A stretch of DNA of 32,000 nucleotides from Methanosphaera stadtmanae DSM 3091 (GTDB taxonomy: Archaea; Methanobacteriota; Methanobacteria; Methanobacteriales; Methanobacteriaceae), in NCBI RefSeq assembly GCF_000012545.1, contig NC_007681.1, positions 300,001-332,000 of the forward strand. The letters run 5' to 3'. Numbering within the stretch: the first letter of the stretch is position 1; every line of letters starts with the position of its first letter. Made by a program: the position numbers and the translations under genes. The notes beneath the pieces are model-generated. The model had not been told where the DNA came from and ran no database searches. It saw only the letters and a program-made list of their open reading frames with translations. Below are positions 1-32,000 of the stretch, one piece after another.

Positions 1-51
1 AAATGTAATGATACATGTCCAACAAAGGCAATATATCATAAGGGAGACTAA
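1..51 (+). CDS. 3' end of a 4Fe-4S ferredoxin-type protein, probably formylmethanofuran dehydrogenase subunit G (partial)
   Basis: Frame 1 reads KCNDTCPTKAIYHKGD and stops at TAA 49-51. C-x3-CP-x2-AI is the tail of a ferredoxin cluster motif. It lies 3 nt upstream of fwdD, where fwdG sits in Methanobacteriales fwd operons. Confidence 0.45.
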   Translation, partial: KCNDTCPTKAIYHKGD

Positions 52-54
52 AAT

Positions 55-507
55 ATGGATGAAATGGATATTATCATAAATACAGGTACGAGTATTATCC
101 AAGCATTTTATGAAAAGAAAGGTTCTACATTAAAGGATGAATACAGACAATCTACAGCTGTAGCTTTTATGGATCCAAGGGATATGAAAAAATTATCTCT
201 AAAACCACGTGATAAAATAAATGTAACATCTAAATGGGGAAGTGTAACAATATATGCAGATAAATCCCATGATGCACCACATGAAGGTATGATATTCATA
301 CCAAGGGGACCATGGGCCAATATAGTAATAAGTCCAGAAACATATTGCTGTAATATTCCAACATATAAGGGAGTAAAAGCAGTAATTAAAAAAACAGACG
401 ATGAAGTATTACTCGTAGCAAATCTAATGCATAAAACATACAATAAATATAAATATAACACAAAAACTCTTGGACAAAAGCCAGTATATAAAAAAATAGG
501 GGAGTAA
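55..507 (+). CDS. fwdD: formylmethanofuran dehydrogenase subunit D (molybdopterin dinucleotide-binding domain)
   Basis: 150-aa ORF with GGAG 8 nt upstream. The sequence (AFMDPRDMKKL...INVTSKWGSV...GMIFIP) is typical of FwdD/FmdD. It lies directly upstream of fwdB. Confidence 0.88.
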   Translation: MDEMDIIINTGTSIIQAFYEKKGSTLKDEYRQSTAVAFMDPRDMKKLSLKPRDKINVTSKWGSVTIYADKSHDAPHEGMIFIPRGPWANIVISPETYCCNIPTYKGVKAVIKKTDDEVLLVANLMHKTYNKYKYNTKTLGQKPVYKKIGE

Positions 508-512
508 ATAAT

Positions 513-1856
513 TTGACGCAAATGCCAATTACTGATTATGATAGACAAGTAAAAAATTGTTCCTGTTCATACTGTGGAAATAATTGTGATGATATTACAT
601 ACCTACTAAAGGATGATAAAATAGTGGGAGTAAGACATGCATGTAGACTAGGTGCTAGTAAAATAATAAATGATGAAGATCAAAGATTACTAAATCCTAT
701 GATTAGAAACAAAGAAGGAATACTTAAGGAAACAACATGGGAAAATGCACTAGATAAAATAGCACAACTTCTAACAAACAGTGTACGTCCAGTACTATAT
801 GGTTGGGGAGAAACATCTGTTGAAGCAATAAAAGAGGGAATAAAAATAGCACAAATAACAGGAAGTGTAATAGATAATCAGTCAACAATATGTCATGGTG
901 CAACAATCCAAGCATTTCAAAATGTGGGACATCCTGTTATGACACTTGGAGCTGTAAAAAACAGGGCAGATGTAATAATATATGTTGGAACAAATCCAAT
1001 GGATGATCATCCAAGACATCTTTCACGTTACACAACCTTTCCAGAAGGATTTTTCAGACCAAATGGTCGGGAGGATAGAACAATAATAACAATAGATCCA
1101 AAATATACAAACACGGCTAAAGTATCAGATAAATGGATTAGCTATGATATAGGGGAAGACTATGCCTTTTTTAATACTCTACGTATGATACTTGCAGGAC
1201 ATGAAATAACTGATGAAGAAATTGCAGGAGTTAATATAGAAATATTGTATGAACTTGTAGAAATAATGAAAAATGCAGAATATGGTGCATTGTTCTTTGG
1301 ATTAGGTCTTACACAAAGTACTACAAAACAGGGAAATGTTGATGTTCTAATACAACTAATAGAAGATCTAAATAAATACTCAAAATGGTCCATGTTACCT
1401 ATGAGGGGATTTTTCAATGTTAATGGATTTAATATGGCATTAACAACAGAAACAGGATATCCATATGGTGTGGATTATTCAAGAGGATATCCAAGATACA
1501 TGGTTGGAGAAACAACAACAATAGATCTTTTAAATCGTAGAGAACCTGATTTTTTCATGGCAGTAGCAGCAGATCCTGGAGTTCAATTTCCAGGTTACAC
1601 AATCAAACACTTAGTTGACATACCAGTTGTACAAGTAGATACTCATTGGGGCCCATACACTGAACTTGCAGACATAGTACTTCCAAGTACAAGAGTAGGT
1701 GTGGAAACAAAAGGGACAGCTTATAGGATGGATTCAATACCATTATATATGAAAAAAGTTATTGAAAAACCTGAAAACTGTCATTCAGATCAATGGATAC
1801 TCTCCCAGATATACAATAGAATAGAAAAACTAAAACAAGAAAATGGAGATAACTAA
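513..1856 (+). CDS. fwdB: formylmethanofuran dehydrogenase subunit B (MopB-family pterin subunit, Cys type)
   Basis: 447-aa ORF with an N-terminal C-x2-C-x3-C...C 4Fe-4S motif (CSYCGNNC...HAC) and a candidate metal-ligand Cys in [11 protein letters not shown] start at 513 with GGAG 7 nt upstream; an alternative ATG is at 522. Confidence 0.92.
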
Positions 1857-1857
1857 C

Positions 1858-3579
1858 ATGGAATATATTTTAAAAAATGGTATTGTATTTGATCCAGCAA
1901 ATAATATTGATGGAGAAAAAAAGGACATACTAATAAAAGATGGATACATAGTTAGTGAAGTATCAAAGGATGCAAAGATTATAGATGTTACAAATAAATT
2001 AGTAATGCCTGGAGGAGTAGATTTACACTCACACATAGCAGGACCAAAACTATCAGTGGGAAGATTATATCGTCCAGAAGATACAAGACGTGGAATAAAA
2101 CCTGCACCATGTGGTGCTATTGAGGGATTTGAAGCAGGATTTTCCATACCAACATGTCCAACAACTGGGTACAGGTATACTCGTATGGGATATACAACAG
2201 TAACAGAAGCAGCAGTACCACCCTTAGAGGCAAAACATGCACATGAAGAAATAAACAGTATTCCAAACCTTGATATACCAACATTAACACTCTTTGGTAA
2301 TAACTGGTTCATGCTTAAATATGTTAAGGAAAATAACTTAGAAAAACTAGCTTTATTCATATCAAAATGGTTGAAACTAGCAAAGGGTTATGGAATTAAA
2401 ATAGTAAATCCATGTGGAAGTGAAGCATGGGGTTGGGGAAAAAATGTAGATGGACTTGATGATCCAGAACCACACTGGGGTGTAACAGGACGTCAAGTAA
2501 TACAGGCTCTAACTAAAGTAAATGAAAAATTAGGTTTACCCCATTCTGTGCATGTTCATACAAATGACCTTGGACATCCTGGAAACTATGAAACAACACT
2601 TGAAACATTTGATTGTGTAAAGGATATTAAGAAAAATAAGAATGTAACAAGAGATCAAGTGTTACATGCAACACACGTACAGTTCCATGCATATAAGGGA
2701 ACATCATGGAGGGATGTTACATCAGGTGCACCAGAATTGATTGATTATATAAATAAGTCAAAACATATGACTTGTGATATTGGACAGATAACCTTCGATG
2801 AAACAACAACAATGACTGCAGATGCACCAATGGAGTATGATTTATACAGACTAACAGGACTTAAATGGGCAAATAAGGATATAGAGGTTGAAACTTCATC
2901 TGGACTTATTCCATCAATATATTCTAAACGAGCACCAGTAAGTGTACTTCAATGGGCTATTGGGCTTGAATTCTTCCTTGGAATAAAAGATCCATGGAAA
3001 TTGGCATTAACAACTGATTCACCAAATGGTGGTCCATTTATCAGATATCCACGTGTAATTTCATGGATAATGAGTAATGAAAAACTAAATGATATGCTTG
3101 ATAATCAAGTACATAGTTGGGCAACAAGAAGAACATCACTTGGAAGTTATGATAGGGAATATTCCTGGAATGAAATAGCAACAATTACAAGGGCAAGTCC
3201 AGCAAAAATACTTGGATTAACAGATAGAGGACATCTTGGTGTAGGTGCAAAGGCTGATGTTTCAGTATATGATATAGATGTCTATGACTTTGATACAACA
3301 CTTCTTAAAAATTCACAAACACTTGAAAACAAGTTATTAAACAGTTTATACACTATAAAAGATGGTATGATCATGGTTGATCATGGAAAAATTGTTAAAT
3401 TAGTAGATAGTAAACATATATGGACTAATGTTTGTGGCTTAGAAAAAGAAGAGGCTAATCTTGTAGATGAAATAACACCAGAATTTAATAAGTATTATAC
3501 TATAAAATATGAAAATTATGGTGTTCCAGATCATTATATAAAACCTGATACTTGTGTAGATATAGAATATGAGGATTAG
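1858..3579 (+). CDS. fwdA: formylmethanofuran dehydrogenase subunit A (amidohydrolase fold)
   Basis: The ORF is open from 1843, but ATG 1858 gives the usual MEYILKNG N-terminus with GGAG 8 nt upstream. It has the metal-binding GGVDLHSH motif and is about the expected length (573 aa). Confidence 0.93.
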
Positions 3580-3581
3580 AT

Positions 3582-4373
3582 ATGAGAACTATTAAATTAT
3601 TTATGAAAAAATTCAGTAAAATACCACTTGAATTTGATAATATACTTCCAGAAAAATTATATGATAAAACACAAAAACAAGTAGAAGAAACCATCATATA
3701 CAGGGGAAATAGAAAAGAACCATTAAATAAGTACTTCAAGGTAACAATAGATGGAACAACTACAAATCCAGATGAATGTACTATTATAATGGATGGTAAC
3801 ATGGAACGTGTTAAATACATTGGAAATTTAATGTCCTGTGGTAGTATTATTGTAAATAGTAATGTGGATTTACATGTAGGAGCACAGATGTCTGGAGGAT
3901 ATATAAGAGTAAATGGTAATACAGAAAGTTATGCTGGACGTGAAATGACTGGAGGATTACTTGAAATAAAGGGTAATACAAAGGAATTTCTAGGTTCATC
4001 ATATGCAGGTGAATGGAGGGGAATGTCTGGTGGATGTATAATAGTAGAAGGAAGTGCTGGTAGATATGCAGGAGACTGTATGTTAAATGGTCAGATAATA
4101 ATTAAGAAAAACTGTGATATACTAGTTGGAAATCATATGAGTGGTGGATACATAGAGGTTGATGGTAACATAACACGTTGGCCTGGAGGTAGTATGAAAA
4201 AAGGTGTTATTGTAGTTGGTGGATGTGTAGATGAAGTACTTCAAGGATTTAAAAAACAAGAAAAGATTCATAATCCCCTAATTAATAACAAGTATCATAT
4301 TGGAACATACACTCTTTATACTGGAGATAATACAACACGTGGAAAGGGTCAACTTTGGATAAAAAATAAGTAG
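3582..4373 (+). CDS. fwdC: formylmethanofuran dehydrogenase subunit C (GXGXG-repeat beta-helix)
   Basis: 263 aa with repeated G-rich turns (MSGGYIRVNGN, MTGGLLEIKGN, MSGGCIIVEGS, MSGGYIEVDGN). It starts 2 nt after the fwdA stop. Confidence 0.92.
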   Translation: MRTIKLFMKKFSKIPLEFDNILPEKLYDKTQKQVEETIIYRGNRKEPLNKYFKVTIDGTTTNPDECTIIMDGNMERVKYIGNLMSCGSIIVNSNVDLHVGAQMSGGYIRVNGNTESYAGREMTGGLLEIKGNTKEFLGSSYAGEWRGMSGGCIIVEGSAGRYAGDCMLNGQIIIKKNCDILVGNHMSGGYIEVDGNITRWPGGSMKKGVIVVGGCVDEVLQGFKKQEKIHNPLINNKYHIGTYTLYTGDNTTRGKGQLWIKNK

Positions 4374-4381
4374 GATATTAT

Positions 4382-4660
4382 ATGAATAGACAAATTATTG
4401 ATTTAAGTCAAAATGAACTTCTTAATTATATTGTTGATAACTTCAAAGAGGATGCTCTACTTGAAATATCATATAATAGGGTTTTTATTCCAGGAAAAAT
4501 ATTATACATAGATAAAAGTAGTGATGTTATAATAACACTTCAATTAATGGGACAGTTATTACATCAAAGAGTGGATATTAATATAAATGAAATCATAGAT
4601 GAAATAGTTGAACTAAGATATACCTATCATGAGATGGAAGTTATTATAAGATTATCATAA
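4382..4660 (+). CDS. hypothetical small acidic protein, co-oriented with and 8 nt downstream of fwdC
   Basis: 92-aa ORF with no Cys and no TM segment. I recognise no family. Its position suggests co-transcription with fwdDBAC, and a T9 run follows at 4702-4710. Confidence 0.5.
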   Translation: MNRQIIDLSQNELLNYIVDNFKEDALLEISYNRVFIPGKILYIDKSSDVIITLQLMGQLLHQRVDININEIIDEIVELRYTYHEMEVIIRLS

Positions 4661-4701
4661 AAAGGTGTGATATATAGAAGTATCTATAAATCATCCAACA
4701 C

Positions 4702-4710
4702 TTTTTTTTT
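4702..4710 (+). terminator. oligo-T tract (T9), putative archaeal terminator for the fwd transcript
   Basis: Nine consecutive T residues 42 nt after the stop of the 92-aa ORF. Archaeal RNA polymerase terminates at oligo-T tracts. The tract overlaps the stop codon of the convergent phi gene. Confidence 0.45.
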
Positions 4711-5293
4711 ATTCAAGTACAGTGTGTCTTGCTTTAAGATCTTTTTCTGTCTGTTCTAAATCTTGCATCATTTGTGCAATTATTGAATCTAGGAATATAA
4801 GAGCACTTATTTCAAAAATTGTTCCCATTGGAGATAATGATTGGTGAAGTCCACTTATTTGACGACGTGCATAATTTGGTTCAGAATCAATTTTTGTTCT
4901 TCCTTGTAATTGAAGAACTAAATCTGATCTTTGTGCAAGTGTACTGTCAGGATATGATGTTATTGCAATTATTTTAGAACCAATATTTTTAGCAATTCCT
5001 GTTGTACTTATAATGTAACTTGTTTCTCCAGAACCAGAAATAGCTATTAAACAATCCTTATCTGTAATAGCCGGTGTTGTTGTTTCCCCAACTACATATA
5101 CATTTAAACCTAAGTGCATTAGACGCATAGCAAATGCTTTTGCAACTAATCCTGAACGTCCTAATCCCATTATGAAAATACTTTCTACTTCTTCAATTAT
5201 CTTTGTCATTTTAGAAACATTTTCATCTGTAATGGTTTCTGTTGTTTTCTTAACATTTTCTATTATATCATTTAATGCATCATTATAAATCAT
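4709..5293 (-). CDS. phi: 6-phospho-3-hexuloisomerase (SIS domain, RuMP pathway)
   Basis: 194 aa with SIS motifs ([31 protein letters not shown]) and the length typical of archaeal PHI. Confidence 0.82.
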
Positions 5294-5463
5294 GTTTTTC
5301 CCCTAAAAAAAATTTAAAATATATTCTACTATAAAAAAAATTGATAATTATTATATTATATTTATCAATAGTTAATTATTTATTATATTAAAATTTATAT
5401 TTACAATTTACTAAATTATTTTTATATAGTTGTAAAATATTTTTGTATGTAAGGTGTTGTATT

Positions 5464-6342
5464 ATGGACTTTAATAAAAAATTAAATTTTGAAATCAAGG
5501 GGCATGTATTTGATTATAAGTTATTTGAAACTCTTAATTCTATTAAAAATAATAAATCTCAAAGACGTGCTGCATCAAGTCTTGGAATATCCCACACAGT
5601 TTTAAATAGACGAATATTGTCTGCTGAAGAAATACTTTCAAAGAAACTTGTCACAGTATCAAATAAGGGATCTGTACTAACAGATTATGCTCTGGATATA
5701 CTTGATGAATATGAAACTTATGAAAATCGTTTATTGGATGATGAAGAGGAGATTACAGTTGCAGGAGGAGCAGTTTCATGTGAATTTATAAGGCAATTGG
5801 CTAGAATTTATCAACTTGAAAATATTAAGTTTCTTGAAACTGATAATAAAACTGCATTGAAATTGGCAGATATGGGTTTGGTGGACATAGTTTCATTTGA
5901 TGATCCTGTACAAGCATATATATATGATTTAGAACCAATACCACTTGCAAGAGATTATCTTCTTTTATTATCACATAAACCTCAAGAATTTAATAGTATA
6001 CATGATTTAAATGGCCTTAATTTTGTTGAAGTGGAAAATTCTGCACAAAGACTTGCATGGACAACACTAGCAAATTATGATTTAGATTTTGATATAGTGG
6101 ATGTTGTATCATCATTTTGTGAGGCAATGCATATTGTTGAAAATCATGAAAACATCTATACATTTATAAATAACAGTATGTCATATACATCACAATATAC
6201 AAGTAACATATTATCTAATGAGACACATCATATAATAAGTGCATTGAATGTTAAAAATAATAGTTTAATAGATAATTTCCTAAATTTTGCAACACATCAT
6301 GCAAGAAACTTAAGATTCAATTCTAATTTTGAATTTCTATAA
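5464..6342 (+). CDS. ModE-N-type HTH transcriptional regulator with a C-terminal periplasmic-binding-protein-like domain (no Mop domains)
   Basis: N-terminal SQRRAASSLGISHTVLNRRI is a ModE/LysR-type HTH. The C-terminal ~200 aa (ITVAGGAVSCEF...ALKLADMGLVDIVSF) resembles the PBP-like oxyanion-binding domain. ATG 5464 has AAGGTG 7 nt upstream; the ORF track starts at TTG 5443. Confidence 0.65.
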   Translation: MDFNKKLNFEIKGHVFDYKLFETLNSIKNNKSQRRAASSLGISHTVLNRRILSAEEILSKKLVTVSNKGSVLTDYALDILDEYETYENRLLDDEEEITVAGGAVSCEFIRQLARIYQLENIKFLETDNKTALKLADMGLVDIVSFDDPVQAYIYDLEPIPLARDYLLLLSHKPQEFNSIHDLNGLNFVEVENSAQRLAWTTLANYDLDFDIVDVVSSFCEAMHIVENHENIYTFINNSMSYTSQYTSNILSNETHHIISALNVKNNSLIDNFLNFATHHARNLRFNSNFEFL

Positions 6343-6398
6343 ATATTTTTTTTTATTTAAAACAGGCATATTCAAAGTTAAAAAAAAGTAAAAAAAGT

Positions 6399-6429
6399 AA
6401 GTATTTAATAATTAAATACTTCTTATTTT
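6399..6429. terminator. hairpin (11-bp arms AAGTATTTAAT/ATTAAATACTT) with T-run on + and A-runs upstream: candidate bidirectional terminator
   Basis: Perfect inverted repeat 6399-6409 / 6411-6421, followed by CTTATTTT and preceded by AAAAAAAGTAAAAAAAGT. It lies between the convergent regulator and lysK genes. A T9 run also occurs at 6346-6354. Confidence 0.4.
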
Positions 6430-6456
6430 GGATTTTAAAGTTATTTTTTAATAAAG

Positions 6457-8046
6457 TTATTCTTCTAATCTGAATCTTTTTATAACGAAGTCTTTATCAA
6501 GTGATAATACAAAGGATGCTGCACGTGGACCTTGTTTTTTACCAATAATTGTTTTATAAATTGCTTGGAAAGCTTTTTGTGGTTTCATTCCAAGTGATTC
6601 AAGTACTTCATACATTCTATCATGGAATTGAACATCATTTTCAAATGTTTCACTTTCAAGTATATTAGCAATTTGTTTGAGGAACTCTTTTTGTTCATCT
6701 GTTATTTCAATACGTGGCATTTTATTCATAACTTGGAATTTTACAAATTTAGGACCATATGTCTCAAGCCAGTTGTGAACATATTCAATTCTTTGGAGGA
6801 ATGTATCCCTATCAAATTCACTTAAATCTTCAAATGTAACATTTTCAAGTCTCTCTGGTAGTTGGTTGTTGTTTTTAAGTATTGTGTATATTTTATTAGC
6901 ATTACCATTTGCTATTTGATATGCTACTGTAAGGAATCTGTATGATGGTTGGAATGGCATTTCATCAGGCATATCATTAATTTGGGATACTTCATATATT
7001 TTTGTAAGTTTTTCTTTTTCTTTTTCATTACTTGCTTCTTCTTGACCATATGCAATTCTTTCTACTCTATCATATTGGTCCATAAGATCAAGGAATCCCA
7101 TTTTTGGTGTGAAATCTTTAGGTTTTAGAGGTTTGTTTCTGAAAATATAATAATTTAATGTTTCAGGTTTACCTATTTTAAGCCAAGCTTCTGGTGAGAA
7201 AAATACTCCTTTAGATTTACTCATTGCATCTCCATCAAGTGTAATCCATTCATATGGTACTGGGTATGGTGCAGGATAATTGAATATTTCATCTGATATA
7301 ATTTTACTAACATCATATGATCCACCACTTGCAGCATGGTCTTTTCCAAATGGTTCACATGTAATATTAAGGATTTTCCATCTTGCAGCCCATTCTACTC
7401 TCCATGTTAATTTACCCATTCCTGTTGTGTAGTCAACTTCACCTTCATGTCCACAGTCACATTTATATTTAATATTTGTACCTTCAAAGTCATATGCATG
7501 GGTTGTATTTACTCTTCCACATTCAGAACATATTGCATTGTATGGTAGCCAATCTTCACTTAATGGATGTTCTCTGTATTCATTAAATATTTCTCTTATT
7601 CTTTCAGTATTTTCTAGTGCAACTTTTGTAGCTTCAGTATATACACCATTTTTATACATTTGTGCTCCACTTTTTATTTCAAGATTTTCAATATCAAATG
7701 GTTTAAGAGAATTTACAAATGGTTTTTGGAAGTGTTCTACAAAGTTTTCACAACATCCTTCAGGACATGGGATTTCATAGTATGGTTGTCCAAGATATTT
7801 ACTGTAATTTTCTGGTAATGGATATGGTACTTTTCTTAATGGATCATAGTCATCTGCAATCCATACAGTTTTTGCATTTTCACCTATTTTTCTTAATTCT
7901 TTACTTACTGCATTTGCAATGAATATGTCACAGCTATTTCCAATATGTACTGATCCTGAAATGGATGTTCCACTACCTATAATATATTCATCTTTTTTTT
8001 GTTGACTTAATTCTTCAGCTATTCTTTCAGTCCAATGTTTACTCAT
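6457..8046 (-). CDS. lysK: class I lysyl-tRNA synthetase
   Basis: 529 aa with a HIGH-like HIGN motif ([11 protein letters not shown]), a KMSKS-like MSKSKG motif and a Zn-binding Cys cluster (CSECG...CDCGH). This is the typical archaeal class I LysRS. Confidence 0.95.
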
Positions 8047-8433
8047 ATATAATCACGAATAATCTTTTTTATTATAATTAGAAATATCTATAGCCTTCCA
8101 CTTAGTAATCTTTGAATTATCTAAATTGGATATAATCTTTAGAATCTTTAATGAAATAGATTATTTATAACTAGTTTTAGTTTATAATAATAAGTTTTTT
8201 CTTATTAATAGGGTTATAGATTAATTATTATTCTAATTTCTTTTAATTAAAAAATCATTAATATAATTATTATTTTAGTTTTTCATTGCTTATATTTTTT
8301 TAGTGAAAAATATATTAATTAATTATAGAATAATTATAATATATTATAAGATAATTTATTTTAGTCAATATCATTTGTTAGAGATATGATACAATAATTT
8401 AGATAGATAAAAATTTTATTTTTGGTGAAAAAG

Positions 8434-9087
8434 ATGTATGTAATAATAGTTGGTGCTGGAAGAGTAGGATTAAATTTGGCTCAATCTCTAATTAGAGAAG
8501 GATTAAACGTTACTATTATTGAAAATGATTCTACAATTTCAGAGGAAGTTGCAGAACAGATTAATGCAATGGTAATTCATGGTGATGCCACATCAGTTCA
8601 AGTATTAGAAGATGCTGATATTACTGATGCTGATGTTTTTGTAGCTGCAACAGGTCATGATACAGTAAATCTCTTAACATCAGTGTTAAGTCAAAATTAT
8701 GATAATATAAAAAAGATCATTGCAAGAGTTAATGATCTTGATCATGTTAATGCATTTAAAAGAGTTGGAATTGACATAACAGTAAGTCCAGAATCAGCAG
8801 TAGCATCATACTTGGAACGTATAATAACAAGGCCAAAGGTTTCAGATTTAATAATTCTTGGTAGGGGTTCAACAGAATTATTAGATGTTAAATTAGAAAA
8901 TAAGGATTTATATGGTAAAAGAGTTTTAGATTATAGTCCAACAGAAAATTATATTATATGTGCAGTATATGAAGATAATGAATTAATAATTCCTCAAGAG
9001 GATACAGTATTTCATGAAAACCAGAAAATATCAGTTATAACAAAATCAGAATGTGTACAAGAAGTTACAAAATTATTTGCACCATAA
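8434..9087 (+). CDS. trkA: TrkA-type K+ transport NAD-binding regulatory protein (RCK N + C domains)
   Basis: The N-terminus MYVIIVGAGRVG is a Rossmann GxGxxG motif, followed by a TrkA-C-like C-terminal half. ATG 8434 has GGTGA 5 nt upstream; the ORF track begins at TTG 8422. No trkH gene is adjacent. Confidence 0.88.
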   Translation: MYVIIVGAGRVGLNLAQSLIREGLNVTIIENDSTISEEVAEQINAMVIHGDATSVQVLEDADITDADVFVAATGHDTVNLLTSVLSQNYDNIKKIIARVNDLDHVNAFKRVGIDITVSPESAVASYLERIITRPKVSDLIILGRGSTELLDVKLENKDLYGKRVLDYSPTENYIICAVYEDNELIIPQEDTVFHENQKISVITKSECVQEVTKLFAP

Positions 9088-9150
9088 ACTCATCTTTACT
9101 ATTTTTTCAGGGAATATTATTAAAATAAGTAGTTTTTTTAAAATAGTTTT

Positions 9151-9173
9151 AAAATAGGATAAATACCTATTTT
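9151..9173. terminator. hairpin AAAATAGG-N7-CCTATTTT between convergent trkA and thiC
   Basis: 8-bp perfect inverted repeat with a 7-nt loop. The arms contain A/T runs in both orientations. A T7 run at 9134-9140 lies upstream. Confidence 0.35.
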
Positions 9174-9245
9174 AAAAATTATTGTAGATATTTAAAAAAA
9201 AATGAATGAATGGTAGTAGGATAATGTTTATCTATTACCTTGTAT

Positions 9246-10550
9246 CTAGTTATCAAAAGCATCTTTATCTGCTTTGTCTAACCATTGATTTACTATTTTT
9301 ATAGCACAGTAGTTACCACACATTGTACATGTGTCATCTGCTTCAGGTGGTCTTTTATCTCTGATTGCTTTTGCATCTGCTGGCCACATTGCGTGTTCAT
9401 ATTGTTCTGTCCAGTTTAAGCTTTTTCTTGCATGTGCCATTGCTATATCGTCTTCTCCGAATCTTTCAAGGTCTATTGCTAAATCTCCTGCGTGAGCTCC
9501 GATTCTTGTAGCAATTACTCCTTCTCTTACATCTTCTGGTCCTGGTAGAGCTAAGTGTTCTGCAGGTGTTACATAACATATGAAGTTTGCTCCATATCTT
9601 GCACATTGTGCTGCTCCTATAGCAGATACTATGTGGTCGTATGCTGGTGCAATATCTGTTACAATAGGTCCTAACATATAGAATGGTGCGTTTTTACACA
9701 TTTTTTTCTGAATGTTGATGTTTGTTTCAATTTCATTGATTGGTATGTGTCCTGGTCCTTCTACAATAGTTTGTACTCCTCTTTCTCTTGCTCTGTCTAC
9801 TAATTCACCTAATACAATTAGTTCTTGTATTTGAGCTCTGTCTGTAGAGTCTGTGAGTGCTCCTGCTCTCATTGCGTTAGCCATACTTAAACATACATCA
9901 TATTCTTCTACAATATCAAGAACTTGATCGTAGTTTTCATATAATGGGTTTTCACAGTCGTTGTGTACCATCCATGAGGATATGAATGAACCTCCACGAC
10001 TTACAAGTCCACCGTTTCTTCCTTGTCTTTTAAGTCTTTTTAAGGTTTCTCTGTTTACAGAACAGTGAATAGCCATAAAGTCTATCCCGTCTTTTGCTTG
10101 TTTTTCAATGTTTTTAAGCATGTCATCTGGGTCCATGTTAATTGCTGAACCATCTTTTTCTATTGCTTCTACAGCTGTTTGGTATATAGGTACGCTACCT
10201 ACAGGTTTTTTAGTGTTTTTAAGTACAGTTCTTCTTATGTTGTCTAAGTCTCCACCTATACTTAGTTCCATAAGTGTGTCTGCTCCTGCTTCTTCAGCAA
10301 TTTTTGCTTTTTCTAATTCCATGTCTAAATCATTAATATCGGTGGATGTACCTATTGTTGCATTTACTTTTGTTCTTAAGTTTTCACCTATACCCACTGC
10401 TACTGTTTCTCTTTGGTTGTTATCTGGAATTGCAATGTATCCTTTTGCAACCATTTTTCTTATATATTCAGGATCTAATTTTTCATCAGCAGCCACGGTT
10501 TTCATAGCTTCAGTAATGTTTCCTCTCATTGCTTCTAGCATTTGTGTCAT
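9246..10550 (-). CDS. thiC: phosphomethylpyrimidine synthase ThiC (radical SAM)
   Basis: It has the C-terminal CTMCGNYC (C-x2-C-x4-C) cluster motif and a conserved ThiC core. ATG 10550 gives the typical MTQML...G.IT N-terminus with GGAG 9 nt upstream; the ORF is open to ATG 10565. Confidence 0.95.
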
Positions 10551-10944
10551 ATTATTTAACTCCATATTTGTTATGTTCTAATGGGATAATTCTTGTTAGA
10601 AATTATTTTTTTTTAATATTGTTTTTCTAATATTTTTTTTATCCCTTTGTTTTAGACTAATTACTACTAAGATTTATTGAGTATATAAAGGTTTAGAAAA
10701 ATCATTAAAAAACACCATTATTTTTTTGTCTTTTTGGGACTTTTTCTTATGGAACTTTATTTTTTTACAAAAAATATGAAGCTTTTTAGACTTTTTTCAA
10801 GTAAATTGTAATCTAATTATTACAAATTAATAAAAAAGTATTATAACATACTGTAAAATAAGTATTTTTCATGAAAAATATTACATAAAATTAAAAAAAT
10901 AGGAAAAAATGAAAAATAAAATCAAGTATTTTTTATAGTATATT

Positions 10945-11871
10945 TTATTCCTCATTGGGCCATGTGTCATTCATCTTAATAAGTGCTTGTTCTCTAGTTG
11001 GAATATTTGTCTGTGTACCCTGGGTTTCTACAATATATGATGATACAGTACTTGCAAATCTACCACATGTTTTAAGGTTATTGTCTCTTAAATATAAACT
11101 TAAAAATGCTGCCTTGTATGAATCACCAGCACCAGTAGGGTCGAATGATTTGGTAGGTACGGCTTCTATTTTTAATGGATCTTCTCCTTTAACATAGATT
11201 AAACTTCCTTTTTCACCAAGTGTTTGAATAATCATATTTGGTCCATTTTTCATTAATTCATCAATATTTTTCTCTAGTAAATCACAGATATGTTCAATTT
11301 CATGTTCATTACCAAATAATATATTACAATTAGCAACTACTTCTTTTAAATCATTAGTACTATAGAGATGTAAATCCTGTCCTGGATCGAATGATACTAA
11401 TTTATTTTGTGAATAAGCATATTTTCCTGCTTTTATATTATATTCAGGGTCTCCTGTTGCAAGATGCACAGCTTTAGCTTTATCAATAGCTTCTTTAGGT
11501 ACTGGACTTTCATGATATTTTTTAGCAGCTCCCCAATAGAAATAAAACATTTGTTCATCATCAGGATTTGTTAAACAAAATGCTGTAGGTGTTTTATGTT
11601 CTTGGGATAGTATCATATCAGATATGTCAATATTTTCATTAAGTAATTCTTTTTTATAATCACTATCTTCAAAGTCATTACCAACACAGGATATAAGACC
11701 AACATCTAATCCCATTTTACTTGCAACAACAGCAACATTACCAGCAGCTCCACCATGTAATGTTTCCATATTATCTATTATAGCTGAGGTATTAATTTTT
11801 GAAAATTCTCTTACTTGCATAATATAATCAAAAGCAGTATGTCCTAATACTAGTAAATCTACGTTTTTCAT
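10945..11871 (-). CDS. PfkB/ribokinase-family carbohydrate or nucleoside kinase
   Basis: 308 aa with the GG motif (LHGGAAGNVA) and the C-terminal DPTGAGDSY anion-hole motif of the PfkB family. Substrate cannot be read from the sequence. Confidence 0.82.
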   Translation of the reverse strand: MKNVDLLVLGHTAFDYIMQVREFSKINTSAIIDNMETLHGGAAGNVAVVASKMGLDVGLISCVGNDFEDSDYKKELLNENIDISDMILSQEHKTPTAFCLTNPDDEQMFYFYWGAAKKYHESPVPKEAIDKAKAVHLATGDPEYNIKAGKYAYSQNKLVSFDPGQDLHLYSTNDLKEVVANCNILFGNEHEIEHICDLLEKNIDELMKNGPNMIIQTLGEKGSLIYVKGEDPLKIEAVPTKSFDPTGAGDSYKAAFLSLYLRDNNLKTCGRFASTVSSYIVETQGTQTNIPTREQALIKMNDTWPNEE

Positions 11872-12066
11872 TGTTATCCTCCATATTTAAGTTGGATTGT
11901 TAAATCTATGATTTTTTTTTCATAATGTATATTGAAGTTTTTCAATATGCCTATTATAATCATATGTCTAAATAAGATTATACAATTTTTTATTATATTG
12001 TAGTAATTTATAATTATAATCTTGAATAAAAAAAATAGTATAGTTAATATAAAGGAAAAATATTCG

Positions 12067-12888
12067 ATGTTTAGAGAGAAATTATCTGATTATTATGATA
12101 GAGATGTTATCTTTTCTATTATAATGGGAATAATAGTAGGATTACTTGTTGTATATATCTGTATTATATTTAATCTAGCAATATGGGGATTTAATATATA
12201 TCTTATATTTGCACCATTAATTGCAGGTTTTGTAGAAACATATCTTTCTCAAAAATTAACAAATACAACATCTGGAGCTATTAGTTCAATAGTATTATTT
12301 ATAGTAACAAATCTTATTGGCTGGCTATTTCCAGCACAGGCAATTACATGGAATGTATTTACTATTGGTGGAATAGCAATAATGTTACAAGCAGCATTTC
12401 CATTAACAGTAAACTACATTCTAATATTTTTATTACTGTTGTTTGTCTATATCTTTGGTAGAATTGGTGGTTTTATAGGGTTGTTATTTGATAAAAATCT
12501 ATTTGATGCTCCAAAGAAGATAAGTGATATAGGTGATATGGATGAATTAAATATTTTAATTTTAAATAATCAGCCAAAGATACCAATAAAAGAATATCAT
12601 GGACTTGTATTTGCAGAGGAAATATTTGAATTTGAAGAAAAAACCCATAATGAAAGATTAGAATATTTAGGTTCTAATTTAAGTAAAAAAAAGTCTATAC
12701 AACATAGAGACTATCTTATTGCAAGGGATTATATTCTATTAATACTTGAAAAAGAGGCAGTTAAACTTAATGCTAATGCTATTATTGATATTGAAATAGA
12801 ATATACAAATTATAATCAACAGTTACCTCCAGATATGTTAATGGCAGCATATGGTACTGCAGTAACTATTGATGAAAAATATTTATAA
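12067..12888 (+). CDS. membrane protein with a C-terminal YbjQ/UPF0145-like domain
   Basis: About four hydrophobic helices are followed by a soluble domain ending NANAIIDIEIEYT...MAAYGTAVTI, which is the YbjQ signature. The start is uncertain: ATG 12067 has AGGA upstream, and TTG 12022 is the ORF-track start. Confidence 0.6.
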   Translation: MFREKLSDYYDRDVIFSIIMGIIVGLLVVYICIIFNLAIWGFNIYLIFAPLIAGFVETYLSQKLTNTTSGAISSIVLFIVTNLIGWLFPAQAITWNVFTIGGIAIMLQAAFPLTVNYILIFLLLLFVYIFGRIGGFIGLLFDKNLFDAPKKISDIGDMDELNILILNNQPKIPIKEYHGLVFAEEIFEFEEKTHNERLEYLGSNLSKKKSIQHRDYLIARDYILLILEKEAVKLNANAIIDIEIEYTNYNQQLPPDMLMAAYGTAVTIDEKYL

Positions 12889-12902
12889 AAAAAGAAGATG
12901 GA

Positions 12903-15233
12903 TTATTGTTCCCATCTTTTTCTATCTAATAATTCTTGTTTTTTACCTGCATTCCATCCACCAGAAGCAGTTTCTGCATGACCTACTTGTTGAACATATC
13001 CTGTAATTCTATCATACCATTCAACATTTCTAGTTTCTCCACAATGTGTACATTTAGTTTGTAATCCTTTCATCAATGTTTTACAATTTATACAGAAACT
13101 TAAAGCACTACTGTATGCCCAGAATCCAATATCTGTTTTATGTGTAATTTTATTAGTTAAACTCATTAAACTATCAGGGTCACTGTATGATTCTCCCATA
13201 AATGCATGGAATATGTGTCCACCTTGTGTTAGAGGATGATAGTCTGATTCAATTCTTATTTTTTCTGGTAAACTTAGTGAGGTATCTACAGGTACGTGGC
13301 TACTGTTTGTATAGTAGGAAGCATTACTATCTCCATTACATATTACTTGGTCAGGATATTTTTCTCTGTCCATGGTTGCAAATCTATATGCAGTACTTTC
13401 TGCTGGTGTTTGTATAACTCCCCATCTTAGTCCTGTTTCTTTCTTAAGTTCATTTGCTCTGTCATTTATGTGTTGAATTACTTTTAATCCAAGATTATTT
13501 GAGTCTTTATCTTCAAGTCCAGCACCAGTTTGTGCAAGAAGCATTTCATTTAATCCTACAAATCCAAAGGATAATGTACTGTTATCAACCATGTAATATG
13601 GATCTTCACCCATTTTTTGTGTTAAAAATGGTAGTATGTTGTAATCATTTAAACATTTTAGGGCTCTTTCACGTCTAAGTAGTAATACATCTTCTACTAT
13701 TTTCATGTAGTCATCTAGGTAGTCGAAGATTTCTGTTTCATCACGTGCATTATATCCAATTCTTGGAAGGTTCATTGTAACATATGCAAGATTTCCTGTT
13801 CTTAAACAATCTTTTTCCCAGTCACCTGTCCAGTTATCTGATAATCTGGTACGACATCCCATGTAATTTGCCATGTTTCCCATGTATTTTGGTAACATAT
13901 TTATGAAGTATGCTGTTCCAAATTTAGCAGATAAAAAGTGTACTCTTTCAATATCTTCGGTAAATTCTGGTGTTAAACATTCTTTTCTTAGGTAGTATAT
14001 TGTATTTGGGAAAAGATGTGGTTTTCCCTCTGCATCTCCTTTAATTAATGCTTCAGTGAATGCTCTTTGGAGAAGTCTTACTTCTTTTTCATAATCTCCA
14101 TATACTCCCATTACTTTTCCACCAGGTCCATATGCTGGTTCATTTTTAAGGAAGTCTGGTACAGTAAATTCGAGTCCTATACTTGTAAATGGTACTTGTC
14201 CTCCACGTGCGGCATATGCCATGTTTAGGTTGAATATTAACATTTCAACAGATTGTTTTATTTTTTCATATGGAAGTCCTGCTGCAAATGGTGCTACAAA
14301 CACATTCCATAGACTCATTGCTTGTCCACCACTCATGTTTTGTTGTGCAGCTAACATTATTTCTCCTGAATGATTCATTAATGTTTCAATATGGTTTGGA
14401 CATCCTGCTACACTAGTATGGTCTCCTGTTCCATCTACTTTTAATCCATATCGTATGAATTGTCTTAGGTCGTGTTGTAAACAGTTTATTGGTCTTCCTG
14501 CAAAGAATTCTAAATCATGTATATGTACTGTTCCATTCATATGTGCATCTGCCAAGTTATGTGGTAATATATTTAGTAGTGCATATTGTTTTAGAGATTC
14601 ATCTGCAACATATTTATGTATTGTTTCAGGGTTATGCATCATATTTGCATTGTCTTTATTTCCTGATTCTATTAGATTTGTTATGTTGTATACTGGCATT
14701 CCTAGTCTTGTGTATTTTCTTCTTAATGATTCAAGACCATTTTCTGTTAGTTTGGTATTAACCATTTCTCTAATTATTGGTGCTGTTAGATAGTCAAGTT
14801 GTAGTTTTTTAAGTTCTTTATATACTTCTGTTGCTATTTTATCTGCTAGTTTTGGTGTTGTTTGTGTTTCTTGAATTAATGTATTTGCAATTTTTGATTT
14901 ATCAAATGCTTCTATTGTATCTCTACCTGTTCTTACACGTAGTGTGTTGTTGTTGTAGTATTTGTCTGCTAGTTTAGTGTTTTCTTTTTGAAGTAGTTTG
15001 TATATTAGGTTTTTGATTTCTTTGGTTGTTATGTTATCATGTGCTTTTTTAGATACTTTGTATGCTATTTTTTCTGCTAAACCTAATGGGATATTAATCA
15101 TAATACATGATTTTACGAGTTTTTCATAACTGAATTTTTCCTTTATTCCATCATTTTTTATTACATGAATTTCATTAAGGTTATATGTATCTTGAATTGT
15201 TTCAGGATCTTTCATCATAATTACAACTTCCAT
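12903..15233 (-). CDS. nrdD: anaerobic ribonucleoside-triphosphate reductase (class III) with N-terminal ATP-cone
   Basis: 776 aa with an ATP-cone (IHVIKNDGIKEKFSYEKL), a C-terminal Zn ribbon (CINC...CTHCG) and the glycyl-radical motif RITGY. Alternative ATG starts lie 5-6 codons downstream. Confidence 0.95.
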   Translation of the reverse strand: MEVVIMMKDPETIQDTYNLNEIHVIKNDGIKEKFSYEKLVKSCIMINIPLGLAEKIAYKVSKKAHDNITTKEIKNLIYKLLQKENTKLADKYYNNNTLRVRTGRDTIEAFDKSKIANTLIQETQTTPKLADKIATEVYKELKKLQLDYLTAPIIREMVNTKLTENGLESLRRKYTRLGMPVYNITNLIESGNKDNANMMHNPETIHKYVADESLKQYALLNILPHNLADAHMNGTVHIHDLEFFAGRPINCLQHDLRQFIRYGLKVDGTGDHTSVAGCPNHIETLMNHSGEIMLAAQQNMSGGQAMSLWNVFVAPFAAGLPYEKIKQSVEMLIFNLNMAYAARGGQVPFTSIGLEFTVPDFLKNEPAYGPGGKVMGVYGDYEKEVRLLQRAFTEALIKGDAEGKPHLFPNTIYYLRKECLTPEFTEDIERVHFLSAKFGTAYFINMLPKYMGNMANYMGCRTRLSDNWTGDWEKDCLRTGNLAYVTMNLPRIGYNARDETEIFDYLDDYMKIVEDVLLLRRERALKCLNDYNILPFLTQKMGEDPYYMVDNSTLSFGFVGLNEMLLAQTGAGLEDKDSNNLGLKVIQHINDRANELKKETGLRWGVIQTPAESTAYRFATMDREKYPDQVICNGDSNASYYTNSSHVPVDTSLSLPEKIRIESDYHPLTQGGHIFHAFMGESYSDPDSLMSLTNKITHKTDIGFWAYSSALSFCINCKTLMKGLQTKCTHCGETRNVEWYDRITGYVQQVGHAETASGGWNAGKKQELLDRKRWEQ

Positions 15234-15265
15234 TTTTTTCTATAATTTATTCTTTGATGTAAGTA

Positions 15266-15276
15266 ATATTTAAATT
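15266..15276 (-). promoter_or_regulatory. candidate TATA box (AATTTAAATAT on the minus strand) upstream of nrdD
   Basis: AT-rich TATA-like element about 35-45 nt upstream of the nrdD start in the 124-bp polD-nrdD gap. Called from sequence pattern only. Confidence 0.3.
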
Positions 15277-15357
15277 CTTACGAAAAGTAGTTCTAATCCA
15301 TTGAAACTATACTTAATTTTTAAATAAAAAAATAGTTGGGGGTTAAACTAGTATTTT

Positions 15358-18300
15358 CTAGAAAAATGCATCTAATGAACTCTGTTTAGATTTGTCGCTT
15401 TCAAATAATGAGTTAATTCCTGTCTCTAATATTTCAATACGTTCTACAACATACGGATTTATTGGATATCTGTGTGATAAATCCTTAGATATGTCTAGAT
15501 ACTTAAGAACAGATCCTTTTGAAATACTTAAAATTAAGTTATTTCCACAAGTACATTCTCCTGATAGTGGAATACGTCTGTATTTAGCTCCACATTTAGT
15601 ACACCTTACTTTCTGGCGTGAGAATGCTCTAATATTTCCTGCCATATCAGGTAGGAAGTGGGAGTTTAAAACACCCTCTACAACACCTTTTTGATCAACT
15701 GCTCTTAGTAGTTCGGCAAGTGCAATTTGACTTTCAACTTTGTCTGTCATAGTCTGTAGAGTCTTATACAAACAAATTTTTGGTCCGGCATGTATCGAAC
15801 TAGTTGGATGGGAATACATAAGACCATGATACTGATTATCAGTACCTAATCTTGATTCCACATTATCAACTAAATCATTAACATCAGATGGTTTAACACC
15901 ACCTTCTTCAGTTTTATGATAAATTTCTAAAGGAATTCTTTTCATACAATCAATATTATGTGATTCATCATCAATTTCCTCAGGATCAATTCTAATACTT
16001 AAAACTAAAGGAGCATCCATACTTCCACCACGAGTACTTGGAAGATATGTTTTACCAAAGTTTAACAATGCATCTAGAAGTAACATTACAGCATCTTCAT
16101 CACTATCACAATTTCGTCTTTTTGCAGAATGGAAATAAGGATGTGCATAACAACAGGATGCCTTAGTAAATCCTACAATACGTCCTAAAACACCAGCAGA
16201 TGTGTGTGGTGCAAGACCTGCAATTAAATGACCAACTAAATCAACCCTATTTTCAGCATTATAAAATGGTTCCATATGATAATAACGTATGAGTAAATCA
16301 TCAATAAATTTAGAAACCTTTAGAAGATAATCACCACAACTTTCACTAACAACAATATCCTGAATCTTAATTTCAATAATTTGATTATCATTAGTTATAG
16401 GCTTGCCATATATATCTTCAGTATATCCCATTTCTAGAATTTTTTCATATGGAACTCCAACTTCCCTTGGAATAAAATGTGTTAAGGGCAAATCTGTAGA
16501 ATCATGTCTGATAGTACCATCACGATATGTGAAAACATCATTACGAGCACGTAAAATACCTTTTTCTAATGGTTCAGGATATTTATCCTCAGAAATCAAT
16601 CCTTTAACACCTTTTACCTCATCTAAACGTCTTACATTAACATTCTCAAATGCATCCATAAGTAACTTATCTAATTTAATATTCTTAGCAGCAGAACTTT
16701 CAAGCTCAGTTCTACTTCCACAAACAGGACACAAAGCCTTAAATGATGAAACTTTACAATCAGGATTAGTACATTTACACTTAGCAAGTGTTACCTTGAT
16801 AGTACCTTTCTTTGCAGCCTCAACAATGTTACGAATATTACCAGCATAATTTCCAATAGGGAAAAGTGAATGAGGGGCAGGTTTCATAAGACGTTCCTTA
16901 GTTTTTTCAGGACGACCTACACGACCACCTATATAAGTTGGAGCCTTAGATTTAATAGAAACTGGACTAATCATATTAACAGCTTCAATAGTTTCCATAT
17001 CTTCATCTGGAGATAATGATTTATTAAGAACACTCATCAAAGTATATAAATTATCATTAGACATAATTAATGATTTATTATTCACATGATGTGGAATTCC
17101 AAGAACTTCAATAATTCTTTTATGATAATCAATAGGTATACGATTCATATCAGATTTAAATACATCTTCTGGACTATCAATTAAACTATATAAATAATTG
17201 TGCAAGTCATTCAATTCCTCTTTTGTTACATCATTATAATAAAATGTAAACTTAGGATGAAGTGGTGTATTTGTTTTTTTAGCAATATCAAATGCTTTTT
17301 TAGCATCAATATCTAATTTAAGAAGGGCATTTAACTCCATATTCTCATTAAAATCAATTCCAAACGTATCATGAGTTTCTTTAAAGTATTCTGAAGCTTC
17401 AATTTCTTGAGCCCACCATTCCTCACACCAAGCTGAAACATCAAGTGGAATATTTCCACGAAGATATTCTCCAAATGCAACAAGCATATCACCAAGGAAT
17501 ATTATTTCATTAACATCTCTTCTAATACTAATTGCCTTGGACACATCATTTACCTGAATAACATCACCATTTTTTAACTTAACAATAGGTCCTTCAATAG
17601 AATCACAAGGTACAACACAATTACCTTTACCAGGTTTTTCAATTTTCATCTGTGTACCTATAGCTAGAAATTCAACAATTTCCATGGTAGCAGGATGTAT
17701 AGCCATAGAAGCTAAACCACTATCACGTGTACGTCCATATCGTAGTCTAAAACCACCTTTTGCACCAGGATATGACATAACTGGTCTTCCACCAATGATA
17801 TCTTCCATGTATTTAGCTTTCTTCTTAGGTTTATTCTCTGAAGATTCTTCTTTTTTCTTCTCTTCCTCTTTTGTAGATTTAGGAGCTGTAAAATATTCAA
17901 GCCAATCCCATCCATCAATTTTAAGAGTTTTAGCATATTTAACAATCTTTCTTGATTTTTGAATAACTCCTTCAGCAACAGCAAGAAGTGCTCCTCCACG
18001 AAGATTGTTAGTTTCTACACGTGGAAGATCTCTGTTTTGTACCTCAACAGGATCTGTTTGTTCACCAGTAACTTCTACAGGAATTCCTCTAATAGCTAAT
18101 CTAACTTCATCAGGTGTAGGGGAATATTGAAGATTTGTTACTTCAGATTCATATAATTCAACTTCTTCAACATATCGCTCTATTTCATCATCAGTAGGTT
18201 TATATCTGTCAAGTCCTTGGGACATACGAATATAATCACCAAGAAGTACAGCTAGTGCAGCAGCAGTACCTCCAGCACTACGAATAGGTCCAGCAAAATA

Positions 18301-18711
18301 CACACCAAAACATTTAGTTCCATCACTATTATCTTTAATTTTAACCTTAGCAATACCTTCTAGAGGAGCGGCTACTACTCCTTCTGTTAATATAGCAAGA
18401 GCAGTACGTATAGCACTATCTGCATTTGCTTCTTGAACTTCATAATCATTTGGTTGTCCTTCAACATCATCTTTAGTTGCAATTTCTTTAGCTATTTGGA
18501 ATGCAACTTCTTCTCTTGACATACTTTTTTCTAATTCTTTTATTCTTTTTGCAACGCCTTCTGGACCAACAAGTCCCTCTACTCTTTCGGCCAAGTCCTT
18601 TGCAAGGGGTATTTCAGGTTCTAATTCTAAATCTTTTCCTTGTTTACGTGCTTCTCTGGCAATAGCATATAGTTCTTTAGTTTTTTCTTCAAGCATTCCA
18701 AAATAATCCAT
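15358..18711 (-). CDS. polC: DNA polymerase II (PolD) large subunit DP2
   Basis: 1117 aa with the typical DP2 N-terminus (MDYF...LYAIAREARKQGKDLE...PLAKDLAERVEGLVGP) and Zn-finger Cys clusters (CKCTNPDC...CPVCG; CTKCG...CTCG). GGAGG lies 9 nt upstream. There is no intein-sized insertion. Confidence 0.95.
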   Translation of the reverse strand: MDYFGMLEEKTKELYAIAREARKQGKDLELEPEIPLAKDLAERVEGLVGPEGVAKRIKELEKSMSREEVAFQIAKEIATKDDVEGQPNDYEVQEANADSAIRTALAILTEGVVAAPLEGIAKVKIKDNSDGTKCFGVYFAGPIRSAGGTAAALAVLLGDYIRMSQGLDRYKPTDDEIERYVEEVELYESEVTNLQYSPTPDEVRLAIRGIPVEVTGEQTDPVEVQNRDLPRVETNNLRGGALLAVAEGVIQKSRKIVKYAKTLKIDGWDWLEYFTAPKSTKEEEKKKEESSENKPKKKAKYMEDIIGGRPVMSYPGAKGGFRLRYGRTRDSGLASMAIHPATMEIVEFLAIGTQMKIEKPGKGNCVVPCDSIEGPIVKLKNGDVIQVNDVSKAISIRRDVNEIIFLGDMLVAFGEYLRGNIPLDVSAWCEEWWAQEIEASEYFKETHDTFGIDFNENMELNALLKLDIDAKKAFDIAKKTNTPLHPKFTFYYNDVTKEELNDLHNYLYSLIDSPEDVFKSDMNRIPIDYHKRIIEVLGIPHHVNNKSLIMSNDNLYTLMSVLNKSLSPDEDMETIEAVNMISPVSIKSKAPTYIGGRVGRPEKTKERLMKPAPHSLFPIGNYAGNIRNIVEAAKKGTIKVTLAKCKCTNPDCKVSSFKALCPVCGSRTELESSAAKNIKLDKLLMDAFENVNVRRLDEVKGVKGLISEDKYPEPLEKGILRARNDVFTYRDGTIRHDSTDLPLTHFIPREVGVPYEKILEMGYTEDIYGKPITNDNQIIEIKIQDIVVSESCGDYLLKVSKFIDDLLIRYYHMEPFYNAENRVDLVGHLIAGLAPHTSAGVLGRIVGFTKASCCYAHPYFHSAKRRNCDSDEDAVMLLLDALLNFGKTYLPSTRGGSMDAPLVLSIRIDPEEIDDESHNIDCMKRIPLEIYHKTEEGGVKPSDVNDLVDNVESRLGTDNQYHGLMYSHPTSSIHAGPKICLYKTLQTMTDKVESQIALAELLRAVDQKGVVEGVLNSHFLPDMAGNIRAFSRQKVRCTKCGAKYRRIPLSGECTCGNNLILSISKGSVLKYLDISKDLSHRYPINPYVVERIEILETGINSLFESDKSKQSSLDAFF

Positions 18712-18865
18712 TAAATGTAGCCTCCATACTATGTATTTAATATTATTTAAAAAAATATTAGTATTATAATAATATATGTTATTTGTAATTTATAGAATTT
18801 TACTACTATTAGAATATGTAGTATAAAAAAAGTAAAGAAATAAAATTATTTTATTTTTATTTTAT

Positions 18866-19144
18866 TTAAAAATAGGGAATATTTCTATTTTCATTTATTG
18901 CATCTGTACATGACATAGTATCATAGAGAACATATGCCCACCATACAAAACCTATTAAAAACATGATAAATAATCCATAAGGTAGAGTTTTTAATAAATC
19001 TGAGAATATGAATGCTAATGTTATTTCAATTCCAAATTCAACTATGCCTCTATAATATAGTCCATTATATATATTTCCAAGTCCACAGAAAACAAAAGAT
19101 AATGCAGTTGCAATGAACTTATTTTTTCTAATATTGTTTGTTAT
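18866..19144 (-). CDS. small two-TM membrane protein with G-L-G-N-I-Y-N-G motif; no canonical start codon (putative ATA start)
   Basis: My hand translation gives 92 uninterrupted codons: ITNNIRKNKFIATALSFVFCGLGNIYNGLYYRGIVEFGIEITLAFIFSDLLKTLPYGLFIMFLIGFVWWAYVLYDTMSCTDAINENRNIPYF, then stop. AAAGGAGG lies 7 nt upstream of ATA 19144-19142. It is absent from the ORF track because the first ATG/GTG/TTG in frame is codon 61. Confidence 0.45.
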   Translation of the reverse strand: MTNNIRKNKFIATALSFVFCGLGNIYNGLYYRGIVEFGIEITLAFIFSDLLKTLPYGLFIMFLIGFVWWAYVLYDTMSCTDAINENRNIPYF

Positions 19145-19270
19145 GTGAAGGCCTCCTTTTATATATGATAATATATTATTAATATATTAAATATTATTTC
19201 TTTAATTAATTCAATACTTAATTTATCAAATTACCATATACATTACGGGAACTCTGGTTAAAATAAGTCT

Positions 19271-19315
19271 TTATAAAAAAAGATAAAAATAATTCAATGA
19301 TTATAATCACTGAAT
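19271..19315 (-). terminator. hairpin plus T-run directly after the 107-aa gene
   Basis: On the minus strand, ATTCAGTGA-TTATAA-TCATTGAAT (9-bp stem with one mismatch, 19292-19315) is followed by TATTTTTATCTTTTTTT. Confidence 0.45.
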
Positions 19316-19316
19316 T

Positions 19317-19640
19317 TTAAATTAGAGTTATAAATAATAGTATAATTACAATTAATATAATTATAATTAATAGAATAATGGAGTGATTAATACCTTCATT
19401 AGAATCTGGCGTATTATCCTCATTTACCATAACTTCTGTGTTTTTATCATCAGATGTATCTTTTTTATTGATAGTTTCATCCGTAGTTGACGTGTCTATT
19501 TTATCAATAATTTCATCAACAGAAGTATCTATTTTATCAACACTTTCTTCTATATCTACATCAGCATCTGCAGTACCTTTAATAAATTTTTCTTTTCTTA
19601 AAAATTCAGTAAAGGATAATTTATCATCTTCACTTGTCAT
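19317..19640 (-). CDS. acidic, Asp/Thr-rich repeat protein with a C-terminal transmembrane anchor (tail-anchored)
   Basis: 107 aa with GGGAGG 10 nt upstream. It has internal VDKIDTS / IDKIDTS / INKKDTS repeats and a C-terminal run IILLIIIILIVIILLFITLI. Confidence 0.55.
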   Translation of the reverse strand: MTSEDDKLSFTEFLRKEKFIKGTADADVDIEESVDKIDTSVDEIIDKIDTSTTDETINKKDTSDDKNTEVMVNEDNTPDSNEGINHSIILLIIIILIVIILLFITLI

Positions 19641-19888
19641 AACAGGTAACCTCCCATATTAGAGAATTAATAATTAATATATGATTTATCATTATTTATT
19701 ATTATGGTTTTTTTAAGGGTTTTTTTTAAATAAAACTTTTATTTCCATCAGATTTATTTTATAATTCTTAATAAAATTTTTTTAATATAAAAAATACAAA
19801 TCATAATATACATAACTAAGAAGAAATTAAAAAAACTATTATAATTATACATATAATAAAAAAATGGATTCTAAAAACGGGTGATAAA

Positions 19889-21088
19889 ATGGTTGATAAT
19901 AAATTAAATAAAAAATGGAAAGAAGATTTCTTTGAAATATTTGCAACAAAATCAGATGTTAAAGAGTTGGAAAATGCTGATAAAATTAAAATAGAACATT
20001 TTCCACCAGTATTAGGACAGTATTATCCAAGTAATATAGATGAAGATACACTCATTAAACTATGTGAAGGTAAATTATTTTTGACTAAATCAAAAAAACA
20101 ACCTGATTATGATGATTCACTTATAAAAATAGATTATGAAAAAGTTATAAAAACACAATTAAACACATTAATGCAACAACAAATAGCTAAGTTACAAGAA
20201 GAAGATCCAAATTTCTTAAAGGATGATGAAAAGGAAATAATTAAGAAGTCATCATTTCCATTTATAAAATTAATGACTCTTGTATATTCTAAGGATACAA
20301 AGGATATGTCTTGTAATGATCAAAAACAATGGAAAGAATATATGAATCAATTTATTACCCAACAAATAGTTTTTTCAATAGTTAATACATATTATACAAT
20401 GAAATTATATCAGGATAATATATACACAACCCTATTTCAAACACCATATAATAAGGATTATGTATGGAAGGAATATGGATATAATCATGAAGGAATCTGT
20501 GTAACATATAACTTTAAAGAAATAAGAAAAATAATAATAGAACAATTACAGAAAATATTCCCAGTATACTATATTAACAGTAAATCTGACATAAATTATG
20601 ATGTATACAACTCTGTATATGCATCACTTCTTAAAACAAAAGATAAAATAAATACATATGATAATCAATGGGTATATATAATGAGTTATAAATATACTGA
20701 AACTGAATATACGATGTTAGATAATTTATTAGAACCAGTATACACATATTCAATGACACATTCTAAAATAAATGAAATATTAAATGGAAATTATCTTGAA
20801 ATTAAAGATAATCAACTTAACTATAACTATAAAAAATTAATAGAAAATCTAGTTGATGTTCTCAATTCAAATGAATTTCAAGAAGAACTTAATACTAAAC
20901 TTCAAGAAGTATATGATATTACTCAAAATAATATTGATATAGACTTTATGAAACCAGAAGCAGTATATCTTGGAAGGGATTTTCCAGAAGAAAAAATAAA
21001 ACAAATCAAGGAAATAGTACAAAAAGAAGATATCATGATTTTTAAAATTAAACAATCAGAAGATAAACTATTTAAAGCATTAATATAG
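19889..21088 (+). CDS. hypothetical protein, DUF2971-like by motif resemblance
   Basis: 399 aa with GGTGA upstream. Segments resemble DUF2971 landmarks: GKLFLTKSKKQPDYDD, VWKEYGYNHEGICVTYNF and AVYLGRDFPEEKIKQIKEI. This is pattern recall, not an HMM result. Confidence 0.5.
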   Translation: MVDNKLNKKWKEDFFEIFATKSDVKELENADKIKIEHFPPVLGQYYPSNIDEDTLIKLCEGKLFLTKSKKQPDYDDSLIKIDYEKVIKTQLNTLMQQQIAKLQEEDPNFLKDDEKEIIKKSSFPFIKLMTLVYSKDTKDMSCNDQKQWKEYMNQFITQQIVFSIVNTYYTMKLYQDNIYTTLFQTPYNKDYVWKEYGYNHEGICVTYNFKEIRKIIIEQLQKIFPVYYINSKSDINYDVYNSVYASLLKTKDKINTYDNQWVYIMSYKYTETEYTMLDNLLEPVYTYSMTHSKINEILNGNYLEIKDNQLNYNYKKLIENLVDVLNSNEFQEELNTKLQEVYDITQNNIDIDFMKPEAVYLGRDFPEEKIKQIKEIVQKEDIMIFKIKQSEDKLFKALI

Positions 21089-21096
21089 GGATATAC

Positions 21097-22770
21097 ATGA
21101 CAAATACTTCTTATGAAAAATTAGTTGAGGTATATGAAAAAATCAGTAGTACATCAAGTCGTCTAGAAAAACAAGATATTATAGCCGATTTTCTTATGTA
21201 TATAAAAGAAACTGATGCTGATATAACATATGATATTACTCTATTACTTCAAGGTAAAATATTTCCACCATGGAGTGATAAAGAAATGGGTATATCAACT
21301 CAACTAATAATAAAAGCACTATCCAATCTATTAGGTGAAAGTACAAAATCCATAGAAAATAAGTTAGCAGAAGTAGGGGATATGGGGGAAATATCAGAGG
21401 AACTTATTAAGAATAACAAACAAGTAACATTCTTCAAAGTACCATTAACTGTTAAGAAAGTACTATCAAATCTTAGAAAAACAGAATCAATAACTGGAAG
21501 TAAATCACAAAACAAAAAAATAAACTATCTTCTAGAATTATATACTTCAGCTTCACCTCTCGAGGCAAAATATATTACAAGAACAATAACAGAAAGATTA
21601 AGGATAGGTGTGGGTGAAGGAACACTAGTTGAGGCAATAGCTCAAGCATATAATATTGATAAAGAAATTATTGATAGAGCATATATGTTATCAAATGATC
21701 TTGGAGAAGTAGCATCTCGAGCACAAGAATCCATAGAATCAGTAAAAAGCTTAACAATAACACCAGGAAAACCAATAAAACCAATGTTAGCACAATTAAG
21801 TCCAGGTATTAAAGAAAGTATTACTGAGATGAAAAAGGTAATATGTGAAACAAAGTATGATGGAATAAGGGTTCAAATTCATCATTATAACAATAAAACA
21901 AAGATATTTACAAGACGTTTAGAAAATGTAACAAATGCCCTACCTGAAGTAGTAGAATATATAGAAGAAGCCCTACCTTCTAAGGATTTTATTGTTGAAG
22001 GAGAAGTAATAGCAACAAAAGATAACAAACCAATATCATTCCAATACATACTTCAACGTGTAAAACGTAAATATGATATTGATAAAATGAGGGAGAAAAT
22101 ACCTTTAAAAGTATTTTTATTCGATGTATTATATTATGATAAGCCAACAGCAGAACTACCAATAATTCAAAGAAGACAATTACTTGAAGAGATTGTTACA
22201 ACAAGTAAAAATGTGGAACTAAGTACTATGAAAATAGTTTCTCAAGAAAATTATACAGAAGCAGAAAAATTATTCACATGGTCTATAGATGAAGGACATG
22301 AAGGTATAATGTTTAAAGATGTTACAAGTCCCTATTCTCCAGGTAAACGTGGAAAAAACATGCTTAAATACAAACCATTACGTGAAACACTTGATTGTGT
22401 AATAACAGGTGGAACTTATGGTAAAGGTAAAAGAGCTAAATTCTTTGGATCGTATTTATTATCCTTACTTGATGAGAAAACTGGGGAATATAAAACATTA
22501 GTTCATGCAGCAACAGGTATGGATGATGATCTCTTAGCTTCCCTTACAAAACGGATGGAAAAACTAATAATATCTAAATCAGAACAGAACGTTCTTTTCA
22601 AACCAAAAGTAATACTTGAAATTGCATATAGTGAAATTGTAGAAAGTAATGAATATGAATCAGGTTATTCACTACGTTTTCCAGCAATAAAAGGAGTTCG
22701 TGATGATATTGGTCTTGATGAGGTAGATACTTTAAGTAAACTTCATCAGATGATAGACTTACAAAAATAA
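21097..22770 (+). CDS. lig: ATP-dependent DNA ligase
   Basis: 557 aa with adenylation motif I KYDGIR (ETKYDGIRVQIH) and the later motifs EGIMFK and LKYKP. The ATG lies 8 nt after the stop of the upstream gene. Confidence 0.95.
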   Translation: MTNTSYEKLVEVYEKISSTSSRLEKQDIIADFLMYIKETDADITYDITLLLQGKIFPPWSDKEMGISTQLIIKALSNLLGESTKSIENKLAEVGDMGEISEELIKNNKQVTFFKVPLTVKKVLSNLRKTESITGSKSQNKKINYLLELYTSASPLEAKYITRTITERLRIGVGEGTLVEAIAQAYNIDKEIIDRAYMLSNDLGEVASRAQESIESVKSLTITPGKPIKPMLAQLSPGIKESITEMKKVICETKYDGIRVQIHHYNNKTKIFTRRLENVTNALPEVVEYIEEALPSKDFIVEGEVIATKDNKPISFQYILQRVKRKYDIDKMREKIPLKVFLFDVLYYDKPTAELPIIQRRQLLEEIVTTSKNVELSTMKIVSQENYTEAEKLFTWSIDEGHEGIMFKDVTSPYSPGKRGKNMLKYKPLRETLDCVITGGTYGKGKRAKFFGSYLLSLLDEKTGEYKTLVHAATGMDDDLLASLTKRMEKLIISKSEQNVLFKPKVILEIAYSEIVESNEYESGYSLRFPAIKGVRDDIGLDEVDTLSKLHQMIDLQK

Positions 22771-22801
22771 TTATTAATAATACTTGTCATATTATTAATA
22801 A
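22771..22801. repeat. perfect 12-bp inverted repeat TTATTAATAATA-N7-TATTATTAATAA between lig and the OB-fold gene
   Basis: Read directly: arms at 22771-22782 and 22790-22801 with loop CTTGTCA. It starts immediately after the lig stop codon and ends 8 nt before ATG 22810. Confidence 0.7.
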
Positions 22802-22809
22802 AAGTCGTT

Positions 22810-23178
22810 ATGCATGATAAAGAAATATTTAAAATAACATTAACAACAACAATACTGGGACTTATAGGATTAATTATCTTATCAGGGTATGTAAATCCAG
22901 AGGAGTTATCAGTAAATGAAATTGATAAATCAAAAATAGATAATCAAGTGAAAGTCACTGGAATTATTGAAAACTACACTATTACTAAAACTGGAACGAT
23001 GATTATTACATTAAATGATGGAAGTAATGTGATAAAAGTAGTTATCTTTCCAAGTACCTCATTAAATACCACATTATATAATGGAATGAATATTACAGTT
23101 ACAGCAAGGGTAGTAGAATATAATGGGGAGATGGAATTAATTATTGAGAAGTCAAAAAATTTAGAAATAAATTCTTAA
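22810..23178 (+). CDS. membrane-anchored OB-fold (tRNA_anti-like) nucleic-acid-binding protein
   Basis: 122 aa with an N-terminal TM helix (ITLTTTILGLIGLIILSG) followed by an OB-fold-like pattern (VKVTGIIENY...ITLNDGSNVIKVVIF...ITVTARVVEYNGEMELII). Confidence 0.6.
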   Translation: MHDKEIFKITLTTTILGLIGLIILSGYVNPEELSVNEIDKSKIDNQVKVTGIIENYTITKTGTMIITLNDGSNVIKVVIFPSTSLNTTLYNGMNITVTARVVEYNGEMELIIEKSKNLEINS

Positions 23179-23192
23179 CTTCTCCTTATTAC

Positions 23193-23963
23193 TTATTTTC
23201 CTGAAGTTAATTCTTTAATATCATCAGGATATTCACCAAATATTCTTTCTTTCAATGACATTTTTTTAATTTCAGCAAATATAACTCTATATTCTTTGTT
23301 TTCATTTTGAAGATTGTTATATTCTTTTTGTAATTTATTCAATGTTTCAACTATGTGTTTATAATCACTTCTTGCAGTACGTGTATCTTTTTGTTGTTGT
23401 TTTAATTCATTGTTAATAGTTTCAAACATTGCATTAATACTTTTATTGTCTTCTTTTAGTTGTTTGTAGGTTTCTTCTAATTGTTGATAATTCTTTTGAA
23501 GTAATTTATTTTCACGTTCAGGATACTCTAATTTACTGTTAAGTTCAAGATTCTTTTTTTCTAATTCAATATTTCTATTATGTAGTTTTCTGTTTTTCTC
23601 TTCAATTTCTTTTAACATAGTATTAATATTATCAAGTTCATTTACAAGTTCATTGATTTTAGTATCTTTTGTATTTATATCATCTGTAAGTTCTTTATTT
23701 TGTGATTTCAAGTTACTTAATTGTTCATCATTATTTGATAATTCAAGTTCTTTGAGTTCATTTTTAATTCTTTGATTATCATCTAGTATGGAGTTAATTT
23801 TATTGGCTGTTATATCTGGGTTTTGAAGATATATTTCAATAAGCTGTTCAACAGTACTTCCAATATATCCTCTACTAGTACCATGATTTTCTTCAATAGC
23901 TTCTATAAATTCTTCCCATTTTTCTCCATTTTTAAATCTAATTGTTGCTGTTTTTGAACTCAT
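23193..23963 (-). CDS. ribbon-helix-helix-like N-terminal domain fused to a ~190-aa coiled coil
   Basis: From ATG 23963 the N-terminus reads MSSKTATIRFKNGEKWEEFIEAIEENHGTSRGYIGSTVEQLIEIYL, a beta-alpha-alpha pattern like CopG/Arc. It is followed by heptad-rich E/K/N/L sequence. The ORF track extends to GTG 24017, inside the first repeat dyad, which I consider less likely. Confidence 0.6.
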   Translation of the reverse strand: MSSKTATIRFKNGEKWEEFIEAIEENHGTSRGYIGSTVEQLIEIYLQNPDITANKINSILDDNQRIKNELKELELSNNDEQLSNLKSQNKELTDDINTKDTKINELVNELDNINTMLKEIEEKNRKLHNRNIELEKKNLELNSKLEYPERENKLLQKNYQQLEETYKQLKEDNKSINAMFETINNELKQQQKDTRTARSDYKHIVETLNKLQKEYNNLQNENKEYRVIFAEIKKMSLKERIFGEYPDDIKELTSGK

Positions 23964-23999
23964 ATCTATGATTCCCTTTTTTCTTAAAAATATTCTATA

Positions 24000-24811
24000 T
24001 GTATACATGATGTACACATTAGATTTCCTTTCAAATAGCTATATACTCATGTCTCATTCATTTAATATAATTATCATTTTTGTATGTGTACATGTATGTG
24101 TACATCATCAAATTGTTGTATTTTTTATTAAAATCATGTATTGTTTGTATCTTGTGTATTTCATAATTTTAATACATCTGTACCTTTTTTTTCATGAATA
24201 TTTTGATGTAAACATTATGTGTACATTATTATAATTTAAGATTTCTTATCTATAATTATGTATGTTGTTACTTATAATCTTTTGGTTAATGTGTACATAA
24301 TGTACACTCTAAAAAATAGTTCTAAATATTCTAATTCGATATATCTTCACATTAAAAATATTTTGTGTACTTTTGTGTACATGTTGTAAACATAAATTAT
24401 CTGATGTATACTTGATGTACACAATTAAACTATATTTTCTAAAAATATTATGTATTTGAATTTGATATATTCTTTTGAAGTATGTTGTTGTAATTAGGAG
24501 TAGTTGAATGTAATCTTCATGTGTACATATGAAAAAAATTTTTGAAGTTATATGATATTTTTTTTTATTTTTTCAATTTTCTAAAAAAATTATTATATCT
24601 TGAAAACATCAAATCATACTTTGTATACATTATGTAAACATATATAATATCTCTTGAATATACTAATATATGAACATATATTTGTTTTTGAATTATTTAT
24701 TATAATCTATGTACACATGATGTATACATGAGTGTTATTGGTTTTTATTTAAAAACAACACACAAAAGTATAGTATAGTTAATGTTTACATAAATCTTAT
24801 TTTTGTGTACA
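24000..24811. repeat. iteron field: about 20 TGT-N2-ACA half-sites, including seven TGTNNACA-N3-TGTNNACA dyads
   Basis: Dyads start at 24000, 24207, 24290, 24374, 24405, 24622 and 24710, each with 11-bp half-site spacing. Exact TGTACAC occurs at 24011, 24301, 24416 and 24710. Exact GTGTACA occurs at 24086, 24098, 24219, 24291, 24375, 24521 and 24805. There is no credible ORF in the gap. Confidence 0.85.
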
Positions 24812-24870
24812 TTTTCTTTTCATGTAATTATTTTAGTAAAGATAAAAAACTATTACAATTATAACTATTA

Positions 24871-24888
24871 ATTATAATTATAATTATA
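24871..24888 (+). promoter_or_regulatory. (ATTATA)x3 hexamer repeat, TATA-like, 23 nt upstream of ATG 24911
   Basis: Three exact tandem ATTATA units read from the sequence. The position fits a TATA element giving a very short or absent leader. This is speculative. Confidence 0.3.
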
Positions 24889-24910
24889 AAAATAATCTAA
24901 AGGGACATCT

Positions 24911-26443
24911 ATGAATATTAACTTTAATAATAAGAAATTAATTCTATTACCAGCAACTATCACATGTATCATATCCTTATTGTTAGTATATAAATTTACA
25001 TTTCCAATATCATGGGATGTATATTATCATATACATATGGCTAATTTATATATGACAAATGGCCTTGTATTTTGGGATTATTCAACAGTAGCACCACATG
25101 GTAGACTCATAATGTATCCTCCATTGTTTCATTTGTTTTTAGCAACAATTTCAAACATAACACATATATCCCTTGTTAATATTACTAGATTTTTACAACC
25201 AGTATTTGCATTCTTTGTAATCTATATTATATCCTACTCATCATACAGATTATACTCAATAAAGCATGGTGTAATTACGGGTTTTCTTGGAATGTTATCC
25301 TTTGTAACATTTAATAGATCAGTAATATGTACTCCTGCAACAATTGCCATTGCACTTTCAATGATTGTATGTGTGCTATTTTTTATTGGATTTAGAGATA
25401 ATAATAAGAAAGACATACTATTATCAGCAATATTTCTAGGATTAATATGTAATCTACACATGGCAACATCCATCATGACAATTGGGGTTGTAGGGTTATA
25501 TGGTCTTATACAATTAGTTAGAAAACAATTAAATAGTAAATATCTTTTAATATACATTATAATATCCATGATTATAGCACTACCATGGTGGTTATATATT
25601 CTGATAAATTATGGGTTATTTTTCAATTCAATAGCAGGAAATCCACTTTTTATTGGAGTATATTTCTATAAATATTATGGTATTATTCCATTGTTATTTA
25701 CTATAATAGGATTTTACACATTATATAAAAACAAATCTAATAAATCACTATTTCTATTAGTATGGTCTTTATCATTGGTACTACTAAGTCAAGTAACATA
25801 TCTTGGGATAGAAACAGTTTCAATTAGAATTCTAGAAGTGGCAAGTTATCCATTAATACTAATTAGTGGTGTAGGATTTATAGAAGTATGTAATTACATT
25901 AAAAATAAAAATATGGAGAAATTATTAGTAATACTTCTTGTTATATTCTCAGTACTAAGTGTAGTTGCATATGTGGATAGTTATACACCTGATGTATTAG
26001 CAGATAATGATTATAATACTACACTTATTCCAACAGAGATGCATATGGTAATAGATCCTATTGGAACAATATCAAAACCATCTATTATATCTTCCAGATT
26101 TTCTGATGCAACTTTAGCTCATGACAGATACCATGTCATGTCTTGGTTTGTAAATAATAGTGATGGATCACTTCTTGTATCAGAAGATTCTGTTATGGAT
26201 ACAATTGTTGTATCAACTAGTAATACACCAGTTGTTTATGGAGGATTTACTGAATCTATTCCAGTGTATGTTGTAGATCCTGTACATATAATAGAAAATC
26301 ATTCAACAGAAAGTGAGTTATCTGATTTAGGTGTAGGTTATATATTACTAAAACATGATACACCAATACCCATATATGCACAAAATATATACTCAAATTC
26401 AAATTATAAAATATGTATTATAAAAGATAGTTACAGGAAATAA
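24911..26443 (+). CDS. polytopic membrane protein, GT-C-fold glycosyltransferase-like (ArnT/PMT/oligosaccharyltransferase-like topology)
   Basis: 510 aa with roughly a dozen hydrophobic helices, an acidic/aromatic first loop (PISWDVYYHIHMANLY) and a ~150-aa soluble C-terminal domain. Family assignment rests on architecture only. Confidence 0.5.
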   Translation: MNINFNNKKLILLPATITCIISLLLVYKFTFPISWDVYYHIHMANLYMTNGLVFWDYSTVAPHGRLIMYPPLFHLFLATISNITHISLVNITRFLQPVFAFFVIYIISYSSYRLYSIKHGVITGFLGMLSFVTFNRSVICTPATIAIALSMIVCVLFFIGFRDNNKKDILLSAIFLGLICNLHMATSIMTIGVVGLYGLIQLVRKQLNSKYLLIYIIISMIIALPWWLYILINYGLFFNSIAGNPLFIGVYFYKYYGIIPLLFTIIGFYTLYKNKSNKSLFLLVWSLSLVLLSQVTYLGIETVSIRILEVASYPLILISGVGFIEVCNYIKNKNMEKLLVILLVIFSVLSVVAYVDSYTPDVLADNDYNTTLIPTEMHMVIDPIGTISKPSIISSRFSDATLAHDRYHVMSWFVNNSDGSLLVSEDSVMDTIVVSTSNTPVVYGGFTESIPVYVVDPVHIIENHSTESELSDLGVGYILLKHDTPIPIYAQNIYSNSNYKICIIKDSYRK

Positions 26444-26447
26444 GATA

Positions 26448-27914
26448 ATGAAATATAAAATATTAGCAATCATAGTAATTGTAGTACTACTTGGTATATT
26501 TTCTACTAAATTCCTCTACACAGATTCTATGGATATTGATAATAATACACTGGTAATATCAGTATGTACTGGGAATATGAGGGGATTGGAAACAGGAATT
26601 TCTGTATATGCTGGATATAATAAAGCACCACTAGTACTATCTGATAGAACATTACCTCAACAATTAGATTCATGGTTACCATCATTTATTAAAAAAAACA
26701 ATATTAAGAAAATAGTGGTTGTTGGACCTATCACTGCTAAACAACTACTACAACTACATATGTGTGGTGTTGAAGTTAAACAAGTCTATGGTAAATCTAT
26801 ACCAGACATATTAACAAAAGTTGCAGATAACACTCCAACTAAAAATAATGATACACTTATATTTTCAGCATCAGATCCACTTGCAGGAGTTCTTGGAGCA
26901 TATATAAAAACACCAGTTTTTATCACAGCAACAAATGAAACATATAATTCTGCAGATGTATTAGATACAAAATATGATGAATATATTAAAACACATAATA
27001 TCTCACACATAATAATCGTGGGAAATCTACCAGAATCTCTTAAAAATCAGTTAAAATCATACAATACAACAATTGAAGAATTATCTGGAAGAAACAGTGT
27101 AGATGTTAGTATCAATGTAAATAATAAACTTAAGTCATTAGGTCTTTTAAATAATACAACACAAGCATACTATGGATTTTATGGTGAACTACCCACAATA
27201 GTTCCACTTGTTATTCAAAATAATGCAATGTTAATAGAAGATTCATCAAATCATGGGGATATAAGTGATTATATTAAAGAAAATAACGTTTCAAAAATAA
27301 CACTTACAAGAAATACAGAATCAGATTATATACAAATGGAAGAATCAGATTATATATCATCAAAAATTATAGATGAATTTAGAGAAAATAATATAGATAC
27401 AGAATTTCTTACAAATAACAGAACACTAGATGAAGCCACAGGATTGTATGATGTGAAAATAAACAGTATTGAAAATGTTAAAAATCATACAAAATATATA
27501 AATAACACTACAACTGGAAAAAGTATGGAATCAAGTCCTCCATTAATAGAAATGCTTAATTATACATCTGTAGTTGACTCAAATAATATATCTGCAAATA
27601 TAACAAATAATAACAACACATATAATGTAAAATGGAGTACAATACATCCATATACTTGGAAAAAAATCAGTAATAATGCTTATTATGCAACATCAAATAC
27701 TGGATATGAATACTTCTGGAATTATGATGAAAATACATGGACTGTTGACTATAAATACAATAACACATCATATTATCAAGTTAAATGGATAAAAAATACT
27801 GATAATACATGGACTGAAATGCATCCTACAAATAACTACACATGGAACTATGATGGAAATAAATGGGCATGCTATAAAAATTCACAAATGATATATTATA
27901 TATCTAAAAAATAA
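26448..27914 (+). CDS. signal-anchored surface protein with three CWB2-like repeats and an Asn/Trp-rich C-terminal region
   Basis: It has an N-terminal TM/signal (ILAIIVIVVLLGIF). Three segments resemble cell-wall-binding repeat 2 (…YNKAPLVLSD…IKKIVVVGP; …AYIKTPVFITAT…ISHIIIVGN; …TIVPLVIQNNAMLIED…VSKITLT). It starts 4 nt after the upstream stop. Confidence 0.5.
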   Translation: MKYKILAIIVIVVLLGIFSTKFLYTDSMDIDNNTLVISVCTGNMRGLETGISVYAGYNKAPLVLSDRTLPQQLDSWLPSFIKKNNIKKIVVVGPITAKQLLQLHMCGVEVKQVYGKSIPDILTKVADNTPTKNNDTLIFSASDPLAGVLGAYIKTPVFITATNETYNSADVLDTKYDEYIKTHNISHIIIVGNLPESLKNQLKSYNTTIEELSGRNSVDVSINVNNKLKSLGLLNNTTQAYYGFYGELPTIVPLVIQNNAMLIEDSSNHGDISDYIKENNVSKITLTRNTESDYIQMEESDYISSKIIDEFRENNIDTEFLTNNRTLDEATGLYDVKINSIENVKNHTKYINNTTTGKSMESSPPLIEMLNYTSVVDSNNISANITNNNNTYNVKWSTIHPYTWKKISNNAYYATSNTGYEYFWNYDENTWTVDYKYNNTSYYQVKWIKNTDNTWTEMHPTNNYTWNYDGNKWACYKNSQMIYYISKK

Positions 27915-27934
27915 CCACCTCTTTATCAAATTTC

Positions 27935-27942
27935 TTTTTTTT
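27935..27942 (+). terminator. oligo-T tract (T8) after the surface-protein gene
   Basis: TTTCTTTTTTTT lies 17-28 nt downstream of the stop at 27914. Confidence 0.4.
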
Positions 27943-28051
27943 AAATAAAAAAATGTATAATTTATAAAAAGTATATAATAATACATATAATAAAAAACTA
28001 TTTTATTTAATAAAGAAGAGTTAATTTAAGAATATAGGAGAAGAAAAACAT

Positions 28052-29395
28052 ATGAAACAATTATTTGGGACATTTGGTGTACGAAGAGTAGCAAACACAG
28101 TTTTAACTCCAGAATTTGCATCAAAAATTGCAGCAGCTTATGGAACAAAAGTTAAAGGAACAATAGCAATAGGATCAGATCCAAGAACATCCTCTGAAAT
28201 GATAAAACACGCCGTTACAGCAGGATTATTATCAGTAGGATGTGATGTGGTTGATTTAGGAACACTACCAACACCTGCAGTACAGTATGCAGTAAGACAA
28301 TACTATGATGGTGGAATCATGGTTACAGCTTCACATAATCCTCCAAAATATAATGGATTAAAATTATTGGACTCTGATGGTATTGGAACTCCTGATGATT
28401 TGGAAGAAGAAATTGAAGATATTTACTTTAATGATAAACAAGAACGTGTAACTTGGGATAAAATTGGAAAAGCATATAAAAGAGATATTATTGATGAATA
28501 CATAGATGAAGTGCTAAAAAGAGTAGATGTAGACACAATAAAACAAGCAAATCTAAAAGTAATTCTAGATGCAGGATCTGGAGCTGCATGTTCAACAACA
28601 CCATACATTATAAGAAAATTGGGATGTGACATAACAACACTTAATTGTCAACCAGATGGAGCATTCCCTGGACGTAATCCAGAACCAACAGAAGATAATC
28701 TACAAGATCTTATAAAAGTAGTTAAGGCAACTGGTGCAGATATTGGAATTGCACATGATGGTGATGCAGATAGAACAATATGTATTGATGAAAAAGGACA
28801 ATTTGTTTTTGGAGATAAATCATTTGCACTTGTTGAAAAATCTATGCTTGAGAAGAACAATGGTGGAAAAATAGTAACTACAGTTGCAACAAGTAATGCA
28901 ATAGCAGATATAGCACTTGAAAATAATGGTGAAATAATTCTAACAAAAGTAGGAGATCTTGTAGTTGCACGTAAATTACAGGAAGTAGATGGTTTATTTG
29001 GTGGAGAAGAAAATGGTGGATTAATATTCCCTGACTTTGTATATGGAAGAGATTCTGGACTAGCTACAGCAATGCTTCTTGAAATAATAGCTAAAACAAA
29101 ACAACCACTATCCCAATTAATTAGTCAATTACCAACATACTTCTCAGAAAAAAGAAAAGTTGAATGTCCTGATGATAAAAAAGCTACAGTTGCAGAAAAT
29201 ATAATTAAAGACACAACAGAATATGAAGTTGACACAACAGATGGTGTTAAAGTAATAACAAGTGATGGATGGGTAATAATAAGACCATCTGGTACAGAAC
29301 CAATATATAGATGCTTCTCAGAAGCAAAAACTCCTGAAAAAGCAACAGAATTAGCTGATTGGGGAATGAATTTAATTAAGAAATATTTAGATTAA
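28052..29395 (+). CDS. glmM: phosphoglucosamine mutase / phosphohexomutase (archaeal GlmM type)
   Basis: 447 aa with the active-site loop TASHNPPKYNGLK, the Mg site HDGDADR and the sugar loop GEENGG. AGGAG lies upstream. Confidence 0.9.
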   Translation: MKQLFGTFGVRRVANTVLTPEFASKIAAAYGTKVKGTIAIGSDPRTSSEMIKHAVTAGLLSVGCDVVDLGTLPTPAVQYAVRQYYDGGIMVTASHNPPKYNGLKLLDSDGIGTPDDLEEEIEDIYFNDKQERVTWDKIGKAYKRDIIDEYIDEVLKRVDVDTIKQANLKVILDAGSGAACSTTPYIIRKLGCDITTLNCQPDGAFPGRNPEPTEDNLQDLIKVVKATGADIGIAHDGDADRTICIDEKGQFVFGDKSFALVEKSMLEKNNGGKIVTTVATSNAIADIALENNGEIILTKVGDLVVARKLQEVDGLFGGEENGGLIFPDFVYGRDSGLATAMLLEIIAKTKQPLSQLISQLPTYFSEKRKVECPDDKKATVAENIIKDTTEYEVDTTDGVKVITSDGWVIIRPSGTEPIYRCFSEAKTPEKATELADWGMNLIKKYLD

Positions 29396-30097
29396 ATTTC
29401 TCTTCTTTCTACTTTTTTTATTTACAAGTCCCCATGGACAAACTTTAATACATAATCCACATAATCTTGGACGATTTTGTGCCTCTAATTTATTAAAATA
29501 ATCATTACAGGCATATGCATCATAACGTGTTTCTCTTGAATTTTCTTCATTAAATTCAATATTTTTAATAGCATGTGATGGACAGTTAACTGAGCATAAT
29601 CTACATGTTCCACAACGACTAGGAACTTGTTTTTTAGCATATGGTAGAGGTGCATCTGTGATAATGGTAGCCCACCTGATTCGTGGACCATAATATGGAT
29701 TTATAAGTAAACAACTCTTTCCAATCCAACCAAGACCTGCAAGATTTGCAACAAGTTTATGTGAAATATCACCCTTTAATTTATCTTTAGAAACAATAGA
29801 TGAAGCATCAATAAATTTTGCCATATACTTATGTTCATGTAATATGGATTCTATTTTAGTACCTATTTCATTTAATTTAGAGTTTATTTTAATGTATGTT
29901 TGAAGATATTTTTCCTCTATTTCAAGTATGTCAATTGTATCAATAATCTCATCAGGAATATTAATACCAATACTAATAGCATGGGGATACTTATTAAATT
30001 GGGAATTTATATCTGGATTAGGTGTCATATTTTTCATATTTGCATAACCATAAACTGTAACTTCCTCTTTACAAATCTTATCTATCATACTTATCAT
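29387..30097 (-). CDS. QueG-like (epoxyqueuosine reductase family) 2x[4Fe-4S] protein, short form
   Basis: 236 aa. GLGWIGKSCLLINPYYGPRIRWATIITDAPL matches the QueG core. Two cluster motifs are present, CGTCRLCSVNCP and CGLCIKVCPWG. Its 3' end overlaps glmM by 9 nt (convergent). Confidence 0.68.
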   Translation of the reverse strand: MISMIDKICKEEVTVYGYANMKNMTPNPDINSQFNKYPHAISIGINIPDEIIDTIDILEIEEKYLQTYIKINSKLNEIGTKIESILHEHKYMAKFIDASSIVSKDKLKGDISHKLVANLAGLGWIGKSCLLINPYYGPRIRWATIITDAPLPYAKKQVPSRCGTCRLCSVNCPSHAIKNIEFNEENSRETRYDAYACNDYFNKLEAQNRPRLCGLCIKVCPWGLVNKKSRKKRNLI

Positions 30098-30285
30098 TAT
30101 AACAAAAACTTCCTATAATCTATTTTTTAGTATTTTTTATATATTATATTAGATAAATCTTATTAATAATGCAATATATTATATTAAAATAATATATATT
30201 TTTTTAGTAGATAAAAAGCAATTTTCTAATAATCAATCAACTACAAGTTATGACTATAAATTTATAATTAGTGGAGGGTAATATA

Positions 30286-30858
30286 ATGGATAATAACACT
30301 ATTCAAAAAGAAATAGCAAGTCGTGTTAAAGACATGAGAGAAGTATGTGAAATTAGTGTACAAGAAATGTCTGAAAAGTTAGATGTTCCAGTTGAAACTT
30401 ATACAAAATATGAATCTGGAGAAATAGATATTCCAGCCAGTATTCTTTATGAAGCCTCAATAATATTTAATGTAGATACAAGTTTATTATTAACAGGTGA
30501 AGATACAAGAATGAGTGTTTTTACAGTAACACGTAAAGATAAAGGAGTAAGAGTTGATCGTAGAGAAGCATATGACTATGAAAACTTAGCTTCAAATTTT
30601 ACACATAAGGCAATTGAGCCATTTATTGTTACAGTAACACCACGTAAAGATAACTATATGCCAGAACCAAACTATCATAAAGGATATGAATTTCTTTATG
30701 TATTAGAAGGACAACTTAGAGTATATATTAAAGACAATACAATTGACTTAAATCCTGGAGATTCAATGTATTTTAATTCATTACATAAACATGCAATGAT
30801 AGCATTAGGAGATAAAAAAGCTAAATTCCTAGATATACTAAATTATAAAGGTGAGTAG
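30286..30858 (+). CDS. XRE-family HTH plus cupin-domain transcriptional regulator
   Basis: N-terminal HTH (IASRVKDMREVCEISVQEMSEKLDVPVETYTKYESGE) and a C-terminal cupin (HKGYEFLYVLEGQLRV...GDSMYFNSLHKH). ATG 30286 has GGAGGG upstream; the ORF track starts at GTG 30271. Confidence 0.8.
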   Translation: MDNNTIQKEIASRVKDMREVCEISVQEMSEKLDVPVETYTKYESGEIDIPASILYEASIIFNVDTSLLLTGEDTRMSVFTVTRKDKGVRVDRREAYDYENLASNFTHKAIEPFIVTVTPRKDNYMPEPNYHKGYEFLYVLEGQLRVYIKDNTIDLNPGDSMYFNSLHKHAMIALGDKKAKFLDILNYKGE

Positions 30859-30863
30859 ATTAA

Positions 30864-32000
30864 ATGACATCATTATTAAATAGATATGTTCCAAGAACAG
30901 AATTTGATTCTTATGAAGATTTTAATGAGAATTTAAAAATAACAGTACCTGAAGATTTTAATTTTGCATATGATATTGTTGATGTATATGCAAAAGAACA
31001 ACCTGATAAAGTAGCACTATCATGGTGTGATGATAATCAAGAAAAAATATTCACATTCAGTAATTTAAAACAATTAAGTGATAAGGCTGCAAACTTCTTT
31101 AAATCATTAGGAGTTACAAAGGGTGATAGAGTATTATTAACACTTAAAAGTCGTTATGATTTTTGGTATTGTATGTTAGCATTACATAAATTAAAAGCAA
31201 TAGCAGTACCTGCAACACACATGTTAAAACCTGAAGATATTGAATATAGGATAGATGTTGCTGGAATTAAAACTGTTGTAACTATTCGTGAAGATGGTGT
31301 TCCAGAAAGCTATGCTGAAGTTGAAAAAACATTAGGTCTTAAGTTAAACAAAGTATTTGTTGGAACAGAAGATATGCCTGGATGGTATGATTTAAGAAAA
31401 GAAGTTAAAAAAGCTTCAGATAACTTTGAACGTCCAGTATATGATGATGATTCAGTTGAAGATACTTCTGTAATTTTCTTCTCATCAGGTTCAACAGGAC
31501 AACCAAAAATGATTAAACACAGTTTTGGATATCCATTAGCACATATTGTAACTTCCAATTACTGGCATCAGGTGGTGGATAATGGATTACATTACACCAT
31601 AGCAGATACTGGTTGGGGAAAAGCATTATGGGGTGAAATATATGGTCCATGGATTTCAGGTTCAGGAATATATATCTATGATTATGATAGATTCCACCCA
31701 TATGAAGTTTTATCTAAGGCATTAGAACATAAAATCACGACATTATGTTGTCCACCAACAATGTACAGGTTCTTTATAAAAGAAGATATTGATAACTTGG
31801 ACTTTTCTTCATTACAACATGCAACAACTGCTGGTGAACCATTAAATGATGAAGTATTCTATAAATTTAAGGAATTAACAGGTCTATCTATACGTGAAGC
31901 ATTTGGTCAAACAGAAACAGTAGCTACTATTGCAAACTTCCCATGGGTTGATATTAAATTAGGTTCAATGGGTAAACCTGCACCATTGTTCAATATTAAA
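30864..32000 (+). CDS. AMP-forming medium-chain acyl-CoA synthetase (Macs/ACSM-like), 5' part, runs off the window
   Basis: My own translation from ATG 30864 stays open to 32000: MTSLLNRYVPRTEFDSYEDF...FFSSGSTGQPK...ADTGWGKALWG...AFGQTET. AGGTGA lies 10 nt upstream, and the start is 5 nt after the regulator stop. Confidence 0.85.
   Translation, partial: MTSLLNRYVPRTEFDSYEDFNENLKITVPEDFNFAYDIVDVYAKEQPDKVALSWCDDNQEKIFTFSNLKQLSDKAANFFKSLGVTKGDRVLLTLKSRYDFWYCMLALHKLKAIAVPATHMLKPEDIEYRIDVAGIKTVVTIREDGVPESYAEVEKTLGLKLNKVFVGTEDMPGWYDLRKEVKKASDNFERPVYDDDSVEDTSVIFFSSGSTGQPKMIKHSFGYPLAHIVTSNYWHQVVDNGLHYTIADTGWGKALWGEIYGPWISGSGIYIYDYDRFHPYEVLSKALEHKITTLCCPPTMYRFFIKEDIDNLDFSSLQHATTAGEPLNDEVFYKFKELTGLSIREAFGQTETVATIANFPWVDIKLGSMGKPAPLFNIK

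What the first reader, a model, noticed from the sequence alone, without database searches (positions are those of the whole stretch)
24000..24811. 0.9-kb non-coding gap packed with TGT-N2-ACA half-sites, seven as exact 11-bp-spaced dyads
Seen directly. There are seven dyads of the form TGTNNACA-N3-TGTNNACA:
- 24000 TGTATACAtgaTGTACACA
- 24207 TGTAAACAttaTGTGTACA
- 24290 TGTGTACAtaaTGTACACT
- 24374 TGTGTACAtgtTGTAAACA
- 24405 TGTATACTtgaTGTACACA
- 24622 TGTATACAttaTGTAAACA
- 24710 TGTACACAtgaTGTATACA
Extra half-sites occur at 24085, 24097, 24364, 24520, 24783 and 24804.
Each half-site is itself a pseudo-palindrome. The constant 11-bp offset places paired sites on one face of the helix. The outer dyads at 24000 and 24710 carry the same two half-sites in swapped order.
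By my rough estimate, a given 7-mer with three G/C should occur well under once per kb in ~30% GC DNA. Here the TGTACAC/GTGTACA 7-mer occurs 11 times.
The first dyad sits about 37-55 bp upstream of the likely start of the RHH-coiled-coil gene. The last sites lie about 100-130 bp upstream of the GT-C-like gene.
Hypotheses, all inference: an operator or centromere-like array for the adjacent RHH protein, an origin-like or plasmid-derived iteron field, or a regulatory hub for the divergent genes.
Basis: partly seen in the sequence, partly recalled or inferred. Interest (0 to 1): 0.78.

Follow-up and report, generated by a model that had tools for sequence, protein, structure and literature searches.

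The report
Binding-site array for neighbouring RHH protein
The 0.95-kb gap is a real, conserved array of about 21 short palindromic boxes, mostly in pairs one DNA turn apart. It is almost certainly the docking platform for the uncharacterised DNA-binding coiled-coil protein encoded next to it, a gene-plus-array module that Methanosphaera chromosomes share with viruses and small mobile elements of related methanogens.

Summary
The 947-bp gap (23964-24910) has 17 exact TGTNNACA, against 1.1 expected from shuffles and 8 in the other 31 kb. All seven listed dyads have the 11-bp offset.

The window is a Methanosphaera chromosome. The adjacent gene (23193-23963, minus strand) encodes a ribbon-helix-helix (RHH)-like N-terminus, a roughly 180-residue helix and a conserved C-terminal motif. 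The family is small and matches no curated family.

Every relative I could inspect has its own array upstream of the gene, and the box sequence changes with the protein's predicted DNA-reading strand:
- ATGT(RY)ACAT at this locus in three species
- GTTAAC at a second chromosomal locus
- A(A/G)TATA(C/T)TT on about 15.7-kb mobile elements
- weaker TGCAAT repeats on integrase-bearing Methanobacteriales virus contigs

The gap DNA does not align between species, yet box type, pairing and a promoter-proximal pair are kept. Most relatives also keep 10.4-10.6-bp phasing across the whole array; the window itself does not.

Best reading: a cognate multi-site platform, with two RHH dimers per dyad and autoregulation at the proximal dyad. 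It works like a plasmid centromere-operator. No partner NTPase, Orc1/Cdc6 gene or RNA family was found. The function is inferred, not shown.

The parts
23193..23963 (-). Gene for the 256-aa RHH-like / long coiled-coil / conserved C-terminal-motif protein. The true start is the ATG at 23963, not the GTG at 24017.
   Evidence: Translation. Homologues start at MSSKTATIRF. N-terminal profile matches canonical RHH proteins in register, hhalign 87.9%. AF2 gives helices 16-27 and 38-47, then one helix 53-233. No curated family.
23964..24910 (.). 947-bp non-coding gap holding the whole box array (about 21 boxes, 10-11 stations)
   Evidence: No RNA family.
24000..24018 (.). Promoter-proximal dyad TGTATACA-tga-TGTACACA, 37-55 bp upstream of the RHH gene ATG. 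It abuts or overlaps the AT-rich TATA-like stretch.
   Evidence: An equivalent proximal pair is found in relatives at -25 to -58, and at -81/-40 in L018.
24085..24104 (.). Pair TGTGTACA / TGTGTACA at a 12-bp offset (exact 12-bp tandem TGTATGTGTACA)
   Evidence: (D13)
24207..24225 (.). Dyad TGTAAACA-tta-TGTGTACA
24290..24308 (.). Dyad TGTGTACA-taa-TGTACACT (second half has one mismatch)
24364..24392 (.). Triple TGTGTACT / TGTGTACA / TGTAAACA at 10 and 11 bp
24405..24423 (.). Dyad TGTATACT-tga-TGTACACA (first half has one mismatch)
24509..24527 (.). Degenerate dyad TGTAATCT-tca-TGTGTACA (first half has two mismatches)
   Evidence: (D1)
24622..24640 (.). Dyad TGTATACA-tta-TGTAAACA
24710..24728 (.). 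Dyad TGTACACA-tga-TGTATACA (same halves as the 24000 dyad, in swapped order)
   Evidence: (D2, I13)
24783..24790 (.). Single box TGTTTACA
24804..24811 (.). Single box TGTGTACA, 21 bp after the previous one and 100 bp upstream of the GT-C-like gene
24911..26443 (+). Divergent neighbour, a 510-aa membrane protein with a weak PMT_2 (GT-C-like) match. It is context only and is not shown to be controlled by the array.
   Evidence: It is syntenic in L003 and L012.

Best explanation
The gap is the cognate multi-site DNA-binding platform of the protein encoded next to it.

Core claim (about 0.8)
- Each 8-10-bp pseudo-palindromic box (ATGT-NN-ACAT) is read by one RHH dimer. The two-stranded beta-ribbon sits in the major groove.
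- Two boxes one helical turn apart take two dimers on one face of the DNA, as in Arc, Mnt and CopG operators.

Autoregulation (about 0.6)
- The dyad 37-55 bp upstream of the protein's own ATG overlaps its promoter, so the protein most likely represses its own gene.

Role of the whole array (about 0.35)
- The other nine or so stations, spread over 0.85 kb, load tens of dimers.
- Their roughly 180-residue helical stalks then display many copies of the C-terminal motif, the most conserved part of the family (DYKH...KMSLxERIxxYPxxIKEL).
- So the array works like a plasmid or viral centromere-operator (ParR/parC-like or omega-like): DNA specificity is variable, while the tail that engages a common partner or self-assembles is conserved.
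- The module is shared with Methanobacteriales viruses and small mobile elements. In Methanosphaera it is a resident, vertically inherited chromosomal locus.

Shown versus inferred
- Shown: the enrichment, the pairing, the conservation with the gene, and the co-variation of box with protein clade.
- Inferred: binding itself, autorepression, and the higher-order role.
For: 1. Enrichment and pairing are far beyond chance.

2. Association with the gene.
- The same locus in Methanosphaera sp. WGK6 (L003) and in a 164-kb metagenome contig (L012) carries 16 and 22 boxes of the same GT(AC/AT/AA)AC type.
- The gap DNA is not alignable there, although the flanks are 74-75% identical.
- Seven contigs of a second chromosomal locus (NMNAT-like / HD genes | array | gene | IMPDH) carry 13-26 GTTAAC boxes upstream of a homologue that is 41-42% identical in the two loci where this was scored (L001, L002). 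Two of the seven, L002 and L013, appear nearly identical.
- The roughly 15.7-kb elements carry paired A(A/G)TATA(C/T)TT boxes.
- Virus contigs carry weaker TGCAAT repeats.

3. The predicted base-reading beta-strand differs between clades in step with the box:
- KTATIRF
- GQATARI
- RLCVTFE
- KAITIRI

4. RHH assignment.
- hhalign of the family's N-terminal profile against CopG, Arc, Mnt, omega and ParG gives 87.9% probability, E 3e-6, with strand, helix A, Gly turn and helix B in register.
- The profile hits the NikR RHH domain at E 0.057.
- Six sub-threshold matches to three RHH families (RHH_1, BrnA, RHH_3) occur among 37 members.
- AF2 of the N-terminal domain has pLDDT 94, with an extended N-terminus and two helices.

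5. A promoter-proximal pair sits at -25 to -58 in eight of the nine chromosomal loci. In L018 the two nearest boxes are at -81 and -40.

6. Station-level helical phasing at 10.3-10.6 bp is significant in L003, L012, L001, L008, L015, L017 and L018.

7. The only invariant or near-invariant residues of the family lie in the C-terminal motif.

8. The gene is intact and diverges like its neighbours: 60-63% aa identity, against OB-fold 50-55%, GT-C-like 63% and ligase 85%.
Against: - No binding experiment exists.
- The RHH assignment is below curated thresholds, and fold searches returned nothing useful.
- In the window itself, phasing between stations is not significant (p 0.47). Its all-site signal (p about 0.03-0.06) comes mainly from the within-dyad 11 bp.
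- No ParA, ParM or TubZ-type NTPase, nor any other candidate partner, is encoded nearby.
- In one genome (L008) the second-locus gene carries two in-frame stops while its array is the largest seen, at 26 boxes. So the protein can be lost, at least recently.
- The virus-clade repeats are weak, direct rather than palindromic, and sit in strongly A/C-skewed DNA.
- Whether both chromosomal loci occur in one genome is unknown.
Confidence: 0.6

Rival explanations
1. It is a purely transcriptional switch. The protein is a repressor (lysogeny, early-operon or copy-control type on the mobile elements). The array is an extended operator that, through cooperative binding and looping, sets expression of the gene itself and perhaps of the divergent GT-C-like / ORF488 / phosphoglucomutase cluster. 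No structural or segregational role is involved.
For: - A proximal dyad overlaps the promoter region in nearly all loci.
- On virus contigs the gene diverges from the integrase, the classic position of a lysogeny regulator.
- On the roughly 15.7-kb elements it heads a co-directional block that ends in a primase/helicase-like protein, like a cop-rep operon.
- Phasing between distant sites is typical of looping repressors (established knowledge).
Against: - Ten to sixteen stations over 0.5-0.9 kb is far more than promoter control needs, and that number is conserved.
- At the window locus the gene is monocistronic, so a protein that regulates only itself would have no selectable function.
- At the second locus there is no divergent gene.
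- The array ends 100-177 bp before the GT-C-like start in all three species at this locus.
- The strongest conservation lies in a C-terminal motif that is not needed for repression.
Confidence: 0.25
2. It is a replication origin or iteron field, either a relic or active origin of an integrated element or a secondary chromosomal origin. In this reading the RHH-coiled-coil protein acts as an origin-binding or copy-control factor.
For: - The DNA is AT-rich (19.6% GC) with many repeats.
- Replication genes lie nearby: PolD large subunit, DNA ligase and an OB-fold protein.
- Homologous modules sit next to long non-coding regions and a DUF5906/AAA primase-helicase-like gene on small elements.
Against: - There is no Orc1/Cdc6, Rep or helicase gene in the 32 kb.
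- The second chromosomal locus has the same kind of array among NMNAT-like, HD and IMPDH genes, so the replication-gene neighbourhood is not conserved.
- No integrase, tRNA or att-like border is present here.
- Boxes are palindromic pairs typical of RHH operators, not directional iterons with an adjacent unwinding element.
- Cumulative GC skew shows no turning point at the gap.
Confidence: 0.07
3. The boxes are real protein-binding sites, but for a different factor such as a global regulator or chromatin protein. Their linkage to the RHH-coiled-coil gene would then be incidental.
For: No direct binding data exist. Isolated TGTNNACA boxes occur elsewhere in the window, 8 in 31 kb.
Against: - Gene and array co-occur in two unrelated chromosomal contexts and on two kinds of mobile element.
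- The box sequence changes with the protein clade.
- There are no dyads elsewhere in the window.
- Other AT-rich gaps lack the boxes.
Confidence: 0.06
4. It is not a functional element: low-complexity AT-rich DNA, a decayed tandem repeat, or a structured non-coding RNA or CRISPR-like array.
For: The DNA is AT-rich, and one exact 12-bp tandem duplication lies at 24081-24104.
Against: - No shuffle out of 2000 reaches the observed counts.
- Spacers between stations differ in sequence and length (83-122 bp between most stations, 21 and 31 bp at two places), so this is not a tandem or CRISPR repeat.
- There is no Rfam match.
- Box type is conserved across species while the rest of the gap is unalignable.
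Confidence: 0.02

Closest known systems
ParR/parC of type II plasmid partition systems (R1, pB171, pSK41). Details recalled from established literature.
   Same: - An N-terminal RHH protein binds co-operatively to about ten sites with an 11-bp register.
- The sites include its own promoter, so the locus is centromere and operator at once.
- DNA specificity diverges quickly between systems, while the C-terminal end engages the partner.
   Different: - parC iterons are contiguous direct repeats. Here palindromic boxes come in pairs, mostly separated by 60-120-bp spacers, over 0.9 kb.
- ParR has no 180-residue coiled coil.
- A ParM gene is always adjacent there, and none is here.
- This locus is archaeal and chromosomal.
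Omega (pSM19035) and ParG/parH (TP228), type Ib RHH centromere-binding repressors. From memory.
   Same: RHH dimers bind arrays of short (7-8 bp) repeats upstream of promoters, with dual repressor and centromere roles.
   Different: - Those are small proteins (about 70-76 aa) with flexible N-tails that stimulate a ParA-type ATPase.
- No ParA-type gene is present here.
- This protein carries a long helical stalk and a distinct C-terminal motif.
Arc, Mnt and CopG operators.
   Same: - Geometry of a single dyad: two RHH dimers on sub-sites about one helical turn apart, on one DNA face.
- The family's N-terminal profile aligns in register with these proteins.
   Different: Those systems use one operator of about 21 bp, not 10-16 stations. 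Their proteins have no coiled-coil or C-terminal module.
MatP/matS of E. coli, and RacA/ram of Bacillus subtilis. From memory.
   Same: - Architecture: a DNA-binding domain (RHH in MatP), a coiled coil, and a short C-terminal region that docks on a cellular structure (ZapB, DivIVA).
- Many palindromic sites mark one chromosomal region.
   Different: - matS and ram sites are dispersed over hundreds of kb, not packed next to the gene.
- MatP has an extra four-helix bundle, and RacA uses an HTH.
- No sequence similarity was found: no Pfam or NCBIfam hit.
- Both are bacterial.
RHH regulators of archaeal viruses and plasmids (for example SSV1 F55, SIRV1 SvtR, pRN1 ORF56). From memory.
   Same: These are archaeal mobile-element RHH proteins that bind repeated sites in promoters. 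Some are placed in the lysogeny-control region.
   Different: - They are small single-domain proteins with a few sites.
- None has the coiled-coil and C-terminal architecture or arrays of this size.
- tblastn of a virus-clade member of the family (P0011) found no homologue among 50,697 deposited phage and virus genomes.

Membership tests
Ribbon-helix-helix (MetJ/Arc/CopG) superfamily | N-terminal beta-strand with alternating polar and hydrophobic residues, helix A, a Gly-containing turn and helix B, about 45 aa in all | tested here: met
   - hhalign of the 37-member N-terminal profile against a CopG/Arc/Mnt/omega/ParG profile: probability 87.9%, E 3.3e-6, 41 columns in register.
- AF2: pLDDT 94, extended residues 1-11, helices 12-26 and 33-46.
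- The alignment shows the pattern across the family.
Ribbon-helix-helix (MetJ/Arc/CopG) superfamily | Match to a curated RHH model or a solved RHH structure above threshold | tested here: inconclusive
   - Pfam gives six sub-threshold matches among 37 members: RHH_1 (2), BrnA_antitoxin (3) and RHH_3 (1). The best E is 0.004, below the gathering score.
- The profile hits the NikR RHH domain at E 0.057.
- Foldseek against PDB gave 0 hits, and BFVD gave nothing meaningful.
Ribbon-helix-helix (MetJ/Arc/CopG) superfamily | Obligate dimer whose paired strands contact bases of a short (pseudo)palindromic or repeated site | not testable with these tools
   Support is indirect only: the boxes are pseudo-palindromic, and their sequence co-varies with the strand residues.
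Type II (ParMRC) or type Ib (ParA + RHH) partition cassette | Repeat array (centromere) next to, and including the promoter of, the RHH centromere-binding protein gene | tested here: met
Type II (ParMRC) or type Ib (ParA + RHH) partition cassette | Adjacent gene for the motor NTPase (actin-like ParM or Walker-type ParA/ParF) | tested here: not met
   - Neighbours are an OB-fold protein, DNA ligase and a GT-C-like membrane protein.
- No ATPase of these families is found among the 25 window ORFs scanned against Pfam, six of them also against NCBIfam.
- None is found next to the homologues at the second locus or on the mobile elements.
MatP/matS | Sequence membership in the MatP family, with matS-like 13-bp sites dispersed over a macrodomain | tested here: not met
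   There is no MatP hit in Pfam or NCBIfam. Sites are clustered in 0.95 kb with no dyads elsewhere in the 32 kb.
Archaeal Orc1/Cdc6-dependent replication origin | Adjacent orc1/cdc6 gene, with ORB or mini-ORB repeats flanking an unwinding element | tested here: not met
   - No Orc1/Cdc6 or AAA initiator is found among the ORFs scanned.
- The repeats are TGTNNACA pairs, not ORB-like.
- Origin activity itself was not testable.
Integrated provirus or mobile element at this locus | Integrase, att repeats or a tRNA target, viral genes, and patchy presence among relatives | tested here: not met
   - There is no integrase and no tRNA in the window.
- The locus is syntenic in three Methanosphaera species, and the gene diverges at neighbour-like rates.
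- Homologues elsewhere are on integrase-bearing virus contigs.

The most novel reading that the evidence does not exclude
This may be an archaeal DNA-tethering or centromere system that needs no dedicated NTPase. An RHH-coiled-coil adaptor would assemble on a phased array of dyads and, through the family's most conserved segment, its C-terminal motif, link that DNA to a conserved cellular partner or to itself.

The DNA concerned would be viral and small-element genomes, plus two separate chromosomal loci in Methanosphaera. Rapid co-evolution of protein and box would give each replicon or locus a private identity.

This would be a ParR/MatP/RacA-like principle not yet described in archaea, shared between methanogen chromosomes and their viruses.
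Probability: 0.2. Interest if true: 0.85.

Novelty: new variant of a known kind. Interest (0 to 1): 0.62.

Why it matters
How most Euryarchaeota organise, segregate or tether their chromosomes and viral or plasmid genomes is largely unknown. Very few specific protein-DNA recognition pairs are known in gut methanogens.

This work defines a small family found only in Methanobacteriales-type sequences, with no curated annotation. For each clade it gives a predicted recognition box, which amounts to a ready-made natural specificity-swap experiment.

If the array is a centromere-like or tethering element, it would give a handle on DNA maintenance in Methanosphaera, in related methanogens and in their viruses. 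It might also yield a stabilising cassette for methanogen genetics. If it is only an operator, it is still an unusually large and well-conserved archaeal regulatory array.

Tried and rejected
- **Pattern scans of IMG/VR.** I scanned for the two dyad types. No fetched contig had an array (at most 6 boxes per kb) or a homologue of the protein. This is uninformative.
- **Locus search in IMG/VR with single proteins.** This found nothing. Only the C-terminal-motif alignment recovered one viral contig.
- **Profile of the C-terminal motif against PDB.** Only coiled-coil noise came back.
- **PHROGs, Pfam and NCBIfam on the protein.** Only coiled-coil look-alikes (SMC arms, Rad50, EzrA, tape-measure proteins) appeared, far below cut-offs. 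The source annotation 'chromosome segregation ATPase' on one homologue is this artefact.
- **Small terminase idea** (DNA-binding domain + coiled coil + partner-binding tail). Rejected: on the roughly 15.7-kb elements, PHROG matches to small terminase fall on other ORFs, and the chromosomal copies have no terminase.
- **Apparent fusion to a cytidylyltransferase.** P0004 and contig L011 seemed to link the two chromosomal loci. L011 is a chimeric metagenome assembly, and I take P0004, which was not checked directly, to be the same kind of artefact.
- **Small ORFs downstream of the gene.** Those at the second locus and on virus contigs are not homologous to each other.
- **TATA-box scan of the gap.** Not discriminating in 20% GC DNA.
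- **Literature searches.** No description of this family or array was found.
Full report
**1. The observation**

The non-coding gap runs from 23964 to 24910, which is 947 bp at 19.6% GC. It lies between the ATG of a minus-strand gene (23193-23963) and the ATG of a plus-strand gene (24911-26443).

- Exact TGTNNACA occurs 17 times in the gap and 8 times in the other 31 kb.
- In 2000 dinucleotide-preserving shuffles of the gap, the mean was 1.1 (sd 1.0, maximum 6).
- The seven listed dyads all have the 11-bp offset. Five are exact in both halves, and two have ACT for ACA in one half.
- Shuffles give essentially no dyads, and none occurs elsewhere in the window.
- The 7-mer count of 11 is right.

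Allowing one mismatch adds more structure.
- The box is better written ATGTNNACAT: 12 copies, against 0.2 expected and 1 outside the gap.
- 24509/24520 is a degenerate eighth dyad.
- 24085/24097 is a 12-bp pair.
- 24364/24374/24385 is a triple.
- Altogether there are about 21 boxes at 10-11 stations. Most stations are 83-122 bp apart, with two short steps of 31 bp (24374 to 24405) and 21 bp (24783 to 24804).

Controls argue against a trivial cause.
- Two other AT-rich gaps in the window have no repeated G/C-containing words.
- The gap has no credible ORF, no tRNA and no Rfam match even at E<=1.

**2. Where the window comes from**

The genes are those of a methanogen chromosome:
- formylmethanofuran-dehydrogenase-like subunits
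- class I LysRS
- ThiC
- NrdD
- PolD large subunit
- ATP-dependent DNA ligase
- phosphoglucomutase

The closest relatives of the central protein are from Methanosphaera. There is no integrase, Orc1/Cdc6, ParA or ParM in the 32 kb.

**3. The adjacent protein**

From the ATG at 23963 the product is 256 aa. Homologues begin at the same MSSKTATIRF, so the longer GTG start is unlikely.

It matches no Pfam, PHROG or NCBIfam family. The only hits are coiled-coil look-alikes far below cut-off.

AlphaFold gives two short helices (16-27 and 38-47) followed by a single helix from 53 to 233. Confidence dips at the conserved LEYPERE segment.

The evidence for an RHH N-terminus is as follows.
- A 37-sequence N-terminal alignment folds with pLDDT 94 as an extended segment plus two helices.
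Strand, helix A, Gly turn and helix B are all in register.
- Curated models only give sub-threshold support, and fold searches were uninformative.

I therefore treat the RHH fold as well supported but not proven.

The family is small: 79 representatives at E<=1e-3 among 1.84 billion. Its only invariant or near-invariant positions lie in the C-terminal motif DYKH...NKLQ...KMSLxERIxxYPxxIKEL.

**4. The decisive comparative result**

Every relative whose locus I could read has its own array of short boxes directly upstream of the gene, and the box differs by clade.

*(a) Same locus (ligase / OB-fold | gene | gap | GT-C-like).*
- Methanosphaera sp. WGK6 (L003) has 16 boxes of type GT(AC/GT/AT/AA/TT)AC in a 558-bp gap.
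- A 164-kb metagenome contig (L012) has 22 such boxes in a 957-bp gap.
- Of these, 6 and 9 respectively form pairs at 10-12 bp.
- The flanks align at 74-75% nucleotide identity, but the gap does not align at all. What is conserved is the boxes, not the sequence.

*(b) A second chromosomal locus (NMNAT-like, HD-domain | gap | gene | IMPDH).*
- It was found on seven contigs: L001, L002, L008, L013, L015, L017 and L018. L002 and L013 appear nearly identical.
- Each carries 13-26 GTTAAC boxes, often as TGTTAACA-N3-(T)GTTAACA.
- They lie upstream of a homologue that is 41-42% identical in the two loci where this was scored, L001 and L002.

*(c) Elements of about 15.7 kb.*
- They carry small-terminase-like ORFs and a 1017-aa DUF5906/AAA protein.
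- They have paired A(A/G)TATA(C/T)TT boxes 12-14 bp apart.

*(d) Virus contigs.*
- The gene diverges from a tyrosine integrase.
- The large terminase is closest to Methanobacterium virus Drs3 (37.6% identity, E 1e-99).
- One contig is an IMG/VR viral genome.
- These contigs have 5-9 weaker TGCAAT-type direct repeats.

The residues aligned with the base-contacting strand of CopG differ in step with the box. This co-variation across independent contexts is the main reason to assign the boxes to this protein.

| Clade | Strand residues | Box |
|---|---|---|
| Window locus | K-T-A-T-I-R-F | ATGT(RY)ACAT |
| Second chromosomal locus | G-Q-A-T-A-R-I | GTTAAC |
| ~15.7-kb elements | R-L-C-V-T-F-E | A(A/G)TATA(C/T)TT |
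| Virus contigs | K-A-I-T-I-R-I | TGCAAT |

**5. Architecture**

In eight of the nine chromosomal loci, the two boxes nearest the gene lie 25-58 bp upstream of the start codon. In the window the hexamer cores start at -54 and -43. In L018 they lie at -81 and -40. This is where an archaeal TATA/BRE is expected, so autoregulation is the natural inference. The TATA scan itself is not discriminating in such AT-rich DNA.

Site positions are helically phased.
- With all sites, the best period is 10.3-10.6 bp in every locus.
- With one position per station and a +/-5-bp jitter null, phasing is significant in seven loci: L003 (R 0.93, p 2e-4), L012, L001, L008, L015, L017 and L018.
- It is not significant in the window itself (R 0.52, p 0.47).

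So long-range same-face placement is a property of the family. For this particular array it is demonstrated only within dyads.

**6. Is it a resident gene or a relic?**

The evidence points to a resident gene.
- Between the window and L003/L012 the protein is 60-63% identical. That is like its non-housekeeping neighbours (OB-fold 50-55%, ORF399 59-61%, GT-C-like 63%, ORF488 62%). DNA ligase is 84-86% and phosphoglucomutase 92-93% identical.
- The ORF is intact in all three species.
- A 99.6%-identical strain (L010) has four substitutions and two indels in the gap. None falls in a box core except a 4-bp indel at 23998-24001 that alters the promoter-proximal half-site.

Against indispensability, the second-locus gene of one genome (L008) has two in-frame stops while keeping the largest array.

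**7. Mechanism**

What is shown: a conserved, gene-linked, clade-specific array of paired pseudo-palindromic boxes.

What is inferred, in three steps:
1. One RHH dimer binds per box and two dimers per dyad on one face. This is the Arc/Mnt/CopG geometry (established knowledge).
2. The proximal dyad gives autorepression.
3. Loading of tens of dimers displays the conserved C-terminal motifs at the ends of long helical stalks.

Three observations fit an adaptor or centromere-operator logic (ParR/parC, omega, ParG) better than a simple repressor.
- The gene is monocistronic at this locus.
- The number of stations far exceeds what a promoter needs.
- DNA specificity is variable while the tail is conserved.

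The missing NTPase, the absence of any binding data and the L008 pseudogene keep this at roughly one in three. A purely transcriptional switch is the main rival. An origin is unlikely, because there is no initiator, the replication-gene neighbourhood is not conserved at the second locus, and GC skew shows no turning point at the gap.

**8. Comparison with known systems**

It works like an RHH centromere or operator array. It is not a member of the ParMRC or ParA-type cassettes (no NTPase) or of MatP (no sequence match, and the sites are clustered). It is not an Orc1/Cdc6 origin or an integrated provirus at this locus.

The family has no curated annotation, and I found no description of it. I classify it as a new variant of a known kind.

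**9. Limits**

- Only 32 kb of this genome was available.
- The genome-wide distribution of the boxes remains untested, as does whether the two loci co-occur in one genome.

Noticed in passing
L008:8001-8873 (GCA_964620575.1): The second-locus homologue carries two in-frame stop codons (after residue 184 and inside the C-terminal motif). Its upstream array is nevertheless the largest seen, with 26 GTTAAC boxes in 878 bp. This is either recent pseudogenisation or an array maintained without its protein.
   Followed up: partly
L001:6267-6285, L002:4789-4807, and L013 about 3.7 kb upstream of the gene: A perfect extra dyad, TGTTAACAAAATGTTAACA, lies inside the 3' end of the cbiZ-like ORF, 3.7 kb from the array. 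It is absent from L008, L015 and L017, and no outside dyad was seen in the 2.8 kb of upstream sequence available for L018. It may be a satellite site.
   Followed up: partly
L006 / L007 / L009 (IMG/VR UViG 3300031992_002957) and L005: A 19,360-bp contig was assembled at identical length from two rumen metagenomes. It carries a tyrosine integrase, a large terminase related to Methanobacterium virus Drs3, and a giant ORF (over 1500 aa) with PHP and DNA_pol3_alpha domains. That is unusual for an archaeal virus, and the contig may be a complete small genome.
   Followed up: partly
L024-L026 (contigs of 14,981-15,724 bp): These are 'dark-matter' elements of about 15.7 kb with a 1.4-kb non-coding region upstream of the RHH-coiled-coil gene. 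A second RHH-like + coiled-coil protein (391 aa) lies directly downstream. They also have two small-terminase-like ORFs and a 1017-aa DUF5906/AAA protein.
   Followed up: partly
L011 (OLPZ01003459.1) and protein P0004: Only 587 bp of L011 match the window (99.5%), and the rest is GC-richer foreign DNA. P0004 fuses a cytidylyltransferase N-terminus to the C-terminal half of the protein. L011 is a chimeric metagenome assembly, and P0004, not checked directly, probably is too. Neither is a real rearrangement.
   Followed up: yes
window 23998-24001 and 24869-24874 versus L010: In a 99.6%-identical strain, a 4-bp indel turns the promoter-proximal TGTATACA into TATATACA. A 6-bp indel lies in the (ATAATT)n run upstream of the GT-C-like gene.
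   Followed up: partly
L003:7920-9442 (Methanosphaera sp. WGK6): The orthologue of the 510-aa GT-C-like neighbour is split into two called genes (379 aa + 102 aa). This is a probable frameshift or pseudogene.
   Followed up: no
window 23964-23985 and 24893-24910: Both divergent genes are preceded by a similar purine-rich AAAGGGA(A/C) element 8-14 nt before the ATG. It is probably the local Shine-Dalgarno-like sequence.
   Followed up: no
window 18712-19316 and 19641-19888: Two further AT-rich gaps (20% and 16% GC) flank a 107-aa ORF upstream of the PolD large-subunit gene. They contain no repeated motif. I used them only as internal controls.
   Followed up: partly
window 19889-21088 and 26448-27914: Two conserved ORFs (399 aa and 488 aa) flank the ligase / RHH / GT-C-like cluster. 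They have no significant Pfam or NCBIfam match but are syntenic in three Methanosphaera species (59-62% identity).
   Followed up: no
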